Shown here: positions 1 to 64,000 of the stretch, in pieces | How positions within the stretch are numbered: the stretch's first letter is position 1 | Layout: the number at the start of each line of letters is the position of its first letter | Assembly: GCF_016026235.1 (NCBI RefSeq) | Contig: NZ_CP065613.1 | Source of the DNA: Escherichia coli | GTDB taxonomy: Bacteria > Pseudomonadota > Gammaproteobacteria > Enterobacterales > Enterobacteriaceae | Direction: 5' to 3' (one strand) | Length of the DNA: 64,000 nucleotides | Translations under genes and position numbers: made by a program | The notes under the pieces: model-generated | Told to the model about the DNA's origin: nothing | Seen by the model: the letters and a program-made list of their open reading frames with translations, nothing else | The model's database searches: none

Positions 1-11272: not shown

Positions 11273-12298
11273 ATGGCAACAATAAAAGATGTAGCGAAAC
11301 GAGCAAACGTTTCCACTACAACTGTGTCACACGTAATCAACAAAACACGTTTCGTCGCTGAAGAAACGCGCAACGCCGTGTGGGCAGCGATTAAAGAATT
11401 ACACTACTCCCCTAGCGCGGTGGCGCGTAGCCTGAAGGTTAACCACACCAAGTCTATCGGTTTGCTGGCGACCAGCAGCGAAGCGGCCTATTTTGCCGAG
11501 ATCATTGAAGCGGTTGAAAAAAATTGCTTCCAGAAAGGTTACACCCTGATTCTGGGTAATGCGTGGAACAATCTTGAGAAACAGCGGGCTTATCTGTCGA
11601 TGATGGCGCAAAAACGCGTCGATGGTCTGCTGGTGATGTGTTCTGAGTACCCAGAGCCGTTGCTGGCGATGCTGGAAGAGTATCGCCATATCCCAATGGT
11701 GGTGATGGACTGGGGTGAAGCAAAAGCTGACTTCACCGATGCGGTCATTGATAACGCGTTCGAAGGCGGCTACATGGCCGGGCGTTATCTGATTGAACGC
11801 GGTCACCGCGAAATCGGCGTCATCCCCGGCCCGCTGGAACGTAACACCGGCGCAGGCCGCCTTGCCGGTTTTATGAAGGCGATGGAAGAAGCGATGATCA
11901 AGGTGCCGGAAAGCTGGATTGTTCAGGGTGACTTTGAACCCGAATCTGGTTATCGCGCCATGCAGCAAATACTGTCGCAGCCGCATCGCCCTACTGCCGT
12001 CTTCTGTGGTGGCGATATCATGGCAATGGGCGCACTTTGTGCTGCTGATGAAATGGGTCTGCGCGTCCCGCAGGATGTTTCGCTGATCGGTTATGATAAC
12101 GTGCGCAACGCCCGCTATTTTACGCCGGCGCTAACCACGATCCACCAGCCAAAAGATTCGCTGGGTGAAACAGCGTTCAACATGCTGTTGGATCGTATCG
12201 TCAACAAACGTGAAGAACCGCAGTCCATTGAAGTGCATCCGCGCTTGATTGAACGCCGCTCCGTGGCTGACGGCCCGTTCCGCGACTATCGTCGTTAA
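11273..12298 (+). CDS. purR: Purine repressor (LacI family)
   Basis: 341 aa ORF with N-terminal LacI-type HTH ([23 protein letters not shown]). Confidence 0.95.
11301..11316 (+). promoter_or_regulatory. PurR operator O2 inside purR coding sequence
   Basis: GAGCAAACGTTTCCAC, second PurR-box-like palindrome ~30 bp into the ORF. Confidence 0.6.
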
Positions 12299-13227
12299 TC
12301 ACCCGTTGCGGGAGTCTCTTCCGGCTCCCGCAGCCACTCCTTATTCAGCGTCTCACTATCGCCGAGATACTCAAGCAGCCAGGTTAACGCAGGCGACATA
12401 TCATTTTGCTGCCATGTCAGACAACATGCCGAATCCGGAAAGGGGTTTTCCAGTTCTAATGCCACCCACTTCCCCTCATTAAGCCACGGTTTGGCGAAAT
12501 GTGTTGGCACCATCCCTATGCATAATCCTGCCGAGATACAGGTTGCCGATGATTCCCAGTCAGGCACGACAACTCTTTTTTGGTTATCCAGCAACCAGGT
12601 AATACGTTTAGGTAGCGTTCGCGAGGTGTCTTCGCGCACCAACGACGGCCAGTTGCGCAACGTATCATCGCTGAACGGGCCATCCATCAACGCCAGCGGG
12701 TGGTGGCTGGCAACAACGCAACTCCAGCTTAGCATCCCCATATCCCGGAAGGCATAACGACCGCCTACCGGAATCGCGCGTGTTGCGCCAATCGCCAGTT
12801 CCACGCGCCCATCGGAAAGCGCATCCCAGACACCGTTAAACACTTCCTGAAAGACCAGAAGTTCGACGTCGTCAAAATGGCGATAAAAATCAACGATCAT
12901 CTGCCGTGTACGTTCTGGCCTGACAATATTATCCACTGCGATAGCTAACTGACCGCGCCAGCCGTTCGCTATCTGCTGACATTGCTGGCGGGTGATCTGC
13001 ATTTTTTTGACAACAGAGCGCCCTTCTTTGAGAAACCACGCTCCGGCAGCGGTCAGTTCCACATCACGGTGCCGTCTTTCAAAGAGCGGCACCGCCAGCC
13101 ACTCTTCCAGCTGACGCACGGTATAGCTGACCGCAGAAGGAACGCGATGCAACTCCTGTGCCGCAGCGCTAAAACTACCATTACGCGCTACCGCATCAAC
13201 AACTTCGAGAGAATATTCTGACCACAT
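12295..13227 (-). CDS. punR: LysR-family transcriptional regulator (PunR/YdhB)
   Basis: 310 aa ORF with N-terminal LysR HTH; stop codon overlaps purR stop (TTAA); divergent from MFS gene. Confidence 0.85.
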
Positions 13228-13339
13228 AGTCTGCCTGCAAAATTTTTGAAACCAGTCATCAAATATTACCGTTTCACAACACTAATTTCACTCCCTACAC
13301 TTTGCGGCAGTGTTTAATTGAGAGATTTAGAGAATATAC

Positions 13340-14551
13340 ATGCAACCTGGGAAAAGATTTTTAGTCTGGCTGGCGGGTTTGAGCGTACTCGGTTTTCTGG
13401 CAACCGATATGTATCTGCCTGCTTTCGCCGCCATACAGGCCGACCTGCAAACGCCTGCGTCTGCTGTCAGTGCCAGCCTTAGTCTGTTCCTTGCCGGTTT
13501 TGCCGCAGCCCAGCTTCTGTGGGGGCCGCTCTCCGACCGTTATGGTCGTAAACCGGTGTTATTAATCGGCCTGACAATTTTTGCGTTAGGTAGTCTGGGG
13601 ATGCTGTGGGTAGAAAACGCCGCTACGCTGCTGGTATTGCGTTTTGTACAGGCTGTGGGTGTCTGCGCCGCGGCGGTTATCTGGCAAGCGTTAGTGACGG
13701 ATTATTATCCTTCACAGAAAGTTAACCGAATTTTTGCGACCATCATGCCGCTGGTGGGTCTATCTCCGGCCCTGGCTCCTCTGTTAGGAAGCTGGCTGCT
13801 GGTCCATTTTTCCTGGCAGGCGATTTTCGCCACCCTGTTTGCCATTACCGTGGTGCTGATTCTGCCTATTTTCTGGCTCAAACCCACGACGAAGGCCCGT
13901 AACAATAGTCAGGATGGTCTGACCTTTACCGACCTGCTACGTTCTAAAACCTATCGCGGCAACGTGCTGATATACGCGGCCTGTTCAGCCAGTTTTTTTG
14001 CATGGCTGACCGGTTCACCGTTCATCCTTAGTGAAATGGGCTACAGCCCGGCAGTTATTGGTTTAAGTTATGTCCCGCAAACTATCGCGTTTCTGATTGG
14101 TGGTTATGGCTGTCGCGCCGCGCTGCAGAAATGGCAAGGCAAGCAGTTATTACCGTGGTTGCTGGTGCTGTTTGCTGTCAGCGTCATTGCGACCTGGGCT
14201 GCGGGCTTCATTAGCCATGTGTCGCTGGTCGAAATCCTGATCCCATTCTGTGTGATGGCGATTGCCAATGGCGCGATCTACCCTATTGTTGTCGCCCAGG
14301 CGCTGCGTCCCTTCCCACACGCAACTGGTCGCGCCGCAGCGTTGCAGAACACTCTACAACTGGGTCTGTGCTTCCTCGCAAGTCTGGTAGTTTCCTGGCT
14401 TATTAGTATCAGCACGCCATTGCTCACCACCACCAGCGTGATGTTATCAACAGTAGTGCTGGTCGCGCTGGGTTACATGATGCAACGTTGTGAAGAAGCT
14501 GGCTGCCAGAATCATGGCAATGCCGAAGTCGCTCATAGCGAATCACACTGA
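13340..14551 (+). CDS. punC: MFS efflux transporter (PunC/YdhC)
   Basis: 403 aa hydrophobic ORF, MFS motif [11 protein letters not shown]. Confidence 0.85.
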
Positions 14552-14841
14552 TCTATATCGATATACTTATACTTAGGCTGCTAACAAAATTTTGTTGTAT
14601 GATTGAAATTAGCGGCCTATACTAATTTCGAGTTGTTAAAGCTACGATAAATATTATGTTTTTACGGGGACAGGATCGTTCCCGACTCACTATGGATGGT
14701 CATTTCGGCAAGGGTTCCTCCTTTCCCTCTGTTCTACGTCGGATTATAGACTCGCGGTTTTTTCTGCGAGATTTCTCACAAAGCCCAAAAAGCGTCTACG
14801 CTGTTTTAAGGTTCTGATCACCGACCAGTGATGGAGAAACT

Positions 14842-15990
14842 ATGAGTTCATCGTGTATAGAAGAAGTCAGTGTACCGGATGACAACTGGTACCGTATCGC
14901 CAACGAATTACTTAGCCGTGCCGGTATAGCCATTAACGGTTCTGCCCCGGCGGATATTCGTGTGAAAAACCCCGATTTTTTTAAACGCGTTCTGCAAGAA
15001 GGCTCTTTGGGGTTAGGCGAAAGTTATATGGATGGCTGGTGGGAATGTGACCGACTGGATATGTTTTTTAGCAAAGTCTTACGCGCAGGTCTCGAGAACC
15101 AACTCCCCCATCATTTCAAAGACACGCTGCGTATTGCCGGCGCCCGTCTCTTCAATCTGCAGAGTAAAAAACGTGCCTGGATAGTCGGCAAAGAGCATTA
15201 CGATTTGGGTAATGACTTGTTCAGTCGCATGCTTGATCCCTTCATGCAATATTCCTGCGCTTACTGGAAAGATGCCGATAATCTGGAATCTGCCCAGCAG
15301 GCGAAGCTCAAAATGATTTGTGAAAAATTGCAGTTAAAACCAGGGATGCGCGTACTGGATATTGGCTGCGGCTGGGGCGGACTGGCGCACTACATGGCAT
15401 CTAACTATGACGTAAGCGTGGTCGGCGTCACCATTTCTGCCGAACAGCAAAAAATGGCTCAGGAACGCTGTGAAGGCCTGGATGTCACCATTTTGCTGCA
15501 AGATTATCGTGACCTGAACGACCAGTTTGATCGTATTGTTTCTGTGGGGATGTTCGAGCACGTCGGACCGAAAAATTACGATACCTATTTTGCGGTGGTG
15601 GATCGTAATTTGAAACCGGAAGGTATATTCCTGCTCCATACTATCGGTTCGAAAAAAACCGATCTGAATGTTGATCCCTGGATTAATAAATATATTTTTC
15701 CGAACGGTTGCCTGCCCTCTGTACGCCAGATTGCTCAGTCCAGCGAACCCCACTTTGTGATGGAAGACTGGCATAACTTCGGTGCTGATTACGATACTAC
15801 GTTGATGGCGTGGTATGAACGATTCCTCGCCGCATGGCCAGAAATTGCGGATAACTACAGTGAACGCTTTAAACGAATGTTTACCTATTATCTGAATGCT
15901 TGTGCAGGTGCTTTCCGCGCCCGTGATATTCAGCTCTGGCAGGTGGTGTTCTCACGCGGTGTTGAAAACGGCCTTCGAGTCGCTCGCTAA
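14842..15990 (+). CDS. cfa: Cyclopropane-fatty-acyl-phospholipid synthase
   Basis: 382 aa ORF with SAM-methyltransferase motif (VLDIGCGWGG); long 5' leader upstream. Confidence 0.93.
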   Translation: MSSSCIEEVSVPDDNWYRIANELLSRAGIAINGSAPADIRVKNPDFFKRVLQEGSLGLGESYMDGWWECDRLDMFFSKVLRAGLENQLPHHFKDTLRIAGARLFNLQSKKRAWIVGKEHYDLGNDLFSRMLDPFMQYSCAYWKDADNLESAQQAKLKMICEKLQLKPGMRVLDIGCGWGGLAHYMASNYDVSVVGVTISAEQQKMAQERCEGLDVTILLQDYRDLNDQFDRIVSVGMFEHVGPKNYDTYFAVVDRNLKPEGIFLLHTIGSKKTDLNVDPWINKYIFPNGCLPSVRQIAQSSEPHFVMEDWHNFGADYDTTLMAWYERFLAAWPEIADNYSERFKRMFTYYLNACAGAFRARDIQLWQVVFSRGVENGLRVAR

Positions 15991-16001
15991 AGGCTATTCT
16001 A

Positions 16002-16022
16002 TCGCCCCCTCTTCGGGGGCGA
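16002..16022. terminator. Hairpin between convergent cfa and ribC
   Basis: TCGCCCCC TCTTC GGGGGCGA GC-rich inverted repeat. Confidence 0.55.
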
Positions 16023-16029
16023 GTTCAGA

Positions 16030-16671
16030 TCAGGCTTCTGTACCTGGTTGATTCATGGCATTTTCTCGTGCCGCCAGCACACGTTCTACCGTATCTACCA
16101 CTGCCTGAGTTTGTGGATCAATTTCAATGTTGACGCGTGCGCCGAGTTTTTTCTTCCCAAGAGTCGTGCGTTCCAGTGTTTCCGGAATTAAATGGACGCA
16201 AAAACGCGTTGGCGTGACTTCGCCGACGGTCAGGCTAATACCGTCGATGCCAATAAATCCTTTGTACAGAATATATTTCATCAACTGACTATCCTGGACT
16301 TTAAACCAGATCTGGCGATTATTTTCTGAGGTTAATATTTTCGCCACTTCAGCAGTGGTCATAATATGACCTGACATTAAGTGTCCGCCAATTTCATCAC
16401 TGAATTTCGCCGCACGCTCAACGTTTACCCAATCCCCCACTTTTAAATCGCCAAGATTGGTAATGCGTAACGTTTCTTTCATCAGGTCAAAACTGACATG
16501 GTTGCCGTTAATTTCCGTCACGGTCAGGCAGCAACCGTTATGCGCCACGGACGCACCGGTTTCCAGGCCGTCCAGCATGTGGTCGGGTAACTCCACCACA
16601 TGCGTACGAAAATTTGGTTTCTCGTCAATCGACACCAGTTTTGCGGTGCCCTGTACAATCCCCGTAAACAT
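16030..16671 (-). CDS. ribC: Riboflavin synthase alpha subunit
   Basis: 213 aa [11 protein letters not shown]... lumazine-binding repeats. Confidence 0.92.
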
Positions 16672-16864
16672 ACTTACAACTCCTGAAATCAGTTAAGACA
16701 TTCTGTTCAGCACAATAGCAGGTGGCAAACGCCCTTACCAGTGAAGGGGTAAGAATGACTATTTTTTCACTGGAGAATTAATAAATCCTCGCTACAATAG
16801 ACTGAATTTCCCCTGCTTCTTCTTTTTGCTGCCCATTCAGGCGGCTTTTTAGTCTCTCATATAA

Positions 16865-18259
<1,395 letters not shown>

Positions 18260-18267
18260 TAAAGACA

Positions 18268-18300
18268 AGGCGCAACCTTCACGGGTTGCGCCTGTGTTTT
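18268..18300. terminator. Bidirectional terminator between mdtK and ydhQ
   Basis: AGGCGCAACC ... GGTTGCGCCT hairpin followed by TGTGTTTTT. Confidence 0.7.
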
Positions 18301-19556
18301 TACGCAGGCTGGAGCGTTGCGCCAATCCCGTCTTCGTCTGGCTGTAGTTTCAGTGCGTTACACAGAGTTTGCCGACTGGCATCTGTTATCTCAACGTGTA
18401 TATCACCGGTAACTTCCCCTTTCACATTGATGAAGTCAGGTGAGATTTCTTTCGCACTGGTTTGCAGGCAAATCGCTCCCTCTCCGCGCAGGCGTTTCAC
18501 TTTCAGTTGCACATACGTTGCCGCACCAGTGATCAGCCACAGTTTTCCGCCATTCAGATTGATGTTACCAACAACAAAAGTGACACCGTCACCTTTTACC
18601 GTACTGCCGTCGAGAATCAACACACCGCCCTGCTGTACAGTAATCGTTGATTGTTGCAGATCTGCGCCATAGCCAATAATCATTGAAGCGCCGTCCAGTA
18701 ATGCAACACTCCCGGTCAGTTCAACCGGTGCGCGATCTTCCTCTACGACAAAATTTTCGTCCGCGCTGGTGGGTGACAACAGGATCACTGTTCCACCTTG
18801 TATTACCGCATTTTCCAGCGTACCGGCATGCACTTCAGCCCGACCACCCACATTCACGGACAGGTTTTGCGTCTTACCGGAACTGTAGAGCTGAAGGCCA
18901 TCCGTCCCCAGACGATAAATGGATCCATTCTCAACAATAGTGTCAGAGTCTTCACCACCGAGATTATTCATGGTGCCACCAGCAAGCAACGTATCACTGG
19001 CTTTCCCGGCCAGCATAAAAACGCCGCCCTGATTAATCTCACAATTGCTGGCTTCCCCACCTGGATACACCAACAATTCACCACCTTCATCTACCACGAC
19101 CGCTGAGGTTGTCCCATTAACCAACAGGCCGCCCTCTTGATCGAGAATGATTTTTCCCGCGCGATGTCCTTCCAGTACACGCAGGTTACCGCCATTTTCC
19201 AGCAACAAACCGCAGGCATAACCCTGATCAACGCTGAATTCACCTTCGGGATGGCGGCCATTAACCGTAGCGAGCGTAGAGAGACTAATTGCGCCTCCCT
19301 CGGACTGAACAATATCTGTGGCAATGGCACCGTCGCTGACCGATAGCGTGCCATTGTTACCGTACTGTGTGCATTTGGCGATCCCACCGGTTGCCACTTT
19401 CAACCAGCCAGCCCCCGTGACCACGGTATTTTCGGCTCTTCCGCCAGCTTCAACAATCAACTCGCCTTCAGTAAGTTGCGTCGCGCCAATGACCTCGCCG
19501 GTCTTAACAATTTGCACATTCCCGTCGTTCATCAAGTTTTTCGCATCAGATCCCAT
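18300..19556 (-). CDS. ydhQ: Autotransporter-adhesin-related repeat protein YdhQ
   Basis: 418 aa Gly/Thr/Asn-rich beta-helix-like repeats. Confidence 0.8.
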   Translation of the reverse strand: MGSDAKNLMNDGNVQIVKTGEVIGATQLTEGELIVEAGGRAENTVVTGAGWLKVATGGIAKCTQYGNNGTLSVSDGAIATDIVQSEGGAISLSTLATVNGRHPEGEFSVDQGYACGLLLENGGNLRVLEGHRAGKIILDQEGGLLVNGTTSAVVVDEGGELLVYPGGEASNCEINQGGVFMLAGKASDTLLAGGTMNNLGGEDSDTIVENGSIYRLGTDGLQLYSSGKTQNLSVNVGGRAEVHAGTLENAVIQGGTVILLSPTSADENFVVEEDRAPVELTGSVALLDGASMIIGYGADLQQSTITVQQGGVLILDGSTVKGDGVTFVVGNINLNGGKLWLITGAATYVQLKVKRLRGEGAICLQTSAKEISPDFINVKGEVTGDIHVEITDASRQTLCNALKLQPDEDGIGATLQPA

Positions 19557-19863
19557 GATTTATTCCTTTGCTGCATCTGTGTGCCTTTATTGCTACCTAA
19601 GTGTAAAGGCTACGGAGGATTTATCCACGACAGATTTGAGATGGTGGCAAACAACTCTGTTTAAACTCTGATACACGAATTATTGGGTTGTATCAGATGT
19701 AAATGCGATCCTGAATAAAAATCGCCCTTGCAAATCAACAAAATATAGCCAATTTGCTTAAAAGCTCTGCAAACGGTCGAAATAGCGCAGAAAATTACGT
19801 TTTGCCTCTTGCCACCTTCCCACTCTGCCGCTAATATTCGTCCCCGTTGTCACCTACAACGTT

Positions 19864-19940
19864 GCGTTCATAGCTCAGTTGGTTAGAGCACCACCTTGAC
19901 ATGGTGGGGGTCGTTGGTTCGAGTCCAATTGAACGCACCA
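19864..19940 (+). tRNA. valV: tRNA-Val (anticodon GAC)
   Basis: 77 nt cloverleaf; GCGTTCATAGCTCAGTTGGTTAGAGC..., anticodon loop CTTGACATGG, 3' CCA encoded. Confidence 0.92.
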
Positions 19941-19944
19941 TCCT

Positions 19945-20021
19945 GCGTCCGTAGCTCAGTTGGTTAGAGCACCACCTTGACATGGTGGGGGTCGGTGGTT
20001 CGAGTCCACTCGGACGCACCA
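19945..20021 (+). tRNA. valW: tRNA-Val (anticodon GAC), tandem copy
   Basis: 77 nt, 4 nt after valV, differs at a few acceptor/T-stem positions; 3' CCA encoded. Confidence 0.92.
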
Positions 20022-20128
20022 GATTTTCTTAATCTGGTCTTCTCCTTTTTCCCTCTGTTTCTTCTCTGTATCCAATACGTTAAAAGATTTACACTGTCTT
20101 CGTATGCGTTATCAGAAGGAGAATCGCT

Positions 20129-20434
20129 ATGGCAACTTTGTTACAACTTCATTTTGCTTTTAATGGCCCATTTGGCGACGCAATGGCTGAGCAGCTTAAA
20201 CCGCTTGCTGAGTCGATTAATCAGGAACCTGGTTTTCTGTGGAAGGTATGGACAGAAAGTGAAAAGAACCACGAAGCCGGTGGGATCTATCTTTTTACTG
20301 ATGAAAAAAGCGCCCTTGCCTATCTGGAAAAACATACTGCCCGACTTAAAAATCTCGGCGTTGAGGAAGTTGTCGCCAAAGTTTTCGATGTCAATGAGCC
20401 ACTGAGTCAAATCAATCAGGCAAAACTCGCCTGA
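20129..20434 (+). CDS. ydhR: Small conserved protein YdhR (putative monooxygenase-like)
   Basis: 101 aa ORF with RBS AAGGAGAA. Confidence 0.85.
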
Positions 20435-20446
20435 CAGAATTTAATC

Positions 20447-20467
20447 AAGGGCGGTTAGCGCCCTTTT
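20447..20467 (+). terminator. Rho-independent terminator after ydhR
   Basis: AAGGGCG GTTA GCGCCCTT followed by TTT. Confidence 0.7.
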
Positions 20468-20559
20468 CATCCCTGTCTGAAATTTCTCAAATTCTAAAAA
20501 TCTCAACCAAACTTATCTGATAACACTAAATTCGAAAGAATGCGTACAGGTAAGTAACA

Positions 20560-21771
20560 ATGAAAAAAATTGCTATTGTGGGTGCCGGGCCTACGGGGAT
20601 CTACACCTTATTCTCGCTTCTACAGCAACAAACTCCACTTTCTATTTCTATCTTCGAGCAGGCTGACGAGGCCGGTGTCGGGATGCCATACAGTGATGAG
20701 GAAAACTCAAAAATGATGCTGGCAAATATTGCCAGTATTGAAATACCGCCGATTAATTGTACGTATCTCGAATGGCTACAAAAGCAAGAAGCCAGCCATC
20801 TCCAGCGTTATGGCGTTAAAAAAGAAACCTTGCACGATCGTCAGTTTTTACCGCGAATTCTGCTGGGCGAATATTTCCGCGATCAATTTTTACGATTAGT
20901 AGACCAGGCACGACAGCAAAAATTTGCAGTGGCTGTTTATGAATCATGCCAGGTTACCGATCTGCAAATTACAAATGCTGGCGTCATGCTCGCTACAAAT
21001 CAGGATTTACCCAGCGAGACGTTTGATTTAGCGGTGATTGCCACGGGTCACGTCTGGCCTGATGAAGAAGAAGCAACCAGAACGTATTTTCCCAGTCCGT
21101 GGTCAGGCCTGATGGAAGCAAAGGTCGATGCGTGTAACGTGGGTATTATGGGAACATCCTTGAGCGGACTGGATGCGGCAATGGCAGTGGCTATTCAGCA
21201 TGGTTCGTTCATTGAAGATGATAAACAACACGTCGTTTTTAACCGCGATAACGCAAGTGAAAAGCTAAATATTACGTTGATGTCGCGCACGGGTATTTTA
21301 CCCGAAGCCGATTTCTATTGCCCTATTCCCTACGAGCCCTTACACATCGTCACCGATCAGGCATTAAATGCTGAGATTCAAAAAGGTGAAGAGGGCCTTT
21401 TGGATCGGGTATTTAGATTGATAGTAGAGGAAATCAAGTTTGCTGATCCAGACTGGAGCCAACGCATAGCCTTAGAGAGCCTGAATGTCGATTCCTTTGC
21501 TCAAGCTTGGTTTGCCGAGCGCAAACAACGCGACCCATTTGACTGGGCAGAAAAAAATCTCCAGGAAGTCGAACGCAATAAACGAGAAAAACATACTGTT
21601 CCCTGGCGTTATGTCATTCTGCGCCTGCATGAAGCCGTACAGGAAATTGTTCCACATCTGAATGAACACGACCATAAACGGTTCAGTAAAGGCCTTGCCC
21701 GGGTTTTTATCGATAATTATGCGGCAATCCCTTCAGAGTCTATTCGTCGGCTGCTGGCCTTACGTGAAGCG
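20560..21771 (+). pseudogene. ydhS: FAD/NAD(P)-binding protein YdhS, 5' portion interrupted by IS1
   Basis: N-terminal GAGPTG Rossmann motif; frame broken at codon ~404 by IS1 left end. Confidence 0.85.
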
Positions 21772-21786
21772 GGTAATGACTCCAAC

Positions 21787-22290
21787 TTACTGATAGTGTT
21801 TTATGTTCAGATAATGCCCGATGACCTTGTCATGCAGCTCCACCGATTTTGAGAACGACAGTGACTTCCGTCCCAGCCTTGCCAGATGTTGTCTCAGATT
21901 CAGATTATGTCGCTCAATGCGCTGAGTGTAACGCTTGCTGATAACGTGCAGCTTTCCCTTCAGGCGTGATTCATACAGCGGCCAGCCATCCGTCATCCAT
22001 ACCACGACCTCAAAGGCCGACAGCAGGCTCAGAAGACGCTCCAGTGTGGCCAGAGTGCGTTCACCGAAGACGTGCGCCACAACCGTCCTCCGTATCCTGT
22101 CATACGCGTAAAACAGCCAGCGCTGACGTGATTTAGCACCGACGTAGCCCCACTGTTCGTCCATTTCAGCGCAGACAATCACATCACTGCCCGGTTGTAT
22201 GCGCGAGGTTACCGACTGCGGCCTGAGTTTTTTAAGTGACGTAAAACCGTGTTGAGGCCAACGCCCATAATGCGTGCACTGGCGCGACAT
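21787..22290 (-). CDS. insB: IS1 transposase InsB segment
   Basis: 167 aa ORF recognised as IS1 InsB. Confidence 0.9.
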
Positions 22291-22484
22291 CCGACGCCAT
22301 TCATGGCCATATCAATGATTTTCTGGTGCGTACCGGGCTGAGAGGCGGTGTAAGTGAACTGTAGTTGCCATGTTTTACGGCAATGAGAGCAGAGATAGCG
22401 CTGATGTCCGGCAGTGCTTTTGCCGTTACGCACCACGCCTTCAGTAGCGGAGCAGGAAGGACATCTGATGGAAATGGAAGCCAC
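22209..22484 (-). CDS. insA: IS1 InsA
   Basis: 91 aa ORF with zinc-finger CxxC..CxxC, overlaps insB as in IS1. Confidence 0.9.
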
Positions 22485-22539
22485 GCAAGCACCTTAAAAT
22501 CACCATCATACACTAAATCAGTAAGTTGGCAGCATTACC

Positions 22540-22941
22540 CGTGAAGCGGGGATCATTCATATTCTCGCCCTCGGTGAAGACTACGAAATGGAAATTAATG
22601 AGTCGCGCACCGTCCTGAAAACGGAAGACAACAGCTACTCGTTTGACGTTTTTATTGATGCCCGCGGACAGCGTCCGCTTAAAGTGAAAGATATTCCTTT
22701 CCCTGGGCTACGCGAGCAATTACAGAAAACAGGGGATGAAATCCCTGATGTTGGCGAAGATTATACGTTACAGCAACCCGAAGATATTCGTGGACGCGTA
22801 GCGTTCGGCGCGTTGCCCTGGTTGATGCACGACCAGCCTTTCGTTCAGGGACTTACGGCATGTGCAGAAATTGGTGAGGCGATGGCCCGAGCGGTCGTAA
22901 AACCTGCATCCCGTGCACGTCGGCGTCTTTCGTTTGATTAA
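22540..22941 (+). pseudogene. ydhS: YdhS 3' portion
   Basis: Frame continues from the target duplication (REAGIIHILALGEDYEMEINES...) to stop at 22941; same phase as the 5' part once IS1 is removed. Confidence 0.85.
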
Positions 22942-22952
22942 AGGTAAAGCTA

Positions 22953-23765
22953 TCAGCACTCAACAAACTGATGCTGTTCATTAAGACGATAGCGGACTCC
23001 GGCTCGAATATTGTTTTCACCTTCAATGGCGACGGCGAAGCGAACTCTTTCGCCGTCATGATATGCCAGTGCGGCGCTTCCCCCTGGCCCGAGAATAATT
23101 GAGTCGACCACGCCCGTGCTCACTACCGTTGAATTTTCACCGCTGGCAATGATGTGTACATTGTCGCCGCTGTTGGCAATTCTGGCGTTTGCGCCAAAGC
23201 TGGCGATTTGCGCCAGGTCACCATTACTGGCGACATGACACCGTTCACCCAATGTACAAACGCGTACTCGCATTCCGGTGTTCGCAATCCGACTACTATC
23301 TCCAGCGCTGCTTATCCGCGAAGAATTACCGGTTACAGCAACCCGTGCGCGTTCACCGGAGCTGCCAATGTGACTGTTAAAGCCGACACTTCCAATCCGC
23401 ACGCTATAACCCATACTGGCAATTTGCGCGGCATACCCAGCGGTTGCGATTCGGGCGTTATCCTCACAACAGCCGATGCGAGCATGATCGTCGCTGCGGG
23501 CAAACTGACTGCAAAATGGTATCTCTCCGTGGTCTGTGGCCAGTTTTTGCATAGAGGAAACTTCCTGATGCGCGAAGTTTTCATCCGCCAGCCATTTTTT
23601 CCACGCATACTCAACCAGACTCTCCGCCCAGTCCGTATATCCTTCCTCAATCAGTGCATGATGAATATCGGCATAACTACCGCCGCGTGGGAAATGGCGC
23701 AGGAACCAGCGATACATCACCGCTCCGATACGCCATTCTCGCAGGTCTGCTCGTGTAATGATCAT
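22953..23765 (-). CDS. ydhT: YdhT, last gene of ydhYVWXUT operon; repeat-containing protein
   Basis: 270 aa ORF; C-terminal two thirds made of ~7-residue repeats (xRIxxxG). Confidence 0.8.
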   Translation of the reverse strand: MIITRADLREWRIGAVMYRWFLRHFPRGGSYADIHHALIEEGYTDWAESLVEYAWKKWLADENFAHQEVSSMQKLATDHGEIPFCSQFARSDDHARIGCCEDNARIATAGYAAQIASMGYSVRIGSVGFNSHIGSSGERARVAVTGNSSRISSAGDSSRIANTGMRVRVCTLGERCHVASNGDLAQIASFGANARIANSGDNVHIIASGENSTVVSTGVVDSIILGPGGSAALAYHDGERVRFAVAIEGENNIRAGVRYRLNEQHQFVEC

Positions 23766-23768
23766 TCG

Positions 23769-24554
23769 TTAGTGCCGGTGATAGCCATCGACCATGCTTT
23801 TAAAGGTTTCGTGTGGCGTACGCCCCGTGGTGCAAAGATAAAGATGACCGAAGATAAAAAAGAGGCTTATAAATGCCAGAGCAAAATGCGCCTGCAATAA
23901 CCAGTATCTTACGCCAGGAAACACATCTCCCACGGCTTGCGGATAGAGACACAACAGCCCCGTCAATAGTAACAACGGCAGCAATCCATACATGACACCA
24001 ACATAGGCGACCTGCTGTAAGGGATTAAATTTAGACTGGCTTGTTGCCGGGAAAGGATGTTCTTCCCCCTGCATAATGCCAAACAAATAAAATCGCGTTT
24101 GTTTTGCCGCTCGTTCCAGCCACCCCTGACGACGAATGCGATAGTGGTGACCATTATCCCCAACGGCATTGATCAGCACAAAGCCGAGCCAGCATGCCAG
24201 TAACAAAAATCCGCAAACTTCATGCACCGCAACCAGACTTTTAACCGCAGTTGCGCCCACCAGCGCAAAGTGATTTATCAGCCCACTTGCCAGCAACAAT
24301 ACAAAGAGTAACGCATTCGACCAGTGCCATAATCTGACCGCTTTGCTGTAAAGATAAATCTTCTCACCATGATCGGTGGCTGATTTCTTCACGCCACGAG
24401 CACGAAGCAAGGCGTGCAGCCCCAGCACCAACCACATCCCAACCAGCAATACTCCGGCAATGATCAACCACACCGGCCAAAATTCGGGAGTGAACTGTGG
24501 CACATAGTTCGCTAACTGGCTCTGAAACTGTTCAGCATGTTGCGACGGGTTCAT
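23769..24554 (-). CDS. ydhU: Membrane cytochrome b-like subunit (PhsC/NrfD-like) YdhU
   Basis: 261 aa hydrophobic ORF with conserved His residues; operon position. Confidence 0.8.
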   Translation of the reverse strand: MNPSQHAEQFQSQLANYVPQFTPEFWPVWLIIAGVLLVGMWLVLGLHALLRARGVKKSATDHGEKIYLYSKAVRLWHWSNALLFVLLLASGLINHFALVGATAVKSLVAVHEVCGFLLLACWLGFVLINAVGDNGHHYRIRRQGWLERAAKQTRFYLFGIMQGEEHPFPATSQSKFNPLQQVAYVGVMYGLLPLLLLTGLLCLYPQAVGDVFPGVRYWLLQAHFALAFISLFFIFGHLYLCTTGRTPHETFKSMVDGYHRH

Positions 24555-25219
24555 ACATTTTCCTTTTTAATCAAATGTTGACCGAACCGGCGATACAGAT
24601 GCGGTTTCCCGGCACCAGGTAGCTGATATTGATAGTATTTATTATCCTGCAACCACGCCTGAATTTCTGGGCTATCTTCGCGACCAAAGATCAATGCGTG
24701 TTCCGGACAGGCGCTGACGCAAATGGGCGGAAAGCCTTTTGCCAGTCGGGACTCAGCGCAGAAATCACATTTATCTGCCACTTTAGTGACAGGGTTAAGG
24801 TAGCGAACCTGGTACGGACAAGCGCCAATGCAATAACTGCAGCCGATGCACTGCGATTTTTCTACCCGCACGATCCCCTGCTCATCACGCCACGACGCCC
24901 CTGTCGGGCATACGTCGATGCACGGAGCATCTTCGCAGTGCTGACATGACTGGCGAAAAAAGTGATACTGCGTTTCGTTGTCGTTATCGGTGACTGGAAT
25001 GTGTGCTATCGATAAACGGCTTCCCTGAGCGGGGACGTGGTTAGTTTTACGGCATGCGCGGGCGCAAATATTACAGCCATTGCACCGTGACTCGTCATGA
25101 ATCATGGCATACCGAACTTCCTTTTCTTGCCTCGTGTTCGCTAACAGAGAAGACGCAGAACCAGTAAAAAAGATTACTGTTCCCATCCCCAGAACAAATT
25201 TGCGTCGAGTGAAGGACAT
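24551..25219 (-). CDS. ydhX: 4Fe-4S ferredoxin-type subunit with Tat signal, YdhX
   Basis: MSFTRRKFVLGMG twin-arginine motif, four CxxCxxCxxxCP clusters; start chosen at Tat-signal Met (ORF extends to 25270). Confidence 0.82.
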   Translation of the reverse strand: MSFTRRKFVLGMGTVIFFTGSASSLLANTRQEKEVRYAMIHDESRCNGCNICARACRKTNHVPAQGSRLSIAHIPVTDNDNETQYHFFRQSCQHCEDAPCIDVCPTGASWRDEQGIVRVEKSQCIGCSYCIGACPYQVRYLNPVTKVADKCDFCAESRLAKGFPPICVSACPEHALIFGREDSPEIQAWLQDNKYYQYQLPGAGKPHLYRRFGQHLIKKENV

Positions 25220-25282
25220 CTGATTATCCCCTAATGCAGTGGCTGCAACTGTCCACCCTATCCATGACATCTCCCTGAAATT

Positions 25283-25930
25283 TCAGGGGTTCTGAAACTG
25301 CTCTACCTCGAACCATTCGCATAAGCCATAAGCCTTGCCATAGGTCATAAATCGCTCACTAAACAAGTACAACTCCGCCGTCGATGACTCCACCTGCCGT
25401 ATATCGGCATATTCAGGTGCAACATCCATCGCGGCGATCGCGGCTTCAATCTGCGCTTCCTGGAAGTAATATGGCGCTTGCATCAGCATGGCGACTTTGT
25501 AAGGACGAGGATATGTCTGGCACTCAAAACGAACGGCGTGTGCAATGGCGCGACAAATGTCCTGCTCCACAACTTGCAAAGACATCGCCGCGTAGTTTTC
25601 ACTCATGGCCTGCGTTGAGTAATAGTAATCATCCTGGCTTCCCGTCATACAAGCGATATCAGCGTAGTCTCCGTTCTGCTTAATGCTTTCCAGCAAAACT
25701 GACAGCTCCTCTTCTGCAACCGAATAGGGTGGCGAGAGAAACACGGCGCGCGCCACCAGCTGCCCAGCCGCAGAATGCTGGCGAATGAACTCTGCCAGGA
25801 TTTCAGCCGGTTCTGGTTCGGTTACCGTATCAACGGGGTGACGCATCCCCTGTAACCATTGCCGCTTCGCCTCGTCAACTTCGCTGACTTTCGCTAACGG
25901 CAATTCATCCCGATGGTTCATCTCACCCAT
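25283..25930 (-). CDS. ydhW: YdhW, uncharacterised operon protein
   Basis: 215 aa ORF; operon context. Confidence 0.75.
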   Translation of the reverse strand: MGEMNHRDELPLAKVSEVDEAKRQWLQGMRHPVDTVTEPEPAEILAEFIRQHSAAGQLVARAVFLSPPYSVAEEELSVLLESIKQNGDYADIACMTGSQDDYYYSTQAMSENYAAMSLQVVEQDICRAIAHAVRFECQTYPRPYKVAMLMQAPYYFQEAQIEAAIAAMDVAPEYADIRQVESSTAELYLFSERFMTYGKAYGLCEWFEVEQFQNP

Positions 25931-25933
25931 TCC

Positions 25934-28683
<2,750 letters not shown>

Positions 28684-28892
28684 TTATTTCGCATCCTCTT
28701 CGCAAACACAGTGCTGACAATTCAGCAGCCTGATATTAAGCATTCAACTAATACGCTGCTGACTCTGTCCCCAACACCAGATATTTTCCCTAACCCGATA
28801 GTGTATGAGAAAAGATTTAACGCCGATAAACTAATCCTTTATGGTTTTATGGTTAGGAGAAAAAATAATGTGATTATTCTGAGCCCTTAACA

Positions 28893-28906
28893 TTGATCGT
28901 TATCAA
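28893..28906. promoter_or_regulatory. FNR/CRP-family site (perfect FNR consensus) upstream of ydhY
   Basis: TTGATCGTTATCAA = TTGAT-N4-ATCAA, ~210 bp upstream of ydhY start in AT-rich intergenic DNA. Confidence 0.65.
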
Positions 28907-29146
28907 TTAAAATTACAAAGCAAGAAATTATAAGTGAACTGATATTTATTATCATTTGAAATAAATTTAACTTAAGCGACAATTATTTGTGACGTTCATT
29001 GCAGAAAATAAAAATAATATTATCGTTATAAATTAAAATACATACCGCAATTCGTATAATTTCAGCAGTTGTTATTTAGAATGATTAACTGGACCGCAAC
29101 TGAAGCAAGAATATCAGGATGAAGCTTACCGCCTCATCCTGAATGG

Positions 29147-29356
29147 TCATTTTACCAGTGCGTTAATGACGGTTTCCATCGCCTGCTTTTCCAGCTCACT
29201 GCGCTGAATGCGTTTATTGGCTAATGCTGTACGTAATACGCCTGCGATAACAATATGCTTTGGTTCCTGCCCCAGATCGCGCATTTCCAGCACAACTTTA
29301 CCGACAACTCTGCACATTTCTCGGTACAGTTCATCCTCTTTTGTCCGATTTCCCAT
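29147..29356 (-). CDS. fumD: Small protein YdhZ (FumD, fumarase D)
   Basis: 69 aa ORF. Confidence 0.8.
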   Translation of the reverse strand: MGNRTKEDELYREMCRVVGKVVLEMRDLGQEPKHIVIAGVLRTALANKRIQRSELEKQAMETVINALVK

Positions 29357-29912
29357 TCTTTATACCTATTTATCATGCCAACTATCAGCATATATCAATC
29401 TAACCAATTAAACAAAAATCAAACAAAATCAGACAAATAACGCGATAAATTATTTTAACTATAGCAATTGAGCGATGATATATTTATACACCGGATGAAC
29501 TTTCACTTATCCTCACACTGACAACTTTGGCACCAGACGTTGCGCAAACAGCGAAGTTTTTGCGTAACCTTTTCCCTGGAACGTTAAATCTTTGATAACA
29601 ATTTATTGTCTAACAAGTTGTATATTTTTTGAAACGCTGTTTTTGTTTTCCTTTTGGATTAATTTCAGCGTATAATGCGCGCCAATTGACTCTTGAATGG
29701 TTTCAGCACTTTGGACTGTAGAACTCAACGACTCAAAAACAGGCACTCACGTTGGGCTGAGACACAAGCACACATTCCTCTGCACGCTTTTTCGATGTCA
29801 CCTATCCTTAGAGCGAGGCACCACCACTTTCGTAATACCGGATTCGCTTTCCGGCAGTGCGCCCAGAAAGCAAGTTTCTCCCATCCTTCTCAACTTAAAG
29901 ACTAAGACTGTC

Positions 29913-31325
29913 ATGAAAAAGACCAAAATTGTTTGCACCATCGGACCGAAAACCGAATCTGAAGAGATGTTAGCTAAAATGCTGGACGCTGGCATGAACG
30001 TTATGCGTCTGAACTTCTCTCATGGTGACTATGCAGAACACGGTCAGCGCATTCAGAATCTGCGCAACGTGATGAGCAAAACTGGTAAAACCGCCGCTAT
30101 CCTGCTTGATACCAAAGGTCCGGAAATCCGCACCATGAAACTGGAAGGCGGTAACGACGTTTCTCTGAAAGCTGGTCAGACCTTTACTTTCACCACTGAT
30201 AAATCTGTTATCGGCAACAGCGAAATGGTTGCGGTAACGTATGAAGGTTTCACTACTGACCTGTCTGTTGGCAACACCGTACTGGTTGACGATGGTCTGA
30301 TCGGTATGGAAGTTACCGCCATTGAAGGTAACAAAGTTATCTGTAAAGTACTGAACAACGGCGACCTGGGCGAAAACAAAGGTGTGAACCTGCCTGGCGT
30401 TTCCATTGCTCTGCCAGCACTGGCTGAAAAAGACAAACAGGACCTGATCTTTGGTTGCGAACAAGGCGTAGACTTTGTTGCTGCTTCCTTTATTCGTAAG
30501 CGTTCTGACGTTATCGAAATCCGTGAGCACCTGAAAGCGCACGGCGGCGAAAACATCCACATCATCTCCAAAATCGAAAACCAGGAAGGCCTCAACAACT
30601 TCGACGAAATCCTCGAAGCCTCTGACGGCATCATGGTTGCGCGTGGCGACCTGGGTGTAGAAATCCCGGTAGAAGAAGTTATCTTCGCCCAGAAGATGAT
30701 GATCGAAAAATGTATCCGTGCACGTAAAGTCGTTATCACTGCGACCCAGATGCTGGATTCCATGATCAAAAACCCACGCCCGACTCGCGCAGAAGCCGGT
30801 GACGTTGCAAACGCCATCCTCGACGGTACTGACGCAGTGATGCTGTCTGGTGAATCCGCAAAAGGTAAATACCCGCTGGAAGCGGTTTCTATCATGGCGA
30901 CCATCTGCGAACGTACCGACCGCGTGATGAACAGCCGTCTCGAGTTCAACAATGACAACCGTAAACTGCGCATTACCGAAGCGGTATGCCGTGGTGCCGT
31001 TGAAACTGCTGAAAAACTGGATGCTCCGCTGATCGTGGTTGCTACCCAGGGCGGTAAATCTGCTCGCGCAGTACGTAAATACTTCCCGGATGCCACCATC
31101 CTGGCACTGACCACCAACGAAAAAACGGCTCATCAGTTGGTACTGAGCAAAGGCGTTGTGCCGCAGCTGGTTAAAGAGATCACTTCTACTGATGATTTCT
31201 ACCGTCTGGGTAAAGAACTGGCTCTGCAGAGCGGTCTGGCACACAAAGGTGACGTTGTAGTTATGGTTTCTGGTGCACTGGTACCGAGCGGCACTACTAA
31301 CACCGCATCTGTTCACGTCCTGTAA
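29913..31325 (+). CDS. pykF: Pyruvate kinase I (FBP-activated)
   Basis: 470 aa from [19 protein letters not shown]...; ORF track starts further upstream but the conserved N-terminus begins here. Confidence 0.95.
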
Positions 31326-31355
31326 TATTGCTTTTGTGAATTAATTTGTATATCG

Positions 31356-31379
31356 AAGCGCCCTGATGGGCGCTTTTTT
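31356..31379 (+). terminator. Rho-independent terminator after pykF
   Basis: AAGCGCCC TGAT GGGCGCTT followed by TTTTT. Confidence 0.8.
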
Positions 31380-31560
31380 ATTTAATCGATAACCAGAAGC
31401 AATAAAAAATCAAATCGGATTTCACTATATAATCTCACTTTATCTAAGATGAATCCGATGGAAGCATCCTGTTTTCTCTCAATTTTTTTATCTAAAACCC
31501 AGCGTTCGATGCTTCTTTGAGCGAACGATCAAAAATAAGTGCCTTCCCATCAAAAAAATA

Positions 31561-31590
31561 TTCTCAACATAAAAAAGTTTGTGTAATACT
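31561..31590 (+). promoter_or_regulatory. lpp sigma70 promoter (-35 TTCTCA, -10 GTAATACT)
   Basis: Hexamers with 17 bp spacing ~45 bp upstream of lpp ATG; matches the known lpp promoter. Confidence 0.7.
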
Positions 31591-31622
31591 TGTAACGCTA
31601 CATGGAGATTAACTCAATCTAG

Positions 31623-31871
<249 letters not shown>

Positions 31872-31886
31872 TAGTACCTGTGAAGT

Positions 31887-31919
31887 GAAAAATGGCGCAC
31901 ATTGTGCGCCATTTTTTTT
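31887..31919 (+). terminator. Rho-independent terminator after lpp
   Basis: AAAAATGGCGCAC ATTG TGCGCCATTTTTTTT. Confidence 0.9.
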
Positions 31920-31934
31920 GTCTGCCGTTTACCG

Positions 31935-32939
31935 CTACTGCGTCGCGCGTAACATATTCCCTTGCTCTGGTTCACCATTCTGCGCTGACTCTACTGAAGG
32001 CGCATTGCTGGCTGTGGGAGTTGCTCCACTGCTCACCGCAACCGGATACCCTGCCCGACGATACAACGCTTTATCGACTAACTTCTGATCTACAGCCTTA
32101 TTGTCTTTAAATTGCGTAAAGCCTGCTGGCAGTGTGTATGGCATTGTCTGAACGTTCTGCTGTTCTTCTGCCGATAGTGGTCGATGTACTTCAACATAAC
32201 GCATCCCGTTAGGCTCCACGGAATATTTCACCGGTTCGTTGATCACTTTCACCGGCGTTCCCGTCCGCACGCTGGAGAACAAGGCTTTAATATCCGGTGC
32301 ATTCATGCGAATACACCCTGAACTGACGCGCAAACCGACGCTGTCCGGCGCACTGGTGCCATGAATGAGGTATTCGCCATTACCATGCGCGAGGCGCAGT
32401 GCGTAACGTCCTAGCGGGTTATTTGGTCCGGCAGGAACGACTGGCGGTAATTTAATACCACGCTCCAGCGAACGTTGACGAATGCCTGCAGTAGGCGTCC
32501 AGGTTGGGTTAGGGATTTTCTGCCCCACACGCGTTTCCATCACCGGCGTTTCCAGCCCCTGCAAGCCAATACCTATCGGATAAACCTGCACGATATTTTC
32601 TCCCGGCGGATAATAATAAAGGCGCAGCTCTGCAAGGTTAACGATAATCCCCTGACGCGGCGCATCAGGTAATAACAGTTGCGAAGGAATAGTTATCGTC
32701 GTACCGGGTTTTGGCACCGGGGCGATAGTGTTATTGGCTTCAAGGATCAACATTGCCGCAGTATCAAAACGTCGGGCAATAGCCTGAAGGTTTTTATCCC
32801 CTTCTTGCACCGTATACGTTTGATTTTGCCCAACCAGTCGGCTTCCGGTTGGTGGTAGCGGATAATCAACCGCCCAGGCAGCCTGGATGGCGCTAAAAGC
32901 GCCGATAAGCGTGAGTGTAAGCAAAGACGCGCGTTTCAT
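31935..32939 (-). CDS. ldtE: L,D-transpeptidase LdtE (YnhG) with signal peptide
   Basis: 334 aa; YkuD-type catalytic region (HGT...SSGCIRM). Confidence 0.88.
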
Positions 32940-33087
32940 TGTAAACCTCCTGTATTTGCCGGAGACTCACGCTGAAACGTCGGATGGCGCTTATGTTCAC
33001 CTGAAACCAAAACACTCCTGTGCAGGTCAGTGTAAACATTGACCATCCGGCAATGTGAGCCAACCGGATGAAAGCTGTCCCTTTAGT

Positions 33088-33504
33088 TTAGCTAAGTGCA
33101 GCGGCTTTGGCGCGAATTGCGCGAATCATCGCTTCCAGACCTTGTGAACGAGATGGGGTGAGATGTTGGGTGAGCGCCATTTTTTTAAACCACGGACGCA
33201 CATCGAAATTGACAATATCCTGCGGCGTCATCTGATCGTAGAGAATAAAGACGACCGCAATAAGCCCTTTCACAATCGCCGCATCGCTGTCGCCCTGCAA
33301 TTCAATAATTCCCTGCGCATTCTGGCGCATGACAATCCACACCTGACTCTGGCAGCCCTGAATGCTATTTTGTGGGCTTCGGTCTTCGGCGCGTAATTCT
33401 GGCAGACGCTGGCCCAGCTCAATAATGTAGAGATATTTCTCTTCCCAGTTGGCGCAGCGTAAAAAATTACGCAGCAATTTTTCTTTATCCGGCAATAAAG
33501 CCAT
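33088..33504 (-). CDS. sufE: Sulfur acceptor SufE
   Basis: 138 aa; suf operon order. Confidence 0.92.
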
Positions 33505-33516
33505 AGTGCCTCCCTG

Positions 33517-34737
33517 TTATCCCAGCAGACGGTGAATACGTTGCAGTCCAGTCACCAGACGATCCACTTCTTCATGGGTGTTATACATGGCCAGCGACGC
33601 CCGACACATAGCAGGGACGTTGTAATAGGCCATTAATGGCATAGCGCAGTGATGTCCGGTACGCACAGCAATGCCGTAGTTATCGAGAAAACTGCCAACA
33701 TCATAGGCGTGGTGTTTACCAAGATTAAAAGCAATAACGCCAAGCCTGTTCCGCGGGCCATAGAGAGTGAGATCCGGTACAGATTCCAGCTGTGATAGCG
33801 CGTAGTGCATCAGATTCTGTTCATACTCGGCTATGTTATTAAGCCCCAGCGCCGAAACATACTCCAGCGCCGCGCCAAGACCAATGATGCCCCCGGTATT
33901 GGGTGTACCGGCTTCAAACCGCCATGGTGCTTTGGTCCAGGTAGTGCCTTCACTCAGGCTGACGGTGGCGATCATAGAACCGCCCCCTTCCCACGGCGGC
34001 ATCTCCTGCAACAAGGCTTCTTTGACATAAAGAATGCCAATCCCGGTGGGGCCATACAGTTTATGCCCGGAGAACACGTAAAAATCGCAATCCAGCGCCT
34101 GAACATCCACCGGATGATGCATCACCGCCTGAGCGCCATCCACCAGCACTTTTGCGCCATGCTGGTGCGCAAGCGTGATCATTCCCGCCAGTGGATTTTC
34201 TGTGCCAAGCACGTTGGAGACATGAGTAATTGCCAGCAGGCGAGTTTTCTCATCAAACAGCGTAGGCAGCGTCTCCAGTTGCAGCGTACCGTCGGGGTTG
34301 AGAGGGATCACACGCAGCTCTGCGCCAACGCGTGCGCAAAGCATCTGCCAGGGGACAATGTTAGCGTGGTGCTCCATCTGACTGATGATGATGTTATCGC
34401 CCGCCCGCACATTGCTGTTGCCCCAGCTATTGGCGACCAGATTGATCCCTTCCGTCGTGCCGCGGACGAACACCAGCTCTTCCGCCGAACGGGCATTAAT
34501 AAACAGCGATGCCCGCTTGCGCACGTTCTCCATTTTCTCGGTCGCCTGGGCGCTTAAGGTATGAATACCGCGATGCACCGCCGCGTAGCCATGACGATAA
34601 AACTCGGCCTCGGCGTCAATCACCTGGCTCGGTTTCTGTGCACTGGCGGCGCTGTCGAGATAAGCCAGCGGCAAACCGTTTACCTCACGCGAAAGCACCG
34701 GAAAGTCGGCCCGCACTTTGTCGACGGAAAAAGTCAT
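33517..34737 (-). CDS. sufS: Cysteine desulfurase SufS (PLP-dependent)
   Basis: 406 aa class-V aminotransferase. Confidence 0.93.
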
Positions 34738-36005
34738 CTTGCACCTCCTGGCAGCCGTTGACCGATTCGGGCCAGCACCTGCTGTTTAAGCCCCTCATCA
34801 CGCAGTGCTTCCGTCAGTTCGGCAGCAAAGGCGTAAATGATCATCTGCTGGGCATCCTGCTGATTGATCCCGCGCGAGCGCAGATAGAACATCTGTTCAT
34901 CATCAATACGCCCCACCGTCGCGCCGTGGCTGCATTTCACATCATCTGCATAGATTTCCAGCTGCGGTTTTGTATCCACTTCCGCCAGTTTGCCCATCAG
35001 CAGATTATTGTTGGTCATCTGACCATCCGTTTTGATGGCGTGCTGCGCGACGTTGATCAAACCGTTAAATACCGCGCGGCCTTTGTCGCTGACGATAGTT
35101 TTGTGCAACTGTCGGCTGTTACAAAAACCTTTATTGTGTTCCAGCCAGGTACGGGTATCACACACCTCGTTTTTCACCGGCATCGCCAGGCTATTGATCC
35201 GCAGCGTGCTGTTTTCGCCATTGAGTTGCGTACTGGTGTTGTGTCGTAACACTGCGCCACCCAGCAGGAAACTATGGCTAAATGCGGTGGCATCGTCAGC
35301 CAGCAACAAATCGTTATGGGCAAAGTGGTGACTGACCGGGTTTTCAAACGCCAGCTTGATATGCTGCAAGTGGGCGTTCGCTGCGACATTGATAGTGAAC
35401 CGTGCGCCGGTGAAGTGACGAGCATCATTAAGGCTGACAAAATGTTCGATCACCGTTGCTTCGGCACCTTCCGCCAGATCCAGATGATGTCGGTAATGGG
35501 CAGTGTTGACCTCTTCACCTGCCACGCCCTGGGTAATATGCATTAACAGCAATGGCTTTGCCGGCCGTTGACCGCGCTTCACGGCGATATGCGTCACGCT
35601 TTGTGCCAGGCTTTCCGTCAAATGCAGAAACACTTCCGCCTGAATAGCGTCGGGTACCCCCTGACGGTCGTCGTTAATGCTCACTTCATACCCGCTGCCT
35701 TCAGTCGCATCGCTCAGTGCTGACACGTAACGTCCATCGACAAATACCAGCCGCACAGCGTCTAACGTTAACGCTAAGGCATCTCGCTGCTGTGGGGATA
35801 TCTCTCCCGCAATGCTGACAAACTGGCTATTGGTCAGCCCTTCCAGCGGCGTATATTTCCAGTTTTCATGTTTACGTGTCGGCAGTCCGGTACGCAGCAA
35901 TTGTTGTAAATGCTGCTGTGCTTGCGGTGAGCGTTTTGTCCCTTCAGCTTCAAACAAGTGATGCCACTGTTGCAGCGCATTACTGCTGTTCGGTAAGCCA
36001 GCCAT
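34734..36005 (-). CDS. sufD: Fe-S cluster assembly protein SufD
   Basis: 423 aa; overlaps sufS and sufC. Confidence 0.92.
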
Positions 36006-36726
36006 AACCCTGCTCCTCCAGTTGTTTGACCAACGTGAAATCGCCGGATTTCACAATTCGTCCCTGATATAGCACATGAACGTAATCAGGCTTGATGTAG
36101 TCGAGAATGCGTTGGTAGTGCGTAACAATGATGAATGAGCGCTTGCCATCACGCAGCGAGTTCACGCCATCGGCGACCACTTTTAATGCGTCAATATCCA
36201 GCCCGGAGTCCGACTCATCAAGAATGCATAACTCCGGTTCCAGCACCGCCATTTGCAAAATATCGTTGCGCTTTTTCTCGCCGCCGGAAAAACCAACGTT
36301 TACCGAACGGGTTAATAAATCTTCCGGCATCTTCAGGAGAGCGATTTTCTCTTCCATCAAATCCTGAAAATCAAAGCGGTCGAGCGTTTCCTGGCCGCGA
36401 TAGCTGCGCACCGCATTAAGTGCCGTTTGCAGGAAAAACTGGTTACTGACGCCGGGAATCTCCACCGGATACTGGAAGGCCATAAAGATGCCTTCGCCTG
36501 CACGATCTTCCGGCGACAGCGCAAGCAAATCTTTGCCTTTGAACTCAACCGTGCCGCCCGTCACTTCATAATCTTCTCGCCCGGCAAGCGTTGCCGATAA
36601 GGTACTTTTGCCCGAACCGTTTGGCCCCATAATGGCGTGAACTTCGCCGGGACGAACGTCGAGGCTTAATCCACGCAGGATAGCTTTATCTTCCACGCTG
36701 ACGTGTAAATCTTTAATACTTAACAT
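35980..36726 (-). CDS. sufC: Fe-S assembly ATPase SufC (ABC-type)
   Basis: 248 aa, Walker A GPNGSGKST. Confidence 0.94.
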   Translation of the reverse strand: MLSIKDLHVSVEDKAILRGLSLDVRPGEVHAIMGPNGSGKSTLSATLAGREDYEVTGGTVEFKGKDLLALSPEDRAGEGIFMAFQYPVEIPGVSNQFFLQTALNAVRSYRGQETLDRFDFQDLMEEKIALLKMPEDLLTRSVNVGFSGGEKKRNDILQMAVLEPELCILDESDSGLDIDALKVVADGVNSLRDGKRSFIIVTHYQRILDYIKPDYVHVLYQGRIVKSGDFTLVKQLEEQGYGWLTEQQ

Positions 36727-36735
36727 GTTTATTCC

Positions 36736-38223
36736 TTATCCGACGCTGTGTTCAAGACTGATGGCGAGGAGTTTTTGTGCTTCAACGGCAAATTCCAGCG
36801 GCAGTTCTGAGAACACGTCTTTGCAGAAACCGTTAACAATCATCGAGATGGCGTCTTCTTCGCTAATCCCGCGTTGCAGGCAGTAAAACAGTTGATCTTC
36901 ACCAATACGTGATGTCGTTGCCTCGTGCTCCAGTTGTGCGCTGTTATTGCGACATTCGACATACGGGAAGGTATGCGCCCCACAATTAGCGCCAATCAGC
37001 ATTGAGTCGCACTGAGTGAAATTGCGCGCATTGGTTGCCGTCGGCATGATTTTCACTAGGCCGCGATAACTGTTCTGACTATGTCCGGCAGAGATCCCTT
37101 TCGAGATAATGGTCGATTTGGTGTTTTTACCGATGTGGATCATCTTGGTGCCGGTATCCGCTTGCTGATGACCGCTGGTCAGCGCCACTGAGTAAAACTC
37201 ACCAATGGAGTTATCGCCGCGCAAAATGCAGCTGGGATATTTCCACGTAATCGCAGACCCGGTTTCTGATTGCGTCCATGACATTTTGCTGTTTTCGCCT
37301 TCGCACAAAGCACGCTTGGTGACGAAGTTGAGAATACCGCCGGTGTTGTTATCGCCAGGGAACCAGTTTTGTACCGTGGAATATTTCACCTCGGCGTTTT
37401 TATGGATGATGACTTCCACCACTGCCGCGTGTAACTGATAGCTGTCACGCACCGGAGCGGAACAGCCTTCAATGTAGCTGACGTAGCTGTCTTCGTCGGC
37501 CACCAGAATGGTGCGCTCAAACTGCCCGGTTTTTTCCGCGTTAATGCGAAAATAGGTGGAAAGTTCCATCGGGCAGCGCACGCCTTTAGGCACATAAATA
37601 AACGTACCGTCAGAGGCTACCGCCGCATTAAGCGCGGCAAAGAAGTTGTCATTCCCCGGCACCACGGTGCCGAGATATTTACGCACCAGTTCCGGGTGAT
37701 CGTGGATCGCCTCACCAAAGGAACAGAAAATAATTCCCTGCTCCGCCAGTTTTTCGCGATAAGTAGTGGCAACCGAAACTGAGTCGAAAATGGCATCCAC
37801 CGCCACCTCTTTGCCTTCCCGCACGGGAACGCCCAACTGCTCAAACGCCGCCTCCACCTCTTTACTTAAAAAGGCGTTCGCGCCAGTTTGCTGCACCGCG
37901 CCAGGTTCAGACGCGCAAGTGTCGTCACAATTACCGCACGATGGTGCTGAGTAGTAGCTGTAATCCTGATAATTCAGCTTGTCGTAGTGCGCTTTCAACC
38001 AGTGCGGTTCTTCCATCTCCAGCCATGCGCGATAGGCGTTTAGACGAAACTCCAGCATCCACTCCGGCTCATTACGCTTCGCCGAAATTGCACGCACCAC
38101 CTCTTCGTTTATCCCCTTTGCCAGCTCATCGGTGGCTAACTGGGTGAAGAATCCTTCTTTATAATTCAGCGGGCCGCCGGTCCAGGTTTTGACATCGTCA
38201 GTTGCTTCAGTATTACGAGACAT
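36736..38223 (-). CDS. sufB: Fe-S cluster scaffold SufB
   Basis: 495 aa from [10 protein letters not shown]...; ORF track extends to 38262. Confidence 0.92.
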
Positions 38224-38231
38224 AGTACCGC

Positions 38232-38600
38232 CTATACCCCAAAGCTTTCGCCACAGCCACATTCATTCTGGGCTTTAGGGTTGTGAAATTTGAATATCTG
38301 ATTAAGTCCTTCACGAACGAAATCGACTTCCGTGCCATCAATAAACGGCATCGCTTGCAGCGGGACAAACAGCTTCGCGCCGTCGTGTTCAAACAGCAGA
38401 TCGTCTTTGTCCGGCTCGCTAACACTGTCGAGCACATAGCCAAAGCCCGCGCAGCCCGTTTGCTTCACGCCTAAGCGCACGCCGACCATACCCGGCTGCT
38501 TTGCCACCAGCTCACGGATGTGTATCGCCGCTGCGGGTGTCAGCGTTAAGCCTTGCCAGGCGAAATCTTGTGGGTTAAAGGTTCCTGAATGCATGTCCAT
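38232..38600 (-). CDS. sufA: A-type Fe-S carrier SufA
   Basis: 122 aa with C..CGC.SF motif. Confidence 0.92.
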
Positions 38601-38646
38601 CGATTTACCTCACTTCATCGCTTTCAGCGTATAACAGCATGTTAGT

Positions 38647-38659
38647 GATAATGATTATC
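38647..38659. promoter_or_regulatory. Fur box in sufA promoter
   Basis: GATAATGATTATC, strong match to Fur consensus core, ~50 bp upstream of sufA ATG. Confidence 0.7.
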
Positions 38660-38891
38660 AGTTCAACCCAGCAAACGCAGGGGCTTTACCGTAAAACATG
38701 CTTTTTGCCTGCTTTTAATAAGCATAGACCCTGATGTGTAGGTTAACAGGCACGCTAAGAATTAGGTATCTCATTGTTAGATAATGGTTATTATCTAAGG
38801 GCATTAAGGCTGTGATGAAAAAGAAAAAGTTGTATTGAAAATGACTATTTAAGAGATAGGTAAAAAAGTGCAGCGTTCAGAAATAAGAAAA

Positions 38892-38927
38892 CCCTTAAGT
38901 CTGTGCGACACAGGCTTAAGGGTTTCT
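38892..38927. terminator. Hairpin in sufA-ydiH intergenic region (expected location of sRNA rydB; assignment uncertain)
   Basis: 14 bp stem CCCTTAAGTCTGTG / CACAGGCTTAAGGG with one G-T pair, flanked by AAAA and TTTCT; could terminate either strand. Confidence 0.4.
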
Positions 38928-39146
38928 ACCCCATCCGGCGCTTATCTCCGGCACTCTCAGTGGCTTAGCTCTTGAAGGGGCGATAAGAATAATCTCATAA
39001 AGCTAACCCGTCGTTTTAACACAAACTGCGATTAGTATTATTTTTGAACAATATCAGGCGGTAGATAAGCAGTATTAAGAAGGTCATCGAACCTGGACGG
39101 AGGTTAATCCAGGTCGATTTGGCGAACTTGCGGCATTAAGTCAGGA

Positions 39147-39335
39147 TCAATGCACGCCCAGACGCCAGGCAAAGTAGATTTCTTCTTTTAATTCAGCAGA
39201 AGAGAGAGTAAGCAGGTCAGCAAATTCAAGTTCTAGTTGTTTCAGACGTTTGAGATATTGGGCAGGTGAAAGATTGCTCTGGTCACGGCGTAAAAATTCA
39301 ATGGCCAGCTGGGTGGGATCAAGTTGAGTAGACAT
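39147..39335 (-). CDS. ydiH: Small protein YdiH
   Basis: 62 aa from MSTQLDPTQL...; ORF track extends upstream to 39416. Confidence 0.7.
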   Translation of the reverse strand: MSTQLDPTQLAIEFLRRDQSNLSPAQYLKRLKQLELEFADLLTLSSAELKEEIYFAWRLGVH

Positions 39336-39434
39336 AGCATCCTCGCTTTTAGACAAGACCTGCACAGTATACCACCGTTTACTGTGCAGATAATGACCAA
39401 AAACAATATGCGTCACACTTTTCTGGTGACAACG

Positions 39435-39845
39435 TCACAAAATGGCGGTCGTCAATCGTGACGAACAGCACAAACGCCCTTTCTCATCGAAGATTTCAAT
39501 CTGCCAGACCTGGTGACGCGAACCGAGATGCAACGGTTTACATATGCCGCGCACCCGCCCTTCTCGTGCCGAGCGGACGTGATTAGCATTGATTTCCAGA
39601 CCAACCACTTTTTGCTCACCTTCGGTACATAAATAACCGGCAACGGAACCGATACTTTCGGCCAGCACCACGGATGCGCCTCCATGCAGCAACCCGAAAG
39701 GCTGCTTTGTCCGCGAGTCTACTGGCATTGTCGCTTCAAGGGTGTCATCACCAATATGTTCAAAGCGAATATCCAGTAACCCCACCATGTTTCCTTCACC
39801 CATGGCATTCAGTGCTTCCAGGGTGATTTTTCGTTTCCATATCAT
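39435..39845 (-). CDS. menI: Hotdog-fold thioesterase (1,4-dihydroxy-2-naphthoyl-CoA hydrolase MenI/YdiI)
   Basis: 136 aa PaaI-type thioesterase; start overlaps ydiJ stop (ATGA). Confidence 0.88.
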   Translation of the reverse strand: MIWKRKITLEALNAMGEGNMVGLLDIRFEHIGDDTLEATMPVDSRTKQPFGLLHGGASVVLAESIGSVAGYLCTEGEQKVVGLEINANHVRSAREGRVRGICKPLHLGSRHQVWQIEIFDEKGRLCCSSRLTTAIL

Positions 39846-42800
39846 TTAATAATCTCCAGTAAAGCCTGCACAGGATGGCGTACCCCCGTGCCTTCAACCC
39901 GTTTGACCTGACTACGGCAGGAATATCCGGTCGCCAGACAGCGGTTACGCGGCAGTCGCTGCATAGCCTGATGCCAGGATAACTCATAGATCCCGAGCGA
40001 ATTTTTATGGTTTTTCGCTTCATGTCCGTAAGTCCCTGCCATGCCGCAGCAACCCACGCTGACATTTTCCAGTTTCGCGCCAAAACGGGCAAATATCGCG
40101 GCCCATTGTGCTGGCGCACCCGGCAAGGCGGTAACTTCGGTACAGTGACCAAAGAAATACCATGATTCACCGCTGACTGTAGCCACTGGCTGTGACTCAA
40201 GTGCGCTTGCCAGCCATTCATTCGCCAGTAAGACGTTAAACTCGCCACGTTCCTCGCCCAGTGCCAGTTTATATTCATCGCGATAACAAAGTACCAGCGC
40301 AGGATCGACGCCTACCATTGGCATACCCAGCTTCGCCATACGGTTGAGGAAATCCGCCGTCTTTTTCGCCGTCTTCGCAAAACGATTAAGAAAGCCTTTG
40401 ATATGCTGGGCTTTGCCATTTGGTGAAAATGGCAGTAACACAGGCTGGAAACCTAATTTTTCGACCAGACGGACAAAATCCGCCACCACTTGCGCATCGT
40501 AATAGCTGGTAAAGGGGTCCTGCACCACCAACACCGTGCGCGCTTTCTGCTCTGCATTGAGAGCTTCAAGCTGTTCCAGCGTCATGTTTGCCGAGCGATG
40601 CCCCACCATTTGTTGTTGTAGCGAGGGGACCGACAGCAGTGGCAAATCAACCATGCCGATATGTTTTTCCGAGAGTTTGCGCACCAGCGGCTGGTTAATG
40701 AAGAAGTTAAAGGTTTTCGGCGCGCGTGCCATCAGCGGTGCGTAGCTCTCGACCGTAGCGACGAGGTGGTCGCGCAGCGGGCGTAAATAACGGGTGTGAT
40801 AGAGCTGCAGGAAACGAGAGCGAAACTCCGGCACATCAATTTTGATGGGGCACTGGGTCGAACACGCTTTACAGGCCAGACAGCCCGACATCGCCTCTTT
40901 GACTTCGTGTGAGAAGTCATATTCGCCTTTATTCGCATGCCAGCTATTGCGCGTGCGGGCAATTAACGTCCGCAAACTGACGCCGGATTCAGGCAGTTCT
41001 TGTTCCAGTTTGAGTGGATCAACGCCGCGATCCGCCAACAAACGCAGCCATTCACGCACCAGCGTTGCGCGCCCTTTCGGTGAATGAATCCGGTTCTGGG
41101 TGATCTTCATCGACGGACACATCGGACTACGGGCATCAAAGTTGAAGCATAAACCGTTGCCGTTACACTCCATCGCACCGCGCCACTGCTGGCGTACCGC
41201 AATGGGGATCTGCCGATCGAATGTACCGCGCTTCACCGCGTCCACTTTCATCATCGGCGCATCGAGACCTTCTGGCGGGCAAATCTTCCCTGGGTTGAGT
41301 CGGTTATGCGGGTCAAATGCCGCTTTCACTTTGCGCAGTTCTGCAAAAAGTTCCTCACCGAAAAACGCCGGGCTGTATTCAGCGCGAAAACCTTTGCCGT
41401 GCTCGCCCCACAACAAACCACCGTATTTCGCAGTCAGCGCCACCACGTCATCAGAGATTTGCTTCATCAAAATCTCTTGTTGAGGATCGCACATATCCAG
41501 CGCTGGACGGACGTGCAAGACACCTGCGTCGACGTGACCGAACATACCGTAGCTTAAGCCGTGGCTGTCGAGCAGCGCGCGAAATTCAGCAATATAATCC
41601 GCCAGGTGTTCCGGCGGTACGCAGGTATCCTCAGCAAACGGAATTGGCTTAGCGGCACCTTTGGCATTGCCAAGCAGACCAACGGCTTTTTTGCGCATTG
41701 CATAGATACGTTCAACCCCCGCCAGCTCACGGCACACCTGCCAGCCGATGACACCTGCTTGATGACTGGCGATCAGCTCATCCAACCGCGCACAGAGTGC
41801 ATTTACCCGCTCATCAATCAGCGCCTCATCATCACCAGCAAATTCCACAATGTTCAGCCCGAGCATCTCTTGGTCAGGCACATCGGTAATCAACTCGCTG
41901 ACGGAATGCCAGACAATATCTTCCCGCGCCAGATTCAGCACTTTTGAGTCCACCGTCTCTACCGAAAGCGCCCGCGCCTCAACCATAAACGGCGCGTTAC
42001 GCAGCGCAGAGTCAAAAGAGTCATATTTGACGTTCACCAGACGGCGCACTTTAGGCAAGCGCGTAATATCCAGCCGCGCTTCGGTAATAAAGGCCAGCGT
42101 CCCTTCTGAACCCGTCAGAATGCGCGTCAGGTCGAACTCGGTCATCTCATCGTTAAAGACATGACGCAGATCGTAACCGGTAAGAAAGCGGTTAAGTTTG
42201 GGGAAGTTGTCGATAATTAACTGGCGTTGCTGACGGCAACGTTGATAAACCGTGTTATAAATTCGCCCGATTGTGGTATTGGATTTACCCAGCGTTTCCG
42301 CCAGTTCGACGGGTAAAGGTTGCGTATCGAGAATATCGCCCCCCAACAACACCGCGCGTACGCCAAGTACGTGATCTGACGTTTTGCCATAGACCAGCGA
42401 TCCCTGACCGGATGCATCGGTATTGATCATCCCACCGAGCGTTGCCCGGTTGCTGGTCGAAAGTTCCGGCGCAAAAAAGTAGCCGAACGGTTTCAGGTAC
42501 TGATTGAGTTGATCTTTTATCACCCCGGCCTCAACGCGCACCCAGCCCTCTTCAGGGTTAATTTCGATGATGCGGTTCATATGGCGGGACATATCAACAA
42601 TAATCCCCTGGTTGAGCGCCTGACCGTTAGTGCCGGTGCCGCCGCCGCGGGGGGTAAAGATCAGCGATGAATAGCGTTCCTGCGCGGCAAGACGGGCGAT
42701 CAGCGCCACATCTGCGGTTGAACGCGGAAATACCACCGCATCGGGGAGAAGTTGGTAAATACTGTTGTCGGTCGACATTGTCAGACGATCGGCATAACTT

Positions 42801-42898
42801 GTCGCCGTATCGCCGGTAAAACCTTGTTGCTCCAGCTCTTGCAAAAAATTAAGCACCAGTTGAACGACGCCGGGTGCCTGGGAAATCTGTGGAATCAT
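39842..42898 (-). CDS. ydiJ: FAD-linked oxidoreductase with Fe-S domain, YdiJ
   Basis: ~1018 aa from MIPQISQAPGV...; FAD-binding and Cys-rich regions. Confidence 0.88.
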   Translation of the reverse strand: MIPQISQAPGVVQLVLNFLQELEQQGFTGDTATSYADRLTMSTDNSIYQLLPDAVVFPRSTADVALIARLAAQERYSSLIFTPRGGGTGTNGQALNQGIIVDMSRHMNRIIEINPEEGWVRVEAGVIKDQLNQYLKPFGYFFAPELSTSNRATLGGMINTDASGQGSLVYGKTSDHVLGVRAVLLGGDILDTQPLPVELAETLGKSNTTIGRIYNTVYQRCRQQRQLIIDNFPKLNRFLTGYDLRHVFNDEMTEFDLTRILTGSEGTLAFITEARLDITRLPKVRRLVNVKYDSFDSALRNAPFMVEARALSVETVDSKVLNLAREDIVWHSVSELITDVPDQEMLGLNIVEFAGDDEALIDERVNALCARLDELIASHQAGVIGWQVCRELAGVERIYAMRKKAVGLLGNAKGAAKPIPFAEDTCVPPEHLADYIAEFRALLDSHGLSYGMFGHVDAGVLHVRPALDMCDPQQEILMKQISDDVVALTAKYGGLLWGEHGKGFRAEYSPAFFGEELFAELRKVKAAFDPHNRLNPGKICPPEGLDAPMMKVDAVKRGTFDRQIPIAVRQQWRGAMECNGNGLCFNFDARSPMCPSMKITQNRIHSPKGRATLVREWLRLLADRGVDPLKLEQELPESGVSLRTLIARTRNSWHANKGEYDFSHEVKEAMSGCLACKACSTQCPIKIDVPEFRSRFLQLYHTRYLRPLRDHLVATVESYAPLMARAPKTFNFFINQPLVRKLSEKHIGMVDLPLLSVPSLQQQMVGHRSANMTLEQLEALNAEQKARTVLVVQDPFTSYYDAQVVADFVRLVEKLGFQPVLLPFSPNGKAQHIKGFLNRFAKTAKKTADFLNRMAKLGMPMVGVDPALVLCYRDEYKLALGEERGEFNVLLANEWLASALESQPVATVSGESWYFFGHCTEVTALPGAPAQWAAIFARFGAKLENVSVGCCGMAGTYGHEAKNHKNSLGIYELSWHQAMQRLPRNRCLATGYSCRSQVKRVEGTGVRHPVQALLEIIK

Positions 42899-43286
42899 TA
42901 TATTGACCCTTTCCTGCGGTCTGTGATGTAGGTCGATACACTGTTCTTTCAGGCGGCTGCAATAGCGCACAGAAAGGTGATGTTTATTTACTCTATGGAT
43001 TTCGAGTTGCAGGAAGGCGGCAAGCGAGTGAACTCCAGGAGCTTACAACAGTAAGTAACTGGGGTGAACGAACGTAGCCGCAGCATATGCAACTTGAAAT
43101 ACGACGAGTAAATCGTTTGCGTGTTGCCTGAGTTGTTGTACCACATTTTTTTCTAACACGCCCATCAGAATTAAGGGCAGAATCGGCCTGTTAAAAACCG
43201 CTGAAATTGCTCATCATTATGCAGGTGAGTTTCGCGTGTTCACGTCGCGTCGACGATTTGACGCACAAAAAAGGTGAAAAGTAGTT

Positions 43287-44399
43287 ATGGTAAATGTTCG
43301 TCAGCCCAGGGATGTCGCACAAATTCTGCTTTCGGTGCTGTTTTTAGCCATCATGATTGTGGCATGTCTGTGGATTGTTCAACCCTTTATTCTCGGCTTT
43401 GCATGGGCCGGTACGGTGGTTATCGCCACCTGGCCGGTATTGTTACGTTTGCAAAAGATCATGTTTGGCCGCCGCTCTCTCGCCGTTCTGGTGATGACGC
43501 TGTTATTAGTGATGGTGTTTATCATCCCTATTGCTTTGCTGGTTAACAGTATCGTCGACGGCAGTGGCCCGCTAATTAAAGCCATTTCCAGCGGTGACAT
43601 GACGTTACCCGATCTGGCGTGGCTTAATACCATTCCGGTGATTGGCGCGAAGCTGTATGCAGGCTGGCACAACTTGCTGGATATGGGGGGGACGGCGATC
43701 ATGGCGAAAGTCCGCCCTTATATTGGCACCACCACCACCTGGTTCGTTGGGCAAGCGGCGCATATCGGGCGCTTTATGGTGCATTGTGCACTGATGCTTC
43801 TCTTCAGTGCCCTGCTGTACTGGCGCGGTGAACAGGTGGCACAAGGCATTCGCCATTTTGCGACCCGTCTGGCAGGCGTTCGCGGAGATGCCGCCGTACT
43901 GCTGGCGGCACAGGCTATCCGCGCGGTGGCGCTGGGTGTGGTGGTGACGGCGTTAGTGCAGGCAGTGCTTGGCGGTATCGGCCTCGCCGTATCCGGCGTA
44001 CCTTATGCAACGTTGCTAACGGTGTTAATGATCCTTTCCTGCCTTGTCCAGCTTGGCCCGTTGCCGGTACTGATTCCGGCGATTATCTGGCTCTACTGGA
44101 CCGGCGATACCACCTGGGGAACGGTATTGTTAGTGTGGAGCGGTGTGGTTGGCACGCTGGATAACGTCATCCGCCCAATGTTAATTCGCATGGGTGCCGA
44201 TTTACCGCTGATCCTGATCCTCTCTGGCGTTATTGGTGGTTTGATTGCTTTCGGGATGATCGGTCTGTTTATTGGTCCGGTTCTGTTAGCCGTTTCCTGG
44301 CGTCTGTTTGCCGCGTGGGTGGAAGAAGTCCCGCCGCCGACGGACCAACCGGAAGAAATTCTCGAAGAACTTGGCGAAATCGAGAAACCGAATAAGTAA
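43287..44399 (+). CDS. ydiK: AI-2E/PerM-family membrane transporter YdiK
   Basis: 370 aa multi-TM ORF. Confidence 0.85.
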   Translation: MVNVRQPRDVAQILLSVLFLAIMIVACLWIVQPFILGFAWAGTVVIATWPVLLRLQKIMFGRRSLAVLVMTLLLVMVFIIPIALLVNSIVDGSGPLIKAISSGDMTLPDLAWLNTIPVIGAKLYAGWHNLLDMGGTAIMAKVRPYIGTTTTWFVGQAAHIGRFMVHCALMLLFSALLYWRGEQVAQGIRHFATRLAGVRGDAAVLLAAQAIRAVALGVVVTALVQAVLGGIGLAVSGVPYATLLTVLMILSCLVQLGPLPVLIPAIIWLYWTGDTTWGTVLLVWSGVVGTLDNVIRPMLIRMGADLPLILILSGVIGGLIAFGMIGLFIGPVLLAVSWRLFAAWVEEVPPPTDQPEEILEELGEIEKPNK

Positions 44400-44406
44400 T
44401 TTCTCA

Positions 44407-44431
44407 TCAGGCGGCTCTGCCGCCTGATTGT
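44407..44431 (+). terminator. Terminator-like hairpin after ydiK
   Basis: TCAGGCGG CTCT GCCGCCTGA followed by TTGTT. Confidence 0.55.
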
Positions 44432-44584
44432 TAACCACCGCTAATTGATATTTGCTTGCTCTTCCCCATATTTTCCTGCTTACCGCCATTCAGCTGGTAG
44501 TACCTGTCGCAAATTCTTTACAGTTTTTAAACTAATGAGACGAATCTGATCGACGAAAAAAGTCCGTATGCCTACTATTAGCTC

Positions 44585-44690
44585 ACGGTTATAAATCAAC
44601 ATATTGATTTATAAGCATGGAAATCCCCTGAGTGAAACAACGAATTGCTGTGTGTAGTCTTTGCCCATCTCCCACGATGGGCTTTTTTTT
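44585..44690 (+). ncRNA. rprA: sRNA RprA (RpoS translational activator)
   Basis: Sequence ACGGTTATAAATCAACATATTGATTTATAAGCATGGAAATCCCC...GCCCATCTCCCACGATGGGCTTTTTTTT recognised as rprA including its terminator. Confidence 0.88.
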
Positions 44691-44827
44691 AACATTTTTC
44701 CGCTTCGCTACCTCGCCCCTCACTCTTTCCAATAATGTTGCACAAGATACTGTGACTCTCTTCAAGCCGTCAGCAGGCTGATAATGTTATTTATATTTTA
44801 TTGTTTATTTCATGCAGCCATTACACG

Positions 44828-45184
44828 ATGAACGCTTATGAACTCCAGGCACTCCGCCATATTTTTGCCATGACTATTGATGAATGCGCGACCTGGATTG
44901 CCCAGACCGGTGACAGTGAAAGCTGGCGTCAATGGGAAAATGGCAAGTGTGCCATTCCTGATTGTGTAGTCGAGCAACTGTTGGCTATGCGTCAGCAAAG
45001 AAAAAAACATCTTCATGCCATCATAGAGAAAATAAATAACCGCATCGGCAACAACACCATGCGTTTTTTCCCCGACTTAACCGCATTTCAACGAGTCTAC
45101 CCTGATGGCAATTTTATTGACTGGAAGATCTATCAATCGGTAGCCGCTGAATTATATGCACACGATCTGGAGCGGCTTTGTTAA
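44828..45184 (+). CDS. ydiL: YdiL, uncharacterised protein
   Basis: 118 aa from MNAYELQALRHIF... Confidence 0.78.
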   Translation: MNAYELQALRHIFAMTIDECATWIAQTGDSESWRQWENGKCAIPDCVVEQLLAMRQQRKKHLHAIIEKINNRIGNNTMRFFPDLTAFQRVYPDGNFIDWKIYQSVAAELYAHDLERLC

Positions 45185-45283
45185 TTTTTCCACAGAAAGG
45201 AATTGTCGTTGTTACAACAATAATGAATGGATACTGACACAACATCGCTACACTTTTTAAAGCACCTTTGCTAAGTAGAACCT

Positions 45284-46497
45284 ATGAAAAATCCCTATTA
45301 CCCTACCGCACTTGGGTTGTATTTTAATTACCTGGTGCATGGTATGGGCGTCATTTTGATGAGCCTGAATATGGCCTCGCTGGAGACACTTTGGCAGACT
45401 AATGCCGCGGGTGTCTCGATAGTTATCTCATCGCTGGGCATTGGTCGATTAAGTGTCTTGCTTTTTGCAGGATTATTATCCATCGCTTTGGTCGCCGCCC
45501 TTTTATCATGCTCGGGATGTGCTGCTATATGGCCTTCTTTTTTGGCATCCTGCAGACCAATAACATCATTATCGCTTATGTTTTTGGCTTTCTGGCGGGA
45601 ATGGCAAACAGTTTTCTCGATGCAGGCACTTATCCCAGTTTGATGGAAGCTTTTCCACGCTCACCTGGGACAGCCAATATTTTAATTAAAGCATTTGTTT
45701 CCAGCGGACAATTTTTATTACCGCTAATCATTAGCCTGTTAGTGTGGGCTGAACTGTGGTTCGGTTGGTCCTTTATGATTGCTGCAGGCATTATGTTTAT
45801 TAACGCTCTGTTTTTATACCGTTGTACGTTCCCACCCCATCCGGGTCGTCGCTTACCTGTCATAAAGAAAACCACCAGCTCTACGGAACATCGCTGTTCA
45901 ATTATCGATTTAGCCAGTTATACCTTATATGGCTATATCTCAATGGCAACGTTTTATCTGGTTAGCCAGTGGCTGGCACAGTACGGACAATTTGTTGCAG
46001 GCATGTCATACACTATGTCGATCAAACTACTCAGTATCTACACCGTGGGTTCGCTGCTTTGTGTATTTATTACCGCTCCACTCATTCGTAATACCGTTCG
46101 CCCAACAACATTACTGATGCTGTACACCTTTATCTCATTTATTGCTCTGTTTACCGTCTGCCTGCATCCCACATTTTATGTGGTGATAATATTTGCTTTT
46201 GTCATTGGTTTTACCTCTGCTGGAGGTGTTGTGCAAATTGGCTTGACGTTAATGGCTGAACGTTTCCCTTACGCTAAAGGTAAAGCTACAGGGATCTATT
46301 ACAGTGCGGGCAGTATTGCGACCTTTACTATTCCGTTGATTACGGCTCATCTGTCCCAAAGAAGTATTGCCGATATTATGTGGTTCGATACCGCCATCGC
46401 TGCCATCGGCTTTTTACTGGCACTGTTTATCGGCTTACGCAGCCGCAAAAAAACGCGGCATCACTCGCTAAAGGAAAATGTCGCTCCGGGTGGGTAA
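45284..46497 (+). pseudogene. ydiM: MFS transporter YdiM, inactivated by a 1 bp deletion frameshift near codon 66
   Basis: ORFs 45284-45643 and 45508-46497 overlap in different frames; switch lies at the MFS motif codons (LLS | RFGRRP), ~45481-45483. Confidence 0.8.
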
Positions 46498-46717
46498 TGC
46501 AATATTCTTTTCAGGTCATGCAAGATCTTACGGATAAATAACTCTTTCTGCGCTAACTAAGGAAAATCGCGATCAAAAACAAACTATGACATGCAATATT
46601 CCTGGAAACATAAACTTTATGCCATGTACCCAGGGAAAATAATCTTCAGTATAGTAATTATGTAAACCGTCGGAGAACAATACGTACGGTAACGAAATTA
46701 TCTTTCAGCAAGGAGCT

Positions 46718-47989
46718 GTGAAAATGTCTCAAAATAAGGCTTTCAGCACGCCATTTATCCTGGCTGTTCTTTGTATTTACTTCAGCTACTTCCTGCACGG
46801 CATTAGTGTTATTACGCTTGCCCAAAATATGTCATCTCTGGCGGAAAAGTTTTCCACTGACAACGCGGGCATTGCCTACTTAATTTCCGGTATCGGTTTG
46901 GGGCGATTGATCAGTATTTTATTCTTCGGTGTGATCTCCGATAAGTTTGGTCGTCGGGCGGTGATATTAATGGCAGTAATAATGTATCTGCTGTTCTTCT
47001 TTGGTATTCCCGCTTGCCCGAATTTAACTCTCGCCTACGGTCTGGCAGTGTGCGTAGGTATCGCTAACTCAGCGCTGGATACGGGTGGCTACCCCGCGCT
47101 CATGGAATGCTTTCCGAAAGCCTCTGGTTCGGCGGTCATACTGGTTAAAGCGATGGTGTCATTCGGGCAAATGTTCTACCCAATGCTGGTGAGCTATATG
47201 TTGCTCAATAATATCTGGTACGGCTATGGGCTGATTATTCCGGGTATTCTGTTTGTACTGATCACGCTGATGCTGTTGAAAAGCAAATTCCCCAGCCAGT
47301 TGGTGGACGCCAGCGTAGCTAATGAATTACCGCAAATGAACAGCAAACCGTTAGTCTGGCTGGAAGGTGTTTCATCGGTACTGTTCGGTGTAGCCGCATT
47401 CTCGACCTTTTATGTGATTGTGGTGTGGATGCCCAAATATGCGATGGCTTTTGCTGGTATGTCAGAAGCTGAGGCATTAAAAACCATCTCTTATTACAGT
47501 ATGGGCTCGTTGGTCTGTGTCTTTATTTTTGCCGCACTACTGAAAAAAATGGTCCGGCCCATCTGGGCTAATGTATTTAACTCTGCACTGGCAACAATAA
47601 CAGCAGCCATTATCTACCTGTACCCTTCTCCACTGGTGTGTAATGCCGGCGCCTTTGTTATCGGTTTCTCAGCAGCTGGCGGCATTTTACAGCTCGGTGT
47701 TTCGGTCATGTCAGAGTTTTTCCCAAAAAGCAAAGCCAAAGTCACCAGTATTTATATGATGATGGGTGGACTGGCTAACTTTGTTATTCCGCTGATTACT
47801 GGTTATCTGTCGAACATCGGCCTGCAATATATCATTGTTCTCGATTTTACTTTCGCGCTGCTGGCCCTGATTACCGCAATTATTGTTTTTATCCGCTATT
47901 ACCGCGTTTTTATTATTCCTGAGAATGATGTGCGGTTTGGCGAGCGCAAATTTAGCACCCGGTTAAACACAATTAAGCATAGAGGTTAA
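46718..47989 (+). CDS. ydiN: MFS transporter YdiN
   Basis: ~421 aa 12-TM ORF (alternative start at 46724). Confidence 0.85.
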
Positions 47990-48000
47990 AGGAGTTAATT

Positions 48001-48867
48001 ATGGATGTTACCGCAAAATACGAATTGATTGGGTTGATGGCTTATCCTATCCGCCACAGTTTATCGCCTGAAATGCAGAATAAAGCCTTAGAAAAAGCGG
48101 GATTGCCATTTACCTATATGGCCTTCGAAGTGGATAACGATAGCTTTCCCGGAGCAATTGAAGGATTAAAAGCTCTAAAAATGCGCGGAACTGGTGTATC
48201 AATGCCGAACAAACAACTGGCGTGTGAATATGTTGATGAATTAACGCCAGCAGCCAAACTGGTGGGTGCCATCAACACCATCGTTAATGATGATGGCTAT
48301 CTGCGTGGCTATAACACCGACGGCACGGGCCATATTCGCGCCATTAAAGAGAGCGGTTTTGATATCAAAGGCAAAACGATGGTGCTGTTAGGGGCCGGAG
48401 GTGCCTCAACGGCGATTGGCGCGCAGGGGGCAATTGAAGGTTTAAAAGAAATTAAACTCTTTAACCGTCGGGATGAGTTCTTCGATAAAGCCCTCGCCTT
48501 CGCGCAGCGGGTTAACGAAAACACCGATTGTATCGTCACGGTTACCGATCTCGCCGATCAGCAAGCCTTTGCTGAAGCCCTGGCTTCCGCCGACATTTTA
48601 ACCAATGGCACAAAAGTGGGTATGAAACCCCTTGAGAATAAATCATTGGTTAATGATATCAGTCTGTTACATCCGGGACTTCTGGTCACTGAATGCGTGT
48701 ATAACCCGCATATGACGAAGTTATTGCAGCAGGCGCAACAAGCTGGTTGCAAAACGATTGATGGATACGGCATGTTGTTGTGGCAAGGGGCTGAACAGTT
48801 CACGTTATGGACTGGCAAAGATTTCCCTCTGGAATATGTTAAACAGGTCATGGGGTTCGGTGCCTGA
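48001..48867 (+). CDS. ydiB: Quinate/shikimate dehydrogenase
   Basis: 288 aa AroE-like with GAGGA Rossmann motif. Confidence 0.9.
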
Positions 48868-48897
48868 CAGGCTGACCGCGTGCAGAAAGGGTAAAAA

Positions 48898-49656
48898 ATG
48901 AAAACCATAACTGTAAAAGATCTCGTCATTGGTACGGGCGCACCTAAAATCATCGTCTCGCTGATGGCGAAAGATATCGCCAGCGTTAAATCCGAAGCTC
49001 TCGCCTATCGTGAAGCGGACTTTGATATTCTGGAATGGCGTGTGGACCACTATGCCGATCTCTCCAATGTGGAGTCTGTCATGGCGGCAGCAAAAATTCT
49101 CCGTGAAACCTTGCCAGAAACACCGCTGCTGTTTACCTTCCGCAGTGCCAAAGAAGGCGGCGAGCAGGCGATTTCCACCGAGGCTTATATTGCTCTCAAT
49201 CGTGCAGCCATCGACAGCGGCCTGGTTGATATGATCGATCTGGAGTTATTTACCGGCGATGATCAGGTTAAAGAAACCGTCGCCTACGCCCACGCGCATG
49301 ATGTGAAAGTTGTCATGTCCAACCATGACTTCCATAAAACGCCGGAAGCCGAAGAAATCATTGCCCGTCTGCGCAAAATGCAGTCCTTCGACGCCGATAT
49401 TCCTAAGATTGCGCTGATGCCGCAAAGTACCAGCGATGTGCTGACGTTGCTTGCCGCGACCCTGGAGATGCAGGAGCAGTATGCCGATCGTCCAATCATC
49501 ACGATGTCAATGGCAAAAACTGGCGTAATTTCTCGTCTGGCTGGTGAAGTATTTGGCTCGGCGGCAACTTTTGGTGCGGTAAAAAAAGCCTCTGCGCCAG
49601 GGCAAATCTCGGTAAATGATTTGCGCACGGTATTAACTATTTTACATCAGGCATAA
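48898..49656 (+). CDS. aroD: 3-dehydroquinate dehydratase, type I
   Basis: 252 aa. Confidence 0.93.
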
Positions 49657-49664
49657 GCAATAAT

Positions 49665-49700
49665 ATTTCGGCGGGAATATCCTCCCCCGCCGAAATAAAA
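49665..49700 (+). terminator. Hairpin after aroD
   Basis: TTTCGGCGGG ... CCCGCCGAAA followed by A/T-rich run. Confidence 0.5.
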
Positions 49701-49801
49701 AAAGTATTTTTAACCGTATTTAATAAAAATATTTCGTGAGTCTCTGTGCGCTAATTCTCCATCTGGCGTAGGGAAAATCACACCTGAATCAGGAATTAAC
49801 A

Positions 49802-61658: not shown

Positions 61659-62492
61659 ATGGATAATGCTGTTGATCGCCACGTTTTTTATATTTCTGAT
61701 GGTACGGCAATAACTGCGGAGGTATTAGGACACGCAGTAATGTCACAATTTCCCGTCACTATCAGCAGCATTACGCTGCCGTTTGTCGAAAATGAGAGCC
61801 GTGCACGGGCAGTGAAGGATCAGATTGACGCAATTTATCACCAGACAGGCGTGCGCCCGCTGGTCTTCTACTCCATCGTGTTGCCGGAGATTCGCGCCAT
61901 CATCTTGCAAAGTGAAGGCTTTTGCCAGGATATCGTTCAGGCGCTGGTTGCCCCGCTACAACAAGAGATGAAACTGGATCCAACGCCGATTGCTCATCGT
62001 ACCCATGGCCTTAACCCTAATAATCTCAATAAATATGATGCGCGCATTGCGGCGATTGATTACACCCTCGCCCACGATGACGGCATTTCGTTGCGCAATC
62101 TGGATCAGGCTCAGGTGATCCTGCTCGGTGTTTCTCGCTGTGGTAAAACCCCCACCAGTCTGTATCTGGCAATGCAATTTGGTATCCGCGCGGCAAACTA
62201 CCCCTTTATTGCCGACGATATGGATAATCTGGTGCTACCCGCGTCGCTCAAACCGCTTCAGCATAAATTGTTCGGCCTGACTATCGACCCGGAACGTCTG
62301 GCGGCGATTCGCGAGGAACGTCGGGAGAACAGTCGCTATGCCTCGCTTCGTCAGTGCAGGATGGAAGTCGCGGAAGTGGAAGCCTTGTACCGTAAAAATC
62401 AGATCCCGTGGATTAACAGTACCAATTATTCGGTAGAAGAGATTGCCACCAAGATCCTCGATATCATGGGCCTTAGTCGCCGAATGTACTAG
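61659..62492 (+). CDS. ppsR: PEP synthase regulatory kinase/phosphorylase
   Basis: 277 aa; divergent from ppsA. Confidence 0.9.
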
Positions 62493-62503
62493 AGAACTAG
62501 TGC
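62486..62503 (+). promoter_or_regulatory. TrpR operator of aroH
   Basis: GTACTAGAGAACTAGTGC matches the TrpR operator palindrome (GTACTAG-N-CTAGTAC type); overlaps ppsR stop codon. Confidence 0.65.
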
Positions 62504-62648
62504 ATTAGCTTATTTTTTTGTTATCATGCTAACCACCCGGCGAGGTGTGACACACCTCGCACTTGAAATCAGCAGCGATTGGTTTATCGTGATGCGCATC
62601 ACTTCCCGGCAGTCCTGCCGTAGAAGCAACAAATTTCTGAGACTTGTA

Positions 62649-63695
62649 ATGAACAGAACTGACGAACTCCGTACTGCGCGTATTGAGAGCCTGGTAACGC
62701 CCGCCGAACTCGCGCTACGGTATCCCGTAACGCCTGGCGTCGCCACCCATGTCACCGACTCCCGCCGCAGAATTGAAAAAATACTGAATGGTGAAGATAA
62801 GCGACTGTTGGTCATTATTGGCCCCTGCTCGATCCACGATCTCACCGCTGCAATGGAGTACGCCACCCGTCTGCAGTCGCTGCGCAACCAGTACCAGTCA
62901 CGGCTGGAAATCGTAATGCGCACCTATTTTGAAAAACCACGAACTGTTGTCGGCTGGAAAGGGCTAATCTCCGATCCGGATTTAAACGGCAGCTATCGGG
63001 TAAATCACGGTCTGGAGCTGGCGCGCAAATTACTTTTACAGGTAAATGAGCTGGGCGTCCCAACCGCGACTGAGTTCCTCGATATGGTGACCGGTCAGTT
63101 TATTGCTGATTTAATCAGTTGGGGCGCGATTGGCGCACGTACTACCGAAAGTCAGATCCACCGTGAAATGGCTTCGGCACTCTCCTGTCCGGTAGGTTTT
63201 AAAAATGGTACCGATGGCAATACGCGGATTGCTGTGGATGCTATCCGCGCAGCCCGCGCCAGCCATATGTTCCTCTCGCCAGACAAAAATGGTCAGATGA
63301 CCATCTATCAGACCAGCGGCAACCCGTATGGCCACATTATTATGCGTGGCGGCAAAAAACCGAATTATCATGCCGATGATATCGCCGCAGCCTGCGATAC
63401 GCTGCACGAGTTTGATTTACCTGAACATCTGGTGGTGGATTTCAGCCACGGTAACTGCCAGAAGCAGCACCGTCGCCAGTTAGAAGTTTGTGAGGATATT
63501 TGTCAGCAAATCCGCAATGGCTCTACGGCGATTGCTGGAATTATGGCGGAAAGTTTCCTGCGCGAAGGAACGCAAAAAATCGTCGGCAGTCAGCCGCTCA
63601 CTTACGGTCAATCCATTACCGACCCGTGTCTGGGCTGGGAAGATACCGAACGCCTGGTCGAAAAACTCGCCTCTGCGGTAGATACCCGCTTCTGA
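62649..63695 (+). CDS. aroH: DAHP synthase, Trp-sensitive
   Basis: 348 aa from MNRTDELRTARIESLVTPAEL... Confidence 0.93.
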   Translation: MNRTDELRTARIESLVTPAELALRYPVTPGVATHVTDSRRRIEKILNGEDKRLLVIIGPCSIHDLTAAMEYATRLQSLRNQYQSRLEIVMRTYFEKPRTVVGWKGLISDPDLNGSYRVNHGLELARKLLLQVNELGVPTATEFLDMVTGQFIADLISWGAIGARTTESQIHREMASALSCPVGFKNGTDGNTRIAVDAIRAARASHMFLSPDKNGQMTIYQTSGNPYGHIIMRGGKKPNYHADDIAAACDTLHEFDLPEHLVVDFSHGNCQKQHRRQLEVCEDICQQIRNGSTAIAGIMAESFLREGTQKIVGSQPLTYGQSITDPCLGWEDTERLVEKLASAVDTRF

Positions 63696-63701
63696 ATGCG
63701 T

Positions 63702-63729
63702 GCCCATTCCTGACGGAATGGGCATTTCT
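63702..63729 (+). terminator. Terminator after aroH
   Basis: GCCCATTCC TGAC GGAATGGGC followed by ATTTCTG. Confidence 0.65.
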
Positions 63730-63784
63730 GCGCAACTTGTTGTCTTCTCAACAAATTACTGCTTGCTCTGGTCTGCCATAATAT

Positions 63785-63803
63785 TGATAATAAGAATCAT
63801 TGT
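63785..63803. promoter_or_regulatory. Fur-box-like sequence upstream of ydiE
   Basis: TGATAATAAGAATCATTGT ~25 bp upstream of ydiE ATG. Confidence 0.5.
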
Positions 63804-63826
63804 TATATCAATTATTATTAATCTTT

Positions 63827-64000
63827 ATGCGTTATACGGATAGCAGAAAACTCACGCCTGAAACGGACGCCAATCACAAGGCTGCTTCCCCGCAGCCCAT
63901 CCGGCGAATTACCAGCCAGACACTGTTAGGTCCGGATGGCAAACTGATTATCGATCATGACGGGCAAGAATATCTGCTCCGTAAAACTCAGGCTGGCAAG
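63827..64000 (+). CDS. ydiE: HemP-like small protein YdiE, 3' end beyond window
   Basis: [18 protein letters not shown]..., open to window end. Confidence 0.8.

Follow-up and report, generated by a model that had tools for sequence, protein, structure and literature searches.

An IS1 element with a 9-bp target duplication divides ydhS

The window, a 64-kb stretch of Escherichia coli DNA, is collinear with positions 1,727,867-1,789,786 of K-12 MG1655 at ~99% identity, and it keeps the K-12 gene order ydhR-ydhS-ydhT. We identified a single IS1 element in the window. It lies within ydhS, after nucleotide 1212 of the gene and between codons 404 and 405. The features of the locus are as follows:

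20560..21852, plus strand: 5′ part of ydhS with read-in to the IS1, a 430-aa fusion ORF; codons 1-404 end at 21771, stop codon at 21850-21852
21763..21771, no strand: target-site duplication, left copy, 9 bp, CGTGAAGCG, equal to ydhS nt 1204-1212
21772..22539, minus strand: IS1, intact IS1F-type isoform by its sequence, 768 bp
21772..21794, plus strand: IRR, the insB-distal terminal inverted repeat, GGTAATGACTCCAACTTACTGAT, same as the K-12 IS1F end
21787..22290, minus strand: insB′ frame, DDE catalytic part of InsAB′, open, unlike K-12 insB7
22209..22484, minus strand: insA, ORF for a 91-aa zinc-ribbon/HTH protein, repressor (PF03811 and PF12759)
22227..22233, minus strand: A6C slippery site AAAAAAC for the -1 frameshift from insA to insB′, element nt 307
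22517..22539, minus strand: IRL, the insA-proximal terminal inverted repeat, reverse complement GGTAATGCTGCCAACTTACTGAT
22540..22548, no strand: target-site duplication, right copy, 9 bp, CGTGAAGCG
22549..22941, plus strand: 3′ remnant of ydhS, codons 405-534 and stop, mapping to K-12 ydhS nt 1204-1605
22953..23765, minus strand: ydhT, last gene of ydhYVWXUT, intact, convergent with ydhS

The span 21763-22548 comprises exactly one 9-bp repeat, the 768-bp element and a second 9-bp repeat. An earlier note on this DNA had reported an IS1 in ydhS with a 9-bp duplication and with insA and insB on the minus strand; our analysis confirms the insertion to the base and places both frames on that strand at the coordinates above. 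The repeat copies and the IS1 ends, whose absence the note had named as grounds for rejecting its reading, are present on both sides. The two copies of CGTGAAGCG abut the element directly and are exact, and the chance that two given 9-mers are identical is ~4^-9. A repeat finder extends the exact direct repeat to 11 nt, CGTGAAGCGGG, because the element opens with GG and the right flank goes on with GG; we set the duplication at 9 bp because ends of the form GGT...ACC are common to K-12 IS1A and IS1F. The terminal repeats begin GGT(A/G)ATG, and the two 23-nt ends agree at 20 of 23 positions. When the 64 kb were scanned with a degenerate IS1-end pattern that allowed three mismatches, only two sites matched, both at the ends of the element, against an expectation of zero from 100 dinucleotide-preserving shuffles.

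The coding content is that of a complete IS1. A -1 shift at the A6C site is predicted from the sequence to yield an uninterrupted 232-aa InsAB′, which scores 245 bits against the NCBIfam model NF033558 (transpos_IS1; cut-off 100). It also scores above threshold against three Pfam models (PF03811, 65.8 bits; PF12759, 95.1 bits; PF03400, 248.3 bits), with PF03400 aligned over all 131 of its 131 positions. IS1 is described as a 768-bp element with ~30-bp inverted repeats, an A6C frameshift, an InsA repressor and an 8- or 9-bp duplication (PMC12428005, PMC12903888). Judged by its length and ends, its frames, its transposase domains and its target duplication, all of which agree with IS1, the element is a member of the IS1 family. 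The weak IS1 promoter has been placed in IRL (PMC12428005); here, a promoter-like match at 22532-22505 overlaps IRL, within promoter and terminator counts that are not above the shuffled expectation.

The insertion would have arisen by the usual route of IS1 transposition. InsAB′ would be produced by -1 ribosomal frameshifting at the A6C site, a step established for IS1 and presumed to operate here. It would then bind both terminal repeats and join the element to target cuts staggered by 9 bp, and repair of the gaps would leave the 9-bp duplication CGTGAAGCG.

Two more complex arrangements were considered and rejected. A composite, Tn9-like transposon does not fit a single IS1 in 64 kb with both flanks collinear with K-12 and with E. 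coli FDAARGOS_943, the nearest complete genome. A deletion or inversion mediated by IS1 does not fit collinear flanks and a duplication on both sides of the element.

The insertion most likely inactivates ydhS

When the element and one of the repeats were removed in silico, an open reading frame for a 534-aa YdhS was restored. The rebuilt protein scores 1117.7 bits against the NCBIfam equivalog model NF007381 (cut-off 783), a family of FAD/NAD(P)-binding proteins, over positions 1-534 of 535, and carries PF13454 at residues 5-164. A sequence search of the PDB with YdhS returned only insignificant Rossmann-motif matches (E >= 0.09) and found no solved homologue.

In the interrupted gene, only the fusion ORF is translatable; it would encode 405 residues identical to native YdhS followed by a 25-aa tail encoded by the IS, with the C-terminal 129 residues gone. 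Although the insertion follows codon 404, the native residues number 405, since GGT, the first codon read from the IS, specifies Gly405 as well. The 3′ remnant is left without the promoter and start codon of its gene. The ydhS of this lineage is thus most likely a null allele. No polar effect on a co-transcribed gene downstream is expected, given that no further gene follows ydhS on its strand and that it meets the 3′ end of the convergent ydhT.

Regarding the choice of site, the GC content within ±25 nt of the target is 0.58. We rejected a preference for AT-rich targets as the reason for insertion at this position on the basis of that value.

The element is an intact IS1F-type isoform

The earlier note called the element canonical, a description that holds for its length and architecture; its sequence is of the IS1F type, 91% identical to IS1A and 99.3% to IS1F. 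In full-length comparisons, the element differs from K-12 IS1F at five of 768 positions (763/768 the same; 99.35% identity) and from K-12 IS1A at 68 of 768 (91.1% identity). The two K-12 elements differ from one another by 73 mismatches in our alignment, which matches the published count (PMC12428005).

Compared with K-12 IS1A and IS1E, the "consensus" elements of the IS1R type, the window copy shares the length, the gene layout, the frameshift site at nt 307 and the 8-9 bp class of target duplication (PMC12428005). It differs from them in 68 of 768 bases and in 14 of 232 InsAB′ residues. The ends also differ: IRL of the window copy reads GGTAATG rather than GGTGATG, and IRR ends in ...CTTACTGAT rather than ...CTTATTGAT.

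Compared with K-12 IS1F (NC_000913.3 4518472-4519239, "type IV"), the window copy shares the 768-bp length, the terminal repeats and the insA/A6C/insB′ layout. The K-12 copy is located by fecIR/yjhU, whereas the window copy lies in ydhS. Four of the five nucleotide differences between them alter the transposase (H34P, T52K, W163* and S208L). All four changes lie in the K-12 copy; the window copy carries the IS1A residue at each of positions 34, 52, 163 and 208. H34P falls in the zinc-ribbon region, and W163* interrupts the InsAB′ frame of the K-12 copy, whose insB7 is annotated as a pseudogene, whereas the corresponding frame in the window is open. Many complete E. coli genomes contain copies 100% identical to the window element, located at unrelated loci. 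From these comparisons, the window element reads as an intact IS1F-type isoform, not the textbook IS1A, and K-12 IS1F reads as a decayed copy.

K-12 IS1F is reported to be nearly immobile at native transposase levels (PMC12428005). This report casts some doubt on autonomous movement by IS1F-type elements, although the nonsense codon of the K-12 copy is missing from the window copy. Movement of K-12 IS1F requires InsAB′ in abundance, and under that condition no other non-consensus type is as mobile (PMC12903888). The natural insertion in ydhS, as we read it, shows that the IS1F type does move, with a transposase that was either its own or of other origin. Occupied and empty sites among near-identical genomes, together with identical copies at many loci, give indirect support to this mobility.

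The transposase that moved the ydhS copy may have come from other IS1 copies acting in trans, a possibility to which we give a minority share of the probability. It would be in keeping with the high InsAB′ supply that K-12 IS1F requires for movement (PMC12903888) and with the several IS1 types that reside together on a plasmid of the relative FDAARGOS_943. Self-mobilization, in contrast, is consistent with a copy that retains a complete InsA, the A6C site and an open 232-aa InsAB′, and that has the IS1A residues at the four positions mutated in K-12 IS1F, W163* among them. The preference of IS1 transposase for acting in cis (PMC12903888) and the presence of identical copies across many genomes, at a variety of loci, also argue against mobilization in trans.

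The insertion is probably recent and restricted to few assemblies

The earlier note proposed alignment to an intact ydhS, and this comparison bore out the insertion. The predicted 72-nt empty site, with a single copy of the repeat, is present exactly in FDAARGOS_943 and in seven of eight other genomes that encode an identical YdhS. Over ~62 kb, 34 substitutions and a few indels separate FDAARGOS_943 from the window. One synonymous change distinguishes the ydhS of that genome from the rebuilt gene and, the IS1 aside, ydhS in the window has no disabling change.

Among 5,426 complete RefSeq E. coli genomes, not one carries IS1 at this ydhS site; seven have IS1 elsewhere in the gene, representing two other events. 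The exact 38-nt junction likewise had no match in a species-representative genome set, which holds one genome per species and is hence uninformative on this point. The exact 430-aa fusion ORF occurs in only three NCBI assemblies, which may be one strain sequenced repeatedly; for comparison, an intact YdhS identical to the rebuilt protein accounts for 3,088 blocks of the same collection. One of the three, GCA_900449985.1, carries the fusion ORF on a 4.56-Mb contig, of which the 7.3 kb compared match the window at every base, and the fusion protein is on record as STL96227.1 [Escherichia coli]. In the other two, the left ydhS-IS1 junction is the same and the contigs stop inside the IS, as in short-read assemblies. 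These contigs give the left junction independent support. The right junction is seen in only one assembly, and both junctions together only in one long contig. A look-up with the 117-aa ydhS remnant was non-specific, returning 2,026 blocks, mostly from frameshifted or fragmented assemblies; it revealed one more IS1 event in ydhS.

This distribution bears on whether the insertion exists at all. IS copies are classic sites of misassembly, the two junctions are joined only in one long contig, and the same contig has 1-bp deletions in ydiM and fadK that may be long-read errors. A collapsed repeat or a mis-join that conceals an intact ydhS in the real genome is nonetheless a negligible prospect in our estimate: the exact 9-bp duplication of a sequence that is single in the empty site is the signature of transposition and not of a mis-join, and two more assemblies contain the identical left junction with contigs that end inside the IS.

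Taking the insertion as real, we find that it is probably recent, because the site is empty in a near-identical genome, the duplication is perfect, ydhS bears no second lesion and the element has no private changes. The earlier note had also judged it recent, on the ground that the ydhS frame resumes in phase after the element. The recency stands on these other grounds; the phase is no evidence of age, because every 768-bp IS1 with a 9-bp duplication adds 777 nt (768+9=777=3x259).

An old insertion fixed throughout a pathovar, in the manner of Shigella-type pseudogenes, would suit a lineage that resembles the IS-rich, decaying genomes of EIEC and Shigella. We consider such an origin very improbable, given an empty site in FDAARGOS_943 at a distance of only 34 substitutions in ~62 kb, a fusion ORF confined to three assemblies, and a duplication, element and ydhS remnants that are all free of decay. 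Rather, it is highly probable that a simple IS1F-type insertion into ydhS occurred in a sub-lineage of an IS-rich EIEC/Shigella-like clone after its split from the FDAARGOS_943 lineage, and no observation speaks against this account. We infer this time order from the comparison of the two lineages.

Lineage context

The earlier note suggested counting IS1 copies to place the lineage and pointed to Shigella, whose genomes carry many. The label does not support that hint, as the source record is Escherichia coli (STL96227.1); the hint does find an echo in the nearest relative, which is rich in IS elements and carries a degraded invasion-type plasmid. This 155-kb, IS-riddled plasmid of FDAARGOS_943 encodes ipaH9.8, ospG, ospC2, sepA, virK, capU and an IpaH-like remnant, and no ipa/mxi/spa region was seen in the 150 kb of it that we inspected. 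The FDAARGOS_943 chromosome has at least 38 places matching ISEc60 (the PGAP name), a rare IS4-family element. Other carriers of ISEc60 include the O96:H19 EIEC strain CFSAN029787, with its pINV (strain and plasmid described in PMC10470518). The window lineage is plausibly an EIEC-like clone undergoing IS expansion, as judged from this close relative and not from the source genome itself.

Other genes in the same 62 kb carry private disruptions: lhr, by an ISEc60 insertion, ydiM and fadK. The apparent 1-bp deletions in ydiM and fadK fall after 45481 and after 57461, respectively. Exact-product look-ups for the ydiM frameshift in independent assemblies returned nothing, or partial genes at contig edges only. 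The ydiP gene also has a point lesion in the window lineage, and the ydhY promoter region has a private 8-bp duplication.

Position relative to the ydhYVWXUT operon

The earlier note placed ydhS just upstream of the ydhYVWXUT operon. Our annotation corrects this geometry: ydhS converges on ydhT, with which the operon ends, and the ydhS (+) and ydhT (-) reading frames end at 22941 and 22953, with 11 bp between them. We identified a perfect FNR box, TTGATAACGATCAA, at 28906-28893, beyond ydhY. FNR control of ydhYVWXUT, with a site at -42.5, is noted in PMC3688515, which cites Partridge et al. 2008 for it. The insertion therefore lies beyond the distal end of the operon, ~6 kb from the FNR-dependent promoter. 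Because ydhS is convergent with ydhT and the promoter is ~6 kb away, no direct effect on that promoter is expected.

Two indirect effects are conceivable, each with low probability. The insA gene points the same way as ydhT, and transcription driven by FNR from ydhYVWXUT could run on into the IS1, sense to its genes. The second effect concerns the convergent "excludon" that overlapping transcripts of ydhS and ydhT form in MG1655 (PMC12288877, Table 1): with the element in place, transcription from ydhS that is antisense to ydhT could be lost.

Recurrent disruption of ydhS

The gene has been disrupted by IS1 on other occasions. By our count, IS1 is associated with no fewer than four independent disruptions of it, at nt 367, 1212 (the window), 1232 and 1372. 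In E. coli 042 (a Swiss isolate, CP042934), an IS1 lies after nt 1372 with a 9-bp duplication and is 99.0% identical to IS1A. In 5CRE51 (CP021175), an IS1 lies after nt 367 with an 8-bp duplication and is 96.4% identical to IS1A. Both share the orientation of the window element, with insA antisense to ydhS. These two insertions and that in the window are independent events, because their positions, isoforms and lineages differ. A related case is ST131 clade C2 L3, in which blaCTX-M-15 is integrated in ydhS, such that a mobile element interrupts the same gene (PMC9334617).

These cases raise the question of whether the insertion was adaptive or driven by a hotspot, with ydhS loss advantageous or ydhS a preferred IS1 target, and not a neutral accident. 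The recurrence at four or more independent sites and the ST131 sublineage speak in its favor, as does a phenotype: in K-12, knocking out ydhS lowers susceptibility to killing by the Agrobacterium T6SS, and the knockout is complemented in trans (PMC7012810). We nevertheless hold an adaptive or hotspot-driven origin to be improbable. IS1 is very abundant, occupying 59,352 chromosomal places in 4,970 genomes, and a few IS1 insertions are expected in any dispensable 1.6-kb gene because of this abundance. The sites within ydhS differ, which argues against a sequence hotspot, and the target is not AT-rich. Moreover, the private disruptions of lhr, ydiM and fadK in the same 62 kb fit a general relaxation of selection. 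We infer that the insertion is selectively neutral.

A broader scenario is recurrent selection for ydhS inactivation in gut E. coli, beside which stands the separate twist, on IS1 orientation and read-through involving ydhT, described above. We hold this broader scenario to be improbable as well. If it were true, the mobile-element insertions at four or more sites and the ST131 integration would reflect an advantage of YdhS loss, with the lowered T6SS susceptibility of the K-12 knockout one candidate for that advantage.

Discussion

The event described here is real and ordinary; insertions of this kind are known, and public assemblies already contain this one. Taken alone, a further IS1 knockout of ydhS, which is dispensable and has no known function, carries little weight. 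Our analysis adds only a little by assigning the isoform, correcting the geometry and the reasoning, and supplying context on the lineage.

For the lineage, ydhS::IS1 and lhr::ISEc60, together with the lesions in ydiM, fadK and ydiP, amount to ongoing gene decay, and the exact junction can serve as a clean marker by which one sub-lineage of an IS-rich, EIEC-like clone is recognized. For the IS1 family, the recent natural move of an apparently intact IS1F-type element complements the 2025 laboratory work in which K-12 IS1F was reported immobile; the nonsense codon W163* and the zinc-finger substitution H34P of the K-12 element are absent from the window copy.

A second private insertion, ISEc60 in lhr

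We identified a second insertion private to the window, an IS4-family element named ISEc60 in the PGAP annotation, which splits the helicase gene lhr. The corresponding site is empty both in FDAARGOS_943, the complete E. coli genome nearest to the window, and in K-12 MG1655.

Features of the lhr locus (window positions)
1221-7141, lhr helicase gene, split by ISEc60
3604-4897, ISEc60, 1,292-1,294 bp, whose ends read CTGAGG(A/G)ATCCCCAGAAAA
3593-3604 and 4897-4908, target duplication of 10-12 bp, GGGGCGCACTCC

In this copy, codon 239 of 396 in the transposase gene has become a stop codon (AGA to TGA at 4401), a change private to the window. ISEc60 is present in only 267 of the 5,426 complete RefSeq E. 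coli genomes searched, yet it occupies at least 38 places in FDAARGOS_943. We compared the lhr insertion with one of these copies, located in the ftsH-folP spacer of FDAARGOS_943 with the target GGGGCGTGCTCC. Between these two copies, the likeness of the target sites continues for a few bases past both sides of the target. That the two compared copies lie in nearly identical target sequence suggests that ISEc60 has strong target-sequence specificity.

Small lesions and repeat-length changes

The window also differs from its relatives upstream of ydhY, the first gene of the FNR-controlled ydhYVWXUT operon.

Features of the ydhY promoter region
28906-28893, minus strand, perfect FNR box in the ydhY promoter
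28838-28845, 8-bp tandem duplication, AACCATAA repeated, upstream of ydhY

The duplication begins 38 nt downstream of the FNR box, and would span approximately +4 to +19 of the predicted ydhY transcript if FNR is centered at -42.5. It is private to the window, being absent from K-12, FDAARGOS_943, and seven other genomes. Within the operon, ydhW shows an in-frame repeat-length difference at 25319, where the window lacks 21 bp (3 x 7) that are present in FDAARGOS_943. Separately, ydhP has gained a 6-bp GCGCTG repeat at 10681-10686, in frame, compared to both K-12 and FDAARGOS_943.

Three further genes carry disrupted reading frames.

Genes with frameshifts or premature stops
45284-46497, ydiM, 1-bp G deletion at ~45481 (context TATCC-ATCGC, not a homopolymer)
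57192-58891, fadK, 1-bp G deletion at ~57461 (context GTATT-AATCA)
53516-52605, minus strand, ydiP (AraC-family regulator gene), frame ends prematurely at codon 142 of 303

Both deletions are relative to K-12 and FDAARGOS_943. The ydiM deletion shifts the frame, which then terminates at codon 120 of 404. This deletion may be genuine or may instead be an error of long-read assembly; the same caveat applies to the frameshift in fadK. The premature stop in ydiP is shared with FDAARGOS_943, where the gene is annotated with an "internal stop", and is therefore older than the split of the two genomes.

A plasmid of the nearest relative

FDAARGOS_943 carries a 155-kb IncFII mosaic plasmid (NZ_CP065616.1) that encodes ipaH9.8, ospG, ospC2, sepA, virK, and capU, along with genes for F4-like fimbriae and for type IV pili. 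In the 150 kb of this plasmid examined, we saw no ipa/mxi/spa entry region. Overall, NZ_CP065616.1 resembles an invasion plasmid that has been degraded or has recombined; its host strain is labeled only "E. coli".

IS1 in ydhS of other E. coli, and the K-12 IS1F copy

The ydhS gene has been hit by IS1 in three other E. coli, and these events are independent.

IS1 events in ydhS (positions in ydhS)
CP042934, after nt 1372, 9-bp duplication TCCCTGGGC, 99.0% IS1A-like
CP021175, after nt 367, 8-bp duplication AAAATTTG, 96.4% IS1A-like
GCA_047158565.1, IS1 end at nt 1232, upstream side rearranged

In all three, insA is antisense to ydhS. The IS1F-type copy in the window (21772-22539) is intact, whereas the InsAB' transposase of K-12 IS1F (NC_000913.3 4518472-4519239) differs from it by W163*, H34P, T52K, and S208L. 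K-12 IS1F is reported to be immobile (PMC12428005), and these four changes are a candidate for a simple explanation of that immobility.

Follow-up and report, generated by a model that had tools for sequence, protein, structure and literature searches.

Positions 28857-29047 of the window (the whole 64,000-nt stretch of E. coli DNA that was analyzed) probably form a composite control region of ydhYVWXUT, the operon for the molybdoenzyme YdhV and its partners, in which the documented FNR site of this operon is accompanied by a palindrome of the ModE-operator type farther upstream. The sequence that had been described as a degenerate copy of the FNR site is, in the explanation that we consider likely, unrelated to it by descent or function and represents one half of this putative ModE operator. 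For the FNR site, the finding is not new: binding and activation at 28893-28906 have been published, and this half of the finding rests on this literature. The other half is a correction, in which an apparently decayed FNR site turns out to be a candidate site for a different regulator, with a conservation of its own.

The gene order at the locus is ydhV-ydhY-fumD(ydhZ)-pykF, with pykF on the plus strand. The spacer between ydhY and fumD has a length of 463 bp and shows 99 % column identity in the alignment with K-12 MG1655. Of 5426 complete E. coli genomes, 5425 match a query of 651 bp across this spacer and have the genes annotated. YdhV has been described with a bound bis-Mo-MPT cofactor (PMC9103625, PMC13328260). 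The features of the control region and the K-12 palindromes used for comparison are collected in Table 1.

Table 1. Features of the ydhY-fumD region, in window coordinates, and ModE-type palindromes of four K-12 promoters
Feature	Position	Strand	Basis or remark
ydhY CDS	28057-28683	minus	ORF list and RefSeq annotation of matching E. coli records; first gene of ydhYVWXUT
NarL/NarP-type heptamers TAACCAT, then AAACCAT-AA-AGGATTA	28832-28855	minus	early leader; heptamer scan
Inferred ydhY transcription start	28857	minus	computed from the published FNR position of -42.5
Probable -10 hexamer CATTAT	28865-28870 (-13 to -8)	minus	distance implied by FNR at -42.5; inferred
FNR site TTGATCGTTATCAA	28893-28906	.	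centre 28899.5 = -42.5; class II activator site of the minus-strand ydhY promoter
Direct-repeat copy 1 ATCGTTATCAATTAAAAT	28896-28913	plus	overlaps the FNR site and its A/T-rich flank
Fur-box-like palindrome TGATAATAAATATCA (on the minus strand)	28940-28954	.	centre ~-90
CRP-like conserved block TGCAATGAACGTCACA (on the minus strand)	28988-29003	.	centre ~-138.5
Direct-repeat copy 2 ATCGTTATAAATTAAAAT	29022-29039	plus	coincides with the left half and spacer of the ModE-type palindrome
ModE-operator-like palindrome CGTTATAA-ATTAAAAT-ACATACCG	29024-29047	.	24 bp; 8-N8-8; centre 29035.5
Candidate promoter TTAAAA-16-TATAAT	29033-29060	plus	consensus scan, 10/12; overlaps the palindrome
fumD intrinsic terminator	29114-29142	minus	12-bp stem with 6 G-C pairs, then TATTCTT
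fumD CDS	29147-29356	minus	ORF list
modA palindrome (K-12)			left CGTTATAT, spacer TGTCGCCT, right ACATAACG
moaA palindrome (K-12)			left CGCTATAT, spacer ACATGATT, right ACATAGCG
dmsA palindrome (K-12)			left CGATGTAT, spacer ACAAGCCT, right ATATAGCG
napF palindrome (K-12)			left GGTTATAA, spacer ATATATTT, right ATATAGCG

The FNR site and the ydhY promoter

The original prediction of an exact TTGAT-N4-ATCAA upstream of ydhY is correct: TTGATCGTTATCAA is present at 28893-28906 with 10 of 10 matching positions, 210 bp from the ydhY start codon. It is the only exact occurrence in the window, for which 0.14 were expected from shuffles, and at least one occurrence was obtained in 13 of 100 shuffles of the window. 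The activator function that had been suggested for this palindrome is documented. Myers et al. 2013 (PMC3688515), with reference to Partridge et al. 2008, assign a single FNR site at -42.5 to ydhYVWXUT and give only one FNR motif for ydhY. Their supplements contain an anaerobic FNR ChIP peak at ydhY with the motif TTGATCGTTATCAA beneath it, and the operon is FNR-activated in three data sets (PMC3688515). FNR binding by ChIP and FNR-dependent expression, which had been proposed as checks, are thereby both on record for this exact motif and operon. The concern that the palindrome might lie at a non-functional distance from the transcription start is answered by the published position of -42.5 (PMC3688515) and by a conserved CATTAT at a fitting distance. 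In an hns/stpA mutant, the FNR ChIP signal at ydhY rises from 0.29 to 1.82 (PMC3688515).

The conservation of the site was followed in 27 sequences, namely 25 Escherichia and Citrobacter loci, K-12 and the window. One genome per species was used for the ydhY loci, and those of Escherichia and Citrobacter with enough upstream sequence were included. Both FNR half-sites are exact in 27 of 27 sequences, while the 4-bp spacer between them is variable (AACG, GACG, AGCG, GATG, AATG). Invariant half-sites with a free spacer are the footprint expected of selection on the site of a dimeric regulator.

The inferred transcription start implies a leader of ~174 nt up to the ATG at 28683, and CACATTAT at the -10 region is nearly invariant in the alignment. 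A scan of positions 28500-29400 against Rfam for a riboswitch or another known RNA in this leader returned only two meaningless hits with E-values of 3-4, and the fold of the leader is unremarkable (z = -1.2).

Several other candidate sites surround the FNR site. The Fur-box-like palindrome TGATAATAAATATCA has one mismatch to the 7-1-7 Fur motif and matches 14 of 19 positions of the 19-bp consensus, and its AATGATAATAAATAT is nearly invariant across Escherichia and Citrobacter. Fur ChIP-exo peaks have been reported upstream of ydhY in strains KO11 and 042, ydhV and ydhY are members of the Fur-2 iModulon, and an RNA-seq table for W3110 lists log2 fold changes of -7.3 for ydhY and -5.4 for ydhV in a contrast that is presumed to be fur-related. 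The block TGCAATGAACGTCACA has two mismatches to TGTGA-N6-TCACA, and TG.GA-N6-TCACA is recurrent in the alignment; the assignment of this putative site to CRP is weak. A single match to the IHF motif with one mismatch is located between the ModE-like and FNR sites at 28918-28930. A high-affinity H-NS motif was matched by eye at ~7 of 10 positions, and this candidate was rejected as unconvincing.

The candidate nitrate-responsive sites in the early leader were assigned with a heptamer motif that we take to be that of NarL and NarP. These heptamers owe their arrangement in this strain to a tandem duplication of 8 bp (28838-28845 and 28846-28853); K-12 has TAACCAT-AA-AGGATTA at the same position, a 7-2-7 arrangement. 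None of the complete E. coli genomes matches the query with this duplication over its full length. NarL/NarP repression of ydhYVWXUT is stated in the title of Partridge et al. 2008 (Microbiology 154:608).

A conserved palindrome of the ModE-operator type

Upstream of the FNR site, the multi-species alignment contains the block CG.TAT.T...A.ATA.CG, which resembles the modA ModE operator. For comparison, the K-12 upstream regions of modA, moaA, dmsA and napF were scanned, with the sites chosen by a ModE consensus. Each of these four ModE-regulated promoters contains exactly one match of 13-15 out of 16 positions to CGTTATAT-N8-ATATAACG. A match of at least 13 out of 16 was encountered a single time in 200 kb of control K-12 sequence and a single time in the window, where it is the ydhY site.

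A position weight matrix (PWM) was built from the eight half-sites of the modA, moaA, dmsA and napF palindromes, and the ydhY site was not included. It assigns 17.4 bits to the site in the window and 17.7 bits to the K-12 allele. The next best scores are 12.9 bits in the window and 13.7 bits in the 200-kb K-12 control, which holds no site of at least 14 bits. The training operators score 19.6-23.1 bits, which is above the ydhY site but biased upward for sites used in training. With the degenerate pattern CGNTATRT-N8-AYATANCG and at most one mismatch, the ydhY site is again the one match in the window, with 0.06 expected, and agrees at 13 of 14 specified positions. One of its half-sites ends with A instead of T, as the left half of the napF palindrome does, and its spacer ATTAAAAT consists wholly of A and T.

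The chance of such a site was calculated by exact enumeration under iid backgrounds and amounts to 5e-7 to 1.2e-6 per position. At the score of the ydhY site, 2-6 sites are expected by chance per genome and ~5e-4 in the ydhY-fumD spacer. The DNA between the palindrome and the FNR site contains only 21-26 % G+C, which favours TATA-like words, but a G+C-poor background model still gives ~1e-6 per position.

When the 620 bp preceding ydhY are searched with the PWM, the top match is the palindrome in 25 of the 27 Escherichia and Citrobacter sequences, with 15-22.9 bits compared to 2-12 bits for the runner-up. The 25 distinct versions differ at position 3, at position 7 and in the spacer, but conservation is 90 % or more at C1, G2, T4, T6 and T8 of either half; the four known operators have the same pattern. 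The ~50 bp around the palindrome are unusually polymorphic among the eight E. coli strains compared. Three SNPs lie inside the 24-mer, at position 3 of the left half, at position 3 of the right half and at the last spacer base, and none of the 14 specified positions of the degenerate pattern is affected in these strains.

The spacing is nearly fixed. With its centre at ~-178.5 relative to the inferred start of transcription, the palindrome is 136 bp away from the FNR site (centre to centre), corresponding to ~13 helical turns, and this distance is found in six of six Escherichia sequences. In Citrobacter it is 143-149 bp and mostly 147 bp, i.e. 14 turns in most of these species. The additional 11 bp, one helical turn, stem from an insertion just upstream of the Fur-like box. 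The C. amalonaticus group has a spacing of 143 bp, which is out of strict helical phasing. The palindrome is absent, with the FNR site kept, in C. sedlakii and at the second ydhY paralogue locus of Citrobacter sp. NCU1. In Limnobaculum allomyrinae (Budviciaceae), which belongs to another enterobacterial lineage, a palindrome of 21.8 bits and an FNR site with one mismatch are located upstream of ydhY. Taken as a comparison of sequences, the conservation of the palindrome supports a function. The divergent neighbour of ydhY in L. allomyrinae is an unrelated EamA transporter and is uninformative.

Origin of the direct repeat and alternative explanations

According to the original prediction, a near-copy of ~22 bp at ~29019-29040 lies 127 bp from the FNR palindrome and beside the 3' end of fumD. 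The string TTATCGTTATAAATTAAAATA does occur, with a length of 21 nt and at 29020-29040. The near-copy is real, with a repeat core of 18 nt that is identical at 17 positions, although the start-to-start offset is 126 bp instead of 127 bp. Describing it as adjacent to fumD is loose, as 107 bp lie between it and the stop codon of fumD (29147) and 74 bp between it and the terminator hairpin. In terms of the palindrome, copy 2 is the ydhY-proximal half-site and the spacer of CGTTATAA-N8-ACATACCG.

When the 463-bp spacer was shuffled 1000 times by dinucleotides, a direct repeat of 17/18 arose once; block-wise shuffling, in which the local composition is retained, gave 4 cases in 1000. Since shuffles reach this identity in only 0.1-0.4 % of cases, the similarity is above chance in this strain. 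Copy 1 is invariant in the eight E. coli strains compared. For copy 2, 356 of 5426 complete E. coli genomes carry the exact 50-mer of the window and 2008 of 5426 carry the K-12 version; the version in the window is a minority allele. The identity between the copies drops from 17/18 in the window to 16/18 in K-12, to 11-14/18 in other Escherichia including E. whittamii, and to 8-13/18 in Citrobacter.

The upstream copy had been proposed to be a decayed duplicate of the FNR site or part of a two-site arrangement. That it is a second, weak FNR site or such a duplicate would fit the direct repeat, which is rarer than chance in this strain, and its offset of 126 bp, equal to 12 helical turns. We nevertheless regard this explanation as highly improbable. 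When read as an FNR site, the copy (ATTATCGTTATAAA at 29019-29032, ATTAT-CGTT-ATAAA) agrees with the consensus at only 7 of 10 positions, the G of TTGAT and the C of ATCAA being lost in both half-sites, and the window contains 337 sites of this quality (271 expected), ~one per 190 bp. Myers et al. (PMC3688515) give a single motif for ydhY. Resemblance between the copies is weakest in the outgroups and strongest in E. coli proper, which is the opposite of decay from a duplication and contradicts that part of the prediction. A check of the conservation of the second copy in relatives, which had also been suggested, turned out against an FNR element: the conserved columns are CG.TAT.T and A.ATA.CG at the outer ends and not TTGAT/ATCAA. 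Of the two-site arrangement, the existence of a second site holds, but this site is a different and independently conserved palindrome of the ModE-operator type.

Two other explanations concern the palindrome itself. The upstream copy may lack a specific function, with a chance likeness in A/T-rich, H-NS-coated DNA and a coincidental ModE-like palindrome. The low G+C content of the region, the few sites of such a score that are expected per genome, and the rise of the FNR ChIP signal in the hns/stpA mutant, according to which nucleoid proteins occupy the region (PMC3688515), are in line with this. It is nonetheless improbable, as 25 of 27 sequences retain the palindrome, at an almost constant distance and with substitutions only at degenerate or spacer positions while its flanks drift; its location beside a molybdoenzyme operon would also be left unexplained. 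Alternatively, the palindrome could be functional but serve a different regulator than ModE, or it could control a plus-strand promoter for an RNA antisense to fumD, which we likewise consider unlikely. A promoter-like plus-strand site with 10 of 12 consensus positions does overlap the palindrome, and ModE is said to control antisense genes elsewhere. However, this consensus match is not conserved, since E. whittamii and further clades of Escherichia lack its TATAAT and one E. coli strain carries a mutation in it, so that the promoter was rejected as a candidate. The motif match is specific to the four ModE operators, and we know of no other E. coli regulator with an 8-N8-8 motif.

For the preferred explanation, i.e. 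a ModE-type palindrome next to the FNR site, the resemblance of the copies can be traced to their parts. On the ydhY-sense strand, the FNR element reads ATTTTAA-TTGATAACGAT and the upstream element ATTTTAAT-TTATAACGAT. In the shared right part, the left half-site of FNR together with its unconstrained spacer AACG (TTGATAACGAT) resembles the ModE half-site TTTATAACGAT (tTATAACG), and in the shared left part, the A/T-rich flank of the FNR site corresponds to the A/T-rich spacer of the ModE-type palindrome. The resemblance is gone in species with the FNR spacer GACG or the ModE-type spacer ATTTAATT. The 17/18 likeness is therefore read as convergence and not as descent, in which parts that are free to drift would have drifted together in E. 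coli. As a general point, unrelated operators in A/T-rich promoters can converge into short direct repeats.

Proposed regulation of the ydh operon and comparison with known systems

A direct role of ModE is the more tentative part of the explanation. We consider it possible rather than probable, judging from the sequence, that ydhYVWXUT is an unannotated direct ModE target, which would couple the synthesis of YdhV to the molybdate supply, and that its promoter integrates oxygen, molybdate, iron and nitrate. A full-text literature search, which did not reach key ModE studies, found no paper linking ModE to ydhY or ydhV. The modE gene is annotated in K-12, and the mod locus lies outside the window. 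In the literature, moa and dmsABC are cited as ModE-regulated, a conserved ModE DNA element is cited, and FNR and ModE are described as acting jointly at the anaerobic molybdoenzyme and molybdenum cofactor (Moco) operons dmsA, napF and moaA. ModE fits the ydhY site because the operon encodes a molybdoenzyme and because ModE is cited as co-regulating other molybdoenzyme and Moco operons.

FNR at -42.5 provides anaerobic class II activation of the ydhY promoter. In the proposed mechanism, a ModE-molybdate dimer would bind CGnTATrT-N8-AyATAnCG at 29024-29047, and bound ModE would raise the FNR-dependent transcription, with an activating sign presumed, so that the apo-enzyme would be made only when molybdate is available. 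The palindrome centre is far upstream for an activator. Its distance, the near-integral helical spacing and the G+C content of 21-26 % in the intervening DNA suggest two possible routes. ModE might act by bending or looping this very A/T-rich DNA, or it might relieve silencing or occlusion by H-NS/StpA, which limit FNR occupancy at ydhY (PMC3688515). The Fur site at ~-90 would add an iron input, and the NarL/NarP heptamers in the early leader would add a nitrate input.

If ModE binds, the ydh operon would join dmsA, napF and moaA as a molybdate-gated anaerobic operon. YdhV is the only known bis-Mo-MPT protein of E. coli and belongs to a family that normally uses tungsten. A true ModE target would link this orphan oxidoreductase, as a first piece of regulatory evidence, to molybdenum rather than tungsten physiology, and it would support the use of molybdenum by the enterobacterial members of the YdhV enzyme class. 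It would also provide a handle for inducing the native operon, i.e. anaerobic growth with molybdate and iron and without nitrate.

The promoter analyzed here is the ydhYVWXUT promoter of Partridge 2008 and Myers 2013 (PMC3688515), with the same locus and the same FNR site, and differs from the published one by the extra 8-bp leader duplication of this strain. An upstream ModE-type operator was not found in the descriptions of this promoter in the accessible literature, which does not extend to Partridge 2008. Compared to promoters with tandem FNR sites, the ydhY promoter is alike in that two similar sequences precede a single promoter on one face of the helix. It is unlike them in that the second element fails the FNR consensus at the specificity positions and is conserved for another pattern.

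The modA, moaA, dmsA and napF operators share with the ydhY site the 24-bp inverted repeat CGnTATrT-N8-AyATAnCG. In comparison, the putative ydhY operator has a lower score, lies further upstream at ~-178.5 and has a spacer consisting entirely of A and T. It would be an addition to a well-known operator family beside a fitting operon and not a new kind of element. The napF promoter offers the only precedent that we know of for a far-upstream position, with FNR at -64.5, NarP at -44.5 and ModE at ~-133.5, and its palindrome was found 210 bp upstream of the napF ATG in K-12. In both promoters, the site of an anaerobic activator close to the core is joined by a nitrate response regulator and by a palindrome of the ModE type at a distance of more than 100 bp upstream, whereas ydhY differs from napF by its class II FNR position and its additional Fur-like box.

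Polymorphism around the ModE-like palindrome and its distribution among other ydhY loci

Variation within E. coli is concentrated in a local SNP hot spot at 29009-29056, where 8 variable columns occur in about 50 bp among the 8 strains compared. These columns flank the ModE-like palindrome and thread through its sequence, while the FNR site, the Fur-box-like palindrome and most of the remaining spacer between ydhY and fumD are invariant in the same strains. In two complete E. coli genomes (NZ_CP101666.1 and NZ_CP072976.1), the spacer between ydhY and fumD is interrupted by an inserted IS1, as the match falls into two pieces with an annotated IS1 transposase between them. A consensus scan also returned a promoter-like site on the plus strand that overlaps the ModE-like palindrome and is directed antisense into fumD. 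One E. coli strain has a mutation in its TATAAT hexamer, which other Escherichia clades do not keep either.

The ModE-like palindrome is missing from the ydhY locus of C. sedlakii (L021) and from the second ydhY locus of Citrobacter sp. NCU1 (L024), both of which retain the perfect FNR palindrome. Of the two ydhY loci of Citrobacter sp. NCU1, L009 carries the ModE-like palindrome and L024 does not. In Limnobaculum, palindromes of this type are located between ydhY and a divergent gene for an EamA-family transporter, approximately 311-314 bp upstream of an FNR site with one mismatch, TTGATAACGATCAC. For Leminorella, only an FNR-like site was found, with no ModE-like palindrome.

Features of the ydhY upstream region and leader, and ModE-like palindromes of Limnobaculum
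Feature	Coordinates	Strand	Description
Inverted repeat	28784-28795 and 28851-28862		CCTAACC ... GGTTAGG
ydhY leader	28684-28857		~174 nt, long
8-bp tandem duplication	28838-28853		TTTATGGT TTTATGGT; in the ydhY leader at ~+4 to +19
Fur-box-like palindrome	28940-28954	minus	TGATAATAAATATCA; near-perfect; ~90 bp upstream of where ydhY transcription is inferred to start
CRP-like conserved block	28988-29003, extending to ~28975		GTCACAAATA(A/T)TTG
Promoter-like site	29033-29060	plus	TTAAAA-16-TATAAT; 10/12
ModE-like palindrome, Limnobaculum L026	~2531-2554		21.8 bits; 8-bp spacer
ModE-like palindrome, Limnobaculum L025	~2529-2550		18.9 bits; 6-bp spacer

The ydhY leader and its tandem duplication

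Blocks of the ydhY leader, among them the inverted repeat, are conserved out to Citrobacter in the alignment. A comparison of the leader with Rfam gave no matches, and the stability of its predicted fold was not significant (z = -1.2). The 8-bp duplication is absent from K-12 and the seven other E. coli strains compared, and none of the complete E. coli genomes provided a full-length match to the query (best match, 89.4 %). It interrupts the NarL/NarP-like 7-2-7 element TAACCAT-AA-AGGATTA and gives rise to a third heptamer. Through these changes, the duplication could affect nitrate repression in the strain of the window.

CRP-like, nucleoid-protein and Fur-box-like signals upstream of ydhY

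The conserved block further upstream contains the CRP-like pattern TG.GA-N6-TCACA, whose centre is at about -138.5, at a distance of 40 bp from that of the ModE-like palindrome. In Citrobacter, the core of this block is the near-palindrome TCACAAATATTTGTAA. The entire upstream control region lies within a very A/T-rich segment (28850-29100, 21-26 % G+C). Occlusion of this region by nucleoid proteins is implied by published FNR ChIP data, in which an hns/stpA mutant shows a roughly six-fold higher signal at ydhY.

The Fur-box-like palindrome has a single mismatch to the 7-1-7 Fur motif, matches the 19-bp consensus at 14 of 19 positions, and is nearly invariant in Escherichia and Citrobacter. 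Its presence is consistent with the Fur ChIP-exo peaks published upstream of ydhY and with the large change in ydhY expression that the Fur pan-regulon study tabulates for W3110.

Follow-up and report, generated by a model that had tools for sequence, protein, structure and literature searches.

The sufA Control Region

The DNA analysed, called the window hereafter, is a stretch of 64,000 nucleotides from Escherichia coli in which two palindromes, site 1 and site 2, lie upstream of sufA. The annotated genes of this region (sufB, sufA, ydiH, menI and ydiJ) are all located on the minus strand. The coding sequence that heads sufABCDSE was identified from its open reading frame and from the fact that K-12 and an identical RefSeq record, NZ_CP065615.1, both have it annotated as sufA. 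The 601 bases spanning both palindromes share 100% identity with E. coli FDAARGOS_943 and 99.5% identity with K-12, and the region was found in 5411 of the 5426 complete E. coli genomes. On the far side of the palindromes lies the small RNA rydB, whose terminator hairpin, as read from the sequence, runs on to about 38886.

Positions are given relative to the transcription start of sufA. Gao 2023 (PMC10219339, Table S6) lists a sufA Fur site, AACTGATAATCATTATCACTA, with its centre at -53 from the start codon and at -21 from the transcription start. These two offsets place +1 at 38632, 32 nt before the ATG. In this frame, the published mutants PsufA(-26 ATA -24) and -50 C fit the bases found at 38658-38656 and 38682, respectively. 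The features of the region are as follows:

38232 to 38600, minus strand: sufA coding sequence, first gene of sufABCDSE
38632, minus strand: sufA transcription start (+1), 32 nt upstream of the ATG
38639 to 38644, minus strand: hexamer TAACAT, -12 to -7, positioned from the sequence, putative -10
38646 to 38660, no strand: site 1, Fur operator, TGATAATGATTATCA, a perfect 7-1-7 repeat in the promoter spacer, -14 to -28
38661 to 38666, minus strand: hexamer TTGAAC, putative -35 from its 16-nt spacer to the -10
38662 to 38687, minus strand: IscR type-2 site (ORE-III), -30 to -55, conserved as 'AA..cCCCTgc.......gGGTTGAAg'
38767 to 38779, minus strand: predicted IHF core, -135 to -147, aligned with the family sequence WATCAANNNNTTR; the Escherichia form, TAACAATGAGATA, has 2 mismatches
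38777 to 38798, no strand: site 2, palindrome TTAGATAAT-GGTT-ATTATCTAA, -145 to -166, with the core GATAAT-N4-ATTATC at 38780-38795
38832 to 38860, minus strand: predicted OxyR site (ORE-I), CTAT-N7-ATAG-N7-CWAT, -200 to -228
38921 to 38981, minus strand: rydB small RNA (Rfam RF00118, 81.6 bits, E = 1.7e-19)

The comparison set includes 81 sufA loci of Enterobacteriaceae (that of the window and 80 others), 75 of which belong to non-Escherichia species and six to Escherichia lineages; they were aligned over 330 nt upstream of sufA. In this alignment, 'CACTAACAT' at the putative -10 of sufA does not vary in any of the 81 sequences, and 'GGTTGAAg' is kept at the putative -35. The layout OxyR - IHF - IscR - Fur of this control region is the known architecture, which was described between 2003 and 2008.

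The Fur Operator of the sufA Promoter

The earlier note had reported a Fur box about 50 bp upstream of the sufA ATG, and both its place and its nature are confirmed. The 13-nt form of site 1, GATAATGATTATC, is found at 38647-38659, with its near edge 47 nt from the sufA ATG at 38600 and its centre at -53 from the start codon. In K-12, the centre of site 1 corresponds to 1,762,463 (NC_000913.2 numbering, as used by Chen 2007), and site 2 is about 134 bp higher. When up to two mismatches are allowed, TGATAAT-N-ATTATCA has 3 matches in the 64 kb, compared with 0.25 expected, and site 1 is the sole perfect copy. Sites were also scored with a Fur weight matrix made from the 18 ChIP-supported sites of Gao 2023 Table S6 (PMC10219339), sufA being omitted; in leave-one-out scoring, 17 of these 18 training sites reach at least 13 bits. 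With 19.9 bits, site 1 ranks second among the ~64,000 positions of the window. Across the 81 Enterobacteriaceae, its score never falls below 17.1 bits and has a median of 22.3, and it is embedded in the nearly invariant block GGTTGAAgTGAtAATc.TTATCACTAACAT of their alignment. Furthermore, it sits between the conserved -35 and -10 and thus overlaps the core promoter.

This agrees with what has been published about sufA. Table 4 of Chen 2007 (PMC2189734) gives sufA a cluster of 21.3 bits at -53, in which 3 sites overlap within 31 bp. A Fur ChIP peak is found at sufA, which is derepressed in fur-minus strains (Gao 2023, PMC10219339), and Fur repression of suf is stated in reviews. The 3-bp mutant at -26 to -24, which the literature treats as having lost the Fur site, maps onto site 1. 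Site 1 is therefore the Fur operator of sufA that has been published and defined by mutation, a textbook Fur box that was already known. Compared with the sufA Fur operator as understood through the 7-1-7 model of Baichoo and Helmann or the hexamer-array model, it has the same sequence, the same position and the same overlap with the promoter spacer, and no difference was found.

The 7-1-7 repeat between the -35 and the -10 would be bound by a single Fe(II)-Fur dimer or by a few dimers that overlap. Bound there, Fur would occlude RNA polymerase and overlap the edge of the site of the activator IscR, both of which would lead to iron repression of suf.

The window contains other strong Fur boxes, at 28937-28957 and 63788-63808 (20.8 and 19.6 bits, ranks 1 and 3), which match, after a coordinate shift, the ydhY (-255) and ydiE clusters of Chen 2007 (PMC2189734). 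With the sufA box, the window thus carries three of the 42 strongest Fur clusters predicted in that study. Two further Fur-like matches, at 53005-53025 (13-15 bits) and 24627-24647 (11 bits), fall in coding sequence, namely in the ydiP pseudogene, interrupted by an internal stop in the strain of the window, and in ydhX. The match at 24627-24647 is also the sole GATAAT-N4-ATTATC of the window with one mismatch. Both are probably due to chance.

The Predicted OxyR Site and the IscR Site

According to reviews, the binding site of OxyR is far upstream of the sufA promoter, and there are three oxidant-responsive elements, for OxyR, for IHF and for IscR/Fur. The alignment of Enterobacteriaceae includes an OxyR-like conserved block, 'ctAT...a.AAATAGg.ATT..C.ATaCAt'. 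The motif at 38832-38860 is presumably the OxyR site, being assigned by means of the OxyR consensus. A scan with the OxyR consensus, in which site 2 was tested, was not discriminating, with 7 of 20 positions mismatched at several places.

The sequence at 38662-38687 agrees at all 24 specified positions, without any mismatch, with the IscR type-2 consensus. On the same consensus, site 2 is mismatched at 10 or more of the 24 specified positions and is thus unlike an IscR type-2 site. Lee et al. are said to have delimited ORE-I at -236 to -196, ORE-II at -156 to -127 and ORE-III at -56 to -35 in 2004. The conserved motifs found at -200 to -228, -135 to -147 and -30 to -55 would agree with these limits. 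The Rfam match of rydB (RF00118) lies where the earlier note had expected this small RNA. Mutants of the IscR site have been reported at -56 to -50 of PsufA.

A Conserved Box between the IHF and IscR Sites

The most conserved element of the whole region upstream of sufA is GGTCTATGCTTA, located at 38719-38730 on the minus strand, at about -87 to -98. Within the 81 Enterobacteriaceae, GTCTATGCTTA is essentially invariant, and TCTATGCTTAW occurs in 67 of them at a nearly fixed position. This box is none of the OxyR, IHF, IscR and Fur sites. It matches the extended -10 consensus of sigma-S type, KCTAYRCTTAA, and no conserved -35 was found for it in the Enterobacteriaceae comparison. It is possibly an upstream promoter or the site of another regulator. 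A 20-codon open reading frame starting from the ATG of the box was also considered and was rejected because the alignment shows an interrupted frame in C. amalonaticus and in Kluyvera. Just upstream of the box, near 38731-38752 on the minus strand, a dyad CCTG..(12-15 nt)..CAGGG flanks it in many genera, and the sequence inside this dyad differs between genera.

The Second Palindrome

The palindrome GATAATGGTTATTATC that the earlier note had pointed out is indeed located at 38780-38795, 133 nt further upstream than site 1, and its arms are really 9 nt long (38777-38798). Allowing up to one mismatch, GATAAT-N4-ATTATC is found twice in the 64-kb window, compared with 0.14 matches expected, and site 2 alone is perfect. 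If any perfect inverted repeat whose arms are 9 nt or longer and whose loop is 1-8 nt is considered, about 11 distinct ones are found in the window vs about 2 in shuffles that keep the local composition. Site 2 is less special as a generic inverted repeat; its notable point is that its arms carry the same hexamers as site 1. A full-text search of the literature for the exact letters of site 1, of site 2 and of the conserved box described above returned unrelated papers only.

The complete 22-mer is confined to some E. coli, including K-12, and to one other Escherichia species. E. albertii and E. whittamii carry substitutions in the arms, and these are not compensatory. In the six E. coli sampled, a small and closely related set, the arms are unchanged and the third base of the spacer is C, T or G. 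Invariant arms around a variable spacer are the pattern expected of a dimer-binding site, as far as such a small and closely related sample can be read.

The strain of the window lacks one base between 38801 and 38802 (A on the plus strand, T in the sense of sufA). This base, 4 nt distal to the palindrome, is present in K-12 and in nearly all E. coli; the 45-mer carrying the deletion is matched with at least 99% identity in just 2 of 5421 genomes. The deletion shortens by 1 bp the otherwise fixed spacing between the OxyR and IHF sites.

The Second Palindrome Scored as a Fur Site

The earlier note had raised the possibility of a second Fur site, or of a related one, at site 2. This was not supported: on the Fur matrix, site 2 receives a chance-level score of 9.1 bits vs 19.9 bits for site 1, and outside Escherichia the aligned position does not resemble a Fur box. 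Its best Fur register, TAATAAC-C-ATTATCT, is shifted by 3 nt and ranks about 16th to 19th in the window. The local A+T content at site 2 is 66%, and in window DNA of at least 65% A+T, Fur matches of at least 9.1 bits occur once per ~190 nt. At the aligned position, the 75 non-Escherichia species have a median Fur score of 0.1 bits, and none of them reaches 13 bits. The N4 spacing of site 2 is not the geometry of a Fur box either. With the sufA Fur operator, it has only the hexamers in common; it differs by its N4 instead of N1 spacing, by its place far upstream and by its score (9 vs 20 bits). Thus, neither a matrix match, nor an overlap with the core promoter, nor conservation between orthologous regions was found for site 2 as a Fur box. 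Site 2 is at -145 to -166 from the single mapped start of sufA, and no promoter-like or terminator pattern was found by scan there.

It is nonetheless conceivable, even if improbable, that site 2 is a second, weak and Escherichia-specific Fur operator, at which Fur, in iron-replete cells, would compete with IHF or distort its site and veto activation by OxyR and IHF, beside the occlusion exerted at site 1. Both arms are exact Fur hexamers, and the register shifted by 3 nt reads as a 7-1-7 repeat with 3 mismatches. The arms are constant and the spacer variable in the sampled E. coli, and among the natural variants of the spacer, AAGC scores 7.5 bits and AATC 10.8 bits on the Fur matrix. The AATC variant, which accounts for about one third of the E. 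coli ranking that was sampled, reads as 7-1-7 with 2 mismatches (10.8 bits), as does site 2 of Escherichia sp. MOD1. This value is near the cut-off of 10 bits used by Chen 2007 (PMC2189734), which was set for a different model of their own.

However, the score of site 2 falls inside the range expected by chance for DNA of such composition and far under that of ChIP-supported sites, and nothing Fur-like is seen at this position in the 75 other species. Furthermore, site 2 is at least 120 bp upstream of the promoter, whereas Fur sites of E. coli cluster tightly on promoter elements, and the sufA cluster, at -53, is just 31 bp wide (Chen 2007, PMC2189734). Two published analyses (Chen 2007, PMC2189734; Gao 2023, PMC10219339) name the -53 site alone, and the 3-bp change in site 1 is taken in the literature as loss of the Fur site. 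Owing to its low score, to the 0.1-bit median and to these published lists, site 2 would be a marginal, unconserved and off-promoter Fur box.

Other Readings of the Second Palindrome

As a perfect dyad with 9-nt arms, site 2 could be the operator of another dimeric regulator, such as ArcA or some other palindrome-binding factor. On the plus strand, GTTAGATAATGGTTA (38776-38790) is a GTTA-N7-GTTA direct repeat of the ArcA-box type that overlaps the palindrome, and such a spacing fits the direct-repeat model of ArcA. Differences in suf expression that depend on O2 have also been described in fur-minus strains in the literature. However, about two GTTA-N7-GTTA repeats are expected by chance per 64 kb, the dyad is not kept outside Escherichia, and the full palindrome is present in a single copy in the 64-kb window. 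A paper on ArcA ChIP-seq, with its 13 supplementary files, mentions neither sufA nor rydB nor ydiH, and ArcA was rejected as a ligand of site 2 on account of this absence of sufA. An operator for a dimeric regulator of this kind is very unlikely.

Another reading is that site 2 works through its structure, either as an RNA hairpin on rydB read-through transcripts or as a DNA cruciform. As RNA, it folds with -8.2 kcal/mol, i.e., z = -4.1 relative to shuffles. However, this stability is a trivial consequence of the palindrome and is no greater than the palindrome implies. The stem has one G-C pair, the others being A-U, it lacks a U-tract, and the terminator scan was empty at this place. Being located past the strong terminator of rydB and ahead of the sufA start, site 2 is not known to be transcribed, and the hairpin is not kept in other genera. 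All this makes a structural function hardly credible.

The Second Palindrome and the IHF Site

The reading that we prefer is that site 2 belongs to the IHF site. The earlier note had expected such a site in the intergenic region; a predicted IHF site conserved across the whole family does lie there, and site 2 is on its 5' flank. Among the 75 non-Escherichia species, 43 have a perfect WATCAANNNNTTR whose distance from the Fur box is fixed, and 24 more have it with one mismatch. By comparison, perfect matches to WATCAANNNNTTR occur at 2 per 100,000 positions of the window. The offset of the IHF core from the centre of the Fur box is -120 in 73 of the 81 sequences. Among the 49 distinct cores, the information reaches 1.5-2 bits at TCAA and TT and about 1 bit at W, A and R. 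It is low at the N positions c7-c9, and c10 is mostly A (1.1 bits). Such a pattern is the signature of selection on an IHF motif and not of shared ancestry.

At the place of site 2, the alignment upstream of sufA has the consensus aaA..CATTATt.ATCAA...ATTgAAcAA. The conserved block extends from f-12 to d5, i.e., over about 30 bp, with AAA and then CATTATT 5' of the core. About 30 bp is the size of the IHF footprint in IHF-DNA complexes. With an A+T content of 75%, the 20 nt that precede the core on its 5' side form the A/T-rich element of an IHF site. The family consensus AAA..CATTATT-WATCAA....TTR resembles the layout of lambda H': an A-tract, GCATTGCT and TATCAATTTGTTG.

The palindrome spans f-19 to c3 of this IHF frame and abuts the core at 38767-38779. 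Its proximal arm, ATTATC, coincides with the conserved CATTAT(T/C) flank that immediately precedes the core. GATAAT, the distal arm, corresponds to positions -16 to -11 of the flank, of which -12 and -11 alone are within the conserved A-tract, and the outer TTAG of site 2 is in unconserved DNA. Because the proximal arm is conserved flank and the distal arm is largely unconstrained, the perfect dyad would be an Escherichia-specific by-product of the A/T-rich sequence that flanks the IHF core. From the sequence comparison, site 2 is thus most likely the A/T-rich 5' flank of the known IHF site rather than a second Fur box, and the IHF footprint would cover the palindrome.

In Escherichia, the core itself departs from the family sequence. 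It is TAACAATGAGATA in five of the six lineages and TAACAACGAGATA in the sixth, which differs only at an N position. A 13-mer with two mismatches, of the quality of the E. coli core, occurs at 0.4% of background positions. The two mismatches lie at c3 and c11, where T is found in 74 of 74 and in 69 of 74 other species, respectively. All six Escherichia lineages have A at c3, and they differ at positions 10 and 11 too. These changes at c3, c10 and c11 may mean that the IHF core has been weakened, or has changed register, in this lineage. At 38771-38783, 4 nt upstream of the aligned core, there is another possible core with two mismatches, TATCTAACAATGA.

These departures bear on whether the flank could have gained a second role. 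The decay of the IHF core in Escherichia, together with the dyad of Fur hexamers, might have created a low-affinity Fur site that overlaps the IHF site, a scenario that we consider decidedly unlikely. A broader version, that of a weak and lineage-specific site for Fur or another dimer overlapping the IHF flank, retains a small chance because of the invariant arms, the departures of the Escherichia core and the 10.8 bits of the AATC variant.

If site 2 is the flank of the IHF site, it would be located on the upstream A/T-rich half of ORE-II, centred near -141. The bend made by IHF there would allow OxyR bound at about -200 to -228 to reach the promoter. This is in keeping with reviews (citing Lee et al. 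2004) according to which IHF bends the suf promoter, brings the far-upstream OxyR to RNA polymerase and is needed for activation by OxyR. In terms of the IHF element ORE-II of sufA (Lee, Yeo and Roe 2004), site 2 occupies the 5' flank of the conserved 13-bp core. Compared with ORE-II and IHF sites in general, the Escherichia site differs by a core with two departures from the consensus and by a flank that is a perfect dyad, dyad symmetry not being a feature of IHF sites.

The suf site has in common with IHF sites such as lambda H' the role of a bend between a distant activator and a promoter. In the same way, it recalls the architectures that combine an activator with an IHF bend, e.g., the sigma-54 enhancer promoters and pspA: at suf, OxyR at ~-214 and the bend at ~-141 are separated by a strictly conserved spacing. 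However, suf differs from this type by its sigma-70 promoter and by the additional proximal activator IscR and repressor Fur.

Implications

Overall, the whole locus is, with a probability of about three in four, the known control region of E. coli sufABCDSE, in which site 1 is the Fur operator and site 2 the flank of the IHF site. Sequence by itself does not justify the annotation of site 2 as a Fur site. If Fur did bind there, iron-loaded Fur would antagonise the bending by IHF and gate the activation of suf by OxyR according to the iron status; in Escherichia only, suf would then be under an additional control by Fur, acting from upstream. For the family as a whole, the comparative map locates the IHF core and its flank to the base, together with the fixed -120 spacing, across the Enterobacteriaceae.

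Follow-up and report, generated by a model that had tools for sequence, protein, structure and literature searches.

Does the long hairpin in the spacer between ydiH and sufA of Escherichia coli end the gene of a small RNA (sRNA), and if so, on which strand is it read and to which RNA does it belong? The hairpin was previously described, from the sequence alone, as a candidate sRNA terminator in the spacer to which rydB maps in E. coli, and the strand and ends of that gene were left unassigned. We addressed these questions by analyzing the spacer within a 64-kb stretch of E. coli DNA (hereafter, the window), comparing rydB loci among the Enterobacterales, and consulting published RNA 3' ends.

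Genomic Context of the Hairpin

The 551-bp spacer of the window was 100% identical to that of one complete genome and 99.5% identical to that of K-12, and it was present in 5421 of 5426 complete genomes. Its length of ~550 bp, as previously estimated, agreed with the 546 bp that separate the sufA start (38600) from the ydiH stop (39147). The genes on the minus strand are arranged in the order ydiJ, menI (39845–39435), ydiH, the hairpin region, and sufA (table 1), and the sufA promoter region is situated between the hairpin and sufA. The sites of its regulators are located in the same interval, and the suf promoter region is known to bind OxyR, IHF, IscR, and Fur. In addition, a constitutive RpoD promoter has been listed for sufA (PMC3946193). 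Neither the terminator scan nor the Term-seq tables gave a terminator or a 3' end between ydiH and rydB; thus, ydiH transcripts may also end at the hairpin.

Two further features of the region were recorded. A 26-nt imperfect inverted repeat (39347–39402; 77% complementary, with a 4-nt spacer) was observed between a ydiH promoter-like site at 39432–39405 and the ydiH start codon, directly preceding the latter. A 35-aa open reading frame (ORF) on the plus strand (38868–38975) was rejected as coding, because the lengths of the orthologous hairpins vary by non-multiples of three and the frame is therefore not kept.

Table 1. Coordinates of Features at the rydB Locus (positions in the window)
Feature	Position	Strand	Basis or remark
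ydiH CDS	39147..39335	-	Upstream of rydB, same strand
Predicted rydB extended -10, TGaGATTAT	38989..38997	-	Conservation; predicted start near 38982/38981
rydB, K-12 MG1655 annotation (b4430, 68 nt; 1764713-1764780)	38926..38993	-	Mapped from K-12
Mature RydB sRNA, 61 nt	38921..38981	-	Rfam match and dominant 3' end in Term-seq
Terminator stem-loop (probable)	38889..38925	-	17 pairs, including one C.A mismatch (38914/38900)
5' arm of stem-loop	38925->38909	-	
Loop	38908->38906	-	UCG
3' arm of stem-loop	38905->38889	-	
T-run after stem	38879..38888	-	GGGUUUU-CUUAUUUCU, including the last stem bases
sufA CDS, first gene of the suf operon	38232..38600	-	289 nt downstream of the hairpin

Boundaries and Promoter of rydB

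The Rfam scan that had been proposed as a check located rydB in the ydiH–sufA spacer as expected. In particular, RF00118 matched the minus strand from 38981 to 38921 with 81.6 bits, above the gathering threshold of 50, and the match was full length (model positions 1–61 of 61); a permissive Rfam scan of the spacer returned nothing further of significance. The window and K-12 are identical through the rydB stretch. The K-12 annotation ends one base short of the stem, and the Rfam boundary is five bases into it; with rydB ending at 38921 or 38926 on the minus strand, the hairpin comes where a transcription unit of that strand ends. The last 5 nt of mature RydB (AAACC, 38925->38921) overlap the 5' arm of the hairpin, and because this overlap comprises only 5 nt (38921–38925), the hairpin was assigned neither to the RF00118 model nor to the mature RNA.

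A predicted extended -10 element precedes the gene. The pattern TGnGAnnAT was kept ahead of rydB-type cores in Escherichia, Citrobacter, Salmonella, Klebsiella/Raoultella, and Pantoea, and the start predicted from this element is the base with which the closing helix of the core begins. The annotated K-12 5' end of rydB (38993) sits within this conserved element; thus, the K-12 5' coordinate is probably imprecise. The Rfam 5' end (38981) fits the predicted start better, and the 68-nt annotation is probably 12 nt too long at its 5' side.

In the minimum free energy (MFE) structure of the predicted 103-nt transcript, the P1 helix of the core and the hairpin formed separate modules. When a minus-strand RNA of 121 nt was folded instead, the segment past the hairpin (CUUAUUUCUG..GCACU, 38865–38887) paired with the conserved RydB core segment AGUGCCGGAGAUAAG (38936–38953); this pairing is probably due to chance and would be relevant only to read-through transcripts.

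Structure and Strand of the Hairpin

An inverted repeat with a 3-nt loop is indeed present in the interval 38880–38930. Its arms (38889–38905, AAACCCTTAAGTCTGTG; 38909–38925, CACAGGCTTAAGGGTTT) are 17 nt each and 3 nt apart, and in an inverted-repeat scan they paired at 16 of 17 positions (94% complementary). The stem of 14 bp given in the earlier note corresponds to the CCCTTAAGNCTGTG core, and the A-run and T-run that it described as flanking the stem are three outer A-T pairs. The pair 38900/38914 is a T.G wobble on the plus strand and a C.A mismatch on the minus strand. The window contained only ten inverted repeats with a length of 14 nt or more, and this one alone had arms of at least 17 nt with more than 90% complementarity. 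Folded alone, the hairpin reached -25.2 kcal/mol (z -8.1) as plus-strand RNA and -21.3 kcal/mol (z -6.9) as minus-strand RNA, with 0 of 200 shuffles as good in either case; as RNA it is a stable, G+C-containing stem-loop. The hairpin was not called by a consensus terminator scan of the window, presumably because the scanner tolerated no internal mismatch, so that only the 5-bp apical stem was visible to it on the minus strand. The element is single-copy: each E. coli genome has it at one locus, and it does not recur in the window; the median of two matching places per genome arose because a palindrome matches itself.

The sequences that follow the stem differ between the two strands, with GGGTTTTCTTATTTCT on the minus strand and GGGTTTCTACCCC on the plus strand. 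In the 10-nt tail, T occupied seven of ten positions on the minus strand (GGGUUUUCUUAUUUCU) versus three of ten on the plus strand, and in 24 orthologs the mean was 7.2 on the rydB strand versus 1.8 on the opposite strand. On the transcribed strand, the stem is thus directly followed by a U-rich tract, and this strand-specific T-run was kept in all 24 close orthologs. No plus-strand gene in the window converges on the hairpin. Although the T-run is present only on the minus strand, the plus-strand fold was the more stable one in 15 of the 24 orthologs, because C.A mismatches of the rydB strand are read as G.U pairs on the other strand; this advantage may reflect just a few shared mutational events. 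As a strand test in these 24 orthologs, the asymmetry between G.U and C.A was uninformative or slightly contrary, and the strand call therefore rests on the T-run and on rydB itself. Taken together, the Rfam rydB match, the T-run, and the terminators of the orthologs described below settled the strand and the ends that were previously left unassigned, in favor of the minus strand.

Conservation of the Hairpin among Enterobacterales

To define the set for comparison, rydB loci were sought with the invariant core motif GCCGGAGATAAGCGCCGG in one genome per species, which yielded 120 loci. The motif had 122 matches, comprising the K-12 record itself, 105 matches in which the remainder of the rydB core was also present, and 16 that arose by chance in unrelated phyla. 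Two types of rydB-like loci were observed, type A (CAAGAGCTAAGCC), which includes E. coli, and type B (CAGAGCTAACGCC); all 19 B-type copies that were scanned scored above the Rfam rydB threshold. A terminator was counted when a hairpin with a T-run and a dG of -10 or lower was found within 60 nt downstream of a rydB-type core. By this measure, among the other Enterobacterales, terminators followed 44 of 53 A-type cores on the rydB strand, compared with 4 of 53 for the reverse complement and 2 of 53 for shuffled sequences; the corresponding counts for type B were 25, 10, and 1 of 48. The proposal that the hairpin is an sRNA terminator thus gained support from its position directly 3' of rydB, from a T-run restricted to the rydB strand, and from the difference between 44 and 4 among the 53 orthologous A-type loci.

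The hairpin sequences were completely unrelated between genera, which indicated that their function and position were conserved rather than their sequence. The menI/ydiH–rydB–sufA arrangement was observed only in Escherichia, Citrobacter, Salmonella, Leclercia, Silvania, and Pseudenterobacter; elsewhere, terminator-bearing rydB copies occupied unrelated neighborhoods, and the next ORF was convergent in ~31 of 81 copies of the rydB family. Since terminators also accompany rydB copies away from suf, the terminator belongs to rydB and not to suf, and the unrelated contexts together with the convergent ORFs indicated that rydB is not a cis-acting leader.

Within the group that shares the suf context (Escherichia, Citrobacter, Salmonella, Leclercia, and Silvania), the AACCCTTAAG...CTTAAGGGTT stem was homologous. 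Its lower part was 96.4% paired across 24 orthologs, with compensatory changes at four pairs; the covariation of the stem was 0.130 versus 0.090 in shuffles (0 of 500 shuffles as high), and shifting the partner columns destroyed the pairing. These results indicated that the hairpin and the U-run were kept in the orthologs while the stem covaried. The pair equivalent to 38900/38914 was hypervariable in the 24 orthologs (GC in 5, UA in 5, AU in 3, and mismatched in 11). The spacer between core and hairpin was unconserved in sequence; thus, no conserved endonuclease site was evident in it.

Several genomes showed further variation of the locus. The rydB family was represented by two to three copies per genome in unrelated contexts in Pantoea, Erwinia, Rouxiella, Serratia sp. 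M24T3, Raoultella, and Enterobacter sp. JUb54 (loci L010–L121), where promoter-like boxes accompanied every copy and a separate terminator most of them. In the soil isolate E. coli SC434 (NZ_LR778142.1, L124), the IS3-family element IS1397 (~1.4 kb) was inserted at ...GGGGTAGAAAC^ with an AAAC target duplication. This site corresponds to ~38922/38923 of the window, at the 5' base of the stem and one base off the 3' end of mature RydB, so that an intact rydB core was split from its terminator. In addition, a conserved block of ~70 nt (CAGAAAAGCGCATCGGC..CTTACCTCCTCG...GAGGGAGTACAGCAAAGGTTGTCGGTGCGCTTCTCTG) was found after the rydB-type copy at six Sodalis/Acerihabitans-type loci (L006, L040, L041, L083, L088, and L115). 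The block is absent from the window and had no Rfam match at the gathering threshold, and it lies 3' of a convergent ORF for a small hydrophobic protein (MQTNDITFLAALAVIIIGFVSFMYA) that resembles YnhF.

RNA 3' Ends at the rydB Locus

A single 3' end is listed for the ydiH–sufA interval in the Term-seq data of Adams et al. 2021 (PMC7815308, supplementary file 1), at K-12 position 1764708 on the minus strand. This position is 38921 in the window, which is the same as the 3' boundary of the Rfam match and is the fifth base of the 5' arm of the hairpin. It was the dominant 3' end of RydB in Term-seq from three growth conditions, with counts of 2.17 and 4.14 million reads shown; for comparison, the tRNA aspV had 3.5 million reads and the lpp terminator 0.08–0.18 million (PMC7815308). 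A dominant 3' end at 38921 indicated that the abundant form of RydB is ~61 nt long and is without the hairpin. Thus, the description of the hairpin as a candidate sRNA terminator held for the rydB gene, with the caveat that the hairpin does not belong to the abundant mature sRNA, the dominant 3' end being inside the stem and not after the T-run.

A 3' end at the T-run (K-12 ~1764662–1764675) was absent from the curated Term-seq tables, in which, of the peaks up to 50 bp past an annotated gene, the highest alone is retained. This absence is not decisive, because the T-run is 41–50 nt from the annotated end of rydB and a minor peak there would be filtered out. TERMITe likewise had no entry for a 3' end of rydB at the T-run, and neither a T-run end nor a nuclease site was listed for it in the Gordon RNase III tables or the RepRanger supplements. 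The RepRanger study itself associated rydB with a Rho-independent terminator (PMC12306157), and in Salmonella rydB was annotated as 105 nt (Sittka 2008; PMC2515195), which is the length expected for the core, the hairpin, and the tail. The public boundaries of rydB therefore conflict, with 61 nt in Rfam, 68 nt in K-12, and 105 nt in Salmonella, and we attributed this conflict to the difference between the mature RNA and a terminator-containing primary transcript.

A Proposed Pathway for RydB Transcription and Maturation

Taken together, we proposed that the hairpin and its T-run very probably form the minus-strand intrinsic (Rho-independent) terminator at which the rydB transcription unit ends. 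Several points count against this reading: the U-run is interrupted (UUUUCUUAUUUCU), the stem has a C.A mismatch on the rydB strand, the plus-strand fold is often the more stable one, the terminator scan made no call, and the Term-seq tables list a dominant 3' end inside the stem and none at the T-run. In the proposed pathway, RNA polymerase would start at the extended -10 promoter near 38982 and transcribe the structured RydB core of ~55 nt and then the 17-bp hairpin. We infer that transcription terminates at the T-run, where the RNA would be released in the U-run near 38880 as a primary transcript of ~103 nt. The hairpin would then be removed, and exonucleases would trim the RNA to 7 nt past the closing helix of the core, giving the 61-nt RydB that ends at 38921.

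The precursor and the trimming pathway are suggested by analogy with stable RNAs. The terminators of rnpB (M1 RNA) and of several tRNA transcripts are removed during 3' maturation, and the 3' exonucleases RNase II and PNPase stall ~7 nt from a helix. The mature end at 38921 leaves an overhang of 7 nt beyond P1, and the agreement of this overhang with the stalling distance is what points to removal of the hairpin followed by trimming back. As with the M1 and tRNA genes, RydB is very abundant and structured, and its steady-state 3' end is a few nucleotides past the closing helix and upstream of the terminator hairpin. The literature that we found contained no paper stating a stable-RNA-like maturation for RydB, and neither that literature nor the Gordon RNase III tables gave nuclease data for its processing.

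The terminator may also keep transcription of rydB, and possibly of ydiH, off the regulated suf promoter. Such insulation is suggested by the very high expression of rydB and by its location, ~350 nt ahead of sufA in the same orientation; sufA has a promoter of its own. The full proposal goes further than the identification of the terminator, and we hold it with moderate confidence: RydB would differ from the usual sRNA that keeps a terminator tail, a hairpin-terminated precursor of ~103 nt would be trimmed to the 61-nt RNA of tRNA-like abundance in the manner of M1 and the tRNAs, and the main task of the unusually long 17-bp terminator would be to shield the suf promoter, which is controlled by Fur, OxyR, and IscR, from the very strong promoter upstream.

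Alternative Explanations

The only serious rival is that the hairpin is mainly a processing or stability element, with RydB being cut, in or beside the stem, from a longer ydiH–rydB(–suf) read-through transcript. The dominant 3' end (38921) within the stem instead of the U-run would be accounted for in this way, as would the failure to find a 3' end or terminator between ydiH and rydB, and a stem of 17 bp has sufficient length for possible cleavage by a double-strand nuclease. However, a processing element does not agree well with a strand-specific T-run conserved in 24 of 24 close orthologs, or with terminator-like hairpins and T-runs behind rydB copies in unrelated contexts, many of which have a convergent gene next. 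In addition, the conserved -10 element directly upstream favors an independent gene, and the unconserved spacer between core and hairpin offers no evident conserved cleavage site. We consider processing out of a read-through transcript unlikely, and termination remains our preferred reading.

Considerably less likely is that the hairpin and the U-tail form a functional 3' module of mature RydB, as they do in Hfq-dependent sRNAs. Such a module would be the usual sRNA architecture, represented in this window by RprA, whose Rfam model includes its terminator, and the annotation of Salmonella rydB as 105 nt would agree with it. However, the terminator hairpin and the U-tail are not kept in mature RydB: the dominant Term-seq end was at 38921 in three growth conditions, and the Rfam model and the K-12 annotation both stop ahead of the hairpin. 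Moreover, RydB has been listed as Hfq-independent (PMC3933206), and its enrichment with Hfq was weak (4 against 10 reads; PMC2515195).

The location of the palindrome, ~290–330 bp upstream of the sufA start codon and in the promoter region, together with the conservation of the lower-stem AACCCTTAAG in the suf-context genera, raises the alternative that the palindrome is a DNA operator bound by a suf promoter regulator. We regard an operator as slightly less probable again than a module of the mature RNA, because the upper stem covaries and is not conserved, the loop varies in length, and, at rydB copies remote from suf, the hairpin in this position is unrelated; the asymmetry of the T-run would also be left without explanation.

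Still further down in probability, RydB could be the aptamer of a transcription-attenuating riboswitch or leader for suf, with the hairpin as its expression platform. The layout of a promoter, a conserved structured domain, a terminator, and a same-strand operon resembles such a system, but the family as a whole does not: the contexts of the copies are unrelated, and with the next ORF convergent in ~31 of 81 copies, a co-oriented, functionally related gene is not a consistent feature of the family. In E. coli, sufA has a separate promoter that lies past the hairpin, the 3' end of the abundant product is not at the terminator, no antiterminator pairing was evident by eye, and the 103-nt MFE structure keeps the core and the hairpin separate. 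Finally, we give almost no credence to a plus-strand or bidirectional terminator, a dispersed REP-like repeat, or a chance palindrome, since the slightly more stable plus-strand fold and the A-run that precedes the stem on that strand are outweighed by a plus-strand tail of TTTCTACCCC with no converging plus-strand gene, the hairpin is single-copy in E. coli genomes and lacks the many copies of REP/BIME elements, and 0 of 200 shuffles folded as well.

Other RNAs in the Window

Two other Rfam matches in the window were noted. The first, to the "sRNA" STnc550 (10882–11272, minus strand, 394.5 bits), contains the 29-aa ORF of YnhF (MSTDLKFSLVTTIIVLGLIVAVGLTAALH, 10885–10974, minus strand), which indicated that the matched RNA is not non-coding but is an mRNA that has a long structured leader. 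The second, to the "antisense RNA" HPnc0260 (19983–20145, minus strand), lies opposite the second of two tRNA genes at 19864–20018, and the match seems to result from the part of the model that is complementary to tRNA.

Relation to Known Systems and Implications

The locus in the window is the same as the known rydB locus of E. coli (b4430; RF00118; also tpe7/IS082) with its Rho-independent terminator, from which it shows no difference. The gene, the Rfam family, and the terminator are already known in E. coli, and as a discovery the locus carries little weight. The comparison with RprA (44585–44692), an Hfq-dependent sRNA encoded in the same window, is instructive with respect to the product. 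Both are short independent genes that end in a hairpin followed by a U-run; however, the mature RNA and the Rfam model of RprA include the terminator and the U-tail, whereas RydB excludes both, which fits its Hfq-independence. The rydB stem, with 17 bp, is also unusually long compared with the terminators of Hfq-dependent sRNAs. A reported effect of RydB is on rpoS.

These results have practical consequences for studies of the gene. Cloning or deleting rydB by its annotated coordinates omits the terminator or leaves it just upstream of the suf promoter, and such coordinate-based constructs could confound suf or rydB phenotypes. For the biology of RydB itself, its very high abundance together with a processed 3' end is unusual for an sRNA, and the question of its maturation is testable. 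The two to three rydB copies per genome that Pantoea, Erwinia, and Rouxiella carry may point to a housekeeping-type role for this RNA family.

Follow-up and report, generated by a model that had tools for sequence, protein, structure and literature searches.

The ydiM locus of this Escherichia coli genome raises a simple question: is the MFS transporter gene truly broken in the strain, or does its interruption reflect an error in the sequence record or an arrangement that still yields a working protein, and if it is broken, was the loss favoured by selection? The 64,000-nucleotide stretch of DNA analysed here is hereafter called the window. We consider it very likely that ydiM is a genuine loss-of-function allele, inherited vertically and persisting under relaxed selection in a small clonal E. 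coli lineage.

A single base is missing from codon 67 of ydiM

In the open reading frame (ORF) listing of the window, the ydiM locus appears as two overlapping ORFs in different frames. Together they make up a pseudogene of an MFS transporter gene on the plus strand (45284..46497), 1214 nt long against 1215 nt in the intact allele. The N-terminal ORF (45284..45643, plus strand) codes for 119 aa and contains FAGLLSIALVAALLSCSGC; its first 66 residues are native, and the remaining 53 before the stop are out of frame. The C-terminal ORF (45508..46497, plus strand) codes for 329 aa, starting with MLGMCCYM, and follows the native frame from M76 onwards, without the first 75 residues and without motif A. 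Public gene calls of this C-terminal piece start at M83 (position 45529) and are 322 aa long. Both ORFs were described correctly in the initial annotation, but the downstream frame was wrongly given there as +1: relative to the frame of the start codon, the native frame is −1 (equivalently +2).

Alignment of ydiM plus 100 bp on each side (window 45184-46597) with the closest complete genome, that of E. coli FDAARGOS_943, gave 99.9% identity, and the sole difference in 1414 bases was one missing G, in agreement with the earlier proposal that ydiM had been broken by a 1-bp deletion of a single G at about 45482. The pairwise alignment places the lost base between 45481 and 45482 (plus strand), at gene nt 199, where codon D67 (GAT) begins. 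The junction reads GGATTATTATCC-ATCGC in the window and GGATTATTATCCGATCGC in FDAARGOS_943 or, in short form, TCC-ATCGC and TCCGATCGC, respectively, so that the codons TCC GAT CGC become TCC ATC GC... The sequence of the deleted allele across the junction is TCCATCGC; a 25-mer of this allele is GGATTATTATCCATCGCTTTGGTCG. With the G put back, the locus forms a 404-aa ORF with no mismatches to the reference YdiM, WP_000795599.1 (in the RefSeq annotation: ydiM MFS transporter), which confirms the name first assigned to the gene.

A megablast search with 45184-46597 found the locus, annotated as ‘ydiM: MFS transporter’, in 5,395 of 5,426 complete E. coli genomes; the top matches listed each span 1415 bases, as compared with 1414 in the query. 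The gene order ydiK-rprA-ydiL-ydiM-ydiN-ydiB-aroD is conserved, with ydiK, rprA and ydiL upstream of ydiM, and the neighbouring ydiK, ydiL, ydiN, ydiB and aroD are all intact. The window allele thus shares its genomic position, its neighbours and its sequence, bar one base, with intact E. coli ydiM (WP_000795599.1; in K-12, YdiM is encoded beside ydiN-ydiB-aroD), and its position and near-identity to the annotated gene identify it as the orthologue. It differs in the absent G of the D67 codon; in consequence, the product of the normal start retains no native sequence beyond residue 66 and no motif A. With an intact orthologue at hand and a defined lesion that breaks the frame, the locus is a frameshift pseudogene. 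A scan for promoters and terminators around ydiM returned no more sites than shuffled sequence and is uninformative on polarity onto ydiN.

The remnant codons of MFS motif A (45470..45498, plus strand), read directly from the sequence, spell G63 L L S and D67 R F G R R72 in two frames. The deletion therefore lies in the D-R-x-G-R-R codons, as had been pointed out, the missing G being the first base of D67 in motif A. The complete motif (G-x-x-x-D-R/K-x-G-R-R/K, located between helices 2 and 3) is not encoded by any single frame in the window; the paralogue YdiN carries the same motif A as intact YdiM. The position of the deletion in this motif is incidental and carries no mechanistic significance, since any early frameshift in the gene would have inactivated it to the same extent.

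Gene decay and insertion sequences in the same lineage

Other genes of the window are damaged as well. The helicase gene lhr (ORF 1221-4403) is interrupted at about 3605-4896 by ISEc60, an IS4-like element whose own transposase is split into two ORFs (3687-4403 and 4440-4877). A near-full copy of this element is present in just 14 of the 5,426 genomes and yet occupies 38 places in FDAARGOS_943, which indicates an IS-expanded, decaying lineage. An IS1 copy with InsA/InsB ORFs, absent from FDAARGOS_943, interrupts ydhS (ORF 20560-21852) at about 21774-22539. Compared with FDAARGOS_943, fadK (57192-58891) has suffered both a G deletion at 57461 (TATT-AATC) and a TGG-to-TAG change at 57927. The gene for the AraC-family regulator YdiP (52605-53516, minus strand) is divided by an internal stop into ORFs of 141 aa and 70 aa; this stop is also found in FDAARGOS_943, where the gene is annotated as a pseudogene, and in other relatives, and no lesion of the series is older.

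Gene decay in IS-expanded lineages has classically been described for Shigella. What we see here resembles it in that a non-essential gene with a point frameshift shares its 64 kb with copies of IS1 and ISEc60 inserted in other genes, and in that genes already inactive have taken second hits (fadK in the window, ydiM in the assembly of SRR13627093, see below). In contrast to Shigella-type decay, the lineage records that were found are all labelled E. coli.

Several small changes against FDAARGOS_943 concern repeats. Three 7-bp CATAAGC units are lost in frame from ydhW (25319), and a 6-bp CGCCAG insertion, also in frame, is present in ydhP (10681-10686). The fumD-ydhY intergenic region has an 8-bp duplication of TTTATGGT (28838-28845), and between pykF and lpp a T run has shortened from T7 to T6 (31373). 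A 99.95% relative, GCA_901482675.2, has an intact ydiM and carries lesions of its own: an IS1 in ydiB, an IS1 near ppsA and a 1-bp deletion that splits ydiO. These are cases of parallel, independent decay in sister lineages.

Intact ydiM is the rule among E. coli genomes

Of the complete RefSeq E. coli genomes, 5,344 match the site; every one of these has the G and none the deletion, which is therefore the derived state. The deletion allele is rare and lineage-restricted. Besides the window, it was detected in four assemblies (L020, L023, L024 and L030), which are considered in the next section. Two further early lesions occur in independent backgrounds, namely C163T, producing R55* (L027 and L029), and G110A, producing W37* (L028). 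Both resemble the window allele in truncating the protein early and leaving the same 322-aa C-terminal gene call, but they are different mutations at different positions and in different backgrounds, and hence independent events. Among complete genomes matching each site, R55* was seen in 0/5,344 and W37* in 1/3,091. Overall, ydiM is normally kept intact, and its null alleles are rare and sporadic. The 322-aa C-terminal product, found on 142 contigs, was rejected as a marker of the deletion, because R55*, W37* and further lesions produce it too, and the 142 contigs do not represent the size of a clade.

Could the loss of YdiM have been selected, for example through less copper import, rather than fixed by drift? 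The independent early nulls R55* and W37* in other E. coli backgrounds would fit this scenario, as would the slower 64Cu uptake of a K-12 ydiM deletion strain (PMC10588857). On the other hand, null alleles are very rare by the counts given above, no parallel loss at the exact site was seen in trustworthy assemblies, and lhr, ydhS, fadK and ydiP were lost in the same window, which is better accounted for by a general relaxation of selection. We regard adaptive loss as unlikely, and the complete-genome counts lend no support to either recurrent adaptive loss or a mutation hotspot at ydiM.

The position of the lost base invites one more speculation. In intact alleles the G sits in CGATCG, which includes a GATC (Dam) site, one of three GATC sites in intact ydiM (nt 199, 738 and 1011). 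The mismatch-repair endonuclease MutH nicks unmethylated GATC adjacent to its G. That this GATC is a repair-associated indel hotspot, or that YdiM loss is selected in IS-expanded, host-adapted E. coli (e.g., for lower copper import), seems to us highly unlikely. Relaxed selection remains by far the preferred explanation.

The deletion is shared by separate assemblies and inherited

Contigs of the lineage were retrieved by anchoring on the 141-aa fragment of YdiP; on two of them (L020 and L023) ydiM is called as the truncated 322-aa product. The YdiN protein of the window was tried as an anchor and discarded, since this protein is common to tens of thousands of assemblies, in all of which ydiM was shown as intact. 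The same G deletion was found, at the assembly level, in four separately deposited datasets. GCA_002466675.1 (L020) matches the window with 100% identity over 20,426 bp, the Logan assembly of SRR1118464 (L023) over 11,323 bp and the NCTC assembly GCA_900449985.1 (L030) over 6,969 bp, whereas in the Logan assembly of SRR13627093 (L024) ydiM is split further. One of the four may be the source of the window itself, the others being independent of it; likewise, the three locally 100% identical assemblies could stem from one strain sequenced repeatedly, in which case the evidence for inheritance comes mainly from SRR13627093.

The latter is a diverged relative and a distinct strain, with a SNP at 51580, an extra 7-bp duplication in ydiM and no fadK deletion. 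The duplication is a tandem repeat of CCTTATA, equivalent to window position 45929, which cuts the long ORF and leaves three fragments. Rescue of the frame by this change was considered and rejected: although −1 + 7 adds up to a net +6, the shifted stretch in between contains stops that block it. The duplication is a second hit in an already dead ydiM. As it cuts the C-terminal ORF in SRR13627093, this ORF is not maintained by selection; that the remaining ydiM ORF is free of selection is based on this single relative.

The lesions form a nested series. Its first member, the ydiP stop, is common to FDAARGOS_943 and GCA_901482675.2, both without the ydiM deletion and without the fadK nonsense codon; the fadK TAG and the ydiM deletion followed and are common to the window and SRR13627093; the fadK deletion came last and is confined to the window and GCA_002466675.1. 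Such nesting speaks for clonal inheritance and not for random error. The lesion is thus both reproducible across separate data and inherited, as is proper to a pseudogene.

The alternative of a sequencing or assembly artefact had to be weighed against these data; ydiM would then be intact in the strain, and the G would have dropped out through faulty base calling or a wrong consensus, for example at a Dam-methylated GATC. The lost base is indeed the G of a GATC site, and errors at ydiM probably do occur: GCA_053109935.1 (L031) has within this GATC an additional T (nt 201), together with several split neighbours, and another assembly (L026) has a T deletion in a T5 run, also with split neighbours; both resemble assembly errors. 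However, four separately deposited datasets, among them two Logan assemblies of single runs, agree on this deletion; one of the four comes from a diverged relative with further changes of its own, and together with the other lesions the deletion forms the nested pattern that descent predicts. The missing G is flanked by C and A and hence lies outside homopolymer runs. The record itself is not ridden with indels, showing three 1-bp indels (repeat-unit changes aside) and about 38 SNPs, almost all of them transitions, against FDAARGOS_943 in about 62 kb. We therefore give an artefact very little credence. Re-sequencing that restores the frame had been named at the outset as the observation that would speak against the deletion; what separate sequencing returned was the same deletion, also in the diverged relative.

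Coding capacity of the broken gene

The inherited deletion leaves two products to consider. The repaired YdiM matches the Pfam family PF07690 (MFS_1) with E=4e-39 over profile positions 1-345 of 347, a full-length family match. The C-terminal 329-aa ORF is still matched (E=9e-31), but only over profile positions 75-345, and the 119-aa N-terminal ORF has no Pfam match. Neither the 119-aa nor the 329-aa product has an exact match in the protein collection; for the 119-aa product this is explained by gene callers splitting the locus and calling the 322-aa piece.

Nothing resembling AGGAGG or another Shine-Dalgarno-like sequence was detected within 20 nt before M76, M79 or M83, and the frame junction (TTA TTA TCC ATC) does not contain a slippery heptamer of the type X XXY YYZ. 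The layout of a programmed frameshift is also at odds with the genomes surveyed: ydiM is a single-frame gene in all 5,344 complete genomes matching the site, and the two-frame arrangement occurs in no complete genome. That ydiM still functions, via ribosomal frameshifting or via the 329-aa ORF alone or paired with the N-terminal fragment, is the least credible reading of all: the ORF is open in the native frame and retains its MFS_1 match, but it starts without the first 75 residues and motif A, has neither slippery site nor ribosome-binding signal to rely on, and is cut by the 7-bp duplication in SRR13627093. As judged from its sequence, the ydiM allele would be null.

Probable origin and expected consequences of the ydiM loss

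The most plausible course of events may be outlined as follows. An ancestor of the small clonal E. coli lineage lost one G from codon Asp67. Translation from the normal start would since then quit the native frame past residue 66 and end 53 codons further on, and the resulting 119-aa fragment would comprise the first two transmembrane helices at most, with motif A absent. The rest of the gene is open from M76, with no evident ribosome-binding site and devoid of the N-terminal 75 residues; for these two reasons, a working 12-helix MFS transporter is not to be expected. The cost of the loss was presumably small and conditional, and the deletion would persist because the lineage accumulates IS insertions and pseudogenes under relaxed selection. 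The result is an ordinary pseudogene, specific to the lineage, in a gene whose transporter is conditionally dispensable; events of this kind are already known.

What the absence of YdiM may mean for the cell can be approached from work on K-12. Apart from the slower copper uptake mentioned above, a strain with ydiM and both bd oxidases deleted had no active bo3 quinol oxidase, and its aerobic growth was poor or abolished (PMC10588857, 2023). In the same study, ydiM/ydiN-like genes are linked to shikimate-pathway neighbourhoods, and earlier work is cited in which YdiM figures among putative isoprenol exporters (PMC10588857). By analogy with these K-12 data, the consequence of ydiM loss in the present lineage would be mild and conditional.

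Annotations of this lineage should label ydiM a pseudogene; beyond that, the finding is of little significance. The deletion is usable as a marker of the clade, placed between the older ydiP stop and the younger fadK deletion. Finally, natural strains devoid of ydiM offer ready material for testing how conditional the requirement for YdiM in the formation of active bo3 quinol oxidase is.

What the first reader, a model, noticed from the sequence alone, without database searches (positions are those of the whole stretch)
62486..62503. TrpR operator of aroH overlaps the ppsR stop codon
The palindrome GTACTAGAGAACTAGTGC starts 4 bp before the ppsR TAG, so the end of one gene and the repressor site of the next share sequence.
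Basis: partly seen in the sequence, partly recalled or inferred. Interest (0 to 1): 0.2.

Follow-up and report, generated by a model that had tools for sequence, protein, structure and literature searches.

The report
aroH TrpR operator overlapping ppsR stop
The 18-bp palindrome is the long-known binding site of the tryptophan repressor in front of the E. coli aroH gene; its left half is made of the last codon and a third plus the stop codon of the upstream gene ppsR, an ordinary but neatly conserved case of one stretch of DNA doing two jobs.

Summary
Observation confirmed. GTACTAGAGAACTAGTGC lies at 62486-62503, and the ppsR stop TAG (62490-62492) is bases 5-7 of it. The window is E. coli ppsA/ppsR/aroH.

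The site is the best match in the 64-kb window to the trp operator (15/18). It holds 2 of the window's 11 CTAGs, the only pair 8 bp apart.

In 76 of 80 Enterobacteriaceae species, plus Klebsiella, ppsR ends ATG-TAC-TA(A/G) followed by N4-CTAGT. The Tyr277 codon is TAC in 77/77 sequences; only 2 of 194 comparable ppsR codons are that invariant. TGA is never the stop.

Serratia, Yersinia, Dickeya, Erwinia and Pantoea keep ppsR-aroH but have no TrpR box. There the last codon and the stop vary freely. The operator and its promoter (P1) are therefore an Enterobacteriaceae addition that reuses the ppsR end.

Caveat: published TSS-seq maps one aroH start, at 62598 (promoter P2), 104 bp downstream of the operator centre. 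TrpR can only occlude the operator-proximal P1 (predicted start ~62535), which rests on my recollection of the 1980s papers and on conservation.

A terminator reading of the palindrome is confined to two lineages and has no mapped 3' end.

Verdict: already known, low interest.

The parts
61659..62492 (+). ppsR (ydiA) coding sequence. The last codons are ...CGC CGA ATG TAC TAG (R R M Y stop), with the stop at 62490-62492.
   Evidence: ORF list; RefSeq annotation transferred from L001 and MG1655.
62486..62503 (.). Core TrpR operator GTACT-AGAGAACT-AGTGC. The left half-site GTACT is the last base of Met276, the whole Tyr277 codon and the first base of the stop. CTAG cores lie at 62489-92 and 62497-500.
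   Evidence: 15/18 to trpO, best in the window. Conserved in 76 of 80 species.
62483..62506 (.). Extended imperfect palindrome AATGTACTAG-AGAA-CTAGTGCATT. As RNA it folds into a hairpin of -13.7 kcal/mol.
   Evidence: Terminator-like hit; fold z-score -4.3.
62494..62511 (.). Second register shifted by 8 bp, GAACTAGTGCATTAGCTT (12/18 to trpO), centred on the second CTAG. It is a candidate tandem TrpR site.
   Evidence: palindrome I2. Tandem binding is from memory of the Kumamoto 1987 title and abstract.
62510..62519 (+). T-rich tract TTATTTTTTT. It is the spacer of promoter P1 and would be the U-tail if the palindrome acted as a ppsR terminator.
   Evidence: The tract is present only in Escherichia and the C. 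freundii complex.
62519..62527 (+). Promoter P1 extended -10, TGT-TATCAT. The predicted TSS is about 62534-62536, which places the operator at about -50 to -33 (the -35 region).
   Evidence: Read from the sequence. TATnAT is 80-90% conserved at a fixed distance from the operator in 77 species. The classical TSS is from memory and was not seen in TSS-seq.
62540..62560 (+). Perfect 10+10 inverted repeat GCGAGGTGTG-A-CACACCTCGC between P1 and P2.
   Evidence: I3; -15.6 kcal/mol. A stem at the same place with a different sequence occurs in about 27 of 70 species.
62563..62598 (+). Promoter P2, TTGAAA-16-TATCGT, with an experimentally mapped TSS at 62598 (51-nt 5'UTR). It lies outside the reach of the operator.
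   Evidence: Promoter scan. Kim et al. 2012 TSS-seq, 414 reads. Reporter design in PMC11878033. Conserved into other families.
62649..63695 (+). aroH coding sequence (Trp-sensitive DAHP synthase), the regulated gene.

Best explanation
The palindrome is the operator through which the tryptophan-activated repressor TrpR controls aroH.

Shown here:
- It is a GNACT-N8-AGTNC site next to a conserved -10 element (P1, TGTTATCAT at 62519-27).
- Its left half-site is built from ppsR's terminal Met-Tyr-stop (atG TAC TAG).

Inferred or from established knowledge: one or more holo-TrpR dimers bind here, possibly in tandem using the 8-bp-shifted register at 62494-62511. They cover about -50 to -33 of P1 and hinder RNA polymerase, lowering aroH transcription when tryptophan is plentiful.

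A second promoter, P2 (TSS 62598), lies 104 bp downstream of the operator centre and should escape TrpR. That would give basal aroH expression and explain why repression of aroH is only a few-fold.

Evolutionary reading (inferred from comparison): the C-terminus ...RRM[Y/F] of PpsR and promoter P2 are ancestral in Enterobacterales. In the ancestor of Enterobacteriaceae, a TrpR-controlled promoter arose in the short gap between the ppsR stop and P2. It used ATG-TAC-TAA as a ready-made left half-site. Since then that sequence has been under double constraint, both coding and repressor binding.
For: - Identity of the locus.
- Operator anatomy and rank. trpO was verified upstream of trpL.
- E. coli population: half-sites are invariant in the sampled alleles. 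The only change inside the 18-mer is the central G62494A in the most divergent allele, and polymorphism clusters just 3' at 62504-62513.
- Across species: 76 of 80 Enterobacteriaceae loci keep the ppsR end plus operator. G-T-A-C-T-A and CTAGT are 99-100% conserved while the spacer varies. Klebsiella has the same arrangement.
- Double constraint: Tyr277 is TAC in 77/77. Only 2 of 194 codons with an invariant degenerate amino acid are invariant, and it is the only one of 41 C/T-ending codons. The stop is TAA in 62 and TAG in 15, never TGA.
- Natural experiments: insertions in L040 and L077 carry a complete operator along with the aroH promoter. In L040 and L043, where the overlap is lost, the Tyr codon is TAT.
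- Outgroups keep the synteny but have no box (best 11/18 or less), and use TAT/TTT/TTC codons and TGA stops.
- P1 -10 conservation. The C. freundii complex lacks the P2 -35, so P1 must drive aroH there.
- Literature: TrpR represses aroH, and the interaction is restricted to close Enterobacteriales (PMC5343134).
Against: - The one TSS data set I could read (TEX-enriched, M9 glucose, no added Trp) reports a single aroH start, at 62598 (P2), and none near 62535. A recent reporter study uses the same 51-nt UTR.
- P1 has a poor -35 (about 2/6 by eye), and the consensus promoter scan did not call it.
- The footprinting and operator-constitutive mutant papers are not in the held library. TrpR contact with these exact bases, and the P1 start, therefore rest on my recollection of Zurawski 1981, Grove and Gunsalus 1987, Kumamoto 1987, Klig 1988 and the Harley-Reynolds promoter compilation.
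- In most genera the left CTAG is CTAA, so the left half is not an optimal palindrome.
Confidence: 0.9

Rival explanations
1. The palindrome is, or is also, the intrinsic terminator of ppsR. As RNA it forms a hairpin directly followed by UUAUUUUUUU, ending ppsR transcripts before they run into aroH.
For: The terminator scan flags exactly this site: 10 pairs, a 4-nt loop and a T-rich tail. The fold is -13.7 kcal/mol, z = -4.3, and outer G-C pairs bring the stem right up to the U-tract. The same geometry (stem of -11 kcal/mol or stronger, 7-9 U) is present in other Escherichia and in the C. freundii complex. No other terminator-like site lies between the ppsR stop and aroH.
Against: The stem is A/U-rich, with 3 G-C pairs. 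The U-tract is absent in most genera that conserve the palindrome perfectly (median stem -8 kcal/mol; 54 of 77 have 5 or fewer U in the next 10 nt). The conservation is therefore not explained by termination. The spacer (loop) and flanks vary while the GTACTA/CTAGT letters, not just the pairing, are fixed. The Term-seq tables of Adams 2021 that are held list no sense-strand 3' end for ppsR or the aroH leader, though ppsR is weakly expressed (one of its two TSSs has 7 reads).
Confidence: 0.12
2. TrpR bound on the ppsR stop acts mainly as a tryptophan-dependent roadblock to transcription coming from ppsR. The overlap would then couple ppsR 3'-end formation, or ppsR-aroH read-through, to tryptophan levels rather than serving only P1 occlusion.
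For: The geometry allows it, because the operator lies on the last 7 bp of the ppsR transcription unit. There is no conserved canonical terminator between ppsR and aroH in most genera. P1 was not detected by TSS-seq.
Against: ppsR promoters are weak relative to aroH P2 (7 reads at one ppsR TSS against 414), so read-through could contribute little. When insertions separate ppsR from aroH, the operator stays with the aroH promoter and not with the ppsR end (L040, L077). This points to promoter control. There is no direct evidence for roadblocking.
Confidence: 0.05
3. The palindrome is a chance feature of the ppsR 3' end, or the site of some other CTAG-recognising protein, and is unrelated to TrpR.
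For: The loose motif ACTAGNNNNCTAGT with up to 1 mismatch is expected 0.5 times per window. The left arm is partly dictated by the conserved PpsR C-terminus, which exists without any operator in other families.
Against: It is the unique best trpO match in 64 kb. The non-coding right arm CTAGT is 99-100% conserved in 77 species while its surroundings vary. Synonymous-site and stop-codon constraints appear only in lineages that have the right arm. There is no Rfam family and no repeat family. aroH is a documented TrpR target.
Confidence: 0.02

Closest known systems
E. coli aroH operator (aroHO), one of the five TrpR operators (trpEDCBA, trpR, aroH, mtr, aroL); Zurawski 1981, Grove and Gunsalus 1987, Kumamoto 1987, Klig 1988
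   Same: It is this very element. The locus is E. coli ppsR-aroH, and the sequence is the one I recall from those papers. It maps to MG1655 U00096.3 1,788,272-1,788,289.
   Different: Nothing differs in the element itself. The classical papers predate the naming of ydiA/ppsR, and as far as I could find they do not discuss the operator's left half being the end of a coding sequence. No held paper pairs ppsR or ydiA with aroH in this sense.
trpEDCBA operator (trpO)
   Same: GNACT-N8-AGTNC with two CTAGs 8 bp apart; 14-15 of 18 bases identical.
   Different: trpO overlaps the -10 and the start of its promoter, and lies well clear of any upstream coding sequence. The aroH site overlaps the -35 region of a weak promoter and the upstream gene's stop. 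From memory, aroH repression is only a few-fold.
Transcription-factor binding sites embedded in the 3' end of the upstream gene (overlapping or dual-use sequence in compact bacterial genomes)
   Same: The same DNA is read as codons plus a stop and as a repressor half-site. There is a measurable extra constraint on a synonymous site and on stop-codon choice.
   Different: Only 7 bp of the operator (one codon and a third, plus the stop) are shared. The protein is not altered by the operator.
Bifunctional terminator and promoter/operator regions (an intrinsic terminator hairpin that doubles as a protein-binding palindrome)
   Same: In E. coli the operator palindrome plus the P1 spacer T-tract has terminator geometry.
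   Different: The geometry is not conserved with the palindrome, and there is no mapped 3' end.

Membership tests
TrpR operator | Two inverted GNACT half-sites separated by 8 bp (equivalently, two CTAG-type cores 8 bp apart). | tested here: met
   GTACT-AGAGAACT-AGTGC at 62486-62503. CTAG at 62489 and 62497 is the only such pair in the window.
TrpR operator | Sequence similarity to the reference trp operator at least as good as that of the other accepted TrpR operators. | tested here: met
   15/18 to GAACTAGTTAACTAGTAC, which was verified upstream of trpL. Sites upstream of trpR, mtr and aroL score 13, 13 and 12.
TrpR operator | Lies within a promoter of a tryptophan-related gene, so that bound repressor excludes RNA polymerase. 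| tested here: inconclusive
   The operator abuts a conserved extended -10, P1 at 62519-27, and would cover about -50 to -33. However, TSS-seq maps only P2 at 62598, and the P1 start is recalled, not verified.
TrpR operator | Conserved upstream of orthologous target genes in species that have the regulatory interaction. | tested here: met
   Present in 76 of 80 Enterobacteriaceae species plus Klebsiella. Absent in Serratia, Yersinia, Dickeya, Erwinia and Pantoea. This agrees with the restricted distribution stated in PMC5343134.
TrpR operator | Specific binding by tryptophan-bound TrpR (footprint or EMSA). | not testable with these tools
   Kumamoto 1987 and Klig 1988 are cited in held papers but could not be read.
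TrpR operator | trpR- and tryptophan-dependent repression of the downstream gene in vivo. | not testable with these tools
   Stated for aroH in PMC5343134. A recent CRISPRi preprint lists trpR as an annotated regulator of aroH but gives no aroH-specific result in the text.
Rho-independent (intrinsic) terminator | A stable G+C-rich stem-loop immediately followed by a U-tract. | tested here: inconclusive
   The stem and U-tract geometry is present in E. coli, but the stem has only 3 G-C pairs; -13.7 kcal/mol.
Rho-independent (intrinsic) terminator | Hairpin plus U-tract conserved at orthologous gene ends. | tested here: not met
   The U-tract is found only in Escherichia and the C. freundii complex. 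Most genera keep the palindrome without it.
Rho-independent (intrinsic) terminator | An RNA 3' end mapped at the U-tract. | tested here: not met
   No sense-strand 3' end for ppsR or the aroH leader appears in the held Term-seq tables of Adams 2021. Caveat: ppsR expression is low.

The most novel reading that the evidence does not exclude
The overlap may be functional and not merely tolerated. In Enterobacteriaceae, TrpR sitting on the last 7 bp of ppsR would act as a tryptophan-dependent roadblock. In Escherichia and the C. freundii complex the palindrome RNA and its U-tract would add a weak terminator. How much ppsR transcription runs on into aroH would then depend on tryptophan, linking the regulator of PEP synthase to the PEP-consuming first step of aromatic synthesis.

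A milder version is well supported here. The operator's left half was exapted from a pre-existing coding end, and it now constrains a synonymous site and the choice of stop codon.
Probability: 0.07. Interest if true: 0.4.

Novelty: already known. Interest (0 to 1): 0.15.

Why it matters
It matters little for discovery, because this is the textbook aroH operator.

The useful by-products are small:
- A clean, quantified example of dual-use DNA. A repressor half-site freezes one synonymous codon position (2 of 194 codons are that invariant) and excludes TGA as the stop across more than 20 genera.
- A dated origin. The TrpR-controlled promoter P1 was added in Enterobacteriaceae upstream of an older promoter, P2, which other Enterobacterales families share. 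This explains why TrpR control of aroH is lineage-restricted and weak.
- A caution for annotators and engineers. The aroH TSS used in modern work (62598, 51-nt UTR) is not the promoter that TrpR controls. Silent edits at the end of ppsR could also alter aroH regulation.

Tried and rejected
- Literature. Seven full-text searches and direct look-ups of the classical papers found no held paper that prints the aroH operator or its coordinates. Reviews mention only that TrpR regulates aroH.
- TSS and 3'-end data. Thomason 2015 is not held. Conway 2014 has no supplements held. Mendoza-Vargas 2009 has no aroH entry. Kim 2012 gave the P2 TSS. Adams 2021 gave no sense 3' end.
- Rfam found nothing in 62300-62750, so a known RNA element is rejected.
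- Repeat or mobile element: rejected, because the 18-mer is unique in the window.
- The repeat finder with 6-nt seeds does not report the main palindrome. The single arm mismatch limits exact seeds to 5 nt. It reports the 8-bp-shifted register instead.
- The hairpin at 62540-60 as a universally conserved structure: rejected. It is present in only about 27 of 70 species.
- The terminator as the main explanation: rejected on conservation.
- The idea that the operator controls the mapped TSS at 62598: rejected on distance (104 bp).

Full report
**What is there**

The last 5 kb of the window is E. coli ppsA (minus strand), ppsR (61659-62492), aroH (62649-63695) and the start of hemP/ydiE. A 501-bp query across the site is found in 5,423 of 5,426 complete E. 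coli genomes, under ppsR and aroH annotations. MG1655 U00096.3 coordinate = window coordinate + 1,725,786.

The 18-mer GTACTAGAGAACTAGTGC occupies 62486-62503. As a strict palindrome the 18-mer is imperfect. The symmetric unit is AATGTACTAG-AGAA-CTAGTGCATT (62483-62506), complementary at 9 of 10 arm positions.

**Is it more than chance?**

Yes.
- The 18-mer is unique in the window even at 3 mismatches, with 0.01 expected.
- Against the trp operator GAACTAGTTAACTAGTAC it scores 15/18. I recalled that sequence and then verified it at 100% identity upstream of trpL in 5,421 genomes. The aroH site is the single best of about 128,000 18-mers on both strands; the next best is 13.
- CTAG occurs only 11 times in 64 kb, against about 250 expected from base composition. 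Two of the 11 lie in this site, and they are the only pair 8 bp apart.
- A deliberately loose pattern is not significant on its own. The argument rests on the full match and on conservation.

**Membership in the TrpR operator family**

I located the sites upstream of trpR (GTACTCTTTAGCGAGTAC), mtr (GTACTCGTGTACTGGTAC) and aroL (GTACTAGTTTGATGGTAT) in MG1655. All five share G-N-A-C-T ... G-T-N-C/T, and the aroH site is the closest to trpO.

A second register shifted by 8 bp (62494-62511; 12/18; palindrome I2) fits the multiple-sites behaviour in the title of Kumamoto et al. 1987. That paper is cited, but I could not read it.

No other TrpR-like box lies in the aroH leader. Held literature states that TrpR represses aroH and that this interaction is limited to a few close Enterobacteriales (PMC5343134).

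**Conservation within E. coli**

Nine distinct alleles were compared (the window plus 8 fetched; sampling included the most divergent match among 5,422 genomes). All keep both half-sites. The only change inside the 18-mer is the central G62494A in strain LR-28. Polymorphism clusters immediately 3', at 62504-62513.

**Conservation across species**

A PpsR-based scan returned 80 species of Enterobacteriaceae from more than 20 genera.
- In 76 of them ppsR ends ATG-TAC-TA(A/G), followed by a variable 4 bp and then CTAGT(A/G/T)C. aroH begins 126-172 bp after the stop.
- In the column statistics, G-T-A-C-T-A is 100% conserved, CTAG is 100%, the next T is 99%, and the spacer is nearly random.
- The stop is TAA in 62 sequences and TAG in 15 (Escherichia, the C. 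freundii complex, Franconibacter). It is never TGA. E. coli's TAG therefore makes the better palindrome but is the minority state.

**Double constraint on the ppsR end**

The synonymous third base of Tyr277 is C in 77 of 77 sequences, whereas the other five conserved Tyr codons in ppsR all vary. Of 194 ppsR codons whose degenerate amino acid is invariant, only 2 have an invariant codon: Q90 and Y277. Of 41 C/T-ending codons, Y277 is the only invariant one.

**Natural experiments**
- In L077 a 24-bp insertion follows the stop, and in L040 an insertion of about 207 bp does. In both, a complete operator (TGAACTAGTAAGCTAGTACA and CGTACTAACAAGCTAGTACA) sits next to the aroH -10 and not at the ppsR end.
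- In L040 the freed Tyr codon is TAT.
- In L043, TAC-TAA has become TAT-CAA. This extends PpsR by one residue and destroys the left half-site.
- In L047, aroH is no longer downstream, and ppsR still ends ...RRMY-TAA.

**Outgroups**

The PpsR C-terminus RRM(Y/F) is shared by Klebsiella, Serratia, Yersinia, Dickeya, Erwinia, Pantoea and Mixta. The order ppsA-ppsR-DAHP synthase is kept in all six loci fetched.

Klebsiella has the overlap (GTACTAACACACTAGTAC at offset -4). Serratia, Yersinia, Dickeya, Erwinia and Pantoea have no TrpR-like box (best 11/18 or less). They use TTC, TTT, TAT or TAC for the last codon and TGA or TAA as the stop. Serratia has a G+C-rich terminator-like hairpin right after the stop.

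The operator is therefore an Enterobacteriaceae acquisition that used a pre-existing coding end as its left half-site.

**Promoters: the main complication**

Next to the operator lies TGT-TATCAT (62519-27), an extended -10. Its TATnAT positions are 80-90% conserved at a fixed distance from the operator. I call this promoter P1.
- The predicted start is about 62534-62536, which puts the operator at about -50 to -33. That is the '-35 region' location I recall from Zurawski 1981 and Klig 1988, and from the Harley-Reynolds/UCI promoter entry 'AROH gtactagag...cccggcg' (-50 to +7). This is my own knowledge and is not verified here.
- The consensus promoter scan does not call P1. It calls TTGAAA-16-TATCGT instead (62563-90).
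- The TEX-enriched TSS-seq of Kim et al. 2012 (M9 glucose) lists a single aroH start. It is at NC_000913.2 position 1786408, which is window 62598, with 414 reads and a 51-nt UTR, 7 nt after that TATCGT.
- A 2025 reporter study uses the same 5' end.

This second promoter, P2, lies 104 bp downstream of the operator centre, so it cannot be occluded from there.

The block 62562-62612 is the best-conserved part of the intergenic region. It persists in Serratia, Yersinia, Erwinia and Pantoea, so P2 is the older promoter. The C. freundii complex has a 30-bp deletion that removes the P2 -35, so P1 must be functional at least there.

My model is that TrpR controls P1 only and that P2 gives TrpR-independent basal expression. 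The P1 start itself was not seen in the data I could read, and this is the chief weakness of the mechanistic account.

**Terminator rival**

The scan flags the operator palindrome plus AGC-TTATTTTTTT as terminator-like. The RNA fold is -13.7 kcal/mol (z = -4.3), with the stem running up to the U-tract. That geometry is confined to Escherichia and the C. freundii complex; most genera keep the palindrome with no U-tract. The letters are conserved, not merely the pairing. Held Term-seq tables list no sense 3' end there. I give a secondary terminator role in E. coli about 0.12 and reject it as the reason for conservation.

Rfam finds nothing in the region.

**Comparison with what is known, and verdict**

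This is the classical aroH operator, so the finding is already known. The overlap with the ppsR stop is a direct consequence of the annotation. As far as the held library shows, it has not been discussed.

What this work adds is modest:
- the extent and age of the overlap;
- the measurable synonymous-site and stop-codon constraint;
- the two-promoter architecture, with the modern TSS belonging to the promoter that TrpR does not control.

Interest is low.

Noticed in passing
window 62563-62598: A second aroH promoter, P2 (TTGAAA-16-TATCGT), has an experimentally mapped primary TSS at 62598 (Kim 2012, 414 reads). It is the only aroH TSS in that data set and the one used in recent reporter work. 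It lies 104 bp from the TrpR operator centre. It is conserved into Serratia, Yersinia, Erwinia and Pantoea, where no TrpR box exists.
   Followed up: partly
window 62589-62602: A perfect 14-bp palindrome, GTGATGCGCATCAC, spans the P2 -10 and +1. It has the form GTGA-N6-TCAC, like a CRP core. In other families it reads TGTGATCGCCATCACT (9 of 10 of TGTGA-N6-TCACA). Kosakonia and Phytobacter (L031, L032, L039) carry a second copy, TGTGATGCGCATCACA, about 50 bp upstream. This may be an unrecognised regulator site on the ancestral aroH promoter.
   Followed up: no
window 62540-62560: A perfect 10+10 inverted repeat (GCGAGGTGTG/CACACCTCGC, -15.6 kcal/mol) lies between P1 and P2. Stems of different sequence occupy the same place in Salmonella, Enterobacter, Lelliottia, Leclercia and Silvania (about 27 of 70 species), but not in Kluyvera, Cedecea or Buttiauxella. 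It has no U-tail. It may be a relic of the ancestral ppsR terminator or a 5' stem-loop of P1 transcripts.
   Followed up: partly
L014, L015, L017-L020, L023 (C. freundii complex), region equivalent to window 62545-62580: A 30-bp deletion removes the hairpin and the P2 -35. These are also TAG-stop lineages with a T-tract after the operator.
   Followed up: partly
L040:2335-2535 and L047:2335-2700: In a soil MAG and in Kosakonia sacchari, foreign DNA is inserted between ppsR and aroH. It shares a segment (...GCAGAAGCGGAGA(A/G)AGGCAAAGGA...) that looks like the end of a small Gly/Ala-rich gene on the opposite strand. In K. sacchari, aroH is no longer downstream of ppsR.
   Followed up: no
window about 61850-61915, minus strand: The Adams 2021 Term-seq table lists a strong antisense RNA 3' end inside ppsR (U00096.3 position 1787648, minus strand). 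The origin of that antisense transcript is unknown.
   Followed up: no
whole window: CTAG occurs 11 times in 64 kb against about 250 expected from base composition. This is the known enterobacterial CTAG avoidance, and it makes the double CTAG of the operator stand out.
   Followed up: yes
window 61926-61928 (ppsR codon Q90, CAG): This is the only other ppsR codon with a degenerate amino acid that is completely invariant in 77 species. It lies in the conserved FCQDIVQ motif. No explanation was sought.
   Followed up: no
L001 (E. coli ER1709), aroH: aroH is annotated as a frameshifted pseudogene in this K-12-derived strain, although the promoter and operator region is identical to the window.
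   Followed up: no

What the first reader, a model, noticed from the sequence alone, without database searches (positions are those of the whole stretch)
63785..63803. Fur-box-like AT-rich palindrome directly upstream of hemP-like ydiE
TGATAATAAGAATCATTGT overlaps the likely -10 region of ydiE, consistent with iron-responsive control of a HemP-family small protein.
Basis: partly seen in the sequence, partly recalled or inferred. Interest (0 to 1): 0.2.

Follow-up and report, generated by a model that had tools for sequence, protein, structure and literature searches.

The report
Known Fur operator at ydiE promoter

Summary
The 19-mer is at the stated coordinates in an E. coli chromosome, in the aroH–ydiE/hemP spacer. 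The best Fur-box register is one base to the right: 63786-63804, GATAATAAGAATCATTGTT, 15/19 to the consensus. The 7-1-7 core, 63785-63799, scores 12/14. It is the second-best Fur match in 64 kb. Only sufA, a classical Fur target, scores higher. Shuffles give P≈0.003 for the spacer.

The box is the conservation peak of the spacer: 35 of 37 orthologous loci from about 14 enterobacterial genera carry a ≥15/19 box at the same position, and its GATAAT is invariant. A conserved TTG lies 17 bp upstream, so the box probably doubles as the -10.

Published ChIP-exo peaks (PMC10164565) map to window 63795-63807. The same study reports ydiE derepressed in Δfur in 8 of 9 strains, and aroH unchanged in the two K-12 strains checked. 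Salmonella ydiE behaves the same way (PMC3212961).

Verdict: a genuine Fe-Fur operator that represses ydiE by promoter occlusion. It is already known and of low interest. Still open are the exact transcription start, the BL21 exception and what YdiE does.

The parts
63786..63804 (+). Primary 19-bp Fur box GATAATAAGAATCATTGTT (15/19 to the consensus). With the flanking T63785 and A63805 it forms the 21-bp unit of two overlapping 7-1-7 repeats.
   Evidence: It is the conservation peak (1.65 bits per column) across 36 unique orthologous sequences, with T at position 0 in 35/36 and A at position 20 in 31/36.
63785..63799 (.). 7-1-7 inverted-repeat core TGATAAT-A-AGAATCA (12/14).
   Evidence: One of only 3 sites at >=12/14 in the window (shuffle mean 0.26).
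63780..63798 (+). Overlapping Fur-box match shifted 6 bp upstream (AATATTGATAATAAGAATC, 14/19). Typical of hexamer arrays.
   Evidence: Flank positions -5 to 0 are conserved.
63804..63822 (.). Weaker second Fur-like site (TATATCAATTATTATTAAT, 12/19). It covers the conserved element T.ATT.T[CT]ATT at box positions 24-34 (window 63809-63819).
   Evidence: The best second-site match starts at box position 19 in 24 of 36 orthologs.
63795..63807 (.). Window equivalent of the published Fur ChIP-exo peak (-32 to -20 from the ATG in W3110 and BL21).
   Evidence: PMC10164565 supplementary file 3, mapped onto NC_007779 and NC_012971. The K-12 box is identical to the window's.
63763..63768 (+). Candidate -35 hexamer TTGCTC, 17 bp upstream of GATAAT (inferred).
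   Evidence: TTG at this position in 33/36 orthologs. A further 3 have it shifted by 1 nt.
63786..63791 (+). Candidate -10 hexamer GATAAT, which is also the first hexamer of the Fur box (inferred).
   Evidence: Invariant in 36/36 orthologs. The promoter was not called by the consensus scan because the E. coli -35 matches only 3/6.
63801..63809 (+). Alternative extended -10-like element TGTTATATC (TGnTAnnnT in other genera). A possible second promoter, also inside the Fur-covered region.
   Evidence: 21/36 orthologs match TGnTAnnnT. E. coli has C at the -7 position.
63827..64000 (+). ydiE/hemP coding sequence, cut by the window end. The full CDS is 192 nt and would end 18 nt beyond the window.
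63701..63724 (+). aroH terminator-like hairpin (10-bp perfect stem, 4-nt loop, then TTTCT). It separates aroH from the ydiE promoter.
   Evidence: I3. In the two K-12 strains checked, aroH changed by only -0.48 and +0.54 log2 units in Δfur while ydiE was strongly derepressed.
62649..63695 (+). aroH (Trp-sensitive DAHP synthase), the upstream neighbour and syntenic anchor in all orthologous loci.

Best explanation
The element is the operator of the ferric uptake regulator Fur at the promoter of ydiE, a 63-aa HemP/HmuP-family protein.

When iron is sufficient, Fe2+-Fur dimers bind the 21-bp unit at 63785-63805. They probably spread over the adjacent weaker hexamers, covering roughly 63780-63822. 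That region contains the gene's -10 hexamer (GATAAT, the first hexamer of the box) and the likely transcription start, so RNA polymerase is excluded and ydiE is silent. When iron is scarce, apo-Fur leaves and ydiE is transcribed as a single-gene unit. aroH upstream is insulated by its own terminator, and selO downstream is convergent.

Shown here or in cited data: the sequence match, its statistical significance, conservation across genera, in vivo Fur occupancy and Δfur derepression.

Inferred: the exact promoter and start site, occlusion as the mechanism, and the number of Fur dimers bound.
For: - The sequence is present and scores 15/19 on the 19-bp consensus and 12/14 on the 7-1-7 model.
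- It is the second-best Fur match in 64 kb, behind the sufA operator, which serves as an internal positive control.
- Shuffle P is 0.003 for the spacer and 0.012 for the AT-rich core.
- Loci were selected only on a coding-sequence motif, so the upstream region was not part of the selection. 35/37 orthologous loci directly downstream of aroH in about 14 genera have a >=15/19 box at a fixed distance, against a background of 6 such positions in 284,842.
- The box is the conservation peak: 1.65 bits per column against about 0.3 in the distal flanks. GATAAT is invariant and a conserved TTG lies 17 bp upstream.
- ChIP-exo peaks assigned to ydiE were retrieved for six of the nine strains (MG1655, W3110, 042, BL21, Sakai, CFT073). 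The two I mapped, W3110 and BL21, both fall at -32 to -20 from the ATG, equivalent to window 63795-63807. The paper lists ydiE in the core regulon shared by all nine strains.
- The K-12 box is identical to the window's.
- Δfur log2 fold changes for ydiE are 2.87, 8.14, 5.24, 2.91, 7.08, 3.20, 2.23 and 5.16 in 8 strains. aroH changed by -0.48 and +0.54 in the two K-12 strains.
- ydiE sits in the core Fur regulon and in the Fur-1 and Fur-2 iModulons.
- Salmonella ydiE is 7.4-fold up in Δfur, has a predicted site and has earlier binding evidence.
Against: - In BL21, ydiE goes down in Δfur (-1.10 log2) although a ChIP-exo peak is present.
- No transcription start is mapped, so overlap with the -10 is an inference. 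The E. coli -35 matches only 3/6, and the consensus promoter scan called nothing on the + strand.
- The central positions of the E. coli box (AAG) deviate from the GAT found in most other genera, so affinity may be lower than in relatives.
- Direct in vitro footprinting of this E. coli site was not found in the searchable literature.
Confidence: 0.95

Rival explanations
1. The match is a chance by-product of an AT-rich promoter or spacer (17% GC core) and has no specific regulator.
For: The core is extremely AT-rich and Fur boxes are AT-rich. In core-only shuffles a >=14/19 match arises in 5.6% of trials.
Against: - A >=15/19 match arises in only 1.2% of core shuffles and 0.3% of spacer shuffles.
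- The specific G and C positions of the box (G1, C13) are invariant or nearly so across genera, while the flanks drift.
- ChIP-exo peaks and Δfur derepression are published.
Confidence: 0.01
2. The conserved element is primarily the site of another AT-binding or Fur-family regulator (H-NS, Fis, IHF, Zur, MntR). The Δfur effect would then be indirect, for example through iron status.
For: AT-rich DNA attracts nucleoid proteins. The Salmonella table lists Rcs as another published regulator of ydiE. A conserved ACAAATAA block upstream of the -35 is unexplained.
Against: - Fur was cross-linked directly at this position in several strains.
- The conserved pattern is exactly the Fur 7-1-7/19-bp pattern, including the flanking T and A.
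- The same scan recovers sufA and ydhY, two other Fur ChIP-exo sites, and nothing else at >=12/14.
Confidence: 0.03
3. Fur binds here but its role is not simple repression. The BL21 result could mean Fur acts positively or by anti-silencing in some backgrounds, or that the site mainly controls the convergent ydiE-selO transcript overlap.
For: BL21 shows -1.10 log2 in Δfur despite a peak. BL21 carries a T-to-A change at box position -3, which is T in 35/36 orthologs. ydiE-selO is listed as a convergent 'excludon' pair.
Against: Eight of nine strains show strong derepression, and Salmonella does the same. The box position over the -10 and start region is the classical repressor geometry. selO (ydiU) changes by only 0.32 log2 units in MG1655 and 1.6 in W3110.
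Confidence: 0.03

Closest known systems
Classical E. coli Fur box (19-bp GATAATGATAATCATTATC; reinterpreted as two overlapping 7-1-7 repeats or as an NATWAT hexamer array) at iron-repressed promoters such as sufA, fepA, fhuA and iucA
   Same: - 15/19 on the 19-bp consensus and 12/14 on the 7-1-7 model.
- An overlapping 6-bp-shifted match is present.
- The box lies over the -10 and start region.
- In vivo Fur occupancy and Δfur derepression are published.
- Geometry matches the sufA operator in the same window.
   Different: - The central triplet is AAG instead of GAT in Escherichia.
- The 3' end is TTGTT rather than TTATC. This non-consensus G is itself conserved (32/36), which suggests a second constraint such as an extended -10 TG.
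- Nothing is mechanistically different.
Fur-regulated hemP at the head of haem-uptake operons (Yersinia hemPRSTUV, Chromobacterium chuPRSTUV, Stenotrophomonas hemP-hemA)
   Same: A HemP/HmuP-family small protein whose promoter carries a Fur box and is induced by iron limitation or fur deletion.
   Different: Here the gene stands alone between aroH and the convergent selO, with no haem receptor or transporter genes adjacent. This synteny holds across Enterobacteriaceae. The function of E. coli YdiE is uncharacterised, and structures 4YNX and 2LOJ exist without an assigned function.

Membership tests
Fur operator (Fe2+-Fur binding site of the enterobacterial Fur regulon) | Match to the 19-bp consensus GATAATGATAATCATTATC well above background | tested here: met
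   15/19 at 63786-63804. It is the second-best site in 64 kb. Shuffle P is 0.003 for the spacer.
Fur operator (Fe2+-Fur binding site of the enterobacterial Fur regulon) | 7-1-7 inverted repeat TGATAATnATTATCA, with overlapping copies | tested here: met
   12/14 at 63785-63799 and 10/14 at 63791-63805. Only 3 sites in the window reach >=12/14, against a shuffle mean of 0.26.
Fur operator (Fe2+-Fur binding site of the enterobacterial Fur regulon) | Position overlapping the core promoter or start site of the regulated gene | tested here: inconclusive
   The conserved TTG-N17-GATAAT arrangement (33/36 and 36/36) places the -10 inside the box. No experimental start site was found, and the consensus scan did not call the E. 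coli promoter.
Fur operator (Fe2+-Fur binding site of the enterobacterial Fur regulon) | Occupied by Fur in vivo | tested here: met
   Published ChIP-exo peak coordinates were mapped onto the sequence. W3110 1791295-1791307 and BL21 1733997-1734009 both equal -32 to -20 from the ATG, equivalent to window 63795-63807. Peaks assigned to ydiE are also listed for MG1655, 042, Sakai and CFT073. This is data from PMC10164565, not a new experiment.
Fur operator (Fe2+-Fur binding site of the enterobacterial Fur regulon) | Target gene derepressed in a fur mutant or under iron limitation | tested here: met
   From the literature: +2.2 to +8.1 log2 units in 8 of 9 E. coli strains, with BL21 the exception at -1.10. 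Salmonella shows 7.4-fold.
Fur operator (Fe2+-Fur binding site of the enterobacterial Fur regulon) | Evolutionary conservation of the site relative to its flanks | tested here: met
   35/37 orthologous loci have a >=15/19 box. The box carries 1.65 bits per column, against about 0.3 in the distal flanks.
Fur operator (Fe2+-Fur binding site of the enterobacterial Fur regulon) | Direct metal-dependent binding in vitro (EMSA or footprint) | not testable with these tools
   No in vitro study of the E. coli ydiE site was found in the searchable library.
HemP/HmuP family (Pfam PF10636), for the downstream gene | Significant match to the family profile | tested here: met
   PF10636, E=3.7e-15, 55.9 bits against a cutoff of 25, covering residues 27-63. 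NCBIfam NF007559 equivalog scores 133.8 bits. PDB 4YNX is YdiE.
HemP/HmuP family (Pfam PF10636), for the downstream gene | Genetic linkage to, and regulatory action on, a haem receptor or uptake operon | tested here: not met
   The gene lies between aroH and selO in E. coli and in the other Enterobacteriaceae loci, with no haem-uptake genes adjacent. A regulatory role for YdiE itself is untested.

The most novel reading that the evidence does not exclude
The operator itself is known. The least ordinary reading the evidence leaves open concerns what it controls. YdiE could be a stand-alone, Fur-gated small regulator or haem/iron-trafficking protein that feeds back on iron-uptake receptors such as FhuA, in bacteria lacking a linked haem-uptake operon.

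Supporting hints: overexpressing YdiE protects BL21 from the FhuA-dependent phages T5 and CEV2, and HemP/HmuP relatives act as regulators of TonB-dependent receptor genes.

A smaller open point is that the conserved non-consensus G at box position 17 may reflect a second, extended -10 promoter embedded in the operator.
Probability: 0.2. Interest if true: 0.4.

Novelty: already known. Interest (0 to 1): 0.1.

Why it matters
It adds little. Fur control of ydiE has been reported from E. coli ChIP-exo and Δfur transcriptomes and from Salmonella, and ydiE is listed in the core Fur regulon.

The value of this check is confirmatory. It fixes the register of the box, shows that the box is the conservation peak of the aroH-ydiE spacer across about 14 genera, and proposes the promoter geometry, with the -10 inside the box. 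It also shows that a simple 7-1-7 scan recovered the three loci in this window with published Fur ChIP-exo peaks (ydhY, sufA, ydiE) and nothing else at that threshold.

The open biology is the function of YdiE, not its regulation.

Tried and rejected
- The consensus promoter scan found no + strand promoter in 63500-64000. It found only a 9/12 match on the - strand (63806 to 63778) inside the palindromic box. No - strand gene lies downstream of that match, because aroH is on the + strand, so I read it as a by-product of the AT-rich dyad.
- The first attempt at ortholog start codons used the first in-frame ATG. It ran through the Fur box in 5 loci and falsely suggested that the box was missing. 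I fixed this by anchoring on the coding motif.
- I tried to read the original K-12 Fur ChIP-exo paper under a PMC id recalled from memory (PMC4167408), but no paper is held under that id.
- Searches for a mapped ydiE transcription start found nothing usable.
- I did not build an independent Fur PWM from curated sites, because fetching each site would have used too many calls. I used the published consensus and the 7-1-7 model instead, with shuffles and the sufA control.
- Other high-scoring 19-mers lie inside coding sequence in the ydhU-ydhX region: 24140 (15/19), inside the - strand ORF 23769-24554, and 24625 (14/19), inside the - strand ORF 24551-25270. I treated both as chance.
- I did not run the large protein searches, structure prediction or a metagenome scan, because the question was settled without them.

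Full report
**Origin and anatomy.** The end of the window is an E. coli chromosome. Bases 63400-64000 match 5,422 of 5,426 complete E. coli genomes and cover the 3' end of aroH and the start of a gene annotated hemP, which is ydiE in K-12. The local order is ppsR (61659-62492), aroH (62649-63695) and ydiE/hemP (ATG at 63827). The ydiE coding sequence runs 18 nt past the window end, and beyond it lies the convergent selO. The ydiE product is 63 aa. It matches Pfam PF10636 (hemP) at 55.9 bits against a cutoff of 25, and it matches the NCBIfam equivalog for this protein. Solved structures exist (4YNX, 'uncharacterized protein YdiE', and 2LOJ) without an assigned function.

**The observation.** TGATAATAAGAATCATTGT is at 63785-63803 exactly as stated. 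I scored every 19-mer of the window, on both strands, against the classical Fur consensus GATAATGATAATCATTATC. The best local register is one base to the right, 63786-63804 (GATAATAAGAATCATTGTT, 15/19). A second overlapping match lies 6 bp upstream (63780-63798, 14/19), and weaker 12/19 matches lie at 63804 and 63811. The full unit is therefore the 21-mer 63785-63805. As a palindrome it is imperfect: 5 of 7 dyad pairs hold in the 7-1-7 core, and a looser 20-nt-arm dyad (70% complementary) is centred on 63798.

**Chance.**
- The window has 4 positions at >=15/19, against 0.135 expected from dinucleotide-preserving shuffles.
- A >=15/19 match arises in 0.3% of shuffles of the 132-nt aroH-ydiE spacer, and in 1.2% of shuffles of its 17%-GC core alone.
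- The only better site in the window (38641 at 16/19, with 38647 at 15/19) lies in front of sufA, a textbook Fur target. This serves as an internal positive control.
- On the 7-1-7 model only three sites in 64 kb reach >=12/14 (shuffle mean 0.26): 28940 upstream of ydhY, 38646 at sufA and 63785 at ydiE. All three loci carry published Fur ChIP-exo peaks.

**Related sequences.** I scanned one genome per species for a degenerate DNA pattern encoding the HemP C-terminal motif G-Q-x-Y-L-L-R-x-T-Q-A-G-K-L, so selection did not depend on the upstream region. The scan returned 40 loci from about 14 genera of Enterobacteriaceae, including Escherichia, Salmonella, Citrobacter, Cedecea, Raoultella, Atlantibacter, Siccibacter, Superficieibacter, Pseudocitrobacter and Dryocola.

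All but two of the 37 loci with enough flank had aroH detectably just upstream, so they are positional orthologs; the other two are too short on that side to show it. Of these 37 loci, 35 carry a >=15/19 Fur box at a fixed distance from the coding motif (-161 to -184). The remaining 284,842 positions of the same loci hold only six such matches. The two exceptions are one 14/19 box and one Cedecea colo locus in which the 5' part of the region appears to be lost.

I anchored 36 unique sequences on the box and measured conservation in bits per column:

| Region relative to the box | Bits per column |
|---|---|
| 31-70 nt upstream | 0.34 |
| 1-30 nt upstream | 0.83 |
| Fur box (19 bp) | 1.65 |
| 1-30 nt downstream | 0.72 |
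| 31-60 nt downstream | 0.30 |

GATAAT (box positions 1-6) is invariant. The T before the box (35/36) and the A after it (31/36) are conserved, as the 21-bp model predicts. A second conserved element, T.ATT.T[CT]ATT, occupies box positions 24-34.

**Promoter geometry (inferred).** A TTG lies exactly 17 bp upstream of GATAAT in 33 of 36 orthologs; the E. coli hexamer is TTGCTC at 63763-63768. The simplest reading is a sigma-70 promoter, TTGCnn-N17-GATAAT, whose -10 is the first hexamer of the Fur box.

The consensus scan did not call this promoter, because the E. coli -35 matches only 3/6. An alternative, or an additional promoter, is an extended -10 TGnTAnnnT at box positions 16-24. It is present in 21/36 orthologs, but E. 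coli has TGTTATATC, with C at the -7 position. This alternative would explain why the non-consensus G at box position 17 is conserved in 32/36. Either promoter lies inside the Fur-covered region. I found no published start site.

**Published experiments.** A nine-strain study (PMC10164565) lists ydiE in the core Fur regulon, which it defined from ChIP-exo binding plus differential expression, and places it in the Fur-1 and Fur-2 iModulons.
- Its supplementary tables give intergenic peaks assigned to ydiE in MG1655, W3110, 042, BL21, Sakai and CFT073.
- I mapped the W3110 peak (1791295-1791307; ATG at 1791327) and the BL21 peak (1733997-1734009; ATG at 1734029) onto the records. Both lie at -32 to -20 from the ATG, equivalent to window 63795-63807, and overlap the box by 10 bp.
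- For sufA, the same table's 13-bp peak abuts the predicted box, overlapping it by 3 bp. So the agreement is within the resolution of the method.
- The K-12 box is identical to the window's.
- Δfur versus wild-type log2 fold changes for ydiE are 2.87, 8.14, 5.24, 2.91, 7.08, -1.10 (BL21), 3.20, 2.23 and 5.16. aroH changes by -0.48 in MG1655 and +0.54 in W3110.
- In Salmonella Typhimurium, ydiE is 7.4-fold higher in Δfur, has a predicted Fur site and has earlier binding evidence (PMC3212961).

**Mechanism.** The best-supported account is classical Fur repression. Fe2+-Fur binds the 21-bp unit, probably together with the neighbouring weaker hexamers, across the -10 and start region. This excludes RNA polymerase, and iron limitation releases it. 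The sequence match, its significance, conservation, in vivo occupancy and Δfur derepression are shown here or in the cited data. The promoter assignment, occlusion as the mechanism and the number of Fur dimers are inferred. Confidence is 0.95.

**Rivals.**
- Chance AT-richness is excluded by the conserved G and C positions, the shuffles and the ChIP-exo data.
- A different AT-binding regulator acting as the primary ligand is unlikely, because Fur was cross-linked at the site and the conserved pattern is the Fur pattern.
- A non-repressive role is suggested only by BL21. That strain has a T-to-A change at box position -3 (window equivalent 63782), a position that is T in 35/36 orthologs. I did not test whether this explains the anomaly.

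**Comparison with known systems.** The element works like, and passes the tests for, a standard enterobacterial Fur operator. The one untested feature is in vitro binding. Fur-controlled hemP genes head haem-uptake operons in Yersinia, Chromobacterium and Stenotrophomonas. Here the gene is solitary, with no linked haem-uptake genes, and that arrangement is conserved across Enterobacteriaceae. In other proteobacteria HemP/HmuP proteins regulate haem-receptor genes, although the reported mechanisms conflict. E. coli YdiE has no established role. One screen found that overexpressing it protects BL21 from the FhuA-dependent phages T5 and CEV2.

**Verdict.** The feature is already known. Interest is 0.1.

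Noticed in passing
window 38641-38665: The strongest Fur box in the window (16/19 and 15/19 overlapping; 7-1-7 match 14/14 at 38646-38660) lies in front of sufA. The published W3110 ChIP-exo peak abuts it, overlapping by 3 bp.
   Followed up: yes
window 28935-28959 (also 29071-29089): A Fur-like site TGATATTTATTATCA (13/14 on the 7-1-7 model; 14/19 and 13/19 on the 19-mer) lies about 257 nt upstream of the ydhY start (28683, - strand). The ydhYVWXUT operon has intergenic Fur ChIP-exo peaks in 042 and BL21, and ydhV and ydhY are in the Fur-2 iModulon.
   Followed up: partly
L001 8797-8820 (about 2.4 kb beyond the window end, inside the 5' end of ydiV): A recurrent published Fur ChIP-exo peak labelled 'ydiU/ydiV intragenic' maps onto a 14/19 Fur-like box, CAGAATGATAAAGATTCTC, inside the first codons of ydiV (the anti-FlhDC factor).
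   Followed up: partly
window-equivalent 63782 (L045, BL21(DE3) NC_012971 1733851-1734250): BL21(DE3) has T-to-A at box position -3, which is T in 35/36 orthologous sequences. BL21 is also the only one of nine strains where ydiE decreases in Δfur, despite a ChIP-exo peak. A causal link is untested.
   Followed up: no
window 63801-63809: The non-consensus G at Fur-box position 17 is conserved (32/36). In 21/36 orthologs it forms TGnTAnnnT, a possible extended -10 second promoter embedded in the operator. E. coli has TGTTATATC, with C at -7.
   Followed up: partly
window 63752-63759 and orthologous columns -33 to -26 relative to the box: A conserved ACAAATAA-like block lies just upstream of the candidate -35 (ACAAATTA in E. 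coli). It could be an UP-element-like A-tract or a site for another factor. Unexplained.
   Followed up: no
window 63806-63778 (- strand): The only consensus promoter-like hit in the region is on the minus strand inside the box (ATAACA-17-TATTAT, 9/12). No minus-strand gene lies downstream of it, so it is probably a by-product of the AT-rich dyad.
   Followed up: no
window 63808-63826: There is no recognisable Shine-Dalgarno sequence before the ydiE ATG (…AATTATTATTAATCTTT-ATG). The leader is short and A/U-rich.
   Followed up: no
L008, L009, L033, L038, L043: In several genomes the first in-frame ATG lies inside or upstream of the Fur box. Naive ORF calling therefore gives HemP a spurious N-terminal extension such as 'MIMIIIVKLIV…', which is a translation of the operator.
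   Followed up: yes
L010 (Cedecea colo NZ_SOYS01000009.1): The hemP homolog here has no Fur box. aroH ends only 195 nt before the C-terminal motif, and the motif reads YLLS instead of YLLR. The gene may be decaying or rearranged.
   Followed up: no
L037 (NZ_POTZ01001146.1, 417 nt): A 417-nt, low-coverage contig filed under Streptomyces sp. NTH33 carries the enterobacterial hemP motif. It is probably assembly contamination.
   Followed up: no
window 63400-64000: This segment is 99.8% identical to a handful of strains (for example 90-3040 and 2013C-3492) but only 95-99% identical to 5,413 of the 5,422 matching E. coli genomes, whereas the sufA segment is >=99% identical to about half of them. 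The aroH-ydiE allele in this window is therefore a minority one.
   Followed up: no
window 63827-64000 and convergent selO (L001 6623-8059): The ydiE stop and the selO stop are only 3 nt apart and the genes converge. The pair is listed as an overlapping-transcript 'excludon' in PMC12288877. Separately, YdiE overexpression protects BL21 from phages T5 and CEV2 (PMC7553319).
   Followed up: partly
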